DNA of 64,000 nt from Candidatus Microgenomatus sp. GTDB taxonomy: Bacteria; Patescibacteriota; Minisyncoccia; UBA6257; GWB1-50-10. Both the position numbers and the translations under genes were made by a program. The stretch lies in the NCBI GenBank assembly GCA_020724805.1, contig DYGI01000001.1, positions 111,157-175,156 of the forward strand, written 5' to 3'. Under the pieces are notes generated by a model, which was given only the letters and a program-made list of their open reading frames with translations, made no database searches and had not been told where the DNA came from. This document shows positions 1-64,000 of the stretch, in pieces (position 1 is the first letter of the stretch; each line of letters begins with the position of its first letter).

Positions 1-19
1 GGTTTACTTTTATAGCGTT

Positions 20-355
20 ATGAAACAAGAGGAAAGAAAGGAGCTCGAAGCGAAGCTTAAAGAAAAAGAGGAGAAACTGGAAGTGCAGCTCGAGGACTTC
101 AAGAAGAGTCTCGATTTCGGCGACGAAACCGACCACTTCGAGGAGGAGGCGGACGAGGCCGAAGAATTCGGCACTTGGATGGGACTGAAGCGCATTGTGA
201 ACCGCCAACTTATACGCGTGCGCCTTGCGCTCTCGAAGATGAAGATAGGAACCTACGGTATTTGCGAATCGTGCGGAAATGAAATTGAACGCGATCTTCT
301 TCTGGCGGATCCGGAATCTCCCCACTGCAAGAACTGCAAACTGAAGCGAACGTGA
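20..355 (+). CDS. DksA/TraR C4-type zinc finger protein
   Basis: Coiled coil with acidic EEEADEA tip, then GTYGICESC...CKNC zinc finger. Confidence 0.85.
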   Translation: MKQEERKELEAKLKEKEEKLEVQLEDFKKSLDFGDETDHFEEEADEAEEFGTWMGLKRIVNRQLIRVRLALSKMKIGTYGICESCGNEIERDLLLADPESPHCKNCKLKRT

Positions 356-1890
356 CCACGGTTCCTAAACTTTTTACCGCGGAGTTGGACGGAATTGAGG
401 CGAGCGAAATCGAAGTGGAGGCCGACCTGAATGTCGGCCTCCATGCGTTCACCATCGTCGGGCTTGCGGACAAGGCCGTGGCGGAATCCAAGGAGCGCGT
501 GAACTCAGCGCTTAAGCACCTCGGAGTACGGCAACCCACACGCGAGAATCGCCGCATCACGGTAAACCTTGCTCCCGCTGACATAAAAAAAGCGGGCTCT
601 CACTACGACCTCGCGATTGCGCTCGCATATCTCCTCGCCAGCGAACAAATAAAACCATTCGACCCTGCGCGAAAACTTTTTGTTGGAGAGCTTTCCCTCG
701 ACGGAACGCTCCGCTCCGTCGCGGGCATTTTAAACATCGCGCTTTTTGCGCGGGAGCGCGGATTCACTGAAATTTTTGTTCCGAGCGAAAATGCGTCCGA
801 GGCGGCGGTCGTTCCGGAAATCTCCGCATTCCCCGTTTCTACGCTCCGTGATCTCGTAATGCATCTCGATGGCACTCGCACGCTCACTCCTCAACCACGC
901 GCGACTCTTGCTCCGCAGTTTCGCGCGGGCTCGGTTGCATTCGTCGATATCCGCGGCCATGACGCCGCGAAACGCGCGCTCCTCGTCGCTGCCGCGGGAG
1001 GTCATAACGTACTTCTTTCCGGACCGCCCGGCACCGGCAAAACCATGCTTGCGGAAGCATTCGCGGGGATTCTTCCTCCGCCGCAAGAAGAGGAAATACT
1101 TCATGTGACACGGATCTGGAGTGCGGCCGGTCTCACCATGAAAGAGCCGCTCGTCAATGCGCGTCCGTTCCGGGCTCCTCACCACAGCGCATCCGCGGTC
1201 GCTATCCTCGGCGGCGGCGCCAATCCAAAACCCGGAGAAGTTTCCCTTGCTCATCGCGGTGTCCTTTTCCTTGATGAGTTTCCGGAATTCCACCGGGACG
1301 TCCTCGAAGGCCTCCGCCAGCCACTTGAAAGCGGAGAAATACTTGTCGCGAGAGCCAAAAAAACCCTCGTTTTTCCTGCTCGTTTCACGCTTATCGCCGC
1401 GATGAATCCGTGTCCTTGCGGCTATTTCGAGGACCCAGCACATGAGTGCCGATGCAGCGCCGCGGAAGTATTCCGTTATCAAAGAAAAATATCAGGTCCT
1501 CTTCTCGATCGTATCGATATACAACTCGAAATACCGCGCATTCCCACCGAAGAGCTTCACGCCACGCGGGACCACACACGGGGAAATGATGAAAAAATCC
1601 GAGCGCGTGTTCTTTATGCGCGCGAATTCCAAAAAGAGCGCTTCAAAAAACATGAGCGCGTCCTTTTTTCGAACAGCGAAATGAGCTCGCGGGAGGCGGA
1701 ACAATTCATAACGCTTGATACTGAGGCCGACGCACTTTTAAAGCGCGCGCTCGATCGCTCTCTTCTTTCACCGCGCGGTTATTACCGCACCCTGAAAGTT
1801 GCGCGAACCATCGCGGATCTCGACAGGTCACCACAGGTACGTGCGCCCCATATCGCGGAAGCGCTTCAATATCGGGTAAAACAAGAATAG
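352..1890 (+). CDS. comM: YifB/ComM family Mg-chelatase-like ATPase
   Basis: ITVNLAPADIKK, GELSLDG, Walker A GPPGTGKT, RPFRAPHHSAS, LFLDEFPEF, AMNPCPCG. Confidence 0.93.
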   Translation: MTTVPKLFTAELDGIEASEIEVEADLNVGLHAFTIVGLADKAVAESKERVNSALKHLGVRQPTRENRRITVNLAPADIKKAGSHYDLAIALAYLLASEQIKPFDPARKLFVGELSLDGTLRSVAGILNIALFARERGFTEIFVPSENASEAAVVPEISAFPVSTLRDLVMHLDGTRTLTPQPRATLAPQFRAGSVAFVDIRGHDAAKRALLVAAAGGHNVLLSGPPGTGKTMLAEAFAGILPPPQEEEILHVTRIWSAAGLTMKEPLVNARPFRAPHHSASAVAILGGGANPKPGEVSLAHRGVLFLDEFPEFHRDVLEGLRQPLESGEILVARAKKTLVFPARFTLIAAMNPCPCGYFEDPAHECRCSAAEVFRYQRKISGPLLDRIDIQLEIPRIPTEELHATRDHTRGNDEKIRARVLYAREFQKERFKKHERVLFSNSEMSSREAEQFITLDTEADALLKRALDRSLLSPRGYYRTLKVARTIADLDRSPQVRAPHIAEALQYRVKQE

Positions 1891-1895
1891 GGAAT

Positions 1896-2684
1896 ATGGG
1901 AAAAAGATTGGGTCAACATTTCTTGAAGGACAAGAAAATTCTCTCTGCAATTGCGCATGAGGCTTTTTCCTTGTCCGCTCATCCTTATATTGTGGAGGTC
2001 GGTCCTGGGCACGGGGAGCTCACCAATGAGCTTCTCGCGCAAGGCGCATCGCATATTGTCGCCGTAGAACGGGATGTGAGCTTAGCCGAGCGTCTCGCTC
2101 GTTCACTGGCTCCACAATCAAGCGCGAGGTTGGAGATTATCAAAGGCGACGTGAGAGAGGTTCTTCCGAAGCTCCCCGCTATCCCCTGCGTTATCGTAGG
2201 CAATATTCCCTATTACCTTACCGGATTCTTGTTTCGACTCCTCGGCGACCTTGTGGCGCGCAGAGCTTTTCCTATCCAACGCGCCGTGTTTCTTGTTCAA
2301 AAAGAAGTTGCGGAACGTGCGATTGCCGATGCTCCGCACATGAATCTCCTTGCCGCAACTCTTCGGGGGTGGACTCGTCCCCACATTGTGTTCGCGGTTG
2401 CGCGCCATAAATTTTTTCCTCCCCCAAAGGTGGATTCTGCGCTCCTTGTGCTTGAAATCGAGCATGAAGCCACAGGGGAAGCTCTTTCCCATTACTTTGA
2501 AACCGCAAAAAAGTTGTTTCGCCAGCCGCGAAAAACGCTCGTGAACAACTTGCGAGAGTCGCTTTCGATTCCACGTGACGAGGCGGAACAAATAGTGTCG
2601 CTCCTTGGCCTCGCGGAGAGCGCACGAAGCGCGCTTCTTACGCAGGGACACATCAAAACCATTTCAAAAATGATGTATAATTGA
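1896..2684 (+). CDS. rsmA: 16S rRNA adenine dimethyltransferase KsgA/RsmA
   Basis: LGQHFL, EVGPGHGELT, GNIPYY, FFPPPKVDS. Confidence 0.95.
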   Translation: MGKRLGQHFLKDKKILSAIAHEAFSLSAHPYIVEVGPGHGELTNELLAQGASHIVAVERDVSLAERLARSLAPQSSARLEIIKGDVREVLPKLPAIPCVIVGNIPYYLTGFLFRLLGDLVARRAFPIQRAVFLVQKEVAERAIADAPHMNLLAATLRGWTRPHIVFAVARHKFFPPPKVDSALLVLEIEHEATGEALSHYFETAKKLFRQPRKTLVNNLRESLSIPRDEAEQIVSLLGLAESARSALLTQGHIKTISKMMYN

Positions 2685-2712
2685 GAGGAACTTGGCGTCG
2701 CCAAGGCCTTTC

Positions 2713-3483
2713 ATGACCCGGAAAACTATAGCCATAGCGATACTTATGGGAGGAGCGCTTGGCGCATTCCTCATTACGCGCCTCGCAACCCCTTCCGAAC
2801 GTGACTTGAAAACGCTTTCCATCACCCAAGGGCAAGGAGGAGAGCTTGCGTTCGCGTTCGGAAATGCGGAATTGTCAGGAAGTTTACTGGATACAATATC
2901 AGGTGATTCAAATTTCACCGAAAGCGTGGTTCAAAAATATGGGGAAGAAATTCTTCGGATAAATCCGAGAGGATCCTCCGCAAGTGCGGTCGCGCTTCCT
3001 CCGGAGGGGACACTCGAGAGCCTTATTGTGGAGGCGGTGGAGCGACCGTTTGTGTTTTCTTCGTTCACTGAACGCGATATCAGAACCTCCTCCGGAAAAA
3101 CTAGGGAAGCGCTCGTTTTCTATTTGAATACAATCGTCGCAATACAGGAGGAACGGCTCAGCGAACACGCGAGTTCACTGCTTGGCGCAGTTGCACGCTT
3201 CGTGAGTGAGAACAATGGGCGCGAATTGGAACTCGCACAAAACGCTATGCGACTTTATATCGGAGACCTCCTTAAAATTTCCGCACCCGCCCCTCTCGCG
3301 TCGTTTCATTTGGGATTGCTGAACCTCTGGCAAAAGCGAGTCGCACTTACGAATACCATCCTTGAAAGCGCGGATGATCCGTTGAAGATTGTGGCGGCGG
3401 TGGAACATCTCTCACAAACCGCGGAGGAAGAAACGAGATTGACCGAACTTCTTGTGTTGAATATTTCGAAACTTCATTTTTAG
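2713..3483 (+). CDS. Hypothetical protein with N-terminal membrane anchor (first gene of the T4SS-like cluster)
   Basis: Hydrophobic N-terminal helix. ATG at 2713 preferred over TTG at 2692. Confidence 0.65.
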   Translation: MTRKTIAIAILMGGALGAFLITRLATPSERDLKTLSITQGQGGELAFAFGNAELSGSLLDTISGDSNFTESVVQKYGEEILRINPRGSSASAVALPPEGTLESLIVEAVERPFVFSSFTERDIRTSSGKTREALVFYLNTIVAIQEERLSEHASSLLGAVARFVSENNGRELELAQNAMRLYIGDLLKISAPAPLASFHLGLLNLWQKRVALTNTILESADDPLKIVAAVEHLSQTAEEETRLTELLVLNISKLHF

Positions 3484-3486
3484 CCC

Positions 3487-5274
3487 ATGGAATTCTCTCG
3501 CCGCTTCCTCGCGCTTCTCCTCATCGCCTCTTTTGCCGCGGGCGCATTTGCGCCCGCGTTCGCGTTTGCACAGGCGAACAACGCGGTCGCTGAATGCACC
3601 GTCGACATGGCCATAAATTCTTTGGGTGGAAAGATCCTTGGGGTAGCGAAGGACGTGGGAAATGCACTTATAGATGCGGTGGAGGACGTTCCTGTTGTAG
3701 GAGGCATCATCGAGGGAATAGGGGGTATTTTCGGCCTTGGGGAAGATGAGAGCAAAGGCTCAAGCGCCGATGACCCCATGTATGTGAAAGAATCGGGTGA
3801 ACAAAAGGATGAGGTCAAAAAACTTCAATTCGATAGCTGTATAAACGCTATCAAAGATACGGCGTTCAAGGTAGCACTCGCAAAGCTCAAAAAGCGTCTT
3901 TTGGACCGCATGACCGACGACATCATTGGATGGATCAATGGGAACGGGGACCCGAAATTCATTACTAACTTCGGCGATTTCTTGGAAGATGCCGCACAAG
4001 CTGCGGTAGGCGACACCGCGCGCGCGCTCGGACTTGCGGAACTTTGCACTCCTTTTAAATATCGCGTGCCACAATTACTCACCAAAGTACCCGAGTTCTC
4101 GGAAAGCGTGCGGTGCACTCTCGATGATATTGTGGAAAACGTCGAGGGATTTTATAACGACTTTGAACAGGGTGGGTGGCTCGCGTATACGGAACTCTGG
4201 AAACCGAACAACAACCCATTTGGAATATTTCTCAAAACGCATGACCAAATTCTTAAAGAAACCGCGAAGAAGGAGGATGAGGCGCGCGCGGCAGCGACTA
4301 TAGGAGGGGGATATACTCCGGTGTATCAGTGTGTTGAGTGGACGCTTTCCGGAGTTCGGAAAAGCGACAAAAAATTTGTTTCTTTCAAAATTCCCGCGGA
4401 CGAAAGTTTTCCGTATTTTCACCCGACGCTTCCCCCCGCAGAAAATTCTCCCGCCTACCAAAACGCTTTGAACACGCTCATAAAACCTAACTATGAGTGC
4501 ACGAGGCCGGAGTGGTCGCTCCCTCCCTCAGCGACCCAACAGATCGCTGCAATTCCTTACGTTGCCGACACGCAAGTGGTGGCAAACTCCGACGACCTTT
4601 CACCTTACGTGAATGCCATCTTCGATGCCGCAGTGAATCGCGTTATTAAAGAGGGGGTAAAAGGACTCCGCGGCAACCTTTCAAAGCTTAGAAGTGAAAG
4701 CACCACAGGTCGATCGCCCGAACAATACCCCGAGGGCGATCCGTACCGCGGCTACGGAGAGGAGTATGAGAACGCCACAAATTTCACACGGCAACTTCGC
4801 ACCGAGATAGGGGCAAAAATAGAATCGGCACGTGACAATGTGGGGATCGCGAGCACCACACTTACACGACTTGTGGCGCTTAATAATGAATTGATCGCCA
4901 CCACTACGCTTCTCGCCGATTGCGAGCAGGGAAGGACGGAAACAAGCTATCAGACGTGTGCGAACACATCATCAACGTTGGTTGCGGCAAATTCCGCGAA
5001 ATCGAGGTTTGTCGCCGACCGCGAATCGCTCACCGAAGCGCTTACCAAAATCCAGGAACTTGAGGATGCATTCGAAGAAAATACCGACCTCAGCGAGGCG
5101 GCGTTACGCGTGCTTCTTTCCAATCTCGGTTCGATACACCTTACGCTTAAAGACATGATTTCAAAGCAACAAGCCTTTGAAATGGGATTGCGAAATGGAC
5201 TTGTCATACAAAGGCAGGCGCTTCAGGCATGTCAAACAGGCATCTATTCGTGCACCTGGACTCCCGCTCCATAA
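3487..5274 (+). CDS. Secreted Cys-containing helical protein, T4SS-cluster associated
   Basis: Signal peptide ending AFA-Q, scattered Cys, C-terminal coiled coil, directly upstream of the VirB6-like gene. Confidence 0.7.
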   Translation: MEFSRRFLALLLIASFAAGAFAPAFAFAQANNAVAECTVDMAINSLGGKILGVAKDVGNALIDAVEDVPVVGGIIEGIGGIFGLGEDESKGSSADDPMYVKESGEQKDEVKKLQFDSCINAIKDTAFKVALAKLKKRLLDRMTDDIIGWINGNGDPKFITNFGDFLEDAAQAAVGDTARALGLAELCTPFKYRVPQLLTKVPEFSESVRCTLDDIVENVEGFYNDFEQGGWLAYTELWKPNNNPFGIFLKTHDQILKETAKKEDEARAAATIGGGYTPVYQCVEWTLSGVRKSDKKFVSFKIPADESFPYFHPTLPPAENSPAYQNALNTLIKPNYECTRPEWSLPPSATQQIAAIPYVADTQVVANSDDLSPYVNAIFDAAVNRVIKEGVKGLRGNLSKLRSESTTGRSPEQYPEGDPYRGYGEEYENATNFTRQLRTEIGAKIESARDNVGIASTTLTRLVALNNELIATTTLLADCEQGRTETSYQTCANTSSTLVAANSAKSRFVADRESLTEALTKIQELEDAFEENTDLSEAALRVLLSNLGSIHLTLKDMISKQQAFEMGLRNGLVIQRQALQACQTGIYSCTWTPAP

Positions 5275-5280
5275 CCATCC

Positions 5281-7158
5281 ATGACTCGATTCTTCCGTTC
5301 ACTTAAATCATCGCGCTTCGGGACTTTGCTCGTCCTTGGAGGTTTTCTTTTGGGGTTCCCGTTTCCCGCGCGCGCGGGTCTTTTTAGCATCGAGGGGATC
5401 GCGGTAGGAGCCATTGGCGTCGTCGCTTACGTAGTGAATTACATCGCGGGCTACCTCGGAGGCATAGCGCTCGCCATCGTATCGTGGTTCACCAATGTCG
5501 CGATGGAGCTTAATCGCCGCGTACTCGACACGGATTCCATAGTCCACGTGGGGTGGAATATCACCCGCGATATCGCAAACCTTGGTTTTGTGCTCGTCAT
5601 TATAGTCATTGCGGTATCGGTCATGTTGCGTTTTGAAACCTATGGAAGCCGCAAAGTGCTTACCCGGCTCATCGCAGCCGCTATTGTGGTGAATTTTTCG
5701 CTCGCCATCATGGGGGTATTTCTTCAATTTGCCGACACTTTCACTAATTTCTTTCTCTCGCGCATTCCGAGTCCAAGCGATCTTGGAACCGCGCTCGCTT
5801 CATCGTTTGAGGCACAAAAATTCTTTTTGAACGCCCAAAATTTCAGTTCCGACGCCGTAAGCGGCGCTACTATCACCGCGTCCATGCTGTCAAACATCGC
5901 CTCGATGGTTTTTTCGACCGCGTTCGTCCTTATTGCAACCATCGTCATTGGCACCTTCGCCATCATGCTCCTTGTCCGTTACCTTCACCTTGTTATCCTC
6001 GGCATCCTCGCTCCTCTCGTGTGGCTTTTCTGGGTCATTCCCGACTTGGGGGGCCAATTTAAGACGTGGTGGAACGCGTTCATTAAGTGGACGTTCTTCG
6101 CCCCAGCCTCTTCGTTCTTCATCTACCTCTCACTTGTGGCGGTGGAACGCATGAAGGATATAAAACTCGAAGTGTTCACCGCAGGTTCCGGTTTCTTTGA
6201 GACGGTTTTTTTGAGCGTCGCAACGCAAGGCGCCCAAATGGTGGTTATCGCCGGTCTTATGCTCGGCGGGCTTATCGTTGCAAACAAAATGGGCATCGAG
6301 AGCGCGAATATCGGAATGAACCTCGCGAACAAGGCTAAGGCGGGCGCGATCGGATGGGCGGGCAAACAAGCTCAGCGTGGCGGACGAGCGCTCGGCGACA
6401 CTCTCCGTACTTCGGGAAGAAAATTCGATCCCACCACAAAACAGACCACCACCCGGCTTCAACGTTGGGGTTCAGCCCTCCAGGGGGTACCTGGACTTCA
6501 AGGTGTCGGAAGCTATCTTGCGAAACAGGGAACTGAGGTTCCCAAGAAACGTCCCGAAGATATAGAGAAGTACCGCAAGGATGAGCTTGAAGCGCTTACC
6601 AATGAGGGCATCGAGAAGCTTGCCACGCAGCGCTTAAGTCCGACGCTGGCTGACCCCACTCGGGTTGCCGCCTTAGCGCAAGAGCTGGCAAAGAGAAACT
6701 TGTTCGGAAATCTCGATCCCAAGCGTCAATCACAATTTATTGATGTGGCGGAACGCATGGGAACTGCCCAAGCTATCTACAACAATCGCCCCGATCTCGT
6801 TGAGCCTCGTCCAGGCGAGACAAAAGAAAAAGCGATTGAACGGGTTACCAAAAAAATCAAAACCGCTGACATTACCCAAATTTCTGACAGGGTATTGGGA
6901 GACTCCAGTAATGCGAGGCCTCCAGAGCGCAGCCAAATGACGGTAACGCTCAATCTCAGTAATCCACAACTTGGGAAACTCGGGACCGAAGGAAGCGCCG
7001 ACCAGATTGAGGCAATTCGTAACAGCTTGCAGTGGGCGCTTACCGCAACGCCTCAGCAATTACAGCAATTCCAACCACCCCTTACACAGGATGAATGGAG
7101 CAATCTCCAAAGAATGGTTGATTATATAAACGACAATCCTAACTGGCAAAACATTTAG
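5281..7158 (+). CDS. VirB6/TrbL-like polytopic membrane protein with long cytoplasmic tail
   Basis: About 8-9 TM segments, WNITRDIANLGF and RYLHLVILGILAPL motifs, Gly/Ala-rich then hydrophilic C-terminus, next to PrgI/VirB4. Confidence 0.7.
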   Translation: MTRFFRSLKSSRFGTLLVLGGFLLGFPFPARAGLFSIEGIAVGAIGVVAYVVNYIAGYLGGIALAIVSWFTNVAMELNRRVLDTDSIVHVGWNITRDIANLGFVLVIIVIAVSVMLRFETYGSRKVLTRLIAAAIVVNFSLAIMGVFLQFADTFTNFFLSRIPSPSDLGTALASSFEAQKFFLNAQNFSSDAVSGATITASMLSNIASMVFSTAFVLIATIVIGTFAIMLLVRYLHLVILGILAPLVWLFWVIPDLGGQFKTWWNAFIKWTFFAPASSFFIYLSLVAVERMKDIKLEVFTAGSGFFETVFLSVATQGAQMVVIAGLMLGGLIVANKMGIESANIGMNLANKAKAGAIGWAGKQAQRGGRALGDTLRTSGRKFDPTTKQTTTRLQRWGSALQGVPGLQGVGSYLAKQGTEVPKKRPEDIEKYRKDELEALTNEGIEKLATQRLSPTLADPTRVAALAQELAKRNLFGNLDPKRQSQFIDVAERMGTAQAIYNNRPDLVEPRPGETKEKAIERVTKKIKTADITQISDRVLGDSSNARPPERSQMTVTLNLSNPQLGKLGTEGSADQIEAIRNSLQWALTATPQQLQQFQPPLTQDEWSNLQRMVDYINDNPNWQNI

Positions 7159-7159
7159 T

Positions 7160-8044
7160 ATGACCTCGAAAGAACTGCGAGAAAAATTAGCAGAAGTTCC
7201 TCAAGTCATTCGCGAATGGTTCGGCTCCGAAGAGGTGGTGGCTCACATAAGAAGCTTGAGTAATGAGCTGGGGACTCCCCGAGAAAAGAGGGGCGCTATT
7301 CCCCGCCTTCTTCTTCGTCTTGAGGTGGGGGATTTGGAGCCTCAATTCTTTTCGGGCGAACTTGCCCAAGAGCTCGGCCTCACAAAGGAACGCGCGCTTG
7401 CCGTTGCTTCGGAAATAAGGAAAACAATACTCCATCCCAAAAAAGAGGCCCTGAGTGATTATGGTATCGACCAATTCCTTCTCGAAGAATTCAATCTCCC
7501 TATTCCGCGAATGCGTCGCGAAACCGTGACGCCTGTCGCGGCTCCTTCCTCAGCTCCGACGTTTGGGTCTTCGACCGCAATACTCCACCCGCCTTCTGTA
7601 CCGCAGGAACCTTCTCCACCTCCTTCTCCCACAACAACAAAATCCACAGTTACTCCTTTCGTGCTTCATGAGGAAAAGCCTCTTACTTCCGAGGCAAAGA
7701 AAGAACCCATGAAAGGATTTTCGCTCCCATTCGGGCTTTTTAAGCCTAAAGCTCCCGAATCGACTATTTCGAGAGCGAGCGTAGAAGCCCCCAAGCAGGT
7801 ACATTACAGCGAATACCGTTCCGGTGGCGCGCCTGGAGGCGGTGGAGAATTTATCAACTTAGAGACCTTCGGAAAAACGTCGGTTGCGCCAAAATCTGTT
7901 ACCCCGCCAACCCCTCCGCCTCCTTCATCATCGCCCGCCACTCCTCTTACAATCAAAAAACCCGACAGTGCGGGGCTCGCAAAAGCGCCAGAGAGCGGAA
8001 CTGGAACGCCAAAAATAGAAAAAAACACCGTGGATCTTCGCTAA
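7160..8044 (+). CDS. Hypothetical protein: helical N-domain plus Pro/Ser/Thr-rich disordered tail
   Basis: 294 aa ORF tightly packed in the operon, low-complexity C-terminal half. Confidence 0.7.
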   Translation: MTSKELREKLAEVPQVIREWFGSEEVVAHIRSLSNELGTPREKRGAIPRLLLRLEVGDLEPQFFSGELAQELGLTKERALAVASEIRKTILHPKKEALSDYGIDQFLLEEFNLPIPRMRRETVTPVAAPSSAPTFGSSTAILHPPSVPQEPSPPPSPTTTKSTVTPFVLHEEKPLTSEAKKEPMKGFSLPFGLFKPKAPESTISRASVEAPKQVHYSEYRSGGAPGGGGEFINLETFGKTSVAPKSVTPPTPPPPSSSPATPLTIKKPDSAGLAKAPESGTGTPKIEKNTVDLR

Positions 8045-8050
8045 CGTGTC

Positions 8051-8554
8051 ATGGCAACATTCCAAGTCCCACAGTTCATTGATGAACAACCGAAGGTAGT
8101 CGGGTTTCTCACGCTTCCGCAATTTCTCTATCTCGCCGCGGCGGCAGGAATAAGCTTCGCATCGTTTTACGTATTTACGTTCATTCTTTGGCTCTTTATC
8201 ACGCTTGTGGTCGCCACGGTGGCCATCGCGCTTGCATTCGTAAAGGTAAACGGGCAATCGTTCCCTGCGGTGCTCCGCTCCGCGCTCACATATTACTGGA
8301 AGCCGCGTATCTATACCTGGTCACGCACGCTTCCCGAATCAAAAATCCCCGGCGTTGCCGAACTCGAGAAAATCGAAGCCATCCGTCAACGTATGGGGAT
8401 CGAGGAAAAACTGAAATCGCTTGCGCTTCAGATTACTACCGGGAAAATTTTTTCTCGTCCCGCCGAAAAAGTCTCCAAGTCGCAGGAGTATCAGGTCGTT
8501 ACGTATCTCACCGGGGAGAAGAAAGTCGCAAAGCGGGTGGATTACAAGGAATAA
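8051..8554 (+). CDS. PrgI family (VirB3-like) membrane protein
   Basis: FQVPQFIDEQPKVVGFLTLPQF start, two TM helices, KVNGQSF and KPRIYTW motifs. Confidence 0.85.
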   Translation: MATFQVPQFIDEQPKVVGFLTLPQFLYLAAAAGISFASFYVFTFILWLFITLVVATVAIALAFVKVNGQSFPAVLRSALTYYWKPRIYTWSRTLPESKIPGVAELEKIEAIRQRMGIEEKLKSLALQITTGKIFSRPAEKVSKSQEYQVVTYLTGEKKVAKRVDYKE

Positions 8555-8590
8555 TTGGTAACGCAGAAACAATAACGATACACTGAAGCT

Positions 8591-9238
8591 ATGCCGAAAG
8601 AACCCACTACGCCTACCCAAGAACTCGTCGACGTAAAGGAGATACGTGACGGCGTACTTTATTTGAAGAACGGCAGCGTTCGCAGAGTCCTTATCGTGTC
8701 CGGAGTGAATTTCGATCTTAAATCCGAAGCTGAACAAGGTCTTATTCTCGGAAGCTTTCAGAATTTCCTGAATACCCTCGATTTTTCGGTTCAATTCTTC
8801 ATACACTCGCGCAAAGTGAACGTCGACGCGTATCTCGCTTCCATGGGCACAAGGATGGAAGAGGAAACGAGCGAATTGCTGAAAATCCAGATCAGTGAGT
8901 ACATACAGTTCATCCGGACTTTCGTAGAAGAAAACGCCATCATTTCCAAAACTTTTTTTGTGGTAGTGCCGTATGAATCCTTGATACCGGAGGGTAAGGT
9001 AAGTGGCCTTGCGTCGCTTTTTAGAAAGACTCCGAAGACCGCAGGTTCGTCTCCACTGGGAAATAATCCGCAGGAGGTGCTTTCCCAGCTTGAGCGGCGC
9101 GTAAATCAGGTGGTGGATGGACTGGCTCAGATCGGTTTGCGGGCAGCGCCGCTTGAAAACGACGCGGTAGTGGAACTTTTTTACAACCTCTACAATCCGG
9201 AACTCGTGGAGGGGAAAAGGGCGGTGAGTAAAGAGTAG
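8591..9238 (+). CDS. VirB4/TraC N-terminal-like protein
   Basis: IRDGVLYLKNG, VNFDLKSEAEQ, FLNTLDFSVQF, KTFFVVVPY; lies between PrgI and the ATPase. Confidence 0.75.
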   Translation: MPKEPTTPTQELVDVKEIRDGVLYLKNGSVRRVLIVSGVNFDLKSEAEQGLILGSFQNFLNTLDFSVQFFIHSRKVNVDAYLASMGTRMEEETSELLKIQISEYIQFIRTFVEENAIISKTFFVVVPYESLIPEGKVSGLASLFRKTPKTAGSSPLGNNPQEVLSQLERRVNQVVDGLAQIGLRAAPLENDAVVELFYNLYNPELVEGKRAVSKE

Positions 9239-9245
9239 TAGCGCT

Positions 9246-11000
9246 ATGGAAACCAAAATGCCAAAACCGTACGAACCCTCTTCGGAGGACACCCGCAGCG
9301 TTATCGCGCCGGCGGGAGCCGAGATGTCGTCGAACTATTTGAAGCTTGGGGATTACTACGCAAAAACGCTTTTTGTGTTCACCTATCCGCGCTACGTGGC
9401 AAGCGGGTGGTTTTCGCCGCTCATCAACCTCCCTGACATGCTCGATATTTCCATTTTCGTGCACCCCACCGATACCGGGGTAGCGCTGCGAAATCTCAGG
9501 AAAAAAGTTGCGCAAGTGCAGGCGGAGATGATGGAACGCGAAGAAAAGGGATTCGTGCGCGATCCCGTGCTCGAGACCGCATACCATGACCTTGAAAACC
9601 TCCGCGATACGCTCCAGCAGGCGCAGGAAAAGCTCTTTAAAGTGGGAGTCTACATCACGCTCTATGGAAAGTCTCCCGAAGAACTTTCAAAGCTTGAGGA
9701 TAAAATACAGTCCATTTTGGAATCCAAGCTGGTGAACATAAAACCGGCGCTCTTCCGCCAAGACGAAGGGTTTCTCTCGGTACTCCCTACCGGCTCGGAC
9801 AAACTCGAGATCAATACCCCCATGAACTCGGGGCCTGCATCTTCGCTTTTCCCGTTCGTATCGCCGGACCTCACTTCCGACAAGGGAATTCTCTACGGCA
9901 TCAATCTTCATAATCAATCACTCATCATTTTTGACCGTTTTTCCCTCGAGAATGCGAATGCGGTGGTGTTCGCGAAGTCCGGTTCCGGAAAGTCCTATGC
10001 GACAAAACTCGAGATTTTGCGCTCCATGATGATGGGTACGGACATGATCGTTATTGACCCGGAGAATGAGTACCAAAATCTCGCGAACGCGGTCGGGGGA
10101 AGTTATTTCAAAATCTCTCTCACCTCCCCAAGCCATATCAACCCCTTCGATATCCCGCTGATTCCTGAGGGAGAGGAACCGTCCGACGTGTTCAAATCCC
10201 ACATTTTAAACCTCACCGGCCTCGTGAAGCTCATGCTCGGTACGGTCACGCCGGAAGAAGATTCACTCCTCGACCGCGCCATTACGGAAACCTACGCATC
10301 CCGCGACATCAACGCGGAAAATTTTGGAAGCATCAAAGAATTGAATCCTCCTCTCCTTGAAGACCTTCAAACGGTGCTCGCGAATACCGAGGGAGGAAGG
10401 TCCATCGCCACTCGTCTTGAAAAATTTGTGAAGGGTTCGTATGCGGGATTTACGAACGCGCCCACGAACATCGACGTAAAGAATCGGCTGATTGTGTTCT
10501 CTATCCGCGACCTTGAAGAGGAGCTTCGCCCTATCGCGATGTATATCGTATTGAACTTCGTGTGGAACTTGGTTCGTTCCGAACTCAAGCGCCGCCTCCT
10601 TATCATCGACGAGGCGTGGTGGATGATGAAATATAAGGATTCCGCATCGTTCCTCTTCGGCCTCGTAAAGCGCGCTCGAAAATACTACCTCGGCATCACC
10701 ACCATCACTCAAGATGTGGAGGACTTCCTTCGGTCCGAATACGGCCGCCCTATCGTCACCAACTCTTCCATTCAACTCCTCATGAAACAATCGCCCACGT
10801 CCATTGAAGCGGTCGCGTCCGCATTCGACCTCACCGAGGGTGAGAAAATGCTCCTCCTTGAAGCGGGGGTTGGCGAGGGGCTTTTCTTTGCGGGTTTGAA
10901 ACATGTGGCGGTAAAAATCATCGCGTCCTACACCGAAGATCAGATTATCACCACGAATCCGGAGCAAATGCTCGAAATAAAAGGATTACGGAAGGAGTGA
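9246..11000 (+). CDS. virB4: VirB4-like type IV secretion ATPase
   Basis: Walker A AKSGSGKS, VIDPENEY, INPFD, Walker B IIDEAW, KRARKY, TQDVEDF. Confidence 0.88.
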   Translation: METKMPKPYEPSSEDTRSVIAPAGAEMSSNYLKLGDYYAKTLFVFTYPRYVASGWFSPLINLPDMLDISIFVHPTDTGVALRNLRKKVAQVQAEMMEREEKGFVRDPVLETAYHDLENLRDTLQQAQEKLFKVGVYITLYGKSPEELSKLEDKIQSILESKLVNIKPALFRQDEGFLSVLPTGSDKLEINTPMNSGPASSLFPFVSPDLTSDKGILYGINLHNQSLIIFDRFSLENANAVVFAKSGSGKSYATKLEILRSMMMGTDMIVIDPENEYQNLANAVGGSYFKISLTSPSHINPFDIPLIPEGEEPSDVFKSHILNLTGLVKLMLGTVTPEEDSLLDRAITETYASRDINAENFGSIKELNPPLLEDLQTVLANTEGGRSIATRLEKFVKGSYAGFTNAPTNIDVKNRLIVFSIRDLEEELRPIAMYIVLNFVWNLVRSELKRRLLIIDEAWWMMKYKDSASFLFGLVKRARKYYLGITTITQDVEDFLRSEYGRPIVTNSSIQLLMKQSPTSIEAVASAFDLTEGEKMLLLEAGVGEGLFFAGLKHVAVKIIASYTEDQIITTNPEQMLEIKGLRKE

Positions 11001-11001
11001 T

Positions 11002-11502
11002 ATGAGCACGCCAAAATTCAACCTTATCGAGATAATTTTGGGGAGCATGGTAGCGCTCCTTATCGATATTGTGAGCATCTTCGCGGACCTTCTCGCGGGC
11101 GTCGGAGGGTTTATAGTGCAATCGCTCTCATGGCTCCTTTTCACACTGTGGTTTCACTTGAAGGGCGCGAAGGCGACCGCATCGCTTGTAAGAAGATTTC
11201 TTATTCCCATTGCCGTGCAGATCGTTCCGGTCATTCCCACCCAGATATTCACCTTTCTCGTATCCGTTTATATGGAGAATCATCCGGAAAAATTCGGCTA
11301 CGTTACAACCGCGGTTTCCCTTGCTAAAATGGACATAAAGAAATTGAAAAACATAAAAGAAGCGGAAGGGACGATGGCTTCTATAAAAGAGGGGAGAACG
11401 CAATATCGCGCCGCGCGCCGGGAATTCCAAAGAGAGCGGGATGATTATTTTAAGGAAAAAAAGGAAGGGACAAATAACGAACTCTATAAAAAAGCGGCAT
11501 GA
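11002..11502 (+). CDS. Hypothetical membrane protein
   Basis: About 3 TM helices then a basic coiled tail, operonic spacing. Confidence 0.7.
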   Translation: MSTPKFNLIEIILGSMVALLIDIVSIFADLLAGVGGFIVQSLSWLLFTLWFHLKGAKATASLVRRFLIPIAVQIVPVIPTQIFTFLVSVYMENHPEKFGYVTTAVSLAKMDIKKLKNIKEAEGTMASIKEGRTQYRAARREFQRERDDYFKEKKEGTNNELYKKAA

Positions 11503-12173
11503 AAAAAATCGTCTTTACCATATTAGTAGTCCTCATTTCCCTCGCGGCGGGAGCTGCAGGAATTTTCGCACAAAGTCAGCCCACCCAAGCGTTCGTAACT
11601 TGGCGCGCCGAGAACTTTTACCCTTCGTATTTCGAAGGTCGAGTCCTTCCTTCCTCGGGATCTTCTGTATCTCTCGCGGTGGAAGTAACGCAGGGCGGAA
11701 TTTTACGAGACCTTGCGCAGGCGGACATTGGTTGGCAGGTGGACGGAAAATTCATCGGGAGCGGACGCGGAATGAAGCAGGCAAAATTCACTGCCACAAA
11801 GGGGAGTGGAAACTCTCATTTCGTTCGAGTGTCTATCGCGCAAAATAGCGAGCTCGTTGAAGTGTCAGTTCGCATTCCCACCACTGCGCCCACGGTGGTT
11901 ATCGATGCACCGTATGTCGACAAACGAGGCACGGAGGGGAAAATTACACTTTCTTCTCTCCCTTATTTTTTCAACGCCTCTTCACTCGACGATTTTCGCT
12001 TTTCGTGGACCATTGATGGGGAACGTAGAGAGGTTGGAAGCGATACTACCCTTACCATCGCCGACGCTGCAAGCATCGTCGCGCGAACTTTTCGTATAGA
12101 CCTCGAAGCCTTGAATACTTTAAACCCGATGGAAACCGCGACCGCACGAAACCAATTCGCGATTACCCCATGA
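11499..12173 (+). CDS. Secreted beta-rich (Ig-like) hypothetical protein
   Basis: Signal peptide, beta-strand pattern with WxVDG/WTIDG repeats, ATGA overlaps at both ends. Confidence 0.7.
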   Translation: MKKIVFTILVVLISLAAGAAGIFAQSQPTQAFVTWRAENFYPSYFEGRVLPSSGSSVSLAVEVTQGGILRDLAQADIGWQVDGKFIGSGRGMKQAKFTATKGSGNSHFVRVSIAQNSELVEVSVRIPTTAPTVVIDAPYVDKRGTEGKITLSSLPYFFNASSLDDFRFSWTIDGERREVGSDTTLTIADAASIVARTFRIDLEALNTLNPMETATARNQFAITP

Positions 12174-12976
12174 AACTGACATACATCGCATTAGTTGCGG
12201 GAATTCCTCTCCTTATGATGTCGGGGTCGTTTCTTGCGAACGCCGCTTCGTTTGATCTGCCAGATATTTCATGTCCGGCAGGACTCAATTGCGCCACTCT
12301 CCCAAGCTCCGAAAGTATTACCGGGAACCCTCTCGCGGGAACCCCAGGAAACCCCGCGGCGTATATCGCGCGCCTTTATCAGATTGCACTTGCGATTGCC
12401 GGCATCCTTGCGGTTGCTATCATTGTGACCGGGTCTCTTTTCTATACTTTCGCGGGCGGAAACACCGATCGGCAACGGGAGGGGAAAGACATGATAACCT
12501 CCGCGCTCTGGGGCGTCGCCCTTCTCTTCGGTTCGTATCTCATTTTGAACACCATAAACCCCGAGCTCGTAACGCTAGACCCTTTGAGAGGGCCATACGC
12601 CAGCACCACAAGCGAACGTATCAGTTTCGCTGGTCAACTTGGAAAATGCTCGCCTGAGTCCATTACAGGACTCACGCTCTGCCCCCCAGGACAGGACGAA
12701 GACGATGTCCCTGGGTGCGTTGATGGTATTACATTGAACCTTAGATTTTCGGAGATGTCTTCACAGTGCAGCGGAAGGTTTAGAACGATTGGTGGAGCGA
12801 CATTCATTTATAACAAAACGAACCCAAGTTTACCCGCGGTGTGCCACCCGTTTTATAAAAAATACAGCGCAACAAGTACCCAAGATAGAGCGACATATAA
12901 CCCAGATGTCGAATCTCCAAAACTTAGTGAAGCAAGTAGTTGGAAGCCTGGGGAATGGCAATTTTGTGGTAGATAA
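12170..12976 (+). CDS. TrbC/VirB2-like pilin with Cys-rich C-terminal extension
   Basis: Two TM helices (IAGILAVAIIV...AGGN...GKDMITSALWGVALLFGSYLILNTINPEL), typical CPR pilin core. Confidence 0.75.
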   Translation: MKLTYIALVAGIPLLMMSGSFLANAASFDLPDISCPAGLNCATLPSSESITGNPLAGTPGNPAAYIARLYQIALAIAGILAVAIIVTGSLFYTFAGGNTDRQREGKDMITSALWGVALLFGSYLILNTINPELVTLDPLRGPYASTTSERISFAGQLGKCSPESITGLTLCPPGQDEDDVPGCVDGITLNLRFSEMSSQCSGRFRTIGGATFIYNKTNPSLPAVCHPFYKKYSATSTQDRATYNPDVESPKLSEASSWKPGEWQFCGR

Positions 12977-12982
12977 TATTCC

Positions 12983-14110
12983 ATGAAACCTGTTTATAAA
13001 ATACTCATTTCGCTTGGCGCGATCATTGCCGTTAGTGCCGCAGGATATTTTATTTGGTGGCTTTTCATCGATGCCCCTACGGATACCGGCCCTTCTCCGG
13101 ACGGTTCTCTTCCATCTAGTGCCGGTTCCGCTTCAACCTCCACTTCTTCCTCTGGAGAAATTTCCGATTCCTTGTTTGCAACACCGCGCGCGCTTTCGGA
13201 CCGCACCATTTTCGATTACTGGCTTGTTCCTGAAACCGGAGAAGTCTATTACTTCACATCCGAGGGGTATGTGTATGCGGTGAAACAAGGTCCTGACCTG
13301 GAAATTTCCCGTCAATCTATTGTGTCGCTGAACCGAACTGAACCTTCTCCCGATGGACGTAAAGTGCTTGTCTCATTTGGAAATCCCAATGACCCGCAAT
13401 GGGCGATATTCGATTCCGTCGATGCGGTGTGGCGCCCCTTGCCGCGTGAAATAGTCAACGCCGGGTGGGGGAGGGCCTCGAACGAACTTATCGCGTCGGT
13501 AAGAAACGGAAACGAGATAAATCTCTCGCTGGTGGACATATCAAAGACCCCGAATTCCTATACCGTTATCCTTCGAAGTTTTGCCGTTGAAGGAGTGTCT
13601 TTTTTTGCTCTCACCGAGGGGAATATTGGGATAGCAGAAAGAGCCTCTTCGTATGCGGGGGGGCGAGTGTGGAGTTTAAATCCTACCTCTAAAACACTTA
13701 CCCTTCTCCTTGCGCCAGCGCTCGGGCGTACCGTGAAAGTGGACATTAAAGAAAATGTGAGTTATCTCGGAAGCGCCGAGGGATTCTCCTTTGCGGACCG
13801 CTCACTCCAAAACGCTTTTCCTTTCTTTCTTAATACTCTCCCGGACAAATGCGCAGCACACGCGAGCACCACATACTGCTTCGTGCCAAGGAATTTGAGC
13901 GAGCGAGTAACGTTCCCGGACGATTACTTTATGCATGCGTTTTACAGTATAGATTCTCTTTATCAAATCGCGCATGGTGATGGAACTATTACACCTTTTA
14001 TTTTAGGAGATGTTTCTTTCGATGCTTCCCGCGTGCGCGCACAAAAAAATACGGTCTACTTTATAGACCGCTACACCTCGCTTCTTTACGCGCTCGCAGT
14101 CGCTCAATAG
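12983..14110 (+). CDS. Membrane-anchored beta-propeller-like protein
   Basis: N-terminal TM, Ser/Pro linker, SPDGRKV repeat-type motif. Confidence 0.65.
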   Translation: MKPVYKILISLGAIIAVSAAGYFIWWLFIDAPTDTGPSPDGSLPSSAGSASTSTSSSGEISDSLFATPRALSDRTIFDYWLVPETGEVYYFTSEGYVYAVKQGPDLEISRQSIVSLNRTEPSPDGRKVLVSFGNPNDPQWAIFDSVDAVWRPLPREIVNAGWGRASNELIASVRNGNEINLSLVDISKTPNSYTVILRSFAVEGVSFFALTEGNIGIAERASSYAGGRVWSLNPTSKTLTLLLAPALGRTVKVDIKENVSYLGSAEGFSFADRSLQNAFPFFLNTLPDKCAAHASTTYCFVPRNLSERVTFPDDYFMHAFYSIDSLYQIAHGDGTITPFILGDVSFDASRVRAQKNTVYFIDRYTSLLYALAVAQ

Positions 14111-14112
14111 GT

Positions 14113-14541
14113 CTACGCAAGGCGCTTGATAATCACGCGCCTCTCCTTTCCTGTACCCACGCTCTCGGTGGTGAGTTCGGGGTGGGTAGCTATCTCTACG
14201 TGCACAAGTCTCCGTTCGTATCCATTCATGGGAGGGAGTTCCACTTCCTCTTTTGTGGTAACCGCCTTTCGCGCCGCTGCGCGGGCAAGTTCCGCAATGA
14301 GCCGCTCGCGTTCCTTCCGATAATAGTTCAAATCCACCACGTAAAGCGGAAGTTTTTCGCGCCGCATGATAAGGCTGACCACGTGTTCGAGTGCGGGAAG
14401 CATAAAACCTATTTCTTCGCGCGTAAGACCGTCGCCGATATGTACGCCGATTTTCCGGTGTTCTTCCTCGACCTCTACGCGAACTTCCGTAAAGCCCATG
14501 GAGGCGACGAGCGTGCGAATTTTTTCCGTTATTTGTTCCAT
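14113..14541 (-). CDS. Jag/KhpB-like R3H RNA-binding protein (short)
   Basis: LPPMNGYERRLVH...TESVGTGKERRVII; conserved position after yidC. Confidence 0.88.
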   Translation of the reverse strand: MEQITEKIRTLVASMGFTEVRVEVEEEHRKIGVHIGDGLTREEIGFMLPALEHVVSLIMRREKLPLYVVDLNYYRKERERLIAELARAAARKAVTTKEEVELPPMNGYERRLVHVEIATHPELTTESVGTGKERRVIIKRLA

Positions 14542-14551
14542 ATACGAATGT

Positions 14552-15223
14552 TTAGCTGGTGGAAATCTCTTTTTTGATGGTCTTATTGATCACAATCTGC
14601 TGTCCCACCGAAAAGACCGTAGACGCGACCCAATAAAGCCCGAGAGCCGAGGGGAGCGAGGTGAGCACAATGAGCGATATGGCGGGTCCGGCAAAAAGCG
14701 CGAAAAGCCGTGTCATTTTTGCGGCCCCCTCATTCGCCCCTTTCCCTTGCGGCATAAGCCGCGCCTGAATGTACTGAAGTCCTGCCGCGAGAAGCGCTAT
14801 CGCGATGCTCTTCTCATCAAGATTTATTAACCCAAGAAAGGTGTGTGAGTCAAATACCGCGTTTCCCAATTCTCGTGTGAATATCTGGAAAAGTGCGATG
14901 AAGATGGGGAGCTGAAGGAGAAGGAAAAAGATTCCGGAGAGAGGATTTACCTTATGCTCGCGATATAAGGCCATGAGGGCGCGCCCTTGCGCCTCACGAT
15001 CTCCTTTATGATTGTCTTGAATTTCCTTTACTTTCGGCTGAAGCGTCTGAAGAATGCTCTGATCTTTTGCGCTCTTCCAAAAAAGGGGGAGAAGGACTAT
15101 GCGAACCGCGATGGTGAGAAGAATTATGGAAATTCCTAGGTCGTGCGGGGGGACCACTTGATGTATCCATACCAACACCGCAAATACAGGTTCATAGATG
15201 TATGCGTGAAAAAGTGATGACAT
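14552..15223 (-). CDS. yidC: Membrane protein insertase YidC
   Basis: GISIILLTIAVRIVLLPL, LQPKVKEIQ, LYREHKVNP, LGLYW. Confidence 0.93.
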   Translation of the reverse strand: MSSLFHAYIYEPVFAVLVWIHQVVPPHDLGISIILLTIAVRIVLLPLFWKSAKDQSILQTLQPKVKEIQDNHKGDREAQGRALMALYREHKVNPLSGIFFLLLQLPIFIALFQIFTRELGNAVFDSHTFLGLINLDEKSIAIALLAAGLQYIQARLMPQGKGANEGAAKMTRLFALFAGPAISLIVLTSLPSALGLYWVASTVFSVGQQIVINKTIKKEISTS

Positions 15224-15236
15224 AAAAAGTGATGTG

Positions 15237-15491
15237 TCAGATTTTCAGAGCTTTTTGTAGTTCGTTAACTAACTCGGAAAATGGGGTGTCCGCCGCTTTC
15301 TCTGACGCGACGATTGTGGTGGGCCGCGTAGGCAATGTCCCGCCCTTTCTTAACGCGGCGCGAATCCGCCTCCGGATGCGGTTCCGTGTTACCGCGAGAG
15401 CCGCGTTTTTCCGGGGAACCACGATAATGAACGGGGTTTTGGTCCCTTGCGGCGCGGCGCGTATACGGAAAAGCGGGGAAGTCCCGCTCAT
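15237..15491 (-). CDS. rnpA: Ribonuclease P protein component (short)
   Basis: AVTRNRIRRRIR (RNR motif), between rpmH and yidC; ATG at 15491. Confidence 0.8.
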   Translation of the reverse strand: MSGTSPLFRIRAAPQGTKTPFIIVVPRKNAALAVTRNRIRRRIRAALRKGGTLPTRPTTIVASEKAADTPFSELVNELQKALKI

Positions 15492-15492
15492 T

Positions 15493-15630
15493 TTACCGCG
15501 GCGCGAGGCGGCGACGCCCCTTCCGCCGCCTCCGGCGCAGCACCGAACGCCCATTAGAGGTTCTTGAGCGAACGAGGAACCCGTGGGTCTTCTTTCGCTT
15601 ACGGCGGTTCGGCTTATAAGTGAAACTCAT
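15493..15630 (-). CDS. rpmH: 50S ribosomal protein L34 (not in ORF track)
   Basis: Manual translation [45 protein letters not shown]. Confidence 0.95.
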
Positions 15631-15777
15631 AGCTTCACCAGCATACTAGAAAATACCCGAAAATTCAACGCGAAACGCTTACAAACCTTGTTCACACGCT
15701 ATGCACTCTTCACCCACATTCCAAACTTTTCCCGCATCTTGCTCCGCGCACGGAGCGCAGGTAGTATGGTGGGTATT

Positions 15778-17154
15778 ATGAACCCGAAAGAGCTGTGGAA
15801 GGCGACGTTGGGGGAGATAGAACTTCAAATCTCCAAACCGAATTTCAGTACGTGGCTTAAGAACAGCGAGTTGGTGGAGCGGAACGAACGCGAAGGTGTA
15901 GCGTTGGTGGGACTTCCTAATAATTTTGCGAAAGAGTGGGTTCGGAACCGTTACCACAAACTCATCCTTGGTTCCCTTCGTAATCTCGACAGCTCAATAC
16001 GGAACGTGGACTATGTTGTTCTGACGGGCGTGCGCGAAGTTCCCGCGCGCGTCGCTACTACCAAAGTTCCTGCGGCAACACCCCTTACCGACGAGCGGTC
16101 GCAGCTCCCTATAACCGAACTCAAAGTCGATCCGCTTACCAACCTTAATCCTCGATACACATTCGATACGTTCATTGTCGGCTCTTCGAACGAACTTGCG
16201 TACGCGGCGATTCAAGCGGTAATAGGCGCGGTCGGAAAAAAATACAATCCTCTTTTCATATACGGAGGAGTGGGACTTGGGAAAACCCATCTTCTTCAAG
16301 CGGCGGGAAACACGATTTCAAAAAACGTAGGGGGAAGAAACCGCGTGCTTTACGTGTCTTCAGAAAAATTCATCAATGATGTGGTGTGGGCGGTTCGCAA
16401 CAAAAGGATGGAGGATGTAAAGAAAAAGTACCGGGACGTGGACGTGCTCATTATCGACGACATCCAGTTTATTGGAGGAAAAACAACCACTGAACTTGAG
16501 TTTTTTTACACTTTTAACGCGCTTTATGAGCATTCAAAGCAAATAATCATCTCCTCAGACCGGCCTCCCGCCGCTATCCCCACCCTTGAGGAGAGGCTTC
16601 GCTCCCGCTTCGAGGGGGGCATGATAGCGGACATTACCTATCCGGACTACGAAATGCGCCTCGCTATCCTTCGCGCCAAACTTCAGGAACTCGGAACACC
16701 GCTCGACGATAAGGTCCTTACCCATATTGCGGCGAAAGTGCAGAAAAATATCCGGGAGCTCGAGGGCGTCCTCAATAAGGTTCTCTTCTTCCATCAACAT
16801 AAAGGGGGGGTCGATGTTAAAAAACTAGATGAGATAATTAATGAGACCACTCAAGTGACCGCAAAAAACGTGAGTGCGTCCGATGTTATTAAAACCGTTG
16901 CAGAGTTCTTTGAAGTTCCCATAACCGATCTTACGCAGCGCTCACGGAAGCAGGAGGTGGTGGAACCCCGCCAAATCGCCATGTTCCTTCTCCGGGACCT
17001 TCTTAAGCTCTCCTATCCCCATATCGGGGAGAAGTTGGGAAAACGGGACCACACGACCGCGATCCATGCATATGAGAAGATAAACAAAGAACTTAGCCAA
17101 AATCCTGCGCTCAACCAAAAAATAATGCTCATTAAAGAACGTGTGTATAAGTAG
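15778..17154 (+). CDS. dnaA: Chromosomal replication initiator DnaA
   Basis: YNPLFIYGGVGLGKTHL, IDDIQF, LRSRFEGG, RDHTT; true start MNPKELW at 15778. Confidence 0.98.
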   Translation: MNPKELWKATLGEIELQISKPNFSTWLKNSELVERNEREGVALVGLPNNFAKEWVRNRYHKLILGSLRNLDSSIRNVDYVVLTGVREVPARVATTKVPAATPLTDERSQLPITELKVDPLTNLNPRYTFDTFIVGSSNELAYAAIQAVIGAVGKKYNPLFIYGGVGLGKTHLLQAAGNTISKNVGGRNRVLYVSSEKFINDVVWAVRNKRMEDVKKKYRDVDVLIIDDIQFIGGKTTTELEFFYTFNALYEHSKQIIISSDRPPAAIPTLEERLRSRFEGGMIADITYPDYEMRLAILRAKLQELGTPLDDKVLTHIAAKVQKNIRELEGVLNKVLFFHQHKGGVDVKKLDEIINETTQVTAKNVSASDVIKTVAEFFEVPITDLTQRSRKQEVVEPRQIAMFLLRDLLKLSYPHIGEKLGKRDHTTAIHAYEKINKELSQNPALNQKIMLIKERVYK

Positions 17155-17305
17155 TTGCGACGGTACTTTCCCTTCCCCACCCTCACCGATTTTTTCCACA
17201 AGTTTTCCCACCCACTCACTAAAGAAAATTTGTTCACTGAATTGAAAAAAATGACATTTCCACATATGCACACCACCTACTACTTCTTCTACTGAATTTA
17301 TATAT
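17155..17305. other. Replication origin oriC (dnaA-dnaN intergenic)
   Basis: DnaA-box-like TTTTCCACA (17192-17200), ATTTCCACA/ATATGCACA tandem (17256-17272), trio repeat CTACTACTTCTTCTACT (17277-17293), AT tract. Confidence 0.8.
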
Positions 17306-18415
17306 ATGAAAATAATAGTACTTAGAGGGAATCTTGTGGCAGGACTCGCTGCGGTCGAACGCGGAATTGGGGGGAGTGCAAATCTTCCTATCCTAAAAAA
17401 CGTTCTTATTTCAGCTCGTGAGGGAGGGATTTCATTCACCACCACCAATCTTGAACTTGCCATCACACACGAAGTGTCAGGAAAGGTTCTTGAACCGGGA
17501 GAAACCACGTGTCAGTTTGGGATACTGAATTCGATCGTAAAAAACGTCACTGCGGAGAGGATTACGCTCGAAAAATCAGGAAAAAAACTACTTCTCACCA
17601 CTGAGAATTACGAGGCGCAAATTCAAACACAAGACGCAAAAGAGTTTCCCTTGGTTCCGTCGGTATCGGAGAGCGCAAAAACCGCGGTATTCGGCGTGGA
17701 AACTCTTACCGATGCACTCCAAAGTGTGATCGTTGCGACTCAATACACCGATATTCGTCCGGAAATAAGCGGGGTATTGTTTCGTTTTCACGAAAGCGGA
17801 GTTACTTTTGTGGCGACCGACAGTTTTCGCCTCTCGGAGTACGTACTTGCGAGCAAGGAGCTCGCGGTGCACGGCATGGATGCGATAGTACCCCTTCGGA
17901 CCGCGGAAGAGCTTCTCCGTATAGTGCAAGGAGGAGTAAAAAATTCTTCAGTCGAGATAACCGTGGACACGAATCAGGTGTTGGTAAAAACAGCAGGAAC
18001 GCATATAGTTTCGCGGCTTATTGACGGGCGATTTCCAGAGTATCACGCGATCATTCCGAAGGAGGTCAAAAACGAAGCGACGGTGGCGCGAGAGGAGTTC
18101 ATGCAAGCCATCAAACTCACCAGCTCATTCTCAGGTCGGGCGAACGATATAGTGCTCGCGGTTTCCGACAACAAGAAATCGTTGGAACTTTTTTCGAGTG
18201 ATGCCTCTCTTGGAGAAAGTAGATACCATATCCCGCTAAAAATGAAGGGAGAGAAATTCTCCGTATCATTCAACTGGCGCTATCTCTTGGATGGGTTGCG
18301 GATCTATCGTGGTTCTTCAATAACGCTTGGTGTAAATACTCCCGACCGCCCCGCGGTCGTGAAAGACCCTTCCGCACCGCACCTCACCTATGTGGTGATG
18401 CCTATTAAGGCGTAG
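17306..18415 (+). CDS. dnaN: DNA polymerase III beta clamp
   Basis: LPILKNVL, ATDSFRL, SRLIDGRFPEY, YVVMPIK. Confidence 0.97.
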   Translation: MKIIVLRGNLVAGLAAVERGIGGSANLPILKNVLISAREGGISFTTTNLELAITHEVSGKVLEPGETTCQFGILNSIVKNVTAERITLEKSGKKLLLTTENYEAQIQTQDAKEFPLVPSVSESAKTAVFGVETLTDALQSVIVATQYTDIRPEISGVLFRFHESGVTFVATDSFRLSEYVLASKELAVHGMDAIVPLRTAEELLRIVQGGVKNSSVEITVDTNQVLVKTAGTHIVSRLIDGRFPEYHAIIPKEVKNEATVAREEFMQAIKLTSSFSGRANDIVLAVSDNKKSLELFSSDASLGESRYHIPLKMKGEKFSVSFNWRYLLDGLRIYRGSSITLGVNTPDRPAVVKDPSAPHLTYVVMPIKA

Positions 18416-20975
18416 ATGGTTCGCTGCGGAAAAATACATTAGTGCGCGACGAGGTCACTCCAGACTTGGAATACGCGCGGACTTCCAAAGAGTTTTGAGG
18501 CTCTAATGTGAGCGGAACCGCATAGCGGTAGTAATACGTGGTGCCCCAAATATTGAGTGCATGAATAAGCCGACGGTTGAAATAAAGCTCCACCCGGGAA
18601 AGCTCGTCTCCTTGCGCCCGGAGTGTTGCTGAAACAGAAAGAGGATTTGCATTGTCCATAAAAATACCCGCCGCAGGGAGAAGATTTTCCACATATACAC
18701 TCCCACTTAGAGGGGCGACTCCTCCCGTGTTGGTTTGTGCGGAGGTTCCAGATGAGGAAAACACAGAACCTTCAGGAAGTGGCGCGTTGTAAGAGGTGAA
18801 GTTGGGGACGTTGAGGCGCGCCCACGCAAGAACCTCTTCCTCCCAATTTTTGAACTGCGAATCATTCTCCGGTGATGAGGGAATTGGGCCATGAGGATCG
18901 CGGCGGTCGACGTAATAAAGAATGGAATGGACCTGCGGAAACGAACCTCCGGGCGCGGTGGCGGTGATATTCCAGTTCCCGTCGAGCATGGGTTTTGCGG
19001 GAAGCGTAATGGCTGCGGGCCGCTCGAACGGTTCCGATTCGTATCTCTCGAGCGCTTCCTTCATAAATGCGTTCCACACTGGGACCGCCGCGAGAATACT
19101 GGACCCCTGACGTATCATAGCTTGGTTGTTATTGTTTCCTGCCCACACGCCGACCGCGAGGAATGGAGTATATCCCACAGTCCACGCATCGCGATGGTCT
19201 TCACTGGTCCCGGTTTTGAGCGCCACTTCGTGGTCGGGGAATATTGTGAGCGCATTCGAGCTTCTGAAGATCGGATAGCGAAGGTCGGGGTCTGAAAGGA
19301 TTCGCGTGATAAGTTTGGCGGCAGTCCCGTCATCGACCCGCTTGGTGATATCGTGGTATTCCTCAAGTACGCGGCCCGATGAATCTTCTACGCGAAGGAC
19401 TAAAGTTTGGTCATGGCGAACCCCATTCCCGGCGAGTGTTGCGTACGCATTCACAAGGTCAATGAGTTTTACTTCGCCGCCTCCCAAGGTAAGGGAGAGT
19501 CCATAACGCCATCGTTCCTGCAATGTGGTAATGCCGTACGCGTGGAGCTTGGCGAGCACGTCATCGAATCCGGCAAGATAAAGAGTTTTCACTGCAGGAA
19601 TGTTCAAAGATTCTGCGAGCGCGTTTTTCATTTTTACGGGGCCGCGGGTAAGGCCGTCGAAATTTCCGGGCCGGTAGCTAGTTTCCGGATCGTCACGGAC
19701 ATCGAATTCGGTGGAAACATCGAAAAGTACCGTTTCGGGAGAATATCCTTTCTCGAAGGCCGTGAGATATATAAAAGGTTTGAGTGCCGAGCCGGGCTGT
19801 CGAAGTCCTTGGGTCGCAACATTGAAATTTCCCTCAAATTGGCAGCTGGTATTACCGATCGAGCCCGGCTTACACCCTGCGGGTTCAGGTGGGGACGCGT
19901 ATTCTTTGGAACCGACGAGCGCAAGCACCTGCCCGGTTTTCGGGTCTTGGGCCACAAGCGCCGCATTTGCACTGCCGTAGAGCTCAAGATTGCGGGCGGA
20001 ACCGTCGCGTATCGCGATTTCCGCAAGACTTTGCAGTTCCGCATCGAGTGTGGTGATGACTTTCAATCCTCCCCGTTCCACCAGCTCCTCGCCGTAGCGT
20101 TCCGTGAGGTATTCTCGGACCGCTAGGGAAAAGTGAGGGGCGACGATGACGCCAAGGGTAGGCTCAAGGAACGCGAGAGTCTCGTTTTTCGCGTCGTCAC
20201 GCTCTTTCGCGGTGATGAATCCAAGCTCCACCATGCGGTCCAATACATAATCCTTTCGCGCGGTAAGGTCGTTTATGTGAGAGCCCCATGGGGAATAATA
20301 CGAAGGGGCCTTGAGGAGGGCCGCGAGCGTTGCTGCCTCTCCAAGTGTTGCTTCACGGATAGATTTTCCGAAATAAATTTTTGAGGCCGCCTCGACACCA
20401 TACGCATTCGAACCGTAAGGGATTTGGTTCAAATAGAACCCGAATATCTCGTCTTTGGAATAACGGTCCTCGAACTCGATGGCGAGAATAAGCTCTTTTA
20501 CTTTTCGTAGATAACCCAAGAATCCTTGGCGCGTGTTGTCGCCGAGCACCGCATTTTTTGCGAGTTGCTGGGTGATGGTGGAGCCTCCCTGCACCGTTCT
20601 TCCCTCCCGGACGTTGGTGATGAATGCGCGAAGGATTCCCCTCCAATTGAACGCGGGTTGGGTATAGAATTCCGCGTCTTCCGCCGCAAGCGTCGCCTTT
20701 TTTACATGCGCCGGTATTTCCTCAAAAGGAACCACCGTGCGGCGCTCTTCGTTGTATATCTCGTAGAGGAGGTGCTCTCCTGTGCGGTCGTAAAGTTTTG
20801 TGGACTGACTTACCTGGCGGTTATGAAATTCATCGGGCGAAGGGAGTGATTGTAGGGTGATGAATATCCATACCACCATTCCAACCGCCGCGAAAAGAAC
20901 CAGCGCGGACCCCCAAAAAGCAATCCACGAAACCTTTCTTTTTCTTCGGAACGTGTTCCGCAGCGTGCGCCTCAT
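18405..20975 (-). CDS. Class A penicillin-binding protein (transglycosylase/transpeptidase) with C-terminal beta domain
   Basis: AEDAEFY, GGSTITQQLAKN, RKVKE, RQPGSALKP, SLNIP, KTGT. Confidence 0.93.
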   Translation of the reverse strand: MRRTLRNTFRRKRKVSWIAFWGSALVLFAAVGMVVWIFITLQSLPSPDEFHNRQVSQSTKLYDRTGEHLLYEIYNEERRTVVPFEEIPAHVKKATLAAEDAEFYTQPAFNWRGILRAFITNVREGRTVQGGSTITQQLAKNAVLGDNTRQGFLGYLRKVKELILAIEFEDRYSKDEIFGFYLNQIPYGSNAYGVEAASKIYFGKSIREATLGEAATLAALLKAPSYYSPWGSHINDLTARKDYVLDRMVELGFITAKERDDAKNETLAFLEPTLGVIVAPHFSLAVREYLTERYGEELVERGGLKVITTLDAELQSLAEIAIRDGSARNLELYGSANAALVAQDPKTGQVLALVGSKEYASPPEPAGCKPGSIGNTSCQFEGNFNVATQGLRQPGSALKPFIYLTAFEKGYSPETVLFDVSTEFDVRDDPETSYRPGNFDGLTRGPVKMKNALAESLNIPAVKTLYLAGFDDVLAKLHAYGITTLQERWRYGLSLTLGGGEVKLIDLVNAYATLAGNGVRHDQTLVLRVEDSSGRVLEEYHDITKRVDDGTAAKLITRILSDPDLRYPIFRSSNALTIFPDHEVALKTGTSEDHRDAWTVGYTPFLAVGVWAGNNNNQAMIRQGSSILAAVPVWNAFMKEALERYESEPFERPAAITLPAKPMLDGNWNITATAPGGSFPQVHSILYYVDRRDPHGPIPSSPENDSQFKNWEEEVLAWARLNVPNFTSYNAPLPEGSVFSSSGTSAQTNTGGVAPLSGSVYVENLLPAAGIFMDNANPLSVSATLRAQGDELSRVELYFNRRLIHALNIWGTTYYYRYAVPLTLEPQNSLEVRAYSKSGVTSSRTNVFFRSEPSTP

Positions 20976-21011
20976 ATCATCTCCATAGTAACGATTTTCT
21001 TTGAGGAAAGG

Positions 21012-21051
21012 AACAAACAAAAATACAAACGCCCTTCGCGAATGAAGGGCG
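21012..21051 (-). terminator. Intrinsic terminator
   Basis: CGCCCTTC/GAAGGGCG stem with U-rich tail on the minus strand. Confidence 0.65.
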
Positions 21052-21074
21052 CCTGCGAAGTTTCGCGCGCGTTA

Positions 21075-21242
21075 TTATTGCGCCTCATCCGGATTCGAAA
21101 GCGGGTCGTCACTTTCAGGCGCCTCCTCCTCTGAAGGGGTGGGAGTGTATGACCCTCCTTCGTCACCTGCCTCTTCCTCGAAGTCTTCGTCTGTCGAGAT
21201 CCCGTCCCCGAGGTAAGTCATGCGAAGTTCCGTATCGATCAT
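21075..21242 (-). CDS. Small highly acidic protein (start uncertain)
   Basis: MIDTELRMTYLGDGISTDEDFEEEAGDE...; fills the gap between ruvC and the terminator. Confidence 0.5.
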   Translation of the reverse strand: MIDTELRMTYLGDGISTDEDFEEEAGDEGGSYTPTPSEEEAPESDDPLSNPDEAQ

Positions 21243-21312
21243 GGAGTGGGAATGCATTTCAAAGCGACCTTTCGCGTACGTCGTGGAAAGTATAGAGAGA
21301 GAAAAATACGTG

Positions 21313-21786
21313 TCAACCCCTCGGGAGAGGTCCTGCGGCTGCGATTGCGATGGCGAGCGCGTCGGTCGTGTCGTCCGGGCCGCCATGGTCCTCAAGACGT
21401 AATATCCATCGAGCCATTTTCGCAACCGCGCTCTTATTGGCGTTCCCATCTCCCGTAACCGCCCGTTTCACCTGATTTGGAGTAAGTTCCACCAACGTTG
21501 CGCCGGTCTTTCCTGCGGCGAGCAGAATAACGCCACGAGCTTCGGAAACCGCCATCGCGGTGCTTCGATTGGCCGAGAAAAAAAGGCGCTCAATCCCGAT
21601 TCGTTCGGGCTTCGCACGCTCAAAAAAGGCCGCGAGCAATTTCTCAAGCGCCAAAAGGCGGTCGTTTTGCGGAAGTGCGGAAAGTTCCCAAGTTCCCATA
21701 TCCTCGCACCTCAAGGAATTTCCCCCAACATCAAGGAGCGCGTATCCTATCCGAGCCCTTCCCGGATCTATCCCGACCACCCTCAT
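21313..21786 (-). CDS. ruvC: Holliday junction resolvase RuvC
   Basis: GIDPG, IERLFF, EARGV, TPNQVK, DDTTDALAIA. Confidence 0.95.
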   Translation of the reverse strand: MRVVGIDPGRARIGYALLDVGGNSLRCEDMGTWELSALPQNDRLLALEKLLAAFFERAKPERIGIERLFFSANRSTAMAVSEARGVILLAAGKTGATLVELTPNQVKRAVTGDGNANKSAVAKMARWILRLEDHGGPDDTTDALAIAIAAAGPLPRG

Positions 21787-22301
21787 GGTTTTATGTTTGT
21801 AATGACGTTTTGGATGTCGTCGTGCGCTTGAAGCGCCTCCACCAAACGCGCGAGCGCTTCTCGCCCTTCTTGGCCTACCGGTTGAGGAAATTTCGGGGTA
21901 TTACCATCGAAGGCCCATCGCACGCTTCCTGGTTCCGCCCACTTTGCGCCGTGCTCCTTAAGAAGAGTTTTCACTTCCATAATAGTTCTATTTTTGCTGT
22001 CGGTAATCGCCTCAATGAGGAGCGCGACTCCTTCGGGGCCGTATGCTTCGAGAATGAGAGATTCCAGAAGTTCCTCTCCTTTTTCGCCGCGGTTAATAGC
22101 GCGTGCGATATTGTCGCTCGGCACATTGGACGCGCGCGCCTTTTCTATCGCGGTGCGGAGCGTGGGGTTGAAATCGGGGTTCGGCTCGCTTCGTGCGGAG
22201 GCGGTGATGGCGCGGAGAAGTTTTGAAAAGAGAGCGCCCCGTTTTTTATCCGTGGCCCCCTTGTGTTGTTTTATTTGCTTCCAATGACTGTGCCCAGCCA
22301 T
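21783..22301 (-). CDS. yebC: YebC/PmpR family protein (shortened)
   Basis: MAGHSHWKQIK, EAYGPEGVALLIEAITDSKNRT. Confidence 0.92.
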   Translation of the reverse strand: MAGHSHWKQIKQHKGATDKKRGALFSKLLRAITASARSEPNPDFNPTLRTAIEKARASNVPSDNIARAINRGEKGEELLESLILEAYGPEGVALLIEAITDSKNRTIMEVKTLLKEHGAKWAEPGSVRWAFDGNTPKFPQPVGQEGREALARLVEALQAHDDIQNVITNIKP

Positions 22302-22306
22302 GGTGC

Positions 22307-23446
22307 CTAAGAACGCTGTGCGATGAGCGGCAACGTTACGGTAAGTGTGGTGCCACGCTCGGCTTCCGAGGACACTTCGACGGTTCCGTCGTGAGCCTCA
22401 ATGATATTTTTTGCGATATAAAGACCAAGTCCACTTCCATTCGGTTCCACTTGTATGGCGTTTGAGCCACGCTCGAGTTTTTTGAAGAGTTTCCTCTCCT
22501 CTCCTCGGGGGATTCCGATGCCGGTATCGGCAATGACGATGGTGGCTCGAGAAGGATCGGCGGCGAGCTTCACCGTAACTGCGCCTCCCTTCACGTTGTA
22601 TCGAACCCCGTTATCGAGGAGGTTAAGAAGTGCAGTGCCGAGACGCGTGGGGTCTATATCTACCGGAAGTGAGGAAATCCCTTCATGGGTAAAAACCATA
22701 TTTACCCCGCGCTGCTCGGCGATGGGGGTTATGGTGCCGGTGAGTGTTTGAAGGAAAGATACAAGGTCGATACGCTCCCGCACTAGTCCAAACTTCCCAT
22801 CCTCGATTTTCGCCGCGTCAAGAAAATCGTTCACGATCTTAAGGCAGCGGTCGACGAGTGCGAGCGACTCTCCAAGAAGATTCGCGGTATTTTCGTTCCC
22901 TCCCTTCCCCATGCTTTCAAGAGACCACTTAAGTGCGGTGAGTGGCGTGCGAAGCTGATGCGCGGCAACGCCGACAAATTCGCTCTGCGAAGCGAGAACC
23001 TCCCTCGTTCGCGTTTCGTCCCGTACGATCTTCACGAACGCGGAAGGCGTTCCGGAGGAGTCCATGATGCGCATGGTATACGCGACCAGTTCGCGTCTCG
23101 GCTCTTCGAATGAAAGCGTTACCACTTGTGGCCACGTCCCGGTTTCCGAGCGCTCCACACTTGAAGGCGCGAGGGAAGGGAAAAGCGTTTGGGCGAGAAG
23201 GCGGTAGCGCGGTCGTTCCACGAGTCCCGGCTCGACCCTAATCCCCGAAAGTTCCTCTCGGCGGACTCCAAAAAGAGCCTCCGCCGCTTTATTGAATGAA
23301 AGGACGCTGAAATTGGCGTCGTAAATTATCACGGCATCGGGAAAGTCCCGGAATACCACCTCGAAAGACGTTTCTGCGAGCGGCAAAGCACCGTCTTTCC
23401 GTGAAGATTTTAGAGAGTCGAAAAGTGTATGGAAAAGGTTTCGCAT
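22307..23446 (-). CDS. Cytoplasmic PAS-domain sensor histidine kinase
   Basis: PAS (FNKAAEALFG), H-box AHQLRTPL, NLLDNG, DTGIGI, GSGLGL. Confidence 0.9.
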   Translation of the reverse strand: MRNLFHTLFDSLKSSRKDGALPLAETSFEVVFRDFPDAVIIYDANFSVLSFNKAAEALFGVRREELSGIRVEPGLVERPRYRLLAQTLFPSLAPSSVERSETGTWPQVVTLSFEEPRRELVAYTMRIMDSSGTPSAFVKIVRDETRTREVLASQSEFVGVAAHQLRTPLTALKWSLESMGKGGNENTANLLGESLALVDRCLKIVNDFLDAAKIEDGKFGLVRERIDLVSFLQTLTGTITPIAEQRGVNMVFTHEGISSLPVDIDPTRLGTALLNLLDNGVRYNVKGGAVTVKLAADPSRATIVIADTGIGIPRGEERKLFKKLERGSNAIQVEPNGSGLGLYIAKNIIEAHDGTVEVSSEAERGTTLTVTLPLIAQRS

Positions 23447-23450
23447 CTGA

Positions 23451-25922
23451 TTATGCAGCGTCCTGCCACGGTTCCATGCTCCCCCAATCGTCTCCCGTGC
23501 GGATGTCCACGCGGAGAGGCACCGAAAGGTCGACGACCGATTCCATAAGTTTTTGGATGGCGGGCGCCTGCGTGTGTAGCATACCGCGCGGCATCTCGAA
23601 GAGCAATTCATCGTGGACGGAGAGCACCATGCGAATATCGCGCGTCGTCGAGATGAGGTCGGCTATTCCGGCCATGGAAAGCTTCAGAATGTCGGCGCCA
23701 AGCGATTGAAGAGGCATATTAATGGCGGCGCGCTCCACTTCCCCCCAAGAACCTCGCTTCGAGGCCTCGCGGAACCATCGCCGCCTTCCGTGTTCGTTTG
23801 CCACATATCCGTTCGCTTTTGCGTCCTTCTTCACCCTTTCCTGCCACCGTCTTACCGAGGGGAATTCGTTGAAATACTCTTCCATGAACCGCTTGGCGTC
23901 GGCTAGTGAAAGACCGCTCGAGGCGGCGAATGCGCGAGCTCCCATTCCGTACACAATGCCAAAGTTCAATGTTTTTGCGGTGCGGCGCATGGGAGGAGTT
24001 ACTCCGGAAAGGGGAACGTGAAATACCTTTGCGGCGGTGAGCGCGTGAATATCCTTCCCTTCGCGGAACGCGGTGCGAAGTGCTTCGTCCTCGGAAACGT
24101 GCGCAAGGAGCCGAAGTTCAAGCTGTGAATAATCGAAGGATACGAGGGTAGTGCCGCGCGGAGCGGTGAATGCACAGCGAAGCAGTTTCGCCCATTTTGA
24201 CTCCTGTGGAATGTTCTGGAGGTTGGGGCGTTCAGAGGCGAGTCGCCCGGTTGCGGTACCTGTTTGAAGGAACGTGGTTCTCACTCGTCCGTCTTTTTCG
24301 ATGGCGGCCAAGAGAGGCTCAACAAAACTCGAGAATATCTTGAATGTTTCCCGGTATTCAAGGAGAAGAGGGACGATGGGGTGGGCGCTTTTGAGTTCGA
24401 GAAGAATATCCCGTCCGGTGCGCCGTTGGCCGGTGCGCGTTTTACGTTTTTTCTCGGTTCCAAGATTCAGGCGTTCAAAGAGAACTTCCGCGACCTGGCG
24501 CGGAGAATTTATATTAAAAGCTCCTCCCGCTTCTCTAGTGATACGCTCTTCGAGCGCGGCAAGTTCTTTGCGCATCTCCTGTGAGAGCGAGCGAAGGTGT
24601 GCCCGATCAACCGCGATACCGGTCCGTTCCATGAGCGCGAGGACCGGCACGAGCGGCATCTCGATTTTTTCGAATACGCCCATAAGTCCGTTCGTCGTAA
24701 GAGCATTGCGGAGCGCGAGATACAGCGCGCGGTCATCTTGGGCGCCGGAGCGGACAAAACGGGCAATAAGCGCCTCCTTGGAAAAATCTTGTTGATCTGG
24801 GTCGATAAGCCACCCGGCGATGAGGAGGTCAAAAAAAGGACCGGTGATCATTCCCGCCTTATCGCCCAAGTTTTTCAATATCGTTTTCCAATCGTACGCA
24901 ACCTTTTCTTTTTTACCCCGAAAATCTTTTAAGTGAAGAAGGGCGTCCTCCGCATCTTCAATAAATATCGAATCTTTGGGAACGGTATCGTCCGCGGGAA
25001 CATCCGCGCGAGGCGAAGGCATGTGGGAAAGGCCTTCAGGACGAGCGCGGAGACTTTCAAATCCCAATTGCGAGAAATATGCATTCACTTCGTTCTCGGG
25101 AATTCCGCGAAATGTTTCATGCGGTACATCGAGGGGTACCGCGGTATCGATGGTGGCGAGTTTTTTAGAAAAGCGAGCCTCCGTTTCGTGCGCTACCATG
25201 AGTTTTATAAAGCGTGCCTGAATACCGGCACGTTTCGCGCATTCCTCCACCCCGTCCTTTGCAAGCGCGCGGTAAATACCCTCGATGCTTCCAAAGCTGC
25301 GGACAAGCTTTAAGGCGCTGCCCTCGCCGACGCCGGGAACGCCTTTGATGTTGTCCGAGGCGTCGCCCATGATGCCCTTGAGATCGGGGATGTATTCGGG
25401 GCCGAATCCATACCGTTCTTTCACCGCGCGCTCGTCGTACACCATGGTTTCCGAAACCCCTTTTTTGAACGTTTCTACGCGCACGTACGGATCTTTCACG
25501 AGTTGGAGCGCGTCGAGGTCTCCGGTCAAAATAGTGACCTCGCGCCCGTCGCGAGCAAATTGCGTTGCAAGCGTGCCGATAATATCGTCGGCTTCCACCT
25601 TCGACATCTCAACGACCGGGATGCCGAACGTGCGGAAAAGTTCCCTCGCCTCAATAAGCTGGCTCACGAGCTCGTCGGGCGCTTTCGGACGATGCGCTTT
25701 GTAATCGGCGAATGAATCCTTGCGGTGAGTGGGCTCCGGACGGTCGAATGCCGCGTAGATGCCCGCAAATTCCCTCTCACGAAGAACCTTAAGGAGAATG
25801 CGCGAAAGGCCATAAAGCGCTCCGGTAGGTCGTCCGTCGGGCGCGGAGAGAGGAGGGAGCGCATGGAATGCCCTATGGATGAGCGCGTGGGCGTCTATAA
25901 GAAGTATGGTGTCGCGGGCCAT
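23451..25922 (-). CDS. polA: DNA polymerase I
   Basis: 5'-3' exonuclease (EADDIIGT, GDASDNIKGVPG) and polymerase motifs (DYSQLELR, KTLNFGIVYG, VHDEL); proofreading domain reduced. Confidence 0.97.
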   Translation of the reverse strand: MARDTILLIDAHALIHRAFHALPPLSAPDGRPTGALYGLSRILLKVLREREFAGIYAAFDRPEPTHRKDSFADYKAHRPKAPDELVSQLIEARELFRTFGIPVVEMSKVEADDIIGTLATQFARDGREVTILTGDLDALQLVKDPYVRVETFKKGVSETMVYDERAVKERYGFGPEYIPDLKGIMGDASDNIKGVPGVGEGSALKLVRSFGSIEGIYRALAKDGVEECAKRAGIQARFIKLMVAHETEARFSKKLATIDTAVPLDVPHETFRGIPENEVNAYFSQLGFESLRARPEGLSHMPSPRADVPADDTVPKDSIFIEDAEDALLHLKDFRGKKEKVAYDWKTILKNLGDKAGMITGPFFDLLIAGWLIDPDQQDFSKEALIARFVRSGAQDDRALYLALRNALTTNGLMGVFEKIEMPLVPVLALMERTGIAVDRAHLRSLSQEMRKELAALEERITREAGGAFNINSPRQVAEVLFERLNLGTEKKRKTRTGQRRTGRDILLELKSAHPIVPLLLEYRETFKIFSSFVEPLLAAIEKDGRVRTTFLQTGTATGRLASERPNLQNIPQESKWAKLLRCAFTAPRGTTLVSFDYSQLELRLLAHVSEDEALRTAFREGKDIHALTAAKVFHVPLSGVTPPMRRTAKTLNFGIVYGMGARAFAASSGLSLADAKRFMEEYFNEFPSVRRWQERVKKDAKANGYVANEHGRRRWFREASKRGSWGEVERAAINMPLQSLGADILKLSMAGIADLISTTRDIRMVLSVHDELLFEMPRGMLHTQAPAIQKLMESVVDLSVPLRVDIRTGDDWGSMEPWQDAA

Positions 25923-25926
25923 GGAT

Positions 25927-26388
25927 TCACTGGACCTGCTTAAATTCAATAACCCGTTCGTGGGGATTCCTCGCATGACTTAATTTTACCCGCAACGTAG
26001 CGGAAGGAAGGACGCGCCGAACATTCCCGGCCCATTCGATGAGGAAAAGGTTTTTCGGATTTTTTAACTCCTCGAGAATGCCCAATGGAGCGAGTATTTT
26101 TTTTGAGGCGCTTCGTACCCGATACGCGTCTACATGGAAAAGATTCCGATAGTGGCGAGTGCGGAGCGGATAGCGGCGGACGAATATAAAAGTGGGGCTC
26201 GGGAGATTTTTACGAATTCCCATCGCACGCGCAAAACTTCCCGTGAACGTGGTTTTGCCCGCACCCAAAGGGCCTTCAAGCGCGATTACGGTTGCGTGGG
26301 GGAGAGAAAGGGGGCGGCGGACCATTTCCTTTGCAAGCGCCGCAGCGAGCGCTTGGGTCATGCGAGGCGAATGCGAAACGATACGCAT
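25927..26388 (-). CDS. tsaE: tRNA threonylcarbamoyladenosine ATPase TsaE
   Basis: GPLGAGKTTF, SPTF, HVDAYR, IEW. Confidence 0.93.
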   Translation of the reverse strand: MRIVSHSPRMTQALAAALAKEMVRRPLSLPHATVIALEGPLGAGKTTFTGSFARAMGIRKNLPSPTFIFVRRYPLRTRHYRNLFHVDAYRVRSASKKILAPLGILEELKNPKNLFLIEWAGNVRRVLPSATLRVKLSHARNPHERVIEFKQVQ

Positions 26389-26392
26389 CGCG

Positions 26393-27415
26393 TCAAATAA
26401 GCGAGGGGTGCGGCGGGATGCCGAGGTGGAGATATGCGTCCTTGGTTGCCACCCGCCCCGCAGGAGTGCGGTGGAGGAATCCGAGCTTCATAAGGAACGG
26501 TTCGTAGACTTCTTCCACGGTTCCGGGGTCCTCGTTCATGGCCGCGGCGAGCGCCTTGAGGCCCACCGGGCCCCCATTCCACTTGGTGATGAGCGTGCGG
26601 AGAAGCTCCCGGTCCGCCTCTTCAAGTCCCAATGGATCTATCTCGAACATGGAAAGCATCGCCATAACCGCGCGTTCGTCGATTGAACCTGTGCCGTGCA
26701 CTTCGGCGTAGTCGCGCGCGCGTTTCAAAAGTCGGTTCGCGGTGCGGGGCGTGAAGCGGGCGGCTTTGGCGAGAAGCGAGCATCCGTCCTCGGAAAGGGT
26801 TATCCCGAGAATCCGCGCGGAGCGCATAAGAATACGTTCGATATCCTCGGTTTGGTAATAATCGAGACGGAACGTAGCGCCGAAACGTGAACGGAGCGGA
26901 GAAGAGAGAAGATTCACGCGTGTCGTTGCCGCAATGACGGTGAATGGAGGTAGGTCGAGCGAGAAGGCGCGCGCGGACGGGCCCTTTCCCATCACGAGGT
27001 GAAGCTTGCGTGCCTCCATCGCGGGATAGAGTATTTCCTCGGCAAGTTTTGAAACGCGGTGAGCCTCATCAATGAAAAGGATGTCTCGTGGCTCAAGGTT
27101 GGAAAGTATTGCAGCAATGTCGCCCGCTTTCTCAAGAGCAGGACCCGCGGTGGTGTGAACCTTCGCTTTTGTTTCGTGGCCGATGAGATTTGCGAGCGTG
27201 GTCTTCCCGAGGCCTGCTTGTCCGTAGAAAAGGAGGTGGTCGGGCGCCTCGGCGCGGTTTCGCGCGGCATCAATGATAAGGCGGAGGTTCCTTTTTACCT
27301 TTTCCTGGCCTACATACTCCTCCCATGTGGTAGGGCGGAGGGTGAGCTCGAGCGCGACGTCGTCGGGAGAGGCGTGCTCCTGGGGAGAAACTGGGGAAGG
27401 GGTGGGGATTGACAT
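26393..27415 (-). CDS. ruvB: Holliday junction helicase RuvB
   Basis: LRPTTWEEYVGQ, GLGKTTLA, LYPAME, YEPFL. Confidence 0.97.
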   Translation of the reverse strand: MSIPTPSPVSPQEHASPDDVALELTLRPTTWEEYVGQEKVKRNLRLIIDAARNRAEAPDHLLFYGQAGLGKTTLANLIGHETKAKVHTTAGPALEKAGDIAAILSNLEPRDILFIDEAHRVSKLAEEILYPAMEARKLHLVMGKGPSARAFSLDLPPFTVIAATTRVNLLSSPLRSRFGATFRLDYYQTEDIERILMRSARILGITLSEDGCSLLAKAARFTPRTANRLLKRARDYAEVHGTGSIDERAVMAMLSMFEIDPLGLEEADRELLRTLITKWNGGPVGLKALAAAMNEDPGTVEEVYEPFLMKLGFLHRTPAGRVATKDAYLHLGIPPHPSLI

Positions 27416-27437
27416 TTTATTTCCTTTATGCTAGTAT
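27409..27437 (+). promoter_or_regulatory. Sigma70-type promoter for the 6S-like RNA
   Basis: TTGACA (27409-14), 17-nt spacer, TG-extended TAGTAT (27432-37). Confidence 0.7.
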
Positions 27438-27443
27438 TCCATC

Positions 27444-27613
27444 GGAAAGATCGCGAAGTGAGACCTGTGGGTATACGGATACTTCTGTAGTTTAGGACGC
27501 CTCGGCTTCGGCGGGGGCACTCCTCGAGGAGATCCTTCCTCTTCCCGCGTAGCGTGAGGAGTTTTCGTGAACCATTCCCTGGTTTACGCCCACAGATCTT
27601 ACGGCGCGATCTT
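27444..27613 (+). ncRNA. ssrS: Probable 6S RNA
   Basis: ~170 nt with long closing stem (AAAGATCGCG..GAGACCTGTGGG / CCCACAGATCT..CGCGATCTTT), central bubble, and GTGAACCA-N5-TGGTTTAC hairpin like the 6S 3' bubble. Confidence 0.7.
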
Positions 27614-29290
27614 TTATTTTTCTCTCCAAAGGAGAGGACCCGTCACGCGCTCCACCTCGTCGAACGAGGTGATACCCTGGAGAACCTTCAGCGTCCCATC
27701 TTCCTGCATTGTAGTCATTCCCCCCTCGCGTGCCAAGCGCGCAAGGTCCAATTCCGTAGGATTTTTGTAGATTGATTCCTCTATCGGCTTGGTAATGGCA
27801 AAAAGCTCGAATATGGAAGTGCGCCCCCGGTACCCGAGATTCTTACATTCGGAACATCCTTTAGGCGCATAGACCGTTGGTTTTGCGTACGGCGTTCGAT
27901 CCACCCTCGCGGGGAGCGCTTTCATGAATTCCGCGATACGCGCCTCGTCCTCTTTTGAGAGAGGCGCTGCGACGCGGCAGTGAGCGCAAAGTATGCGCAC
28001 GAGGCGTTGCGCGATAACGAGCGAAAGTGCGGGCCCTAAAATTTGAGGTTGGATGCCGAGGTCAAGGAGTCGGGGCACGGCGCCCACCGCGTCGTTCGTG
28101 TGAAGCGTTGAAAATACGATGTGGCCCGTAAGGGAAGCGTTCAAAGCTATCTCTGCGGTTTCTTTATCGCGTATCTCGCCCACAAGGATGATGTTGGGGT
28201 CCTGGCGGAGGATGGCCCGGAGACCCGAGGCAAACGTGTAATTCGCTCCGGGGTCCACCTGGGTCTGCGAGATGCCTCCTAGGTGATACTCGATGGGGTC
28301 TTCGACGGTGATTATCTTTATTTCCGGTTTCCATACGTGTTTCAGAAAAGCGTAGAGCGTGGTTGTTTTTCCGCTCCCGGTAGGGCCGGTGTTCAAGATT
28401 AAGCCGTTGGGTTTTTTTATCTCCGCTTTGACTATCGCAAGATCGTCGGCGCGCCACCCAAGCTCTTCGAGATTTACTTTGAGCGCATTGGGGTCCAAAA
28501 CACGCATAACCACAGTCTCCCCATATTCCGAGGGGATGAGCGAAGTACGGACTTCGACGTCGCGGTCCTCGAGATCTATGGTGAAGCGCCCGTCCTGGGG
28601 TTCGGTCGCCACGTTCAATTTGAGGTTGGAAAGAAGTTTTACCCGCGTGACGAGAGAGTGATATACGGGCGTGGCAAATCCTTCGAACGCGGCATAGAGC
28701 AGTCCGTCAATGCGGTAGCGGAGCGTGCCCCCGCCTTCCCGCGGCTCGAGATGGATATCGGAAGCCCGAAGTGCCATGGCGCCCGCGATGATGATTTCGA
28801 GCATCTCCGACGTGAGAGGACTTTTGAATTCAGTGATGGCGACTTTCACGTCCTCGAGGTTTTTCATCTTTCCTTTGAGCGTCTCGAGGCGGGCATGGTC
28901 TATTTGCACCTTGCCGCTTATCACTTTTTCCTCCGTGGGAACGTACTGGTAGTAATGCCACTCGTGGGACAGCGAAGTGAGCGAAACCACCACTACCTCG
29001 ACGGTATAGGTTTTTTTGAGTCGCTCGATAATCGCCTTTGCGTCGGGCTTTTCGGGGTTGAAGGCCGCGAGGACGAGTTTTTTTCTGACGAGCTGGAGAG
29101 GAACTATGAGTGCTTCCTTTGCGTCCGCCTCCGGGACGAGCTGCATGGCGTCTATCTCGGTCGGGACTTTTACCGAGACGAGGTCGAGATAGGGAAGCTT
29201 GAGGGTCGCGGCGCGCCGCTTTGCGTCAGCTTCCTCGGCCTCTTTACGCTGCTTCGCGAGCTTTTCTTCCAGGGCTTTGGTTTGAAGCAT
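27614..29290 (-). CDS. PilB/GspE-type pilus assembly ATPase
   Basis: ASDIHLEP, PQDGRF, GPTGSGKTTT, TVEDPIEY, LRQDP, STLHTND, CxxC..CxxC. Confidence 0.93.
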   Translation of the reverse strand: MLQTKALEEKLAKQRKEAEEADAKRRAATLKLPYLDLVSVKVPTEIDAMQLVPEADAKEALIVPLQLVRKKLVLAAFNPEKPDAKAIIERLKKTYTVEVVVVSLTSLSHEWHYYQYVPTEEKVISGKVQIDHARLETLKGKMKNLEDVKVAITEFKSPLTSEMLEIIIAGAMALRASDIHLEPREGGGTLRYRIDGLLYAAFEGFATPVYHSLVTRVKLLSNLKLNVATEPQDGRFTIDLEDRDVEVRTSLIPSEYGETVVMRVLDPNALKVNLEELGWRADDLAIVKAEIKKPNGLILNTGPTGSGKTTTLYAFLKHVWKPEIKIITVEDPIEYHLGGISQTQVDPGANYTFASGLRAILRQDPNIILVGEIRDKETAEIALNASLTGHIVFSTLHTNDAVGAVPRLLDLGIQPQILGPALSLVIAQRLVRILCAHCRVAAPLSKEDEARIAEFMKALPARVDRTPYAKPTVYAPKGCSECKNLGYRGRTSIFELFAITKPIEESIYKNPTELDLARLAREGGMTTMQEDGTLKVLQGITSFDEVERVTGPLLWREK

Positions 29291-29313
29291 GAGATACCTA
29301 TATTGTAGCGCAT

Positions 29314-29342
29314 TTGACTTTTCTAATATTTAGTGATATAAT
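29314..29342 (+). promoter_or_regulatory. Near-consensus sigma70 promoter
   Basis: TTGACT-N17-TATAAT with TG extension. Confidence 0.7.
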
Positions 29343-29372
29343 GAAACCAGAACAATACCAAGGAGCTCAGTC

Positions 29373-29822
29373 ATGAAAAAGCTTATGCTTTTCCTCGCGT
29401 TCGCGGGAATTGGTCTCGGTTCAAGCGGATGCTTTCCGCAGGTTTCCGAGTTCGTTCTGTATGGTCCCTGTGAGGACATGGCGTTTTATGCCATGAACGG
29501 AACGCCCCACTATATCGAAGTGGCGGTGGAGAACGAAGTGTTGGGTCCCATCGCTCCCGGCGATGAAGTGGTGTTCTCCAAACGTTTCGCGGCGTTCCAA
29601 AATCTGAACAAGGGCTTTGCGCTCAGAGCCAGCGTGGTTCCATTCAATCCGAACATCAGGTCCGCGACGGACGAGTGGCGGTTTACAAACAACGGGAATC
29701 GCTATTTCCGTTCATCAGGTTCCACCCCTCGAGTTGCCAAGAATGCGGTCGTGCGAGCGGTAGTTGAACTTACGAGCACGAACCCGAAGGCCCGCACGAA
29801 CCAGTTGAGATTCCGGTTCTGA
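29373..29822 (+). CDS. Putative lipoprotein of unknown function
   Basis: MKK + hydrophobic stretch + SSGC lipobox-like; AAGGAG SD; own promoter and terminator. Confidence 0.7.
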   Translation: MKKLMLFLAFAGIGLGSSGCFPQVSEFVLYGPCEDMAFYAMNGTPHYIEVAVENEVLGPIAPGDEVVFSKRFAAFQNLNKGFALRASVVPFNPNIRSATDEWRFTNNGNRYFRSSGSTPRVAKNAVVRAVVELTSTNPKARTNQLRFRF

Positions 29823-29846
29823 GGGAGGGCGCCGAAGGGCAATCAG

Positions 29847-29888
29847 TGGCCCATTTCGATACATGTCGGAATGGGCCATTTCTTTTTC
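29847..29888 (+). terminator. Intrinsic terminator
   Basis: TGGCCCATTTCGA/TCGGAATGGGCCA stem followed by TTTCTTTTT. Confidence 0.7.
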
Positions 29889-29903
29889 TATAATGAAACC
29901 ATC

Positions 29904-30761
29904 ATGGTCATCGCACTCTTTGGAGCCGATTCCTACCGTCGCAGCGAAAAAGCAAAAGAGCTCGTGGCGGCATATCGCGCGAAATATGAACACGCGGACC
30001 TTTTTTCGGTGGATTTGGAGGACGATATGGAGGGCTGGAATAGTGCGAAGGATTTTCTTCGCCAACCATCCATGTTCGTGGATTCCAAAGTGCTTCTCGT
30101 GCGCGAGCCGGCTTCGGTGACTGAAAAGGAGTGGGAAGAAGCGCTGCGCGAATCGGTTCGCGCGAAAGGGGTGGTAGTCCTTCTCTCCTCGAAAGAGAAT
30201 CCTGCGGACGCATTCCCGTTTCTCGGCGAGAAAGGGGTGGAGAGGCAGGAATTCGCGGAACTTGAAGGACGGCTTCTTGAGGTATTCGTCCTTCGGGAAG
30301 CGAAAGCGCGAGGAATTACGTTCGCGCCCGATGCGCTCAGATTTTTCCTTGCCTATCTGAGTTCGCTTGAATTGCGGAGCGCGCGCGCTTCTGCGGAACT
30401 CGACCGCATATTACTTGCGAAGTTTGCGGCGCCGGTTACTCGCGCGGACATGGAGCTTCTCACCGCATGGCTTCCCGCCGAGGATATCTATCGGGGACTC
30501 GATTCTATCCACATGGGGAAAAGCCCCGGAGAGCGCCTTGTTGCCCTCGAGCGGCTTCTCGGCGGCTATGATGCCGCAAGGATTTTTAATACGCTCGCAT
30601 ACGCGGTGCATGGACCTTCCGCCCTGGCGCTTGCGGCATACGATATCGCGATAAAAAGCGGGCGGCTCGAATATGAAGAAGCGCTCGTCGATTTCTCAAT
30701 GAGTCCTTCGAACAGCTCAGGAGTTACCCGCGCGGAATTCTTTTTGCGAGACGTGATTTAA
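29904..30761 (+). CDS. holA: DNA polymerase III delta subunit (HolA-like)
   Basis: IALFGADSYR start, QPSMF, DIAIKSGR near the end; adjacent to rpsT. Confidence 0.8.
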   Translation: MVIALFGADSYRRSEKAKELVAAYRAKYEHADLFSVDLEDDMEGWNSAKDFLRQPSMFVDSKVLLVREPASVTEKEWEEALRESVRAKGVVVLLSSKENPADAFPFLGEKGVERQEFAELEGRLLEVFVLREAKARGITFAPDALRFFLAYLSSLELRSARASAELDRILLAKFAAPVTRADMELLTAWLPAEDIYRGLDSIHMGKSPGERLVALERLLGGYDAARIFNTLAYAVHGPSALALAAYDIAIKSGRLEYEEALVDFSMSPSNSSGVTRAEFFLRDVI

Positions 30762-30984
30762 GGCGTCGCGCTTTCCCTTTTTTGATAAGCCCCACCTTCG
30801 CCATTTTATCGAGGGTTTGATATGCGCGGGAGAGCGCTGCGCGGGTTTCTGCCGCATCATTCCCTCCAGAGAGCTTTCGCGCGTGTTTTACCGCATCACG
30901 GAGGGCTGCTTTTCTCGCGAGATTTTTGGTGCGCCGCCGTGCGTTTTGGCGGAGCGCTTTTTCGGCTGATTTCGTTCGTGGCAT
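30724..30984 (-). CDS. rpsT: 30S ribosomal protein S20
   Basis: MPRTKSAEKALRQ, LDKMAKVGLIKKGKARRLKSRL. Confidence 0.95.
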   Translation of the reverse strand: MPRTKSAEKALRQNARRRTKNLARKAALRDAVKHARKLSGGNDAAETRAALSRAYQTLDKMAKVGLIKKGKARRLKSRLAKRIPRG

Positions 30985-31036
30985 ACCGCACCATTAAAAA
31001 GGACGCGTCACGCAAAGTCAACTATAATGAAGCGGA

Positions 31037-31624
31037 ATGATACACGCGTTGAAAGGAACGTTGGTGTCGGCTCATGAGGGGCGCATCGTGGTGGATTGCC
31101 ACGGAGTTGGCTTTCTTCTCTATGTGAACGACCGTACGCGTCGTGCGCTTCCCGCGCCCGGCGCGGAAGTGTCGCTCTTTACTCACTTTTATCTTCGCGA
31201 AGAGCGTGCGGAACTTTATGGATTTATGGATGCGCAATCGCTCACACTTTTTGAACTTCTCGATTCGGTGGCAGGAGTGGGTCCGAAATCCGCACTTGCG
31301 GTTTTGGATGCGGAAACTCCCGAAAATCTTATGGCGGCCATCTTCGAAAAGCGCACGGACCTTCTCACAAAGACTCCTGGGATAGGGAAGAAGACCGCGG
31401 AACGTATCGTGCTCGAACTTTCCTCGAAAATAGTAGCGCCTGCCGCCCATGAACGTACTGCGGCGATGGATAGGGACCGCGAAGTTGAAGAGGTCTTAGT
31501 AAACCTTGGCTACGGGCGAGAGCGGGTGCGGAGCGTTCTTGGAGCGCTCCCTGCCGCGAAGGAGGCGAACTCCGAAACGCGCATCCGCGAAGCATTGAAG
31601 GCGCTTGCGAAACGTTCCTTATGA
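31037..31624 (+). CDS. ruvA: Holliday junction DNA-binding protein RuvA
   Basis: GVGF, LYGF, VAGVGPKSAL, PGIGKKTAERIVLEL. Confidence 0.96.
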   Translation: MIHALKGTLVSAHEGRIVVDCHGVGFLLYVNDRTRRALPAPGAEVSLFTHFYLREERAELYGFMDAQSLTLFELLDSVAGVGPKSALAVLDAETPENLMAAIFEKRTDLLTKTPGIGKKTAERIVLELSSKIVAPAAHERTAAMDRDREVEEVLVNLGYGRERVRSVLGALPAAKEANSETRIREALKALAKRSL

Positions 31625-32811
31625 ATTGGCTCCGCGACCGCTACCATCTCGCGCGCGCATATCTTGCCGACCTCTGGTATCGGCATCCAAGCCGCGACCT
31701 TGTAGTGGTGGGGGTAACGGGGACCAAGGGAAAGTCCACTGTGGTGGAGCTGCTTGCGGCCATCTTTGATGCCGCAGGCGAAAAAACCGCGTTCCTCTCT
31801 TCCGCGAGGGTGAAGATGGGCGAACAAGTGGATTGGAATCGTACGGGGAACAGTATGCCGGGGCTCGGTGCACTCCAAAGATTTTTGCGTCAGGCGGCGC
31901 GCGCCGGGTGCCGTTACGCATTTTTGGAAGTCACTTCGCAAGGAGTGCTCCAGCATCGACACCGTTTTATAGAATGGGATGCCGCGGTGTTCACGAATCT
32001 TGCACCCGAACACATCGAAGCTCACGGTTCGTTCGAAGCCTATCGCGACGCGAAACTTTCTTTTTTCGAGAGTGCGGCCCGCTCGGCGAAGGCTGATCGT
32101 GTAGTGGTAGTGAATAAAGACGATCTCTCGGCCCATTTTTTCATTGAAGTGGCGGAGCGTGGCGGCGCGCGTGTGATCGAGGTTCCTGTACGTGCGCGCG
32201 GCGAGGAACTCCAACTTGCCGGGAAGTGGGTCAGTGTGCCTATGAATCTCGAAAATGCGGCGCTTGCCGCGGCATACGCGGAAGTGTGCAGCGTACCGCG
32301 TCACCTCATACGAAGCGCTCTCGATGCGTTTCAAGGCGTGCCGGGGCGCCTTGAATATATTCAAGAACGACCCTTTGCGGCGGTGGTGGATTACGCGCAT
32401 ACACCGGATTCGCTTGCGCGGGTGTATGAACATTTAAAAAATACGCACCATGGACACCTTGTCTGCGTGCTGGGCGCGGCGGGAGGAGGGCGCGATAAGT
32501 GGAAGCGTCCGGAAATGGGGAAAACGGCGGCGGAATTCTGCGATACAATCATTCTCACAAACGAAGACCCGTACAACGAAGATCCTGCTCAAATTCTCTC
32601 CGAGATAGAATCCGGGACATCCGGCTTTCGTGGTCCTATTTTTAAAATTGTGGAGCGACGTGAAGCGCTCGCAAAAGCGTTCGCGCTTGCGAAGCCGGGC
32701 GATGTGGTGGTGGCGACCGGAAAGGGGAGCGAGTCGTTCATACATTTTGCGAAAGGAAAAAAGAGCGCGTGGAGCGAGCGCGATGAAATGAAAAAACTTC
32801 TTAACATATGA
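31621..32811 (+). CDS. murE: MurE-type Mur ligase
   Basis: GVTGTKGKST, LEVTSQG, FTNLAPEH, VDYAHTPDS, GAAGGGRD. Confidence 0.85.
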   Translation: MNWLRDRYHLARAYLADLWYRHPSRDLVVVGVTGTKGKSTVVELLAAIFDAAGEKTAFLSSARVKMGEQVDWNRTGNSMPGLGALQRFLRQAARAGCRYAFLEVTSQGVLQHRHRFIEWDAAVFTNLAPEHIEAHGSFEAYRDAKLSFFESAARSAKADRVVVVNKDDLSAHFFIEVAERGGARVIEVPVRARGEELQLAGKWVSVPMNLENAALAAAYAEVCSVPRHLIRSALDAFQGVPGRLEYIQERPFAAVVDYAHTPDSLARVYEHLKNTHHGHLVCVLGAAGGGRDKWKRPEMGKTAAEFCDTIILTNEDPYNEDPAQILSEIESGTSGFRGPIFKIVERREALAKAFALAKPGDVVVATGKGSESFIHFAKGKKSAWSERDEMKKLLNI

Positions 32812-32932
32812 ATCCCGTTAGAGGCAACCGAGTTTCAGAAATATGATTTACCATATTAATAACACACCATCGAACTCAAAGGTCTTGCGGTATCATCACG
32901 GTCGCCTTGAGGCGACCTGCCTCTAACGGGAT
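32812..32932. mobile_element. Miniature inverted-repeat element (MITE/REP-like)
   Basis: Perfect 15-bp TIR ATCCCGTTAGAGGCA / TGCCTCTAACGGGAT; ATGAA repeated at both junctions; internal GGTCGCC-TTGA-GGCGACC hairpin. Confidence 0.75.
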
Positions 32933-34289
32933 GAAGCTCACGTTTTATGGAGGCGCACAGTCGGTAACCGGCGCGGCGTATCTCCTTGAATCAGGAGGCG
33001 CAAAACTTCTTGTGGATTGCGGACTCGCGCAGGGGAGCCGCTATGCCGAGGCCGCGAACTGGGAGCCGTTTCCTTATAACCCCCGCGAACTCTCTGCGCT
33101 TGTGGTAACCCATGCGCATATCGACCATGTAGGGCGTATTCCTAAGTTGGTTAAGGAAGGGTATACGAGTCCTATCTATTCCACGCCCCCCACCCGCGAT
33201 TTTTCCGAAGCGCTTCTTTTGGATTCCGAGCATATCCTTGGTGAAGAGGCGGAAGAGAAGCGTAAAGAACCGCTCTATACCGCAGAAGATGTAGCGCAGA
33301 CCGTGCGCCAATGGCAGGGAGTCGGTTACCATGAGCCGTTTTCGGTAGGGCCCTTCACCGTGGAGATGTTCGATGCGGGACACATTCTCGGCTCCGCGTT
33401 CATAGTGATCAGTGTGGAAGGGAAAAAGATCGTATTCTCGGGGGATCTCGGGAATAGCCCTGCGCCATTCATACAACCACGCGAAGATCTTCCCGGAGAC
33501 GCCGATTTTGTGCTCGTGGAGTCGGTGTACGGAGGTCGCGTCCACGAGAATATCGATGCGCGGCGCGACACGCTCGAAAACCTTGTGGAAGATACGGTGA
33601 AACGCGGAGGGACGCTTATGATACCGGCGTTTGCGCTTGAACGCACACAGGAGCTGCTCTACGAGTTGAATACGCTCACTGAAGAAGGTCGCATCCCTCG
33701 CGTTCCCATTTTCATAGACAGCCCGCTCGCGATACGCCTTACCGCGGTGTACGAAAAATATTCGCGGAACCCGCTCTATTTCAACCGGGATGCAATCGAC
33801 GCGGCGAAGCGAGGGGATGCTATCTTCAAATTTCCCGGACTTGCCATGACGATGACGCGCGAGGAGTCGGACGCTATTGCGAACGTGCCTCCGCCTAAAG
33901 TAATCATTGCGGGTTCCGGAATGTCGCAGGGGGGGCGTATTCTTCGACACGAAATGCGCTATCTCCCCGATCCGAAAAACGCCATTTTCTTCGTGGGATA
34001 TCAAACGCGTGGTTCGTTGGGACGGCGCATCTTGGACGGTGAAGCGGAAGTGACCGTGAATCGGATGAAAATCCCCGTACGAGCGCACCCCTCGGTCATT
34101 TCCGGGTATTCGGCGCACGCCGACCAACCGCAACTTCTCGAATGGCTCTCGGGTGCGCGCGGCGGGATACGGAAAGCGTTCGTGGTGCAAGGAGAAGAGG
34201 AAGAAGCGAACGCGCTTATGCAGAAAATGCGGGATGAACTTGCAATCGTCACGCACATTCCCGCGCCGAACGAATCGGTAGTGTTATAA
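32931..34289 (+). CDS. Metallo-beta-lactamase/beta-CASP ribonuclease
   Basis: THAHIDHVG, AGHILGS, SGDLG, ESVYG, SAHAD. Confidence 0.92.
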   Translation: MKLTFYGGAQSVTGAAYLLESGGAKLLVDCGLAQGSRYAEAANWEPFPYNPRELSALVVTHAHIDHVGRIPKLVKEGYTSPIYSTPPTRDFSEALLLDSEHILGEEAEEKRKEPLYTAEDVAQTVRQWQGVGYHEPFSVGPFTVEMFDAGHILGSAFIVISVEGKKIVFSGDLGNSPAPFIQPREDLPGDADFVLVESVYGGRVHENIDARRDTLENLVEDTVKRGGTLMIPAFALERTQELLYELNTLTEEGRIPRVPIFIDSPLAIRLTAVYEKYSRNPLYFNRDAIDAAKRGDAIFKFPGLAMTMTREESDAIANVPPPKVIIAGSGMSQGGRILRHEMRYLPDPKNAIFFVGYQTRGSLGRRILDGEAEVTVNRMKIPVRAHPSVISGYSAHADQPQLLEWLSGARGGIRKAFVVQGEEEEANALMQKMRDELAIVTHIPAPNESVVL

Positions 34290-34296
34290 TTTTTGC

Positions 34297-34920
34297 ATGA
34301 GAATAAAGAAAACAGTTCCCGAACGTAATCACGGGAATCATCGGCACAGCTTGAAGTACAAATTCTGCGTTTCGGGTGCCGCCGAAACGGGACATTGTCC
34401 GCCGGATGCGCTTGAACGTGCAGAGGAATTGGGGAAAGTCATCGCGGAGCACGGACTCGTGCTCATGACGGGCGCGACAACCGGCATTCCTTATTGGTCC
34501 GCAAAAGGAGCCAAGGCGGCGGGAGGAACGGTTATCGGGCTTTCGCCCGCGGCATCAAAAGTGGCACACGTAAAGACCTATCGCTTGCCTTTGGATTACC
34601 ACGATGTGGTGGTGTACACGGGATTCGAGTACTCGGGGAGAAACCTGCTTCTCACCCGCTCTTCGGATGCGGTCATTGTGGTCTGCGGACGTATCGGCAC
34701 TTTGAACGAATTCACCATCGCGTTCGAGGACCAGAAGCCCATAGGAGTGCTCGAAGGTTCGGGAGGCACCGCGGACCAGATACGCGACCTTCTTCTGAAA
34801 TCGCACCGGGGCATGGGCAAGGTGGTGTTTGCGAAGGACCCCGAAACGCTTGTTACGCGCCTTCTGGATCTCATAGAATCCGAGGAGGAAAAGTACGGAA
34901 TTAAAGGTCGAGTGTTCTAA
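34297..34920 (+). CDS. LOG/SLOG family (TIGR00725-like) protein
   Basis: TGATTGIP, GRNLLL, GRIGTLNEF. Confidence 0.8.
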   Translation: MRIKKTVPERNHGNHRHSLKYKFCVSGAAETGHCPPDALERAEELGKVIAEHGLVLMTGATTGIPYWSAKGAKAAGGTVIGLSPAASKVAHVKTYRLPLDYHDVVVYTGFEYSGRNLLLTRSSDAVIVVCGRIGTLNEFTIAFEDQKPIGVLEGSGGTADQIRDLLLKSHRGMGKVVFAKDPETLVTRLLDLIESEEEKYGIKGRVF

Positions 34921-34930
34921 ATTTATTACC

Positions 34931-35221
34931 ATGGGATTTTTTTCATCCCTCTTCTCGAAGAAAAATTCGGCGCCGGTCGGTAAACCTATCGGAGTGGTAA
35001 CCCATTACTATGGCGGTATCGGGGTTGCTATTGTGCGATTCTCGAAGAATGTCGCGGTGGGAGTAAAAGCGCGCTTCAAGGGAGCGACCACCGATTTCAC
35101 CGAAACCATAAAGTCCATGCAGTACGACCACGAGGACATTAGCGAGGCAAAGAAGGGTCAGGAGGTTGGCGTGAAAGTGGACGGAAAGGTCAGGGAAGGG
35201 GACGAGGTCTACGAGGCCTGA
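34931..35221 (+). CDS. Small EF-Tu domain II-like beta-barrel protein
   Basis: IGVVTHYY, SMQYDH, GQEVGVKV..KVREGDEVY. Confidence 0.75.
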   Translation: MGFFSSLFSKKNSAPVGKPIGVVTHYYGGIGVAIVRFSKNVAVGVKARFKGATTDFTETIKSMQYDHEDISEAKKGQEVGVKVDGKVREGDEVYEA

Positions 35222-35228
35222 AGACGAT

Positions 35229-36335
35229 ATGAACGGACGGTTGATGCTCGCCGCGGGGACGCTCGCGGGAACAATCATCGGCGCCGGTGTTTTCGCGTTG
35301 CCGTACGTGGTGGGAAAAGTGGGAGCCGCGACCGGCCTTTTTTATTTGTGTGGCGCAGCGTTGGCATATTTCGTGGTACACCGGATGTACGCCGCGATAG
35401 TGGTGAAAAACGAAGGTGCGCATGATTATGCGGGTCTTGCGCGGATCTATTTGCCGCGCGTTCCCGCATTCATCGCATCGCTCATGGTGGTAGGTGAACT
35501 TGCCTTTGCGCTTGTGGTCTACCTCGCGCTTGCCCCCTCATTCCTTGCGCTGATCACGCCGTTCTCGCCGTTCGCGAACGCGATCCTTTTTTGGGCGCTC
35601 GGCTCGCTGTTCATATTCGCGAGCCTCATGTGGCAAGGTTTTGCCGAACTCGCGGGTACGCTTTTCATTGTGGGCATTGTGGGTGTGGTATTGGTGGCAG
35701 GAAACGGACTTCCGTTCACTGTTCCCGCGTTTCTCCCCCTTGATCTCCCCACCGCCTTTTTGCCGCTTGGCGCGCTTCTTTTCGCGTTCATGGGGAGGTC
35801 CGCCATTATTCCTGTGGTCGAAGAATGGCGAGCCGCGCGAGAAAAGTTCTCACTTTCCCGCGCCATTGCGCTCGGCACGCTTGTTCCGCTCCCGCTCTAC
35901 GCGGTGTTTGTATTTGCCATGCTTCGCCTCGCGCCTTCGGCGGCTCCCGAAGCATTGAATAGCATAGGCTTTCTTCCGGCGCCCATCCTTTTCTTGCTCG
36001 GGCTTATGGGATTTATCACGCTCTGGACCTCCTACTTCATGATCGGCGCTAACCTCAAAGGGGTGCTCCACTTAGACCTCAAGGTTCCGACATGGGGAGT
36101 AACGCTTTTTGTGCTCGCATTCCCGCTCGCGGTGTATTGTATCGGTTTTGACACCTTCTTTTCTGTCGTCACTTTCACCGGGAGCGTACTTCTTGCGCTT
36201 GATGGCATATTCGTCGTGTGGATGTGGCTTCGCGCATTCCCCGCCCATCGCTTTCGCGCGTTCGCGGCGCCGCTCGTCGCAATATTTTTCGCGGCGCTTG
36301 CATACGACCTCCTTTCCCGTACCGGTCTTTTATGA
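35229..36335 (+). CDS. Aromatic amino acid permease family transporter
   Basis: GTIIGAGVFALPY; about 11 TM. Confidence 0.85.
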   Translation: MNGRLMLAAGTLAGTIIGAGVFALPYVVGKVGAATGLFYLCGAALAYFVVHRMYAAIVVKNEGAHDYAGLARIYLPRVPAFIASLMVVGELAFALVVYLALAPSFLALITPFSPFANAILFWALGSLFIFASLMWQGFAELAGTLFIVGIVGVVLVAGNGLPFTVPAFLPLDLPTAFLPLGALLFAFMGRSAIIPVVEEWRAAREKFSLSRAIALGTLVPLPLYAVFVFAMLRLAPSAAPEALNSIGFLPAPILFLLGLMGFITLWTSYFMIGANLKGVLHLDLKVPTWGVTLFVLAFPLAVYCIGFDTFFSVVTFTGSVLLALDGIFVVWMWLRAFPAHRFRAFAAPLVAIFFAALAYDLLSRTGLL

Positions 36336-37705
36336 GTGATACGTTCCGCACTCAATGGCTTCGCGTAGCGCTTCTCGCGCTCGCATTTTCCATTCCTTTG
36401 GGGACCAAGAAATTCCTTTTTTCGTTCACCACCCCATTTTCCAATTTTTATACTTCGGAATACACCGCCGCATTCCTTTTTGCCGTTGACGCCCTTCTTA
36501 TTCTCGGGGTCGCGGGTTCCTTTTTCATGTTTCCGAAGCTTCGCGATGCAATGCGCGACACGCGCGCCCCTTTTCTCGCACTTTCCGCATTGCTTTTACT
36601 CTCAGCACTTTCACTGTGGTTCGCACCGTATCTTAGCTTCGGTGTGTACGCATTCACGCGGCTTTTCGGCGCGGTGATCGTAGGCGTCCTTATGTGGATT
36701 GGGATACGGAACGGCGCGGTGACGCCGAGAGAACCTATGGGAGCGCTTGGGACATCCGCAGCGCTTCAGGCCGTCATCGCGCTTTTCCAATTCGGATTGC
36801 AGAAAAGCGTGGGGTTGTGGTGGCTCGGTGAAACCGTCGCATTGGGACCCGAAACGCCGGGTATCGCGAATGTGATAGCGAACGGGGTGCCGTTCCTTCG
36901 TGCGTACGGCACGCTTCCGCACGCGAACATTCTTGCGGGATTCCTGGTGCTCGGCGTGCTCGCGCTCTCGTATCTTTTCCTTACCAGCGAGCGAATGAAG
37001 GCGCGGTACATGGCGGCGACAGGACTCGTGCTTGTTGTGGGCGGACTCGTAGTTACCTTTTCGCGTTCAGGTTGGATCGTCGCAGCGTGTGCGCTCGCAC
37101 TGTTCGCCCTCGCGCTCTATGGGCGCGGCATTACGTTCTGGAGAACAGTTTCTTGGGTGCTCATAATGGCGTGCGCGGCTGCGATGTTCCTCGCGTCGCT
37201 TTGGTTTGTGGTAATGCCGCGCGCGGATTTGAATGTCGATGAATCTCCGGTGCGCGATCGGTGGGTAATGAACGAGATGGGACTCGCGCTCATCGCGGAG
37301 CGCCCGGAGGGAGTGGGGATTGGAAACCAGCTTTTTGTCTCATATGACGAGGGAGCATTCCACAAGTTCGGTCTTACCGCGCGTGGTCAATGGCAGCCCA
37401 TACATAACATCTACCTTCTTATCGCGGCCGAAACGGGCGTACTAGGGCTCGTTGCGTTCCTTGCGTGCATCGGCGTTGCGATATTTTGGGGGCGTCGCCG
37501 CTTCGGGGAGTGGAGTATGGAGATGCGGACCGTGGTGGTAATGCTTTTATCTCTTCTTCTTTTCGGCCTTTTTGACCACTTCCTTTGGGATCTCCACGCC
37601 GGCCGGTTGATGTTGTGGGTGGTTTTGGGGATACTACTGGGGTTAGGTTCGCTTCGCTTGCCTCGTATGGACGACGCCATACGAGCGCATCGTTCGACGG
37701 TATAA
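36332..37705 (+). CDS. O-antigen ligase / O-oligosaccharyltransferase family protein
   Basis: RAYGTLPHANILAG, TFSRSGW, GVGIGN, HNIYLLIAAETG. Confidence 0.85.
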   Translation: MSDTFRTQWLRVALLALAFSIPLGTKKFLFSFTTPFSNFYTSEYTAAFLFAVDALLILGVAGSFFMFPKLRDAMRDTRAPFLALSALLLLSALSLWFAPYLSFGVYAFTRLFGAVIVGVLMWIGIRNGAVTPREPMGALGTSAALQAVIALFQFGLQKSVGLWWLGETVALGPETPGIANVIANGVPFLRAYGTLPHANILAGFLVLGVLALSYLFLTSERMKARYMAATGLVLVVGGLVVTFSRSGWIVAACALALFALALYGRGITFWRTVSWVLIMACAAAMFLASLWFVVMPRADLNVDESPVRDRWVMNEMGLALIAERPEGVGIGNQLFVSYDEGAFHKFGLTARGQWQPIHNIYLLIAAETGVLGLVAFLACIGVAIFWGRRRFGEWSMEMRTVVVMLLSLLLFGLFDHFLWDLHAGRLMLWVVLGILLGLGSLRLPRMDDAIRAHRSTV

Positions 37706-37733
37706 TGCGTATGCGTATTCTCCCGTCTCATTC

Positions 37734-37805
37734 GCCCTCGTCGTTCAATGGATAGGATATCTCCCTCCGAAGGAGGAGATGCTGGTTCGATTCCAGCCGA
37801 GGGCA
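37734..37805 (+). tRNA. tRNA-Arg(CCG)
   Basis: Acceptor GCCCTCG/CGAGGGC, anticodon loop CTCCGAA, GGTTCGATTCC T-arm; CCA not encoded. Confidence 0.95.
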
Positions 37806-37809
37806 CACA

Positions 37810-38436
37810 ATGGGGAAAATAGAAGAACTCCGCGCGCTTCAAGCGGAAATGGAAGAAGACAAAAAACTCCCCCTTCGGAGCGCGAATCTCGTGTTCGGCG
37901 AAGGGAGTCCTGATGCGGCCGTCTGTTTCATCGGCGAGGCGCCGGGCCTCACCGAAGACCAGCTGAAGCGCCCTTTTGTGGGGCGTGCAGGCCAGCTCCT
38001 CAATAAGCTCATTGAAGGGGTCGGATGGAAGCGCGAAGAGGTTTACATTACGAACATTGTGAAGCGGCGTCCTCCCGAGAATCGCGACCCGCTTCCCGAG
38101 GAAATAGAGGCATATCGGCCGTATCTCGCACGCCAAATCGCGATATTGAAACCCAAGATCATCGCGCCCCTTGGCCGCTTTTCCATGAACTATTTCCTTC
38201 CCGAAGCGAAAATAACGCGTGACCAAGGGAAATTGTTCCGCGTGGGAGACCATCTTGTATATCCGCTCTTCCATCCCGCCGCCGCTCTGAGGGGTACCGG
38301 CACCATGAACGCGCTCACCGAAAGCTTCCGGCGACTCCCCGATATTGTGAAACGGTATGAAGAACTTTTTGCAAAAGGAGCCGCCGCGCCTTCCAGTAAA
38401 GAAAATTTCTCTCAAACTTCGCTCTTCTCCTCGTAG
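37810..38436 (+). CDS. Uracil-DNA glycosylase family 4
   Basis: GEAPG, PFVGRAG, NRDP, HPAAAL. Confidence 0.93.
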   Translation: MGKIEELRALQAEMEEDKKLPLRSANLVFGEGSPDAAVCFIGEAPGLTEDQLKRPFVGRAGQLLNKLIEGVGWKREEVYITNIVKRRPPENRDPLPEEIEAYRPYLARQIAILKPKIIAPLGRFSMNYFLPEAKITRDQGKLFRVGDHLVYPLFHPAAALRGTGTMNALTESFRRLPDIVKRYEELFAKGAAAPSSKENFSQTSLFSS

Positions 38437-38444
38437 CGGGTATA

Positions 38445-38804
38445 ATGACGGGGATGGGCGCGGCACTTCTCTACATTGCCCGCCGTGCAGCGTATCGACT
38501 GGCGGAATTTTTCCGCCACTGGTACGTAAAGAGCGCGAAGATCTATTTTAACTTTGCGCTCGAGCGGCTTGAGCGGCTCGATTATTTCTTCGCGTGGCGC
38601 ATCACGGCACGGCATCTTTTTCATCCGCTCTATCGCGATTATTCGGTGGTCGGATATGTGCTCGGGTTTCTTTTCCGCAGCGTGCGACTTGCGCTTGCGA
38701 GCGCGGTGTACGCGGTTCTTTTTGCGATCGTAATAGGAGGATATGTCGTGTGGCTCCTTTTTCTGCCGCTTCTTCTCGTGGTGGCGTTCGCCCCTTCGCT
38801 ATGA
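38445..38804 (+). CDS. Small membrane protein coupled to the Clp ATPase
   Basis: FFRHWY, LFHPLY.D motif, C-terminal TMs, ATGA overlap with the next gene. Confidence 0.7.
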   Translation: MTGMGAALLYIARRAAYRLAEFFRHWYVKSAKIYFNFALERLERLDYFFAWRITARHLFHPLYRDYSVVGYVLGFLFRSVRLALASAVYAVLFAIVIGGYVVWLLFLPLLLVVAFAPSL

Positions 38805-41302
38805 CAGGAATATATTTCAAAGACCCTCGTTTCGGCTTCGACGCATTCGGTGAATTTTTAGTCCGTTTGTGCGCCGCGGTGGCATATACGGCGCTTGTGG
38901 GCGCCACAGCAACACTTCTTACTGCGGACGATGTGTCGCCACGCGCCCTCGGAGTCTTTATAGCGCTTTTCCTTCTCGACCGGCTTTTCCACTTCCGTGA
39001 AGGCGAACGCACTCTTGAGGAGTTGAAAGACGGCGCAGTGAACGTGAGGAAGGCGCTCACGCCTGCCGCATATCGCGTGTTTCGCAAATCATTCCGCCGC
39101 TCGCTTAACTCCGGGAAGAATTTCTCTCTCGCGCTCCTCAAGGAATTGGTGCGCCGTTCCGATATCAAGGAGTCGCTCCGGCGGCTCGATGTGAAGCCCG
39201 CCGTGTTTATGAAAGAAGTGGAAGATGCGCTTGCATCCGAAGAAGGAACCGCGAAACTTTCGCGGGATGAGCTTATGAAAGAGGCCGAAACGCTTGCGGT
39301 GCGTGCGTTTTATGCCGCGCGCGCCACGGAGGAGCGATTTGTAGAGCCGCGGAGCTTTTTCGCCGCACTCGCGGCACACCCTCGTGCCCCACTCCCAAAC
39401 CTTTTCGGCGTTCATGAGATAAGCGCCGAGGACGCGGTCGAAGCAGTGGTATTTGGGCGTTTCAGGCGAACTTTCGCAGGACTGCGGGGGCTTCCCGCAG
39501 TGTTGGGAGGATTTGCTCACCACACAAAAGCCCTTCGAAAACGCGCGATGAACCGCGCGTGGACCGCGCGTCCGACCCCGACCCTGGATCAATATGGCGC
39601 GGACCTTACCAACCTCGCGCATCACGAAGAAGTGGGTTTTTTGATAGGACACGAAAAAGAGTTCGAACACCTTCTTCAGATACTCGCGCGCCCGGGGAAA
39701 CCGAACGCGCTTTTGGTGGGAGAGCCAGGCATCGGAAAATCCACCCTCATTGCGCACCTTGCTTTCCGCATCATCAAGGACCGTGTGCCGCCCGCACTGT
39801 TCGATAAGCGACTCATAGAGCTTCATGTGGGCGCCATGGTGGGAGATGCGACTCCGGAAGTTGCCGCGGGGCGCATGAAAGCCGTGGTGGAGGAAATACT
39901 CGCCGCGGGAAATATCGTGCTTTCCATTCCGAATGTTCATGAGCTTTTCCGCGCGAGAGATAAAGCGGGGGTAGACCCAATCGATATTCTTCTTCCGGTC
40001 TTGGGGAGCGGCACCATTCCCGTTATCGCCGAAACGTTCCCGAAGGAATTCAAGCGAGTGGTGGAAATGCGCTCGGACTTCATGGAACAGTTCGAAACGG
40101 TGGATGTGGAAGAAATAACGCCCGCCGAAGCGACGCGGTTTTTGACCTACACCTCGCTCCTCCTTGAACGCGAGTTTGACCTTGCCATCACATTTCGTGC
40201 GGTGCGCAAAGCGGTTGAACTCGCGCATCGTTACTTCGGTTCGCGGGCCCTTCCCGGGAGCGCCCTCGATCTTTTAAAGCAGGCGCTCGCGAAAGCGGCG
40301 AGCGAAGGAGCAAAAGAGCTTCGCGAATCGCACATCATTGCGGTAGCGGAGCGGCAGTCGAAAATTCCCATAGAATCTGCGGGCGGAAAGGAAGCGGAAA
40401 AACTTCTCAACTTGGAGAACATTATCCATGAACGTCTCGTGAACCAAGAAACCGCAGTGAAAGCAGTATCGCGCGCGCTTAGGGAATATCGGAGCGGCCT
40501 CTCACGCCGCGGTGGCCCCATCGCCACATTTCTGTTCGTGGGCCCCACCGGAGTAGGGAAGACGGAGCTCGCAAAGATACTTACCAAGGTTCAATTTGGC
40601 ACCTCTTCGGCAATGCATCGGTTCGACATGTCTGAGTATCAGACGAAGGATTCCATCCAGCGTTTCATCGGGAACCCGGATGGGTCGACGACCGGCGCCC
40701 TCACAGATGCGGTGCGCGCGCTTCCCTACGCACTCATTCTCCTCGACGAGTTTGAAAAGGCGCACCCCGACATCTTAAATCTATTCCTGCAGGTTTTCGA
40801 CGACGGGAGGCTTACCGACAGCTTGGGTCGTACCGCGGATTTTTCGAATACCATCATTATCGCGACTTCGAACGCCCATTCCGACTTTATTAAGGAGGAA
40901 ATCGAGAAGGGGAAGAAGAGCGTCGACATCGCCGAGGAGCTCAAAAAGCGTCTCACGGCGTACTTCAAGCCGGAGCTTATCAATCGTTTTTCTGATATTA
41001 TTGTGTTCCGGAATCTCGTGCCCGCGGAGGTGAAGCAGATATGTGTGTTTCTTCTCAAAGAAGTTACGGATACGCTCCGTGAAGCGCATGGGATAGATCT
41101 TACCGTCGATGATTCCGCGACCACGCGTATCGCTGAGCTCGGGTGGAGCCCGGTATTCGGCGCACGCCCACTTCGGCAGACCATTTCGGAACACGTACGC
41201 GGCGTGCTCGCCGAGAAACTTTTGAAACGTGAACTTACGCGCGGTATGAGAATTATGCTCACGTACGAACACGGCGCATTCGCATTTTCCCCTAAGCAAT
41301 AA
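38801..41302 (+). CDS. Clp/Hsp100 ATPase with N-terminal TM segments
   Basis: GEPGIGKS, GPTGVGKTE, RFDMSEY, LDEFEKAH, FKPELINR, FGARPLR. Confidence 0.9.
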   Translation: MTGIYFKDPRFGFDAFGEFLVRLCAAVAYTALVGATATLLTADDVSPRALGVFIALFLLDRLFHFREGERTLEELKDGAVNVRKALTPAAYRVFRKSFRRSLNSGKNFSLALLKELVRRSDIKESLRRLDVKPAVFMKEVEDALASEEGTAKLSRDELMKEAETLAVRAFYAARATEERFVEPRSFFAALAAHPRAPLPNLFGVHEISAEDAVEAVVFGRFRRTFAGLRGLPAVLGGFAHHTKALRKRAMNRAWTARPTPTLDQYGADLTNLAHHEEVGFLIGHEKEFEHLLQILARPGKPNALLVGEPGIGKSTLIAHLAFRIIKDRVPPALFDKRLIELHVGAMVGDATPEVAAGRMKAVVEEILAAGNIVLSIPNVHELFRARDKAGVDPIDILLPVLGSGTIPVIAETFPKEFKRVVEMRSDFMEQFETVDVEEITPAEATRFLTYTSLLLEREFDLAITFRAVRKAVELAHRYFGSRALPGSALDLLKQALAKAASEGAKELRESHIIAVAERQSKIPIESAGGKEAEKLLNLENIIHERLVNQETAVKAVSRALREYRSGLSRRGGPIATFLFVGPTGVGKTELAKILTKVQFGTSSAMHRFDMSEYQTKDSIQRFIGNPDGSTTGALTDAVRALPYALILLDEFEKAHPDILNLFLQVFDDGRLTDSLGRTADFSNTIIIATSNAHSDFIKEEIEKGKKSVDIAEELKKRLTAYFKPELINRFSDIIVFRNLVPAEVKQICVFLLKEVTDTLREAHGIDLTVDDSATTRIAELGWSPVFGARPLRQTISEHVRGVLAEKLLKRELTRGMRIMLTYEHGAFAFSPKQ

Positions 41303-41304
41303 AT

Positions 41305-41934
41305 ATGTTCACGAATATCAATCGGGTGGTAAAAACGTTGGTCACGGTGGATTTTTTCTACAACAGCGCGTTCGGGTCGTTCGGGCCCGTATTCGCCATT
41401 TTCATCGCGGGCGGTATCGAAGGCGGCTCAGCGGCGGTGGCGGGTCTCGCCACCACCACGTATTGGGTGGTGAAATCGCTGGCACAGCTTCCTATCGCGC
41501 GCTTTTTGGATAAGACCGATGGGGAGCGCGACGATTTCTGGGCGCTGTTTTTCGGATATCTCGCGAGCGCGTTCGTTCCGTTCGGATATCTTTTCGCTAC
41601 CGCCCCGTGGCACCTCTATGTCCTCCAGGGATTTTTGGGCCTCGCAATGGCATTTGCGGTGCCTGGGTGGTATGCCATTTTCACGCGCCACGTGGACAAG
41701 TGGCGCATCGGATTCGAATGGAGCTTGCAGAGCGTGTTTGCGGTGGGTATGGCCTATGCGCTTGCAGCCGCTATTGGTGGTTTTGTGGTGGACGCGTTCG
41801 GGTTCCGCATTCTTTTCACGCTCGCGGGATGCCTGGCGCTCGTCGCCTCGTTCCTGCTCCTCCCGCTTCGCAAGCACCTCATTGCGCGGGAACGTCCGGG
41901 GTCGGCGTTACCTGAGCAAATAAAGCATCGTTAG
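41305..41934 (+). CDS. Half-size MFS transporter-like protein
   Basis: About 6 TM, ARFLDKTDG motif A-like. Confidence 0.7.
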   Translation: MFTNINRVVKTLVTVDFFYNSAFGSFGPVFAIFIAGGIEGGSAAVAGLATTTYWVVKSLAQLPIARFLDKTDGERDDFWALFFGYLASAFVPFGYLFATAPWHLYVLQGFLGLAMAFAVPGWYAIFTRHVDKWRIGFEWSLQSVFAVGMAYALAAAIGGFVVDAFGFRILFTLAGCLALVASFLLLPLRKHLIARERPGSALPEQIKHR

Positions 41935-41941
41935 AAAGAAC

Positions 41942-42469
41942 ATGACCGAGCGGCGCGAAATATCGGCGGGAATGATCATTTATCGGCGTACCCGCGAGGG
42001 ACCGAAATTCCTTTTGCTCTATAGCGGCGGCTCGTACTGGAATTTTCCGAAAGGAAAGCTCATCGAAGGGGAGCGTAATTTCAGAGCGGCGCTTCGGGAA
42101 GTGGAAGAGGAAACGGGCATTGCGCCGCGCGACCTCCAATTCAAAAGCCATTTTAAAGTGGAAGACCACTTCACGTACGTGCGGAACCGTGAGAAGATTA
42201 GAAAAACCGTTACCTACTATCTCGCGGAAACGCGCAAACACGAAGTGCGCCTCAAAATAGTTCCTCCCGGGCATCAAGGGGAGAGACACGAAGGGTACGG
42301 ATGGTTCACACTGCGGGACGCCTCGAAATTCCTTCGCACCCCGAATCTCAAACGACATCTGAAATATGCCTACGACACCATCGTTCGTCGAAAAAGTGCA
42401 CCGTCTCGCCCGCGCGATTCCCAGGGGGCGAGTCGCGACGTACGCGGACCTCGCCCGCAAGCTTCGTAA
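41942..42469 (+). CDS. NUDIX hydrolase (Ap4A hydrolase-like)
   Basis: WNFPKG...GE...AALREVEEETG Nudix box. Confidence 0.9.
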   Translation: MTERREISAGMIIYRRTREGPKFLLLYSGGSYWNFPKGKLIEGERNFRAALREVEEETGIAPRDLQFKSHFKVEDHFTYVRNREKIRKTVTYYLAETRKHEVRLKIVPPGHQGERHEGYGWFTLRDASKFLRTPNLKRHLKYAYDTIVRRKSAPSRPRDSQGASRDVRGPRPQAS

Positions 42470-42671
42470 CCCGCGCGCGGTCCGCGCGGTGGGGAACGCC
42501 CTGAATAAAAGTCCGGGGATGCCACGGGTTCCTTGTCATCGCGTGGTCCGTTCGGATGGCTCGGTGGGCGGTTTTGCCTCCGGCACGAAGGCGAAGGTGA
42601 AGCTTTTGATGAAAGAAGGGGTTCGCGTGGAAAAGGGGAAAGTGGACCTTGTGCGGTTCCGTATGAGGTAA
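42366..42671 (+). CDS. MGMT/Ogt family DNA alkyltransferase
   Basis: GRVATY, RAVGNAL, PCHRVV active site. Confidence 0.92.
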   Translation: MPTTPSFVEKVHRLARAIPRGRVATYADLARKLRNPRAVRAVGNALNKSPGMPRVPCHRVVRSDGSVGGFASGTKAKVKLLMKEGVRVEKGKVDLVRFRMR

Positions 42672-42718
42672 AAAAAGAGTCCAGCGGGCGCTCGCATCGA
42701 GGGCCGTACGCTGGACTC
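42670..42718 (-). terminator. Intrinsic terminator
   Basis: GAGTCCAGCG/CGCTGGACTC stem followed by 7 U on the minus strand. Confidence 0.7.
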
Positions 42719-42885
42719 GCAGGTTCTCCGCTTCTGCGGAGGCTCCGGATTGCTTCGGAGCGAAGCGTGTGGTGGAGAGGGCTTCGTTCCCCACGGACGA
42801 GGAAAAACGCTCTCCACGCGTTTGGGACGGCCGGCGATGAATGAGTGCCGGCGAGTCAAGGAACAATGCTCGGAGGACCGAGCGC
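42670..42885 (-). ncRNA. Candidate structured non-coding RNA, family unrecognised
   Basis: TTGACG-N17-TATCGT upstream, six consecutive hairpins, terminator, no credible ORF; strand not certain. Confidence 0.45.
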
Positions 42886-43035
42886 TATTACGATATTCCC
42901 GCTCGCGTTATCCGTCAAACCAAAAGCCCCGAAGGGCTTCTATCGGTGCAGTCCAAAGGACTGCATTCAAACTGGTGCGCCCGGTGGGGCGCGCGTTATC
43001 GATATAACCGCCACGGTGCCGCAGGGCGGCCGGTT

Positions 43036-43380
43036 TTACCGCACTGTTGCTACGATTTTCTTGAATACCGCGGGCTCGTCTTTCGCGAGCATGGCGAGCA
43101 TTTTCCGGTCCAGCTTCACCCCCTTCTTTTTCATTGCCGAGATGAGCGTGCTGTACTTCATCCCCGCCTCGCGTGCTCCGGCGTTCACCCGCGTGTTCCA
43201 AAGCGCCCGGTATTCCCGCTTCTTCTCTTTCCGGCCCTTGAAGCTGCGGCTCCACGCGTGGAGGAGCGCTTCCTTTGCGAGGCGCTCTTTGGATCGGCGG
43301 CCCCACTTGAAACCTTTCGTGTGTTTCAGGACTCGCTCGCGTTTCTTGTGTGCAATTTTCCCACGTTTTACGCGCGTCAT
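43036..43380 (-). CDS. rplT: 50S ribosomal protein L20
   Basis: MTRVKRG, RALWNTRVNA, LDRKMLA. Confidence 0.97.
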   Translation of the reverse strand: MTRVKRGKIAHKKRERVLKHTKGFKWGRRSKERLAKEALLHAWSRSFKGRKEKKREYRALWNTRVNAGAREAGMKYSTLISAMKKKGVKLDRKMLAMLAKDEPAVFKKIVATVR

Positions 43381-43386
43381 ATTTTA

Positions 43387-43566
43387 TTAAAGGTATTTTC
43401 TTATCATTTTCGCGCCGTCATCCAACCCGCGCGAAAGACTTTTTCGGCGCATCTGCTTCGAGCTTTTGTTCCCGCGTGAGTGGCCGAGCGCCATCGCGCG
43501 ACGAACCACTTTTCCGCGCTTGGTGACGCGAATCCGGTCTCTTACGCTTTTTCGTGTTTTAGCCAT
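43387..43566 (-). CDS. rpmI: 50S ribosomal protein L35 (not in ORF track)
   Basis: Manual translation MAKTRKSVRDRIRVTKRGKVVRRAMALGHSRGNKSSKQMRRK...; between infC and rplT. Confidence 0.9.
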   Translation of the reverse strand: MAKTRKSVRDRIRVTKRGKVVRRAMALGHSRGNKSSKQMRRKSLSRGLDDGAKMIRKYL

Positions 43567-43567
43567 A

Positions 43568-44077
43568 TTATTTCTTCTTCTCTATTTGAGTAACAAATCC
43601 GCGTCCCGCAAATTTCGGCTCCATCGTCATTACGTGAGGCACTGTTATCATCGGGAGAAAACCTTTGAGTTTCTGAAGCCCCCATTCTTTGTTTCCTTTT
43701 TCGCGGCCACGGAGGAATATCATTACCTCCACTTTGTGTCCCTCTTCCAAAAATTCCGCCGCCTTTTTCGCCTTCACCTCAAGGTCATTTTTTGCGGCGC
43801 GTGGAGTGATGCGCACATGCTTCAACTCCATCACCTTCTCCGCATGCCGTTGTTTCTTCGCTTCCTTCTCCTTCTCGTACCGGAACTTATCGTACGAGAG
43901 GATGCGGGCCACCGGGGGAGTTACGGTCGAGGTAACCTCGATAAGGTCCAACCCCTGTTCGGAGGCTTTTTTGAGCGCCTCCCCAAAGGAGAGCACGCCG
44001 AGGTTCTTGCCGTCCGCGTCTATCACCCGAAGTTCCCGCGCGGTTATTTGATTATTTATTCGGTAGCGGATGCCGAT
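43568..44077 (-). CDS. infC: Translation initiation factor IF-3, non-canonical ATC start inferred
   Basis: Frame extends upstream to ATC-GIRYRINNQITARELRVID; DLIEV, PPVARI, RGRE. Confidence 0.93.
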   Translation of the reverse strand: MGIRYRINNQITARELRVIDADGKNLGVLSFGEALKKASEQGLDLIEVTSTVTPPVARILSYDKFRYEKEKEAKKQRHAEKVMELKHVRITPRAAKNDLEVKAKKAAEFLEEGHKVEVMIFLRGREKGNKEWGLQKLKGFLPMITVPHVMTMEPKFAGRGFVTQIEKKK

Positions 44078-44110
44078 ATGGTATGATAGGCACTGAGAAA
44101 AGTAAACCCC

Positions 44111-44422
44111 ATGAGAATTTCTGCGCCTGCGGTGACCAAATATATGAAATACGTGCTCGGGTTTATCGAGCTCTTCCTCGGGTTTCGCGTGCTCCTCATG
44201 TTCCTCAAAGCGAGCGATGTGGCGCCCATCGTGGACCTGCTCTATCGCGTGACGGACGTTATTATGGTGCCTTTCGCGGGCATCTTCCGGGATATCGCCC
44301 TTCGGAATGGGAGCGTTATTGACTTGAATGCACTTTCTTCAATGGTGGGGTACCCCATCGTGCTTTACCTTTTGAACGAATTGCTCCACCTCATCGCGAA
44401 AGACGAACCGTCGAAGCGATAA
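44111..44422 (+). CDS. YggT-like membrane protein
   Basis: LGFRVLL, YRVTD...PFAGIF, IDLNAL. Confidence 0.75.
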   Translation: MRISAPAVTKYMKYVLGFIELFLGFRVLLMFLKASDVAPIVDLLYRVTDVIMVPFAGIFRDIALRNGSVIDLNALSSMVGYPIVLYLLNELLHLIAKDEPSKR

Positions 44423-44462
44423 AAAAAGAAAAGGGCGCAACCAGAGTATGGTGCGCCTTTTC
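44421..44462. terminator. Bidirectional terminator
   Basis: A-run, AAGGGCGCA..TGCGCCTTT stem, T-run. Confidence 0.65.
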
Positions 44463-44596
44463 ATGATGAGAGAAATTCATTTGTGCAACTTTGCGAGTTG
44501 CGTATAGTGAGCTTACGCTCGAAGGACGGTATTCCCTTGTTCGCGTACCGATATTAGTATAGCAATCCTTCGCGGCGCGTATTGTGGATAACTTTT

Positions 44597-44627
44597 AAAC
44601 AAAAAGAGCCCGATGTATTGGGCTCTT
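44597..44627 (-). terminator. Terminator of tmk
   Basis: AAGAGCCC/GGGCTCTT stem with U tail on the minus strand. Confidence 0.65.
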
Positions 44628-44650
44628 CGCAAACGTGAAACCGATTCCTA

Positions 44651-45328
44651 CTACAGATCTTTCGGGAGCAAAGGCATGATGGCCGCCTGTACGCCGAGGA
44701 AAACCTCTTCCTCGGATTGCTCCGCGTTCACCACCGCGACCTTGCCGGCAAAGGGGCCGATGTAACGCGCCTTGAGGTAATTCGCGCGTGCCTTCTCGAG
44801 CCTTTCCTTTTTCTCGAAGAACTCGGTGTGGTCGCGCCCTTTTGCGATGCGCCGTATCGCTTCCTCGGCCGAGAGGTCGAGCAAGATGGTGAGGTCGGGC
44901 CAAATCATCTGCGGCCCGACGACGTCCTCGTGGAGCTTGATGAAGTCCTCCGGTGGCCGCCCCGAGAGCATCCCATAGGCGACCGTGGAGAGCGCATAAC
45001 GCTCTTTGAGGTACGGGCACGGAATTCCGAGCTTCGCGCGCTTTTCAAAGAGCGGGCGCATGAAGCAGGCGATCAGTTCCGCGCGGTTCAGGACGTAGAT
45101 GCGCTGGAATTCGTACGGATCCTCCGGGCGAGGGAGCTCACCCTTCAACATCTTCCGGATGGTCCTTCCGAGCGGGGTGCCGGAATCCGGGTCATCGCTC
45201 GGCTCGCTTGAGAACGGGACCTCGTAGTTGGTGAGTTCCCCGAGCCAGTCCCGTACCTTGTGCATCTGCGTCCACTTTCCCGCACCGTCGATGCCCTCAA
45301 ACGCGATGAGTAATCGTAGCGGTTCCAT
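44651..45328 (-). CDS. tmk: Thymidylate kinase
   Basis: FEGIDGAGK, ERYALSTVAYG, PDLTILLD; AAGGAGG SD before ATG 45328. Confidence 0.9.
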   Translation of the reverse strand: MEPLRLLIAFEGIDGAGKWTQMHKVRDWLGELTNYEVPFSSEPSDDPDSGTPLGRTIRKMLKGELPRPEDPYEFQRIYVLNRAELIACFMRPLFEKRAKLGIPCPYLKERYALSTVAYGMLSGRPPEDFIKLHEDVVGPQMIWPDLTILLDLSAEEAIRRIAKGRDHTEFFEKKERLEKARANYLKARYIGPFAGKVAVVNAEQSEEEVFLGVQAAIMPLLPKDL

Positions 45329-45394
45329 GCCGCCTCCTTGTGATTTGGTGATTGGTTCGTGCTCCCTCCGTTCTAACGGAGAATAGGGGAAAGC

Positions 45395-45420
45395 ACAAGA
45401 CCGCCTTTCGGCGGTCTTGT
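45395..45420 (-). terminator. Hairpin terminator after tmRNA
   Basis: 11-bp stem ACAAGACCGCC/GGCGGTCTTGT with GAAA loop on the minus strand. Confidence 0.7.
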
Positions 45421-45423
45421 TGA

Positions 45424-45742
45424 TGGTGGACATGGTCGGAGTCGAACCGACGTGTAACGCTTTCGGTAAAAAGCCCTCTACAAGCTTATTTCTCTTACGA
45501 GAACAAATGGTTCGTAATTTTGCGCTCCGCTACTGAACCGTCTTACGGAGCGCGAGCCTCATTTATTACACCGGAGAACCCCTATGAGGCGTCGGGAGCC
45601 GATGTCCTACTTACGCGAAAGCGTAAGCGGGAGCTGCAACTTTAGAGTTGGCAGTTTTAGGTTTGACCATGGATTTACGAGCGAATGGTCGGCTCGGCCT
45701 GCAAGCTCTCTACTTCACGCGCTAACAAGGCCCGTCATGCCC
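45424..45742 (-). ncRNA. ssrA: tmRNA, tag ANSKVAAPAYAFA
   Basis: Acceptor GGGCATG/CATGTCC-ACCA with G3:U, T-arm GGTTCGACTCC, tag ORF 45652-45611, begins 1 nt after the smpB stop. Confidence 0.95.
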
Positions 45743-45743
45743 G

Positions 45744-46181
45744 TCAGCTATGTGCGCGGCGAAGCTCTCGCTCCACATCACGCTTTTTAATGACCTCGCG
45801 CTTGTCGTGCTTCTTTCTCGCCTTTCCGAGTCCAAGCTCGATTTTCACCAGCGCGCGGTGAGTATACACCTTCAAGGGAATTAGCGTCAAACCACTTTCC
45901 AATTTACCCGTCAAGTAACTGATTTCTTGGCGCGAGAGGAGCAGTTTCCGCGTCCGCGACTCATCATACCCGTCGGGCGCGTTCCCAGGCTGGAATGAGT
46001 GAATAGAGGCCCCTACGAGGTATGCCTCGCCGCCCCGGATGACCGCGCGGGCGCCCGCGAGGTCCATCCGCCCGAGCTTCGCGGACTTCGTCTCGTGGCC
46101 CGTCAAAACCACGCCCGCGACATATGTTTCCTGTATGTCGTAGTCAAACCGCGCCTGCCGATTTTCTGATAACGTCGCCAT
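45744..46181 (-). CDS. smpB: SsrA-binding protein
   Basis: ENRQARFDY, AGVVLTGHETKS, RTRKLLL, KKHDKRE. Confidence 0.97.
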   Translation of the reverse strand: MATLSENRQARFDYDIQETYVAGVVLTGHETKSAKLGRMDLAGARAVIRGGEAYLVGASIHSFQPGNAPDGYDESRTRKLLLSRQEISYLTGKLESGLTLIPLKVYTHRALVKIELGLGKARKKHDKREVIKKRDVERELRRAHS

Positions 46182-46208
46182 CACTTTTCAGCGTACTATA
46201 CTGAACCT

Positions 46209-46865
46209 ATGGCGGGAATACCGAAAAAGACGTTACGGGCGCTCATTGCGTTGAAGCCGGTATCCATCGCGCTCACTGGTTCTGCGGGTGGAGGGGAGAT
46301 GGGAAAGCGGAGCGATGTGGAATCGGCCGTCATTTTCCAGGGCCGGAACTATATTTCACGCCGAAAACTGAAGAAATTCACCACTGAGAGGTTGAAGATA
46401 TACCCATTTCGCTTTGAGGAGATATTGAAATTGAAGGCGAAAAGCCCGTTTGCCAACAAGTTCTATTTCTGGTGGCTTTCGCACAACTCCAAGACTGTGT
46501 ACGGCGAGCGGATTCTAGAAAACGTTAAGGTAAAGCTTACTGCGAGCGATCTTCGCGAAGAAATTGACCATGCCCGCGGTGTAGCGCTCGCCGCGATGGT
46601 TTCGCTCCGGAACGGCGACAAGGAAACCGCGCGGTGGGGATTCACAAAATCTTGCCTTCTCGCGACCGCCGCGGCGGTGGGCCTTAAAAGAAAGTGCCCG
46701 GCGAGCTCATACCAGGAAGCGGTGAAAATGGGGAGCGTGGTATTCCCGCGCTGGAAACGTCTCATACGGAAAGCGGAGCAGATGCGGCGCAGGGGAGGTA
46801 CGCCGAGCGAACAGGATATATTTGATAACCTGGAGTGTCTTTACTTCATACGAACGAACCTGTAG
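46209..46865 (+). CDS. Putative nucleotidyltransferase-fold protein with helical C-domain
   Basis: LTGSAGGGE...SDVE Pol-beta-like signature. Confidence 0.55.
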   Translation: MAGIPKKTLRALIALKPVSIALTGSAGGGEMGKRSDVESAVIFQGRNYISRRKLKKFTTERLKIYPFRFEEILKLKAKSPFANKFYFWWLSHNSKTVYGERILENVKVKLTASDLREEIDHARGVALAAMVSLRNGDKETARWGFTKSCLLATAAAVGLKRKCPASSYQEAVKMGSVVFPRWKRLIRKAEQMRRRGGTPSEQDIFDNLECLYFIRTNL

Positions 46866-46917
46866 AGGACACTTCTTTGAACGCGTTACACTCCGGTTCA
46901 ACTCCGGACATGTCCAC
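46861..46917 (+). repeat. Diverged inverted copy of the tmRNA 3' end (att-like)
   Basis: TGTAGAGG..GCGTTACAC-TCCGG-TTCAACT-CCGGA-CATGTCCAC versus ssrA TGTAGAGG..GCGTTACAC-GTCGG-TTCGACT-CCGAC-CATGTCCACCA. Confidence 0.85.
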
Positions 46918-46945
46918 AAATAAAATGTTCTCGTTTCCAAAATAG

Positions 46946-47524
46946 ATGCAAATTTTAACTGACATAATTAATGCACTGAATAGTTATTCAGATACTATTA
47001 CGGCGATTTCAGCTGTAATCGTTGCTGTTTTGGCTCTATTTGGTTTGCGGGAATGGAAACTACAAACAAAGGGAAAAACAAACTACGAAATCGCACGAAG
47101 GTATTTAAAGGCGGCCTTACGATTAAGAGACGAATTAAAATACGTTAGGAACCCATTTATTCCTCTTTCGGAAACAAACGACGCTCTGAAGGAAAGCGGC
47201 ATTGAAAGTAAGGACCATTTAGACGAAAATCGAGCGGTCTATTCGCGTCGGTGGAAAAGAGTTCAAGAGGCCTGGACGAATTTAGAAATCGAGCTTCTCG
47301 ACGCAGAAGTATCTTGGGGAAACATTGCGGTTTCCGCCTCTAAACCATTGCTTGATGCCACGAAAAAGCTTTTTGCCGCTCTAACAATGTATCTAGATGG
47401 TCAGGGTCGAGATGATAAGTTGATTTATAATCATGGAAGCCTTGAAAAACCCGACGAATTTTCAGGGCAAGTTGACCAAGCAATCGAGCAAATTCGGGAT
47501 TTCCTACGCCCCCATCTACTTTGA
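46946..47524 (+). CDS. Hypothetical membrane-anchored protein (AT-rich islet)
   Basis: N-terminal TM then helical domain; AT-rich codon usage. Confidence 0.7.
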   Translation: MQILTDIINALNSYSDTITAISAVIVAVLALFGLREWKLQTKGKTNYEIARRYLKAALRLRDELKYVRNPFIPLSETNDALKESGIESKDHLDENRAVYSRRWKRVQEAWTNLEIELLDAEVSWGNIAVSASKPLLDATKKLFAALTMYLDGQGRDDKLIYNHGSLEKPDEFSGQVDQAIEQIRDFLRPHLL

Positions 47525-47536
47525 AATTTCAATGGG

Positions 47537-47570
47537 AACACCCGCCGAGAGGCGGGTGTTTATTTACCCC
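47537..47570 (+). repeat. Hairpin/terminator repeat, copy 1
   Basis: AACACCCGCC-GAGA-GGCGGGTGTTTATTTACCCC. Confidence 0.7.
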
Positions 47571-47604
47571 TCACCGCGCAAAAAGGTGTAAAATTACAAT
47601 TGAT

Positions 47605-47847
47605 ATGAATTGGCTAGAGAAAAATTGGTTTAAAGCCTCTGTCGTAGTAATTCTTATTATCACAATCGGTGGCAGTTTCTATTGGTTTCAGTGGAGACCG
47701 AGAAAAATTAGAGTTGAGTGCAATGATTCTGCATTCAGGTCTTCGATGGAATCGTACGATGCGACGTCATTTACGCAAAGCGGGAGAATGGATTTGAAAG
47801 ATAAATTTTATAAAGATTGTTTAAGATACAACGGCTTTGAGGAATAG
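47605..47847 (+). CDS. Small single-TM protein with two Cys
   Basis: MNWLEKNWFK...FYWFQWRP..EC...YKDCLR. Confidence 0.65.
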   Translation: MNWLEKNWFKASVVVILIITIGGSFYWFQWRPRKIRVECNDSAFRSSMESYDATSFTQSGRMDLKDKFYKDCLRYNGFEE

Positions 47848-47860
47848 CCCTTAATTAGAA

Positions 47861-48073
47861 ATGGGATTTTTTAGATCTTTTTTCGGTCACAAAATAATTT
47901 GTCCACACTGCAGCGAAGAAATTGAAGTAAAGTCTGCCAAGGAAATGGGCCAGATTGAATTGCTAGGAAAGGACATGGAAGGTTATATCCATCTACTACA
48001 CAAAGGACAATGTGGCGCGCATATTATTTGGAACACTCTTTCTGGAAAAGCCGAGCTCGGAGAAAATTCTTAG
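47861..48073 (+). CDS. Small putative zinc-binding protein
   Basis: CPHC...HKGQC. Confidence 0.55.
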   Translation: MGFFRSFFGHKIICPHCSEEIEVKSAKEMGQIELLGKDMEGYIHLLHKGQCGAHIIWNTLSGKAELGENS

Positions 48074-48085
48074 CCTGACCTAGAT

Positions 48086-48460
48086 ATGTTCAAGGAGAAA
48101 TTTGATAAAAAATTTCCTGAAGCAAAAATACTTCGGGAAATGGAGCTGAAGCGCGCATCACGCAATCTCTATAATCGATCCTCTTTCGGAAGAGCAACAT
48201 CCGTGATTTACTTTATCGTTGCTATAGCAAGCATTTTTGTATATTGGAATTTTTTTGAAGCGAACATTTCTCTTTCAATATTTTACGGACTGATTACTTG
48301 GTTTGTCGTCACATATATTTTTGACAAAATCCTTATTAAACTTTTCGGCGTAGGAAAAACCGTAAAAAAAGTAAATGACGAGGAAATAGAAGTTGCTGGA
48401 AAACAGCTTGAGGAAACATTGAAAGAAAAGGGCAAATCAATGGATGATTTTTTGAAATAG
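48086..48460 (+). CDS. Two-TM hypothetical membrane protein
   Basis: Two hydrophobic helices, AT-rich. Confidence 0.65.
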   Translation: MFKEKFDKKFPEAKILREMELKRASRNLYNRSSFGRATSVIYFIVAIASIFVYWNFFEANISLSIFYGLITWFVVTYIFDKILIKLFGVGKTVKKVNDEEIEVAGKQLEETLKEKGKSMDDFLK

Positions 48461-48489
48461 CTCACGCGTAGTAAAAAGTAGCTACTAAC

Positions 48490-48524
48490 AAATGTCCGCC
48501 TCTCGGCGGGTATTTATTTACCCC
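48490..48524 (+). repeat. Hairpin/terminator repeat, copy 2
   Basis: AAATGTCCGCC-TCTC-GGCGGGTATTTATTTACCCC. Confidence 0.7.
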
Positions 48525-48615
48525 ACCCACCCAGTGTGTCCCCCCTAGGTAGGGACGCTTGAGCTATTAGGGCCCGCTATTCAATTGTTTTTCTTTGTGC
48601 GATAGAGTGAATGAA

Positions 48616-50205
48616 ATGCTCCGTGACGAAGTTCTGAAACTCGTACAAAAACACGCTCCGAAGGGGACGGCGGTAACGCTTTCCGTACCCGAAGACGCGC
48701 GTCTTGGTCACTATTCCACGAATGTGGCGTTCGCGCTTTCCAAAATAGAGAAAAAATCACCTTTGGAAATTGCCGAACGTATTGCGTCTGACGTTACAAG
48801 TTCCAAGTCCCCAGCCATTAGTCGCGCAGTCGCTGCCGCTCCGGGATTCATCAACTTTTTCCTCGCGCCCAAAGCACTCCATGAGGAATTGAACGCTATC
48901 GCAAAAGCGAAGAAGAATTATGGCCGGTCAAAAGTTAAAAGTTCCAAGTTAAAGGTTCAAGTCGAGTTCGTCTCCGCAAACCCGACCGGACCCCTCACGC
49001 TCGCGAACGGCCGCGGTGGATTTTTGGGTGACGTACTCGCGAACGTCTTGGAAAACGCAGGCGCCGCGGTGGAGCGCGAATACTATGTGAACGACACGGG
49101 GAACCAGATCTTCACGCTCGGGAAATCGCTCCTCGCTTCGCTCGGCTTCGTGCCGGACGATGAAACTTTATACAAAGGCGAGTACGTCTCCGAATGGGCC
49201 GCGAAGCACAAGAAGGACGTGGAGAAGATGCGCAAAGACCCCGCGAAGCTCGGTGAAAAAGCGGCGGGCGATTTTTTGAAACTCATCAAACGCGCATTGG
49301 AAAAGGAAGCACATATCAAGTTTGACCGGTACACGTCCGAGAAAAAGAACATCCACGCAAAAGGGTACGTAAAGAAAGCGCTCGCACTTTTCAAGAAGAA
49401 AGGCGTGACGTACGAGAAAGAAGGCGCCACGTGGCTCAAAACCACCGCGGAAGGGGATGACAAGGACCGCGTGCTCGTGACGGGCGGCGGCTTCCCCACG
49501 TACTTCCTCGCGGACGCGGGCCACTACCTCGAAACCAAAGAGCGCGGGTTCAAGGCGAAGATAAATATCCTAGGCCCCGACCACTACGGATACGTGGCGC
49601 GCATCCAGGCCGCCGCGAAGCTCGTGGGCCTCGCAAACTCCAAGGTGCTCATCACGCAGGCGGTGCGCCTCATTCGGGGCGGCGCGGAGGTGAAGATGTC
49701 GAAGCGCAAGGGGAACTTCGTGACGTTTGAGGAAGTGGTGGAAGAGGTCGGGGCGGACGCCGCGCGCTTTTTCTTCCTCTCCGTGGCGCCCGAGTCCCAC
49801 ATGGACTTCAACCTGGACCTCGCAAAGGAACGCTCCAACAAAAACCCCGTCTACTACGCCCAGTACGCCTACGTCCGCGCGAAGGCGGTGGTCGCAAAAG
49901 CCGGGAAGATCGCGGGCAAGCCCGACCTCTCTTTACTCAATACCCCCGACGACGCGGCGCTCCTCTTCCAGCTCTCCCGCCTCCCCGAGGTTCTCGCCGA
50001 CGCCGCAAATGACTACGCCGTCCACCGGCTTACGCAATACGCCTCTACCCTCGCCCGCGCATTCCACACCTTCTACGAAAAGGAGCACGTGGTAGGCGAA
50101 GCCCCCGCGCTCGCCGCCGCACGGCTCGCGCTCGTAAAGGGGAGCATTATCGTGTTTGAAAACCTTTTCCGCATTCTCGGTATCAGCGCTCCTTCAAAAA
50201 TGTAA
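48616..50205 (+). CDS. argS: Arginine--tRNA ligase
   Basis: EFVSANPTGPL, YYVND.GNQ, KMSKRKG, YAQYAYVR. Confidence 0.96.
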   Translation: MLRDEVLKLVQKHAPKGTAVTLSVPEDARLGHYSTNVAFALSKIEKKSPLEIAERIASDVTSSKSPAISRAVAAAPGFINFFLAPKALHEELNAIAKAKKNYGRSKVKSSKLKVQVEFVSANPTGPLTLANGRGGFLGDVLANVLENAGAAVEREYYVNDTGNQIFTLGKSLLASLGFVPDDETLYKGEYVSEWAAKHKKDVEKMRKDPAKLGEKAAGDFLKLIKRALEKEAHIKFDRYTSEKKNIHAKGYVKKALALFKKKGVTYEKEGATWLKTTAEGDDKDRVLVTGGGFPTYFLADAGHYLETKERGFKAKINILGPDHYGYVARIQAAAKLVGLANSKVLITQAVRLIRGGAEVKMSKRKGNFVTFEEVVEEVGADAARFFFLSVAPESHMDFNLDLAKERSNKNPVYYAQYAYVRAKAVVAKAGKIAGKPDLSLLNTPDDAALLFQLSRLPEVLADAANDYAVHRLTQYASTLARAFHTFYEKEHVVGEAPALAAARLALVKGSIIVFENLFRILGISAPSKM

Positions 50206-50268
50206 GAAAAAGGTATTGCTTCATTTTTGAACATATGCGTAAAAATGAAGCAGGAAAGAAAGAAGGTG

Positions 50269-50323
50269 GGGAGTAGGATAGGGAGTGGGATAGGGAATGG
50301 GATAGGGAGTGGAATGGGGAGGG
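50269..50323 (+). repeat. G-rich 12-bp tandem repeat (about 4.5 copies)
   Basis: GGGAGTAGGATA GGGAGTGGGATA GGGAATGGGATA GGGAGTGGAATG GGGAGGG. Confidence 0.85.
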
Positions 50324-50404
50324 AAAAGAGGAACTTTAGTTTACCGCTCCCGGTGGTTTTTTAAGCTTCAATCATGTCGTATATACGACATTGTTGAAGC
50401 TGAT

Positions 50405-51346
50405 CTAAAGGGTGAATGTCGTCATTTGGAACACGACGAAGAGTACGTATACGAAAACAAGGCCGATACCTTCAAGGCGCGTGAGCTTTTTATCCGTTTC
50501 GTAGAAGCGGTTCAGAACCGCGACAAGCACCAAAGTAAAAATAAGGAGGAGATAATACGAAGAGCCGACTTCTGTTGTCATTGGCTTCACAATCGCAAAG
50601 ATGCCGACGATTGCCGGGTTCGCGATGGTGGAGCCGATGAGGTTGGAGAGCGAGAGCTCCTCCACGTTGCGGCGCCACGCGCGGATGGCAACGATGATTT
50701 CCGGAAGATTCGTGCCAATGCCGAAGAGGACGATGCCGACGACGAAAGGAGAGATGCCGAAATCTTTTGTGAGCAGCAGCGTGACCTCAATGATGTAGTG
50801 GGAAATAACCAAAACCGCCGCGAGACCGAGTATGATGAAAAACGTTTTTTCCGCAATGCCGCGGACAGTGTCGTGGCGCTCAAACTTTTCGTGGGGTCCT
50901 CGCGCCAAGAGGTACCACAGCACGAGTCCGTACCCCACGAGGAGCGCAATGCCGTCCACGCGGCCCAAATTTCCGTCCAAGCCGAGAAGGAGGGGCGCCA
51001 TTACAAATACGACGATGGGGAGAAAGGTTCCCGGTTTCGCGCCCGTTTGTATATTGCGGTTCAGTATTGCGGAGAACCCAAGGACCAAGCCGAAAGTCAC
51101 AAGAATGCCGCCGAAAAGATTACCGAGCGAAAGCGCGCGAATATCAAGGAGAAGGGAATTTACGCCCACCGCGAGCTCGGGGAACGAGGTTAAGAATCCG
51201 AGGATAATGCCGAACGCAAATATTTTCACACCGAGCGCCATACCGAGGCGCTTCACGTTCGTGACAATGAGGTCCGCGGATTTGCCGAGGAGATAGAAAA
51301 GAATAACGAGCGCGAGGGAGAGGCCGAATGTTCCGAGGTCAGGCAT
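50405..51346 (-). CDS. Sodium:calcium antiporter (CaCA/YrbG family)
   Basis: Two alpha repeats TSFPEL..GNLFGG and GTNLPE..SNLIGS. Confidence 0.9.
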   Translation of the reverse strand: MPDLGTFGLSLALVILFYLLGKSADLIVTNVKRLGMALGVKIFAFGIILGFLTSFPELAVGVNSLLLDIRALSLGNLFGGILVTFGLVLGFSAILNRNIQTGAKPGTFLPIVVFVMAPLLLGLDGNLGRVDGIALLVGYGLVLWYLLARGPHEKFERHDTVRGIAEKTFFIILGLAAVLVISHYIIEVTLLLTKDFGISPFVVGIVLFGIGTNLPEIIVAIRAWRRNVEELSLSNLIGSTIANPAIVGIFAIVKPMTTEVGSSYYLLLIFTLVLVAVLNRFYETDKKLTRLEGIGLVFVYVLFVVFQMTTFTL

Positions 51347-51396
51347 ACGAAAATAGTAGCAAGGAAGCCGATTTCTCGCTACAATTGGATTAACCA

Positions 51397-54300
51397 ATGC
51401 TTCGGAATTTCAAAGAATTTTCGTTGCCCGCAGTGGAAGAAAAGATGCTCGCCTATTGGCGGGCCAATCGTGTTTTTGAGGCGTCACTCAAGAAAACCGC
51501 GAAGGGCAAAAAATTCATTTTTTACGAAGGGCCGCCCACCGCGAACGGACGCCCCGGCATTCACCACGTACTCGCGCGCGCTTTCAAAGACATTATTCCC
51601 CGCTACAAAACGATGCGCGGTTTTCACGTGCCGCGCAAAGGCGGATGGGACACGCACGGACTTCCGGTGGAGATAGAAGTGGAAAAAGCGCTCGGGCTCA
51701 AATCAAAGAAGGAGATAGAAAAATACGGTATCGCCGCCTTCAATGCGAAGTGCAAGGAGTCGGTGTGGAAATACAAAGACGAGTGGGAGCGCCTCACCGA
51801 GCGAATGGGCTTTTGGCTCGATATGAAGCATCCGTACATCACGTATGAGAACCGGTACATAGAAAAGGTGTGGGGGATTTTGGCGCATGTTGCGAAGCAG
51901 AAATTGCTCTACAAAGGCCACAAGGTGGTGCCGTGGTGCCCACGATGTGGGACGGGGCTTTCTTCACACGAACTTGCCTTGGGGTACGAGACGGTGGATG
52001 ACACGTCGGTGTATGTGAAGTTCTACGCACCGAAACTCAAAGCCTCCATTCTCTCGTGGACCACGACGCCGTGGACGCTTCCAGGGAACGTGGCACTCGC
52101 GGTAGGGAAAGAGATCAAGTACGTAATCGCAAAAGTTGGAGGAGAAAATTATGTGGTGGCGAAAGAACGAACGGCCGAGGTGTTCAAAAATGAAAAATAC
52201 GAAATAGGGAAAGAATTACGCGGGAAAGACCTCGTAGGTCTCGCGTATGAGCCGCTTTTCGATGTTCCTACGCTCAAATCCAAGACCTCGTACAAGGTGT
52301 ATGCGGCGGATTTTGTAACCACCGAGGACGGCACCGGCGTGGTGCACACGGCGGTGATGTATGGCGAGGACGACTACCGACTCGGAATGAAGGCGGGTCT
52401 CCCCGCGCGCCACACGGTGGATGAAGCAGGGAAGTTCACAAAAGACGTGAAGGGGTTTGCGGGACTTTTTGTGAAGGCCGCGGAAACCGAGAAAAAAATC
52501 ATTGAGTACCTGAAAGTTAAAGGTTTATTGTTCCAAGTCAAAAGTTATTCTCATGAATACCCTTTCTGCTGGCGGTGTAAGACGCCATTGCTCTACTACG
52601 CGCGCGACTCATGGTTCATCGCGATGTCCAAGCTTCGCACGAAGCTTCTTTCGGAGAACAAGAAAATAAACTGGGTGCCGGCGCACCTGCGCGACGGCCG
52701 CTTCGGGGAATGGCTTCGCGAAGTGAAGGATTGGGCCATCTCCCGTTCCCGCTATTGGGGTACCCCACTTCCCATATGGGAGTGCGAAAAATGTGGGCAT
52801 ATGGATGTTTTAGGCAGCATGAAGGAGGTGCAAGAACGCGCCGCATGCCGCAACAAGTTTGTATTTGTGCGCCACGGCGAAGCGGACCATAACGTACTCG
52901 GGCTCTGCGGAACGTATGAAGATACTAAGAAATTTACTTCACACCTTACCAAGAAAGGAATTGTCGCCATTCGCCACACTGCGCGTGCGATGAAAAAATT
53001 GAAGCCTGACTATATCGTGACATCGCCGCTTGTCCGCACAAAAGAAACCGCCGCGATACTCCAAGAAATTTTAGGAGGAAAGATAGTAGTGGAGAAAGGT
53101 TTGCGCGAAATGAACGGTGGAAAATTTGCGGGGAAACCGGTCGAGGACTTTTACAAACTTTTCGGTGGCGAGCACGAAATATTCGAGAAAAATCCTCATG
53201 GGGGTGAAACGTGGCGCGATATCCAAAAGCGCATGGGAGATGTGTTCCGCGCCATGAATGACCGCTATCACGGGAAGACCATCATCGTAGTGGGTCACGG
53301 CGACCCATTGTGGATTTTGAAAGGGATGCTGGAAGGCGCAACAGATGAGGAGCAGCTTGCCCTTGATTACCCGGCAACTGGCGCTCGGTACGATATTCAA
53401 ACTGGCATGCTCCCGCGCGACGCTGAAGGACGCGTGGATCTCCACCGCCCATACGTGGACGATGTGACGTTCGCGTGCACGAAATGTAAGAAAGGGAATA
53501 TGAAACGCGTGCCGGAAGTATTGGATGTGTGGTTTGATTCGGGTGCGATGCCGTTCGCAGGCAACGCAGAAAATGGAAAATGGACAATGGAAAATTATCC
53601 GGCGGATTATATCAGCGAAGGAGTGGACCAGACGCGCGGCTGGTTCTACACGCTCCACGCGATAGGGGTGTTGATGGGGAAGGGCCGCTCGTACAAGAAC
53701 GTGGTCTCTCTTGGGCTTGTGCTGGATAAGAATGGCCAGAAAATGTCGAAGTCGAAGGGGAATACGGTAGATCCGTGGGCGATGATCGAAAAATACGGCA
53801 TTGATGCGGTGCGCTGGTATCTCTACACCGTGAACCCGGCGGGTGAGGCGAAGAAATTCGACGAGGCGGACATCGGCAAAACGCTCCGGCAGTTTCTGAT
53901 GATGGTCTACAATTCATGCCTTTTTTACGACACCTATGCGAATAAAAATGAAAATGGGAAATGGAAAGTGGAAAATGTTGATCATGTATTAGACCGGTGG
54001 GTGCTCGCACGACTTGCGGAGACCGAAGATTTTGCCACAAAATCGCTCGAGAAATATGAGGTAGGAGAAGCGGCGCGTGCGATAGAAGCGTTTGCCGGTG
54101 ATCTTTCGCGCTGGTATATTCGCCGCTCACGCCGGCGGCTGCAAAAACCCGAAAGCGACAAGGATTACCGTGCCGCGTCCGCGACGCTTGGCTACATACT
54201 CATGGAACTCGCCAAGCTTATAGCGCCCTTCGCGCCATTCTTCGCCGAAGCGCTCTATCTTTCGCTCGTACCACGTAAGAAAGGGAAGGTGGAAAGTGTG

Positions 54301-54846
54301 CATTTGGAAGCATGGCCGAAATCGGCAAAGCTGAAGGCGAGCGATAAAAAACTACTGAAGGAAATGGAAGAAGTGCGCCGGTTTGCAAGCATCGGTCTTG
54401 CGGTGCGGGCAGAGAAGGGCATCAAAGTGCGCCAGCCATTGAGCCAAATGAAAATTAAAGGTGGAAAATGGAACAATAAGGAGCTTCTCACCATCCTTGC
54501 GGACGAGGTGAATGTGAAAAAAGTCGCGGTGGATCCAAAACTCAAGGAGGAAATATTTATAGATGTAAATATTACCCACGAACTTTTGGAAGAAGGGTGG
54601 TTTCGAGAACTTACGCGCACCGTGCAGGGGATGAGGCAGGACGCAAACCTCACGCCGAAGGATATTGTTGTGGTGTATGCCGAAGTTCCGCCGGAACTTA
54701 CCCACGTCATCCGTTCCCGTGAGAAGGAGTTCAAGCGGGAGGTGAATGCACGCGCAGTGGAATTCGCGCGCGGGAAAAAACATCATGCCGAGCTCCAAAC
54801 GAAAATAGGGGAGTTCCCCGCGTGGCTTGCGGTGAAGAAAATCTAG
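51397..54846 (+). CDS. ileS: Isoleucine--tRNA ligase (type 2) with inserted histidine phosphatase domain
   Basis: EGPPTANG.PGIHH, GWDTHGLP, WTTTPWTLP, EGVDQTRGWFY, KMSKS; internal RHG domain. Confidence 0.95.
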   Translation: MLRNFKEFSLPAVEEKMLAYWRANRVFEASLKKTAKGKKFIFYEGPPTANGRPGIHHVLARAFKDIIPRYKTMRGFHVPRKGGWDTHGLPVEIEVEKALGLKSKKEIEKYGIAAFNAKCKESVWKYKDEWERLTERMGFWLDMKHPYITYENRYIEKVWGILAHVAKQKLLYKGHKVVPWCPRCGTGLSSHELALGYETVDDTSVYVKFYAPKLKASILSWTTTPWTLPGNVALAVGKEIKYVIAKVGGENYVVAKERTAEVFKNEKYEIGKELRGKDLVGLAYEPLFDVPTLKSKTSYKVYAADFVTTEDGTGVVHTAVMYGEDDYRLGMKAGLPARHTVDEAGKFTKDVKGFAGLFVKAAETEKKIIEYLKVKGLLFQVKSYSHEYPFCWRCKTPLLYYARDSWFIAMSKLRTKLLSENKKINWVPAHLRDGRFGEWLREVKDWAISRSRYWGTPLPIWECEKCGHMDVLGSMKEVQERAACRNKFVFVRHGEADHNVLGLCGTYEDTKKFTSHLTKKGIVAIRHTARAMKKLKPDYIVTSPLVRTKETAAILQEILGGKIVVEKGLREMNGGKFAGKPVEDFYKLFGGEHEIFEKNPHGGETWRDIQKRMGDVFRAMNDRYHGKTIIVVGHGDPLWILKGMLEGATDEEQLALDYPATGARYDIQTGMLPRDAEGRVDLHRPYVDDVTFACTKCKKGNMKRVPEVLDVWFDSGAMPFAGNAENGKWTMENYPADYISEGVDQTRGWFYTLHAIGVLMGKGRSYKNVVSLGLVLDKNGQKMSKSKGNTVDPWAMIEKYGIDAVRWYLYTVNPAGEAKKFDEADIGKTLRQFLMMVYNSCLFYDTYANKNENGKWKVENVDHVLDRWVLARLAETEDFATKSLEKYEVGEAARAIEAFAGDLSRWYIRRSRRRLQKPESDKDYRAASATLGYILMELAKLIAPFAPFFAEALYLSLVPRKKGKVESVHLEAWPKSAKLKASDKKLLKEMEEVRRFASIGLAVRAEKGIKVRQPLSQMKIKGGKWNNKELLTILADEVNVKKVAVDPKLKEEIFIDVNITHELLEEGWFRELTRTVQGMRQDANLTPKDIVVVYAEVPPELTHVIRSREKEFKREVNARAVEFARGKKHHAELQTKIGEFPAWLAVKKI

Positions 54847-54859
54847 TATACTACGCACA

Positions 54860-55474
54860 ATGTGGCAGGGCTTCCACGAAAGCTACCAAGCAGGAAAAGA
54901 CCTTGAACAAGGTCTTTTAGGGACGGAACGGCATCTTGCTCCGGAGGGAAAAGTGCGACACGTTGAGTTTGAGGGAGAGGTAGAGCAAGTTGAGGGGTAC
55001 CTTCCGTTTGAGGCGGCAGTTCAGAGCGCGAAGGAAAGGAAAACCTTTTCTCCTACCGATCCGGAGCCGGAATTTGCGAACGATCTCCACGCAACTATAG
55101 GGGAAATGTTAGGGCTTAAGGATTTGGGACAATTGGAATACTACACTGCACTCGCGCCAGAAGGATCGCCGCTCACCTCATTGGATTTTGATCACGGCGT
55201 GGACGCATTTTTTGAGCTAAAAACCCCTGGAGAATCTGGTCAGGAACGCGTGACTCTCGATATCTCATTGCGCGACAAAGAACGCGTAAAGGCGGACGTA
55301 TTGTTACGGCTCTCTCCCGATTTTTCCCCTCCATCTACAAGATATGAACGGAAGATGATGTCGCCGGAGGAAAAGCAAATGTACCATGAAGCGCTTACGG
55401 GCTTCGCTCAGGAGATTATTGACAAATTCTTTGAAAAAATGCAGACTAAAAAAACGTCAGCCAAAGTTCATTGA
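54860..55474 (+). CDS. Hypothetical protein (possible nuclease-like fold)
   Basis: 204 aa acidic ORF, LDFDHGVDAFF...VTLDIS; TATACT 7 nt upstream. Confidence 0.65.
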   Translation: MWQGFHESYQAGKDLEQGLLGTERHLAPEGKVRHVEFEGEVEQVEGYLPFEAAVQSAKERKTFSPTDPEPEFANDLHATIGEMLGLKDLGQLEYYTALAPEGSPLTSLDFDHGVDAFFELKTPGESGQERVTLDISLRDKERVKADVLLRLSPDFSPPSTRYERKMMSPEEKQMYHEALTGFAQEIIDKFFEKMQTKKTSAKVH

Positions 55475-55487
55475 CAAAAGGAACGGT

Positions 55488-55601
55488 ATGGAGAAAAAGC
55501 TCAATCGGAAAAAAGAGAAAGATCTGAAGCGGAAACTTCTGGGAACCATCAGAAAGAAGCCCGATTCCCCACACCCGAAAGGCGAAAAGAAAGCGAATTG
55601 A
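55488..55601 (+). CDS. Small basic peptide (37 aa)
   Basis: MEKKLNRKKEKDLKRKLL...; AAGGA SD; followed by a terminator. Confidence 0.4.
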   Translation: MEKKLNRKKEKDLKRKLLGTIRKKPDSPHPKGEKKAN

Positions 55602-55606
55602 ACATG

Positions 55607-55641
55607 CAGCCCACCAAGCAATCGGTGGGCTGTACTCTTTT
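55607..55641 (+). terminator. Intrinsic terminator
   Basis: CAGCCCACC/GGTGGGCTG stem with T-rich tail. Confidence 0.6.
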
Positions 55642-55879
55642 AGTCCATCCAGCGCCTGAGGAATCTCCCTTCCTTGTCACGGAATTGACCGAGGACGATG
55701 AAGATGAAGTCGATGACGACCCAGATGCCGAGGCCGCCCGCGGTGATTATCATGAGAATGCCGGTGCCGATTTTCCCCACGTAGAAGCGGTGGATGCCGA
55801 GCCAACCGAAAAAGCCGCAGAAAAGTGCGGCGGCGAGGCGTAGCTTCGGTGAGATTTCGGCGTGGTGCGTGGTTTCCAT
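55640..55879 (-). CDS. TM2 domain protein
   Basis: FFGWLGIHRFYVGKIGTG...GIWVVID. Confidence 0.9.
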   Translation of the reverse strand: METTHHAEISPKLRLAAALFCGFFGWLGIHRFYVGKIGTGILMIITAGGLGIWVVIDFIFIVLGQFRDKEGRFLRRWMD

Positions 55880-55882
55880 AGT

Positions 55883-56863
55883 TTAGATAAGTCCCACTTT
55901 CTTTTTCACCTCGACCATTTTCTTTTCCGCGATTTTTGCTGATGCGTTACCTCCCTTCGCAAATGCGGCGCATGCTTTTGTGGGGGAGATTTTCTTTTTT
56001 GCGGCTTGATAGAGCGCAAGCGCCTTCACCACTACTTCCGCCACATCACGTTTGAAGTCGGCATACCCTTTCCCTGCATATTTTTTCTCAAGTGAGGAGA
56101 TGCTCACACCCGAAAGGGAGGAGTGGATGAGGAGGAGATTTGAAATGCCCGGCTTACTCTTTTCGTCGTATTTTATCTCACGGCCGGAGTCGGTAGTCGC
56201 ACGACCAAGTTTCGCGCGGATTTCGGCGGGCGCATCGTCCAAAAAGAGGCATCCTGCGGGGCGGGACTTGGACATTTTCTTTTGCGGATCGTCCAAACTC
56301 ATAAGGCGTGGCACATTCGTGTGGAGTGCTTTCGGCTCAATGAAAGTTTTGCCGAAGCGGCTATTAAACTTCCGTGCAAGCGTACGCGCGAGCTCCAAAT
56401 GCTGGTCTTGGTCGTCGCCCACCGGTACCGCGGCGGTATCGTAGAGAAGCACGTCGGCGGCCATGAGGACGGGATAATCGAAGAGGCCGACATTTGCGGA
56501 TTCCGCGCCTTCACCGGATTTTTCTTTGAACTGCGTCATTCGTCGCAGTTCTCCCATTGGGGTAATCGTATTCAAAATCCATGCGAGCTCGCTATGAGCC
56601 GGGATTGAAGATTGAGCGAAGAGCGTAGCTTTTGCGGGCGAGAGTCCCGCGGCAAGATATGAACGCATAAGGTCCTCGATCTGCGCCTTTTTCTCTTTCG
56701 GGGTATAGCTTTCCGTGAGTGAGTGAAGGTCCGCGATGAAAAAGAAACACCGATATTTGCCGGAGTTTTGGAGCTCCACAAAGTTTTTCAGCGCCCCAAG
56801 GTAATTACCGAGGTGCAGCTTGCCTGAGGGCTGGATGCCTGAGATGAGAACGGGTTTTATCAT
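55883..56863 (-). CDS. trpS: Tryptophan--tRNA ligase
   Basis: SGIQPSG.LHLGNY, YPVLMAAD, VPVGDDQDQH, KMSKS. Confidence 0.97.
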   Translation of the reverse strand: MIKPVLISGIQPSGKLHLGNYLGALKNFVELQNSGKYRCFFFIADLHSLTESYTPKEKKAQIEDLMRSYLAAGLSPAKATLFAQSSIPAHSELAWILNTITPMGELRRMTQFKEKSGEGAESANVGLFDYPVLMAADVLLYDTAAVPVGDDQDQHLELARTLARKFNSRFGKTFIEPKALHTNVPRLMSLDDPQKKMSKSRPAGCLFLDDAPAEIRAKLGRATTDSGREIKYDEKSKPGISNLLLIHSSLSGVSISSLEKKYAGKGYADFKRDVAEVVVKALALYQAAKKKISPTKACAAFAKGGNASAKIAEKKMVEVKKKVGLI

Positions 56864-56893
56864 CGATTTTCAGTATAGAACACAGCTCATCGC

Positions 56894-56930
56894 GAAACAA
56901 AAAGACCGGCGATGCCGGTCTTTTTGTTTC
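56894..56930. terminator. Perfect 17-bp inverted repeat terminator after rnj
   Basis: GAAACAAAAAGACCGGC-GAT-GCCGGTCTTTTTGTTTC. Confidence 0.8.
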
Positions 56931-56934
56931 CATG

Positions 56935-58797
56935 CTATATCTCAATGATGACTGGAAGCACCATGGGGCGGCGTTTCGTTTTTGTGAAGATGAACTGGCC
57001 TATCTGGTCACGGACCAAGGTTTTCACGTACTCGCCGTCCACCGGTTGATAGTGGGGAATGCGTCCCACGAGGCCACGGATGTGCTTCCGGATTTCATCG
57101 AGGAGCCCTTGCTGCTCTTTAAGGTAGATGAAACCGCGCGAGATGATGTCCGGGTTTTTCAATATTCTCCCATCGCGCTTGGAGAGCGTAACAATAATTA
57201 CGAGCATTCCTTCCTGCGCCAAAGCGAGTCGGTCGCGGAGCACCACTTCACCCACATCACCGACGCCCAAGCCATCCACCATGACGTAGTAGGCAGGGAC
57301 TTCCTCCCCGGTCAGACGGATTCCCGTTTTGGATATTTCCACCACGAGGCCGTTATCAGCCACTACCGTGTCGACAGGTTTCAGCCCCAAAACCTCCTGT
57401 GCGAGGCGTGCGTTTCGAAGGCGCATGAAGTAGTAACCGTGGATGGGCAAAAAGTATTTTGGTTTTACGAGACCCATCACGGTCTTCAGCTCTTCCTGTG
57501 GCGCATGGCCCGACGAGTGAATGTCGAGCATCTTGTGGTGGTAAATCATCGCACCCTGCCGCGCGAGGTTGTCCTTCAGGTTCTGCACACTTTTTTCGTT
57601 CCCGGGAACCACCGACGAAGAAAGCACGATAGTGTCGGTCGGCTTGATGCGGATCTGTTTGTGCTCACCGTTCGCCACGCGCATAAGTGACGCGTTCGGT
57701 TCGCCCTGCGCGCCCGTGGAGAGCACCAAAACCTCGTGGTCCTTGTATTTATTGATCTCTTCTAGGGGGATTATGGTTTCCTTATTGAACTTGAAATAGC
57801 CGAGGTGCTGAGCGATCTGTACGTTGGTCTTCATCGAGTAGCCGGAGAGCGCCACTTTGCGTCCAAGGCGTTCCGCGATACGCACAATTTCGCCCAAACG
57901 ATCGAGGAGTGACGCGAAAGTCCCTACAATGATGCGGCCCGGCGCGGTCTTGAAAAGTTTCTCAAGCTCCGCTTCCACGATGCGTTCCGAGAGCGCGTAC
58001 CCGGGGACTTCGGCGCCGGTTGAGTCCAACATGAGCGTGTGAATACCCTGCTCACCGACCCACTTCCACGTGTCGAGGCCCCGCGGTTTCCCGTCGTTGT
58101 CGTAATCGAACTTGAACTCTCCGGGATGCACGATGTTCCCGACCGGGGTTTTCAGGATGATGCCGATACCCTCCGGAATGTTGTGCACCACGTCGAAGAA
58201 TTTTGCGGAGAAATGATTACCGAATTTGTGCTCTTCGCCGCCCTTAATAAGGATGAAGTTCGGTTTCGGAGAGTTCGGGAAATCGTCCTGCCGCTTCATC
58301 ACGATTTCTTTGGTGAGCGGAGTCGCGTACATTGGCGGATTCCCCAACTTATCCAAAAGATAGGGGACGGCGCCGATGTGGTCGTAGTGACCATGCGTGA
58401 TGATGACCGCCTTGATGTTCTGCTTTTTCCCCTCAAGATACGTGACGTTCGGAATGATGTAGTCGATTCCCGGGGTCTCTATCTCGGGGAACTGGAGCCC
58501 CATATCAATGACCACAATCTCGTCTTTGTACTCGAAGAACATCATATTGCGACCAATCTCCTCGAGTCCTCCGAGCGCCACGAAACGCACCGCATCCGGC
58601 GAGGATGGGGCTTTATTGGCTATTACGGGGCGATGAACGACCCGTCGCGCAGGGCGCGCGGTGTCGCGAAATCCTCTCCCTGACGGGCGCGGACCATCGC
58701 GACGCGACGTCCCGTGCCTCCCTGTCGATGCGCGACCACCTCTCCCTTCGCGGGATGCGGGTTTGCGCGCGCTTTCAGCGTTCTTACTTACCATCAT
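56935..58797 (-). CDS. rnj: Ribonuclease J
   Basis: LGGLEEIGRNM, THGHYDHIG, TGAQGEP, HSSGH, RRPMVLPVI; basic disordered N-tail. Confidence 0.95.
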   Translation of the reverse strand: MMVSKNAESARKPASREGRGGRASTGRHGTSRRDGPRPSGRGFRDTARPARRVVHRPVIANKAPSSPDAVRFVALGGLEEIGRNMMFFEYKDEIVVIDMGLQFPEIETPGIDYIIPNVTYLEGKKQNIKAVIITHGHYDHIGAVPYLLDKLGNPPMYATPLTKEIVMKRQDDFPNSPKPNFILIKGGEEHKFGNHFSAKFFDVVHNIPEGIGIILKTPVGNIVHPGEFKFDYDNDGKPRGLDTWKWVGEQGIHTLMLDSTGAEVPGYALSERIVEAELEKLFKTAPGRIIVGTFASLLDRLGEIVRIAERLGRKVALSGYSMKTNVQIAQHLGYFKFNKETIIPLEEINKYKDHEVLVLSTGAQGEPNASLMRVANGEHKQIRIKPTDTIVLSSSVVPGNEKSVQNLKDNLARQGAMIYHHKMLDIHSSGHAPQEELKTVMGLVKPKYFLPIHGYYFMRLRNARLAQEVLGLKPVDTVVADNGLVVEISKTGIRLTGEEVPAYYVMVDGLGVGDVGEVVLRDRLALAQEGMLVIIVTLSKRDGRILKNPDIISRGFIYLKEQQGLLDEIRKHIRGLVGRIPHYQPVDGEYVKTLVRDQIGQFIFTKTKRRPMVLPVIIEI

Positions 58798-58841
58798 AAA
58801 TACTTATTTTTTTACTTTTCGTTCGACGTTTTTACCTCAAT

Positions 58842-58897
58842 ATGTCTTGTGAGCGAGGAGGGAATCGAAATGTCTTGTGGGCGAGGAGGGACTTGAA
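58842..58897. repeat. 28-bp tandem duplication of the tRNA-Leu 3' end
   Basis: ATGTCTTGTGAGCGAGGAGGGAATCGAA / ATGTCTTGTGGGCGAGGAGGGACTTGAA (25/28). Confidence 0.85.
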
Positions 58898-58960
58898 CCC
58901 TCACGGCCTTGCGGCCATAGGCTCCTGAAGCCTACGTGTCTGCCATTCCACCACCCGCCC
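58878..58960 (-). tRNA. tRNA-Leu(CAG)
   Basis: Cloverleaf with TAGGC-TTCAGGA-GCCTA anticodon arm, long variable arm GGCC-GCAA-GGCC, GGTTCAAGTCC. Confidence 0.95.
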
Positions 58961-59124
58961 TTGGTAAATCACTTTATCCGCAAGAAAGCCAACAACACGA
59001 GAACACTAACAAATATCAATTCGTACGAATAACAATGCGAGTTCGTTTGCGGGCTTACTTGCGGAGAGGAGAAATTGAACGTTACGGGAAGTGTAGCAGA
59101 GCTCGCTTAATTTGTCAAATGCGG

Positions 59125-60714
59125 TTACTCAAGCACGCGGACGCGCGTCACATTCCATTCGGCGACGTTCAAAAAACGATCGGCGGGCGTGATAAGCTCT
59201 CCGGAAGGGAATCCCTCGAGGTCCTCGCCGTGGACGTGCGTATAAGGAAGTGAGACGAGGAATACCGCAGGAACATCATTGCCTATCGTTTTCCATGCAT
59301 CTTCCGCAAGACGCGCCCTCGCTTCATGGTCTCCCTCGGTGCGGATACGCTCAAGAAGCGTGTCTACGGAGCTTCTTGCGTAGAGCGAAAAGTTCTCGCC
59401 GGTGCCTCCGCGGGATGCGGAGTGCCAAAAAGGGTAGAGATCGTCGGGGTTTAGGAACGCGTGAGGCGCAAGCACCATCTCATATGCGCGGGGCTCCAAA
59501 ATATCACTTCGAAAACGCGCGAGAGGTACCTTTTCTATGGTGACAAATGAGATTCCCGCGGCGCTCCAATCCTCAAGCACCATCTCCGCGGCCCGTACGA
59601 GAAAAGGAACGTCCGGTACGGTAAGTGTGAGCGAGACGTCCGTATCGTGTTTTGCGCGGGCGAGCGCGCTTGTCGCACTCTCGGTCGCGGAGATAAGCGC
59701 CGCGTCCTCCGATGACAGACCGGGGAAATAGCTTTCCGCGTCTCCTTGGAAGACTTCACGCGCGATACGGGCGCGATCCGTGGCGTGGGACAGCGCGAGG
59801 CGGAGGAAGGGGTCGGCGAGCGCATCGTTCGCGGAATTGTTCAGAAATATCCCGTAGTAACGGGGGAGTGCAGTGCGGGTAACCGTTACGCCATCCATTA
59901 CTTCGTGAGCCTCCGGGAATGGAGGGAGGAACCCGAAACCGTGAATGCGGCGAAGGCGAAATGCATCGAGAAGTGCAGAGGAACTCTCAAAAAAGCGCAC
60001 ATAAAAATCGGCAATGAACGGTTTTTCGCCGCCGAACCGCTCATTCGGCACAAGGTGATACTCGTCGATAAAACCATCTTTTGCTTTGGTGAACGAAGCA
60101 ATGCGGTATGGGCCGTTCCCTATCGGTTGAAGCGCATACTCCGACAAATGATAGTTTTTTACGGGGATGCGCTCCCAGATATGTTTAGGGATGATAGGAA
60201 GTCGCGCAAAAAGCTCCTCCATGAAGGCGTTCGGCGACGGGAGCGTGAGTTTCACCTGGAGCATGCTCACTCGTTCGGTCGAGACGCCGCGAAGCGCTCC
60301 AGAGAATGCGGATTCGGCGAAGGGTTCTTGCGCCACATTTATCGTGAAAACTACATCGTCGGAAGTAAGGGGAGTCCCGTCGCTCCACACGAGATTTTCC
60401 TTTAGTTTCAAGGTATATACGGTAGCGTCTTTACTCCGCTCGGAGGAGACAAGGAAGGATTCAAGCGGGGAGAAGAGGAGCGCGCTAAGGTCTTGGTCCG
60501 CGGGGTTTGCGGAAGTAATCGGGTTTACGATGCTCGGTTGTCCCACGATGCCTTCGCGATATACGCCTCCGGGAGCAGGAATGAAGGTAGAATGCGCCGC
60601 GACCGTGACCGAAGTAAGCGCCACGGAAGCAGCCGCAAGGATGAGTGCCGATATAAATGCGGCGCGGCGTTCCGCCGTGCTCCATGCTCGGATAATATCC
60701 CGCGCGAGATTCAT
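59125..60714 (-). CDS. ABC transporter peptide-binding protein (family 5, OppA-like)
   Basis: GGVYREGIVG, WSDGTPLTSDDVVFT, PIGNGPY, PFWHS. Confidence 0.88.
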   Translation of the reverse strand: MNLARDIIRAWSTAERRAAFISALILAAASVALTSVTVAAHSTFIPAPGGVYREGIVGQPSIVNPITSANPADQDLSALLFSPLESFLVSSERSKDATVYTLKLKENLVWSDGTPLTSDDVVFTINVAQEPFAESAFSGALRGVSTERVSMLQVKLTLPSPNAFMEELFARLPIIPKHIWERIPVKNYHLSEYALQPIGNGPYRIASFTKAKDGFIDEYHLVPNERFGGEKPFIADFYVRFFESSSALLDAFRLRRIHGFGFLPPFPEAHEVMDGVTVTRTALPRYYGIFLNNSANDALADPFLRLALSHATDRARIAREVFQGDAESYFPGLSSEDAALISATESATSALARAKHDTDVSLTLTVPDVPFLVRAAEMVLEDWSAAGISFVTIEKVPLARFRSDILEPRAYEMVLAPHAFLNPDDLYPFWHSASRGGTGENFSLYARSSVDTLLERIRTEGDHEARARLAEDAWKTIGNDVPAVFLVSLPYTHVHGEDLEGFPSGELITPADRFLNVAEWNVTRVRVLE

Positions 60715-60927
60715 TTATACGAGGAGATTCAAGAGTGCGAATCCGGCAAAGAGAACTACCGCCACAATGGTCGCGTAGAATATTCCCTTCTCAACTCCGC
60801 GCCGCGCATAGTAGGGCGTGCCGCTCCCACCGCCCCCAAAAATGCCGGACATCCCGCCCGAACGCTCTTGGATAAGTACGAGGCCGATGACAAGAAGTGA
60901 GATGATGATTTGGAGAATTGGTCGCAT
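60715..60927 (-). CDS. secG: Preprotein translocase SecG
   Basis: LVLIQERSGGMSGIFGG...RRGVEK; two TM. Confidence 0.92.
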   Translation of the reverse strand: MRPILQIIISLLVIGLVLIQERSGGMSGIFGGGGSGTPYYARRGVEKGIFYATIVAVVLFAGFALLNLLV

Positions 60928-60936
60928 AAAAAAGTG

Positions 60937-61299
60937 TTAGTCGCCGAGTTTTTTTGCGCTCATGTGGAGCACTACGTTCACTGCGCTTACGACAAGCGCC
61001 CCCACGAGGAGCGCCATGTACCCCTCGATGGTAACCACGTCGCTCACGATGTCAAGGACGTAGAGGAGAAGTCCATTCACCACCACCGCAAAAAGTCCGA
61101 GCGTAAGCACCATTAAGGGGCCAAAGAAAAGTTTTAAAACGGGGCGGAGAAGCAAGTTCAATACCGCGAGTATCGCACCGGCGGTGGCAAGCGCTACGAA
61201 TTCGCTCGCCGCTGAAAATCCCGGCACGAACGAACTTGCCGCGAATAGCGCGACCATGTTCGAAACGACGGAAAAGATGATACGCCCGATAAACCTCAT
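60937..61299 (-). CDS. YvlD-like 4-TM 'phage holin family' membrane protein
   Basis: LNLLLRPVLK...LTLGLF.VVVNG. Confidence 0.85.
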   Translation of the reverse strand: MRFIGRIIFSVVSNMVALFAASSFVPGFSAASEFVALATAGAILAVLNLLLRPVLKLFFGPLMVLTLGLFAVVVNGLLLYVLDIVSDVVTIEGYMALLVGALVVSAVNVVLHMSAKKLGD

Positions 61300-62840
61300 C
61301 TTAGATAGGATAACAAACTGGCGCCGGTCATCTCGGGAGGCGTGGGAATGTCCATAAGTTCGAGGAGGGTAGGAGCCACATCCGCAAGAAGTCCCTGGAC
61401 CGCGAAAGGATTCGGTTTTGAGGGGTTCGCACGCGCGAATTCCTTCGCGATGAGATAGCACGGTACCGGACTCGGGTTATGTTTGGTTTCGGGCTCGCCG
61501 GTGCGGGGATCGATGAGCACCTCGGCATTCCCGTGGTCGGACGTCACGATAAGGACATGTTCTCCTTCTTCCACCGCGACGAGGAGTCGTGCGAGTTCTC
61601 GGTCCACTGTCTCCACCGCCGCGACCGTTGCGGCGTAATTTCCTGTGTGGGCAATGATATCGGCGTTCGCGTAGTTGAGGAGAATGAAATCGAAACTTTT
61701 TTCCTTGAGCGCGAGAATGGCGCGATCGGTGATTGATTTTGCCTGCATGGCGGGACGCTCATCCTTTCGAAACACGTTTTCCGAGGGGATAAGGATTCGA
61801 AATTCATTGGCGAACGGTTCCTCGCGTCTTCCGTTGAAAAAATAAGTTACGTGCGCATATTTTTCCGTTTCCCCGATGCGCAACTGCCGAAGATTTCTGT
61901 CCGCGAGCACCTCACCGAGCGTGTGGACCATCGGCTCGGCGGGGAATGCGACATCAGCGTGCTTGCCGCGATGGTACCCGGTCATGGTGATTACCCTTAC
62001 TCGCTCGAGCGGGACGAGAGGGAATCCTGCGAACGAGGGATCAAGGAATGCATCGGAAATTTGACGCATACTGTCTTCGCGAAAGTTGAAAAACACCACC
62101 GCATCTCCGCTTGCTATGTGGGGCGCGCCATCGAGAACGCGGGGCTCTATGAATTCGTCGTTCAGCCCTTTTGCGTACGCGCCCTGGAGCACTTCTTCCC
62201 ACGTGGCGACTTTTGGCGCCGTTCCGGTGAGTGCGCGATATGCCTCCCGCGTGCGGTCAAAATGCCGATCGCGGTCCATGCCGTAATAGCGACCGCCAAG
62301 CGAAGCAATCTTCACATTGGACGCGCGCGCGAGGACGTTTGTGAGACGAGTGAGGAGCGTGCGCGCTTCGCGCGGTCCGCTGTCGATGCCGTCGGTGAAA
62401 AGATGGAGCGCCACCGTGACTCCCTGGAATAGCGCCGCAAGTTTTATCAACGCTTCCAAGTGCGCAAAAGAGGCGTGTACGATGCCACTCGTGAGGAGAC
62501 CCACGAAATGTACGGTTCCCTTCGTCTCTTTCGCGTGGGAGAAGGCGCCAAGAAGCGCAGGATTTTTTTCGAACGTCCTTTCGGTGATGGCGCGGGCGAT
62601 GCGTTCCGAGTGCTGCTCCGAGGCGCGCCCGGCGCCGAGAGTGACGTGGCCCACCTCGCTGTTTCCCTCCTCGTCCCAAGGAAGCCCCACTGCGAGGCCC
62701 GAGGCCTGAAGCGCGCACCCGGGATATCGGCTCTCAAAGCGGGCAATGGTTTCCGGCCTGGCGGCATGGATGGGGTTGGATTGGTCCTCGGCGCCCAATC
62801 CCCACCCGTCCAAAATGGCAAGTACGTACGTGCGATTCAT
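61296..62840 (-). CDS. gpmI: 2,3-BPG-independent phosphoglycerate mutase
   Basis: ILDGWG, GNSEVGH, YGMDRD, ETEKYAHVTYFFNG, TSDHGNAE. Confidence 0.96.
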   Translation of the reverse strand: MNRTYVLAILDGWGLGAEDQSNPIHAARPETIARFESRYPGCALQASGLAVGLPWDEEGNSEVGHVTLGAGRASEQHSERIARAITERTFEKNPALLGAFSHAKETKGTVHFVGLLTSGIVHASFAHLEALIKLAALFQGVTVALHLFTDGIDSGPREARTLLTRLTNVLARASNVKIASLGGRYYGMDRDRHFDRTREAYRALTGTAPKVATWEEVLQGAYAKGLNDEFIEPRVLDGAPHIASGDAVVFFNFREDSMRQISDAFLDPSFAGFPLVPLERVRVITMTGYHRGKHADVAFPAEPMVHTLGEVLADRNLRQLRIGETEKYAHVTYFFNGRREEPFANEFRILIPSENVFRKDERPAMQAKSITDRAILALKEKSFDFILLNYANADIIAHTGNYAATVAAVETVDRELARLLVAVEEGEHVLIVTSDHGNAEVLIDPRTGEPETKHNPSPVPCYLIAKEFARANPSKPNPFAVQGLLADVAPTLLELMDIPTPPEMTGASLLSYLR

Positions 62841-62925
62841 TGTATTCATGGTAGCAGAAGGGTATACTCTTAGCGCAGCAAACCTACTAAAGTGTCGAAG
62901 GAAATCAAATCAAATTTCATAACGT

Positions 62926-64000
62926 ATGACATTATCACCACTTTTGGCGGCGCTTGTGGCGCTCGTGGCGCTTGTCTTGGGATATGGCATCAGGTTCGCA
63001 ATTGCGCGGAGGAAGGAGTCATCGGAAGCGGAGGAGAGTAAAAAAGAACTCGACGCGGCACGCGTAGAAGCGAAGGAAATCGTCGTCGCGGCAAAAAGCG
63101 AAGCGGCGAATCTTCTTGTCGCCGCACAGAAGGAGGAAAAGGAGCGAAGAGAGGAGCTTCGGAAACTCGAGGAGCGCCTCGCGAAGCGCGAGGATGATTT
63201 GAGCGTTGAGAGGAAAACCATCGATGCGGAGCGCGCGCGCCTGAAAGAAGAAGAAGCGAAGGTAAAAGCGCGCGAAGAGGAGACGAATACGACCCGCGAA
63301 AAGGCGGTAAAGGCCCTCGAAGAGGCCGCAAAACTTTCTCGGGAGGAAGCAAAACAAAAACTATTCTCCGAGATTGAAACGGAATATCGGGACGATCTTG
63401 CAAAAGCGATAGCCAAACTCGAGCATGATCGGCGCGACACGCTTGAAACGAAAGCGAACGAACTTCTCACCTCGGTCATTCAGCGATATGCACGGGACCA
63501 CATCTCGGAGATAACCACGACCGCGGTGACGCTTCCCGCCGAGGACATTAAAGGGAAGATTATCGGTAAGGAAGGGAGAAATATCCGGGCATTCGAGCGC
63601 GCCACGGGGGTGGAGGTCATCATCGATGAAACGCCGGAAAGTCTTGTTATTTCCTCATTCGACCCCTATCGCCGCGAGCTCGCAAAAATGGCCCTCGAGA
63701 AACTTTTGAAGGACGGGCGCATTCAGCCGGCAAAGATAGAAGAAAAAGTGGAGGAAGCGCGCGCGGAGCTCGACCAAAGGGTTGAGAAGCTCGGCGAAGA
63801 AGCCGCGTCTTCTCTCGGCATATTCGATTTCCCCAAGGAGATAGTGGCACTCATCGGCCGACTTCATTTCCGTACAAGTTACGGACAGAATGTGCTTCAG
63901 CACTCGCTTGAGATAGCGCACATCGCGGGCATGCTTGCCGCGGAATTGGGCGCGAACGTAGAAGTCGCGAAGCGGGCCGCGTTGGTGCATGACATGGGGA
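62926..64000 (+). CDS. rny: Ribonuclease Y (runs off the window; absent from ORF track)
   Basis: N-terminal TM, coiled coil, KH motif KGKIIGKEGRNIR, RTSYGQNVLQHS, HD motif at the window end. Confidence 0.95.
   Translation, partial: MTLSPLLAALVALVALVLGYGIRFAIARRKESSEAEESKKELDAARVEAKEIVVAAKSEAANLLVAAQKEEKERREELRKLEERLAKREDDLSVERKTIDAERARLKEEEAKVKAREEETNTTREKAVKALEEAAKLSREEAKQKLFSEIETEYRDDLAKAIAKLEHDRRDTLETKANELLTSVIQRYARDHISEITTTAVTLPAEDIKGKIIGKEGRNIRAFERATGVEVIIDETPESLVISSFDPYRRELAKMALEKLLKDGRIQPAKIEEKVEEARAELDQRVEKLGEEAASSLGIFDFPKEIVALIGRLHFRTSYGQNVLQHSLEIAHIAGMLAAELGANVEVAKRAALVHDMG

Follow-up and report, generated by a model that had tools for sequence, protein, structure and literature searches.

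A structured RNA unit with an rRNA-type boxA leader downstream of rplT in Candidatus Microgenomatus

What is encoded between the gene rplT and its convergent neighbour in the genome of Candidatus Microgenomatus sp. (G000; 612,614 bases, 98.9% complete)? The stretch of DNA analysed here, 64,000 nt in length and called the window below, carries at 42918-42670 on the minus strand a segment which an earlier note, made from the sequence alone, had described as a structured RNA unit with a promoter, a boxB/boxA-like leader and a terminator. Upstream lies rplT, coding for ribosomal protein L20 (43036..43380, minus strand; PF00453, E 2.7e-32). On the other side an alkyltransferase-like gene, named by its PF01035 domain only (E 2.1e-28), runs towards it on the plus strand (42366..42671). 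Since the flanking genes converge, the unit has no role as the 5' leader of any gene; a riboswitch or other leader element was rejected on this ground and for want of a conserved alternative or antiterminator helix.

The space between rplT and the promoter is occupied by two elements which do not belong to the unit. A dispersed repeat of about 100 nt (42933..43035, minus strand) exists in five copies in the genome, the others at C3:7330, 12965, 24147 and 105627, and is missing from this site in the homologous locus L119 and in the run contig X7. Most copies begin with TAAAACC. This hairpin repeat gave four BLAST matches also in the genome G001; its copies there, like the copy at rplT, follow immediately after a stop codon. 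The terminator hairpin of rplT (42922..42940, minus strand), which has counterparts in L119, G001 and G002, then stands directly 5' of the promoter. The five-copy repeat found by BLAST is this adjoining sequence, 43035-42933, and not the unit itself. The unit is present once in the genome according to BLAST, nhmmer and the covariance model, and is thus neither a REP or MITE repeat nor part of a REP cluster, a possibility raised in the earlier note.

A sequence check recovered all the elements listed in the earlier note at their positions. On the minus strand, the -35 hexamer TTGACG (42913..42918) is separated by 17 nt from a weak -10 hexamer, TATCGT (42890..42895), and transcription would start near 42884. 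The -35 hexamer is identical in L119 although the spacer has diverged; the -10 box, TAATTT at the same spacing of 17 nt, is weak there as well. Promoter-like sites number three in 2.5 kb, compared to 0.7 +/- 1.0 in shuffled sequences. Then follow a predicted 5' hairpin at the position of boxB (P1, 42868..42883), the boxA-like motif GTTCCTTGACT (42854..42864), a predicted hairpin with an open loop of 11 nt which is absent from L119 (P2, 42830..42852), and a variable domain with a closing GGAG/CUCC helix (P3, 42772..42817). The 3' part consists of P4 (42742..42761), a 6-bp stem with an 8-nt loop, of P5 (42726..42741) and of P6 (42677..42718), and ends with a tract of seven U (42670..42676) which overlaps the stop codon of the convergent gene. 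P6 is predicted to be the intrinsic terminator and is possibly also a binding site. The 10-bp stem and the U7 tract described before are both there; the stem is not a plain one, however, as it runs on beyond a UAC bulge into 3 bp, a C.C mismatch and another 3 bp. A simple terminator scan called P1 only and missed P6.

Folding of the minus strand gave -101.9 kcal/mol (z -6.55), a value equalled by none of 200 shuffles; for the plus strand -113.1 kcal/mol was obtained (z -5.38). The combined pattern of promoter and boxA-like motif matched once in the window and not at all in 100 shuffles. No frame with both its start and its stop inside the RNA exists in G000, in line with the claim that there is no plausible ORF. 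The sequence itself is backed by two assembled contigs: X4, an 883-nt run contig from the study that is the possible source, covers the unit with zero differences, and X6, 151 nt long and assembled from another study, agrees with it at every position of 42689-42839.

Comparison of rplT-downstream regions, proposed in the earlier note as a way to find covarying homologues, yielded one. From 58 rplT matches in the family 30 loci were fetched, and among these the unit is found in G000 alone; both congeners lack it at this site and, according to BLAST, also elsewhere in their genomes. A scan of metagenomes with the C-terminal part of rplT (43 of 64 parts) returned at least seven loci, and in one of the seven listed, L119, the unit is located at the equivalent site. 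A tree built on three genes, with 22 rows after the omission of nine of 31 for a missing gene, unites G000 with L119 as a clade (support 97/95) nested among congeners without the unit; a tree of rplT only does not settle their relation. At fourfold sites the two are identical in 93 of 154 positions (60%).

Despite this distance, L119 (fold z -4.98) shares with G000 the TTGACG hexamer, the 17-nt spacing, P1, boxA and the whole P4-P5-P6 module. P1 is kept with one double change and one G-U, as read by eye. In the module all 27 of 27 pairs are kept, with five double changes and one single change: two double changes fall among the six pairs of P4, three double and one single among the 16 of P6, and the five pairs of P5 are invariant while its loop is wholly changed, to UUCG in L119. 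Identity amounts to 43/54 in stems and to 15/31 in loops. Invariant in both sequences are the UAC bulge, the C.C mismatch and the A-CAAU of the P4 loop; the GCAA once taken for a conserved tetraloop in P4 did not hold, the homologue having instead an 8-nt loop with A-CAAU. When 11 changes were placed at random in the stems, all pairs survived in 3 of 200,000 trials. All four helices, moreover, had been predicted in the G000 fold prior to the finding of L119. With two sequences, and with a pair shuffle that equals the covariation score in 15 of 500 cases (two full sequences), formal covariation is not proved. The earlier note had further cautioned that some G-U pairs favour the plus strand. L119 resolves this in favour of the minus strand, on which lie its promoter, boxA and U-tract as well as a G-U pair and two loops, cUUCGg and GGGA (the latter of GNRA type). 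Since these loops and the G-U pair share the strand of the promoter, we assign the unit to the minus strand.

The unit is not conserved as one whole. Leader and 3' module are, but P2 and the interior of P3 are not: the middle domain is unalignable, with P2 and a simple P3, a single irregular hairpin, in G000 and a branched domain in L119. In both a GGAG/CUCC helix closes it, a homology drawn by eye. Immediately after boxA, L119 has a frame of 11 codons led by GGAGG, the layout of the protein-coding cassettes of the order. An additional palindromic element, not present in G000, is found in L119 between the U-tract and the stop codon of the neighbour (L119:585-635). Two further alleles are known from one low-depth run contig each, with partial coverage. 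X8 spans 42681-42839 with eight different letters and one gap; of these, the gap and a single substitution in a linker are the ones listed. In X7, rplT is followed by the promoter with no repeat in between, then by the 3' arm of P1 with another loop and by a boxA closer to the consensus, after which the sequence is a different one. Taken together, we consider it likely that an RNA gene truly exists here and is selected for its structure; the comparison of the two sequences shows selection on the P4-P6 fold.

How firm is the boxA? Compared to the consensus GYTCTTTAANA given in PMC5725501, the motif agrees in 8 of 11 positions in G000, in 9 of 11 in L119 and in 10 of 11 in X7. The same 9-mer, GTTCCTTGA, occurs after a promoter and a hairpin in a 16S leader of the family (L281). 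Promoter plus boxA was found in 164 of 401 genomes of the order, compared to 18 of 179 with a scrambled box, the latter being a nested, smaller sample; the reversed pattern was found in about 33 of 401. Among 50 such loci, a non-random draw, four lead into 16S rRNA, two into nusA-like genes and 18 into a frame of at least 30 aa preceded by GGAG or GAGG; several have no frame. The two cases in which boxA stands directly 5' of a nusA-like gene, identified from its translation (L140 and L286; none before nusA of G000), suggest an autoregulation of Nus factors in these two relatives. G000 encodes NusB, NusA and NusG; crude patterns, short motifs, gave no match to S10 or SuhB. Rho (PF07497) was detected neither in G000 nor in any of 80 genomes. 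The boxA reading of the earlier note is thereby strengthened, on account of the 9-mer common to the L281 leader, of the excess over the scrambled box and of the Nus genes.

The rRNA leaders of G000 hold degenerate boxA-like text only. In this genome the 16S gene lies apart from 23S-5S, with a promoter of its own each (C3:265970-267600, C4:108480-110486, C3:464300-464812; 5S at C3:464303-464418), and tRNA-Ile and tRNA-Ala stand apart from the rRNA genes at C3:339762. Just 3' of the 5S gene a second unit reaching from promoter to terminator was noticed (L357:330-520, minus strand), which is about 170 nt long, folds with z -2.77 and has no long frame.

In its arrangement of promoter, 5' hairpin and boxA before a structured non-coding RNA, the unit resembles the leader of rRNA operons, on which the NusB-NusE-NusA-NusG-SuhB complex assembles. 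It differs in that about 190 nt and a terminator follow, with no rRNA, tRNA or boxC, in an order without detected Rho. The layout of a hairpin followed by boxA is described for Bacillus subtilis (PMC13753749). Outside rRNA, boxA is reported from suhB, from the autoregulation of Nus factors and from CRISPR arrays (PMC5725501, PMC13753749), the survey in PMC5725501 leaving non-coding RNAs out of consideration. Our unit likewise uses boxA outside rRNA; those targets, though, are mRNA leaders or repeat arrays in proteobacteria that contain Rho, whereas here it is a small stand-alone RNA.

Searches against Rfam, at the gathering score and up to an E of 10, gave chance matches only, and no family was assigned. 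The Moco-II RNA motif (RF01713) came up in L119 only, with 18.2 bits and E 0.86 where at least 35 bits are needed, and with nothing in G000, and was discarded. No model for rRNA or tRNA matched. The absence of RNase P, SRP and tRNA signatures was borne out by Rfam and model searches of the unit: RNase P RNA is found elsewhere in G000, tmRNA lies at 45424-45742 of the window, as had been expected, and the unit matches neither family. For SRP RNA (RF00169) no match was obtained in the unit, and neither this RNA nor Ffh was found in G000. As to 6S RNA, supposed in the earlier note to lie elsewhere, none was found in the window, in the G000 genome or in 39 genomes of the family; the unit has no match to RF00013 and folds into several hairpins, not into a rod with a central bubble. 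The gene for Ro60 (TROVE), the partner of Y RNA, was not found in the genome and neither was a reverse transcriptase, which disposes of a Y RNA and of a retron or RT-linked RNA. A type I toxin mRNA was dismissed too, there being no frame in G000 and 11 codons in L119 only.

Two groups of RNAs nevertheless offer a comparison. Protein-binding small RNAs of bacteria include 6S, CsrB/RsmZ and Y RNA. With these the unit has in common its own promoter and terminator, a size in the range of 200 nt and a structure kept more than the loop sequence; it differs in that it matches no Rfam family, is not rod-shaped around a central bubble, lacks repeated GGA loops and has no Ro60 as a partner in the genome. 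The scaffolds of the tracrRNA, omega RNA and reRNA type combine a variable part with a constant run of 3' hairpins, much like the variable part and the constant 3' hairpins, ending in the terminator, of our unit. Such a scaffold was rejected, as the genome has no Cas12f/TnpB gene, no nuclease or array adjoins and Rfam gave no match. Of the interpretation given in the earlier note, novelty, structure, non-coding character and a leader of boxA type are supported by the lack of an Rfam match, the syntenic homologue with covarying pairs and the single copy; the stable transcript proposed there is putative.

How far does the unit extend beyond these two loci? A covariance model of P4-P6 was built from the two sequences, so that distant forms may escape it. 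In 95 genomes of the family it gave one weak match (G078, E 0.032, 23 bits), rejected as a homologue since it is a terminator-like stretch within coding-looking DNA; in 149 genomes of the order it gave none. A pattern of the 3' module found nothing in 300 genomes of the class, and two strict patterns nothing in viral contigs. Loose patterns matched at least 176 viral loci (one of them run over 11 of 64 parts), none of which pass the covariance model. BLAST with the unit against 60 relatives, 400 genomes of the order and the two congeners brought no true match, the weak ones being att-like repeat ends or coding text; the L119 unit had no match in the 95 family genomes, and phage and plasmid records were negative for the unit. 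The leader pattern matched 30 times in genome contigs and 27 times in viral contigs. None of these is a homologue; among them are a hairpin-boxA before a terminator, from Paceibacterota, and two that resemble the leaders of Acidobacteriota rRNA. As judged from these searches, the RNA family appears restricted to one sub-clade of one genus. Since both congeners lack it and no convincing copy exists in the 95 family and 149 order genomes, the unit must be dispensable and narrow in distribution.

The leader, in contrast, is not confined to this unit. Units with promoter and boxA occupy the rplT site in five of 31 loci (G000, L119, L028, L037 and L043). The inserts of L028, L037 and L043 being of unrelated sequence, the leader is a common chassis carrying lineage-specific bodies. 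The inserts after rplT in L028, L037, L041 and L043 are poor in frames, fold with z -2.8 to -6.0 and match neither the covariance model nor Rfam. That of L037 measures about 450 nt; L028 and L043, sister taxa, have DnaA-box-like text, a promoter, a related 5' hairpin and boxA in common and differ in their bodies. Cassettes of promoter, boxA, GGAGG and a short orphan frame are common across the order (L126-L155, L280-L299), and G000 has short-frame cassettes at C3:77594 (+) and C4:49874 (-). In L126, L150, L151, L153, L290 and L295 promoter and boxA are followed by 180-400 nt rich in hairpins and poor in frames, without an Rfam match for these units. About 270-320 nt past the boxA of L148, after a small frame, hammerhead-like core text (CTGATGA ... 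GAAAC) is present which stays under the Rfam gathering score. An anti-SD tail of 16S rRNA was found in none of 30 loci of the order; a loss of CCUCC from 16S is reported for a subgroup of Parcubacteria (PMC9297842). Before G000 genes GGAG or GAGG shows no enrichment (63 compared to 62 of 577 crude gene calls).

What, then, might the RNA do? Our preferred reading, to which we give somewhat less than an even chance, is a stand-alone non-coding RNA gene of about 215 nt which is loaded with Nus factors at boxA and acts in trans via a protein at its 3' module of three hairpins. Transcription by sigma-70 polymerase would start from TTGACG/TATCGT, elements that are conserved, just behind the rplT terminator. 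P1 and boxA would then recruit NusB-S10 to the polymerase carrying NusA and NusG, as suggested by the motif, its position and the Nus genes. According to the abstract of PMC4807359, the maturation of rRNA is the main role of the Nus complex, and a role in folding is stated. Loading would probably favour co-transcriptional folding or protect the 5' end, rather than act against Rho, which is disfavoured because Rho was not found in the order. The RNA would fold into a variable 5' and middle domain plus the constant P4-P5-P6, and end at the predicted terminator, U7. This constant part, which includes the invariant bulge, mismatch and A-CAAU loop described above, may bind a protein and so act as its scaffold or decoy. 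Protein binding is reached here by elimination, as a downstream gene, a conserved switch, a conserved frame, a shared seed or target and a second copy are all absent; the structure retained in P4-P6, in addition, exceeds the needs of termination. Candidate partners searched for in the genome, namely Ro60, Cas12f/TnpB, reverse transcriptase and Ffh, were not found.

Among the rivals, the most serious is a small-frame cassette in decay: a relic or minimal protein-coding cassette that lost its frame in G000 and whose 3' module is a stability element and terminator, not a trans-acting RNA. It holds this rank because the GGAGG and 11-codon frame of L119 sit, at equal spacing, where the coding cassettes have theirs. 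The 18 of 50 promoter-boxA loci leading into such frames, the two cassettes of G000 itself and the GGAG paired to CUCC in both RNAs point the same way. We still consider it unlikely, given that G000 has no frame at all, that about 90 nt of 3' structure with bulge and mismatch, more than a terminator needs, outlived it, and that CCUCC is missing from the 3' end of 16S rRNA, both in G000 and at 30 of 30 loci of the order. That last observation invites a further thought. Across the order there might be an undescribed type of cassette, with a strong promoter, boxA, a terminator of its own and often GGAGG, of which the unit is a non-coding example, and these cassettes might be delivered as RNA or DNA to act in or on the host cells of the epibionts; boxA and SD would fit a cell possessing Rho and an anti-SD tail, neither of which was found in the lineage. 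Because boxA also precedes the 16S and nusA leaders of the lineage itself, it should be functional at home, and we regard an action in the host as most improbable. The RNA might alternatively pair through open loops and linkers (AUUCAUC) with start-codon regions or rRNA, P4-P6 merely stabilising it. The 11-nt open loop of P2 would suit this, and the 10-mer ATTCATCGCC is present in both RNAs, the complement of nine of its nucleotides occurring twice in 23S rRNA. Yet the 10-mer lies at different structural places in G000 and L119, the complement was rejected as common, being present 19 times in the genome, and no start region ranks within the top 18 for both RNAs (577 crude gene calls). Loops are, besides, conserved less than neutral sites, and a crude search gave no motif match for Hfq or CsrA, which makes base pairing improbable.

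Presence that varies among congeners, the occupation of this site by promoter-boxA units of other sequence in L028, L037 and L043 (three others of the 31 loci), the adjoining five-copy repeat and the exchanged middle domain could together indicate a selfish or neutral mini mobile element, or palindromic insertions stacked at a safe convergent site. Against this, the genome has one copy, and none was found in phage and plasmid records or among the viral pattern loci, at least 176 in number. The same position in the sister species implies vertical descent, with the structure held over about 40% neutral change; the genome shows no TnpB, RT or IS110-like motif, and the ends of the neighbouring genes are unmatched in the BLAST list, so that we assign little probability to mobility. 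Control in cis, finally, would mean that the promoter makes antisense RNA to, or collides with, the transcription of the clp-MFS-NUDIX-alkyltransferase-like genes, boxA permitting read-through of P6. In its favour, the U-tract overlaps the stop codon of the neighbour, and on the plus strand no U-tract follows P6, from which it results that the neighbour's mRNA would run antisense across the unit. P6 and the U-tract are conserved, however, L119 has an additional hairpin between unit and neighbour, and P4 and P5 would be superfluous in such a role. We therefore judge it very improbable.

We found no paper on this RNA or on small RNAs led by boxA in Patescibacteria, in a search outside of which most subscription papers lie. 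Three preprints on non-coding discovery (10.64898/2026.10.21.760802, 2026.09.22.753630 and 2026.09.15.751765) contain, in the parts accessible, one unrelated mention of Patescibacteriota; their supplements and cluster databases could hold the motif. The unit thus is apparently an undescribed structured RNA whose boxA leader is of the rRNA type, from a lineage in which Rho was not detected. Its significance is bounded by its narrow range, one sub-clade. With promoter, boxA and terminator of its own on a template of 215 nt, it would make a compact in vitro substrate for the action of the Nus complex without Rho. For the organisms themselves, it would add an uncatalogued structured RNA to a group with streamlined genomes and few RNA genes, in which no 6S or SRP RNA was found, and it may widen the range of boxA and the Nus factors, which covers rRNA, CRISPR arrays and some few leaders of mRNAs, to include a small RNA standing alone.
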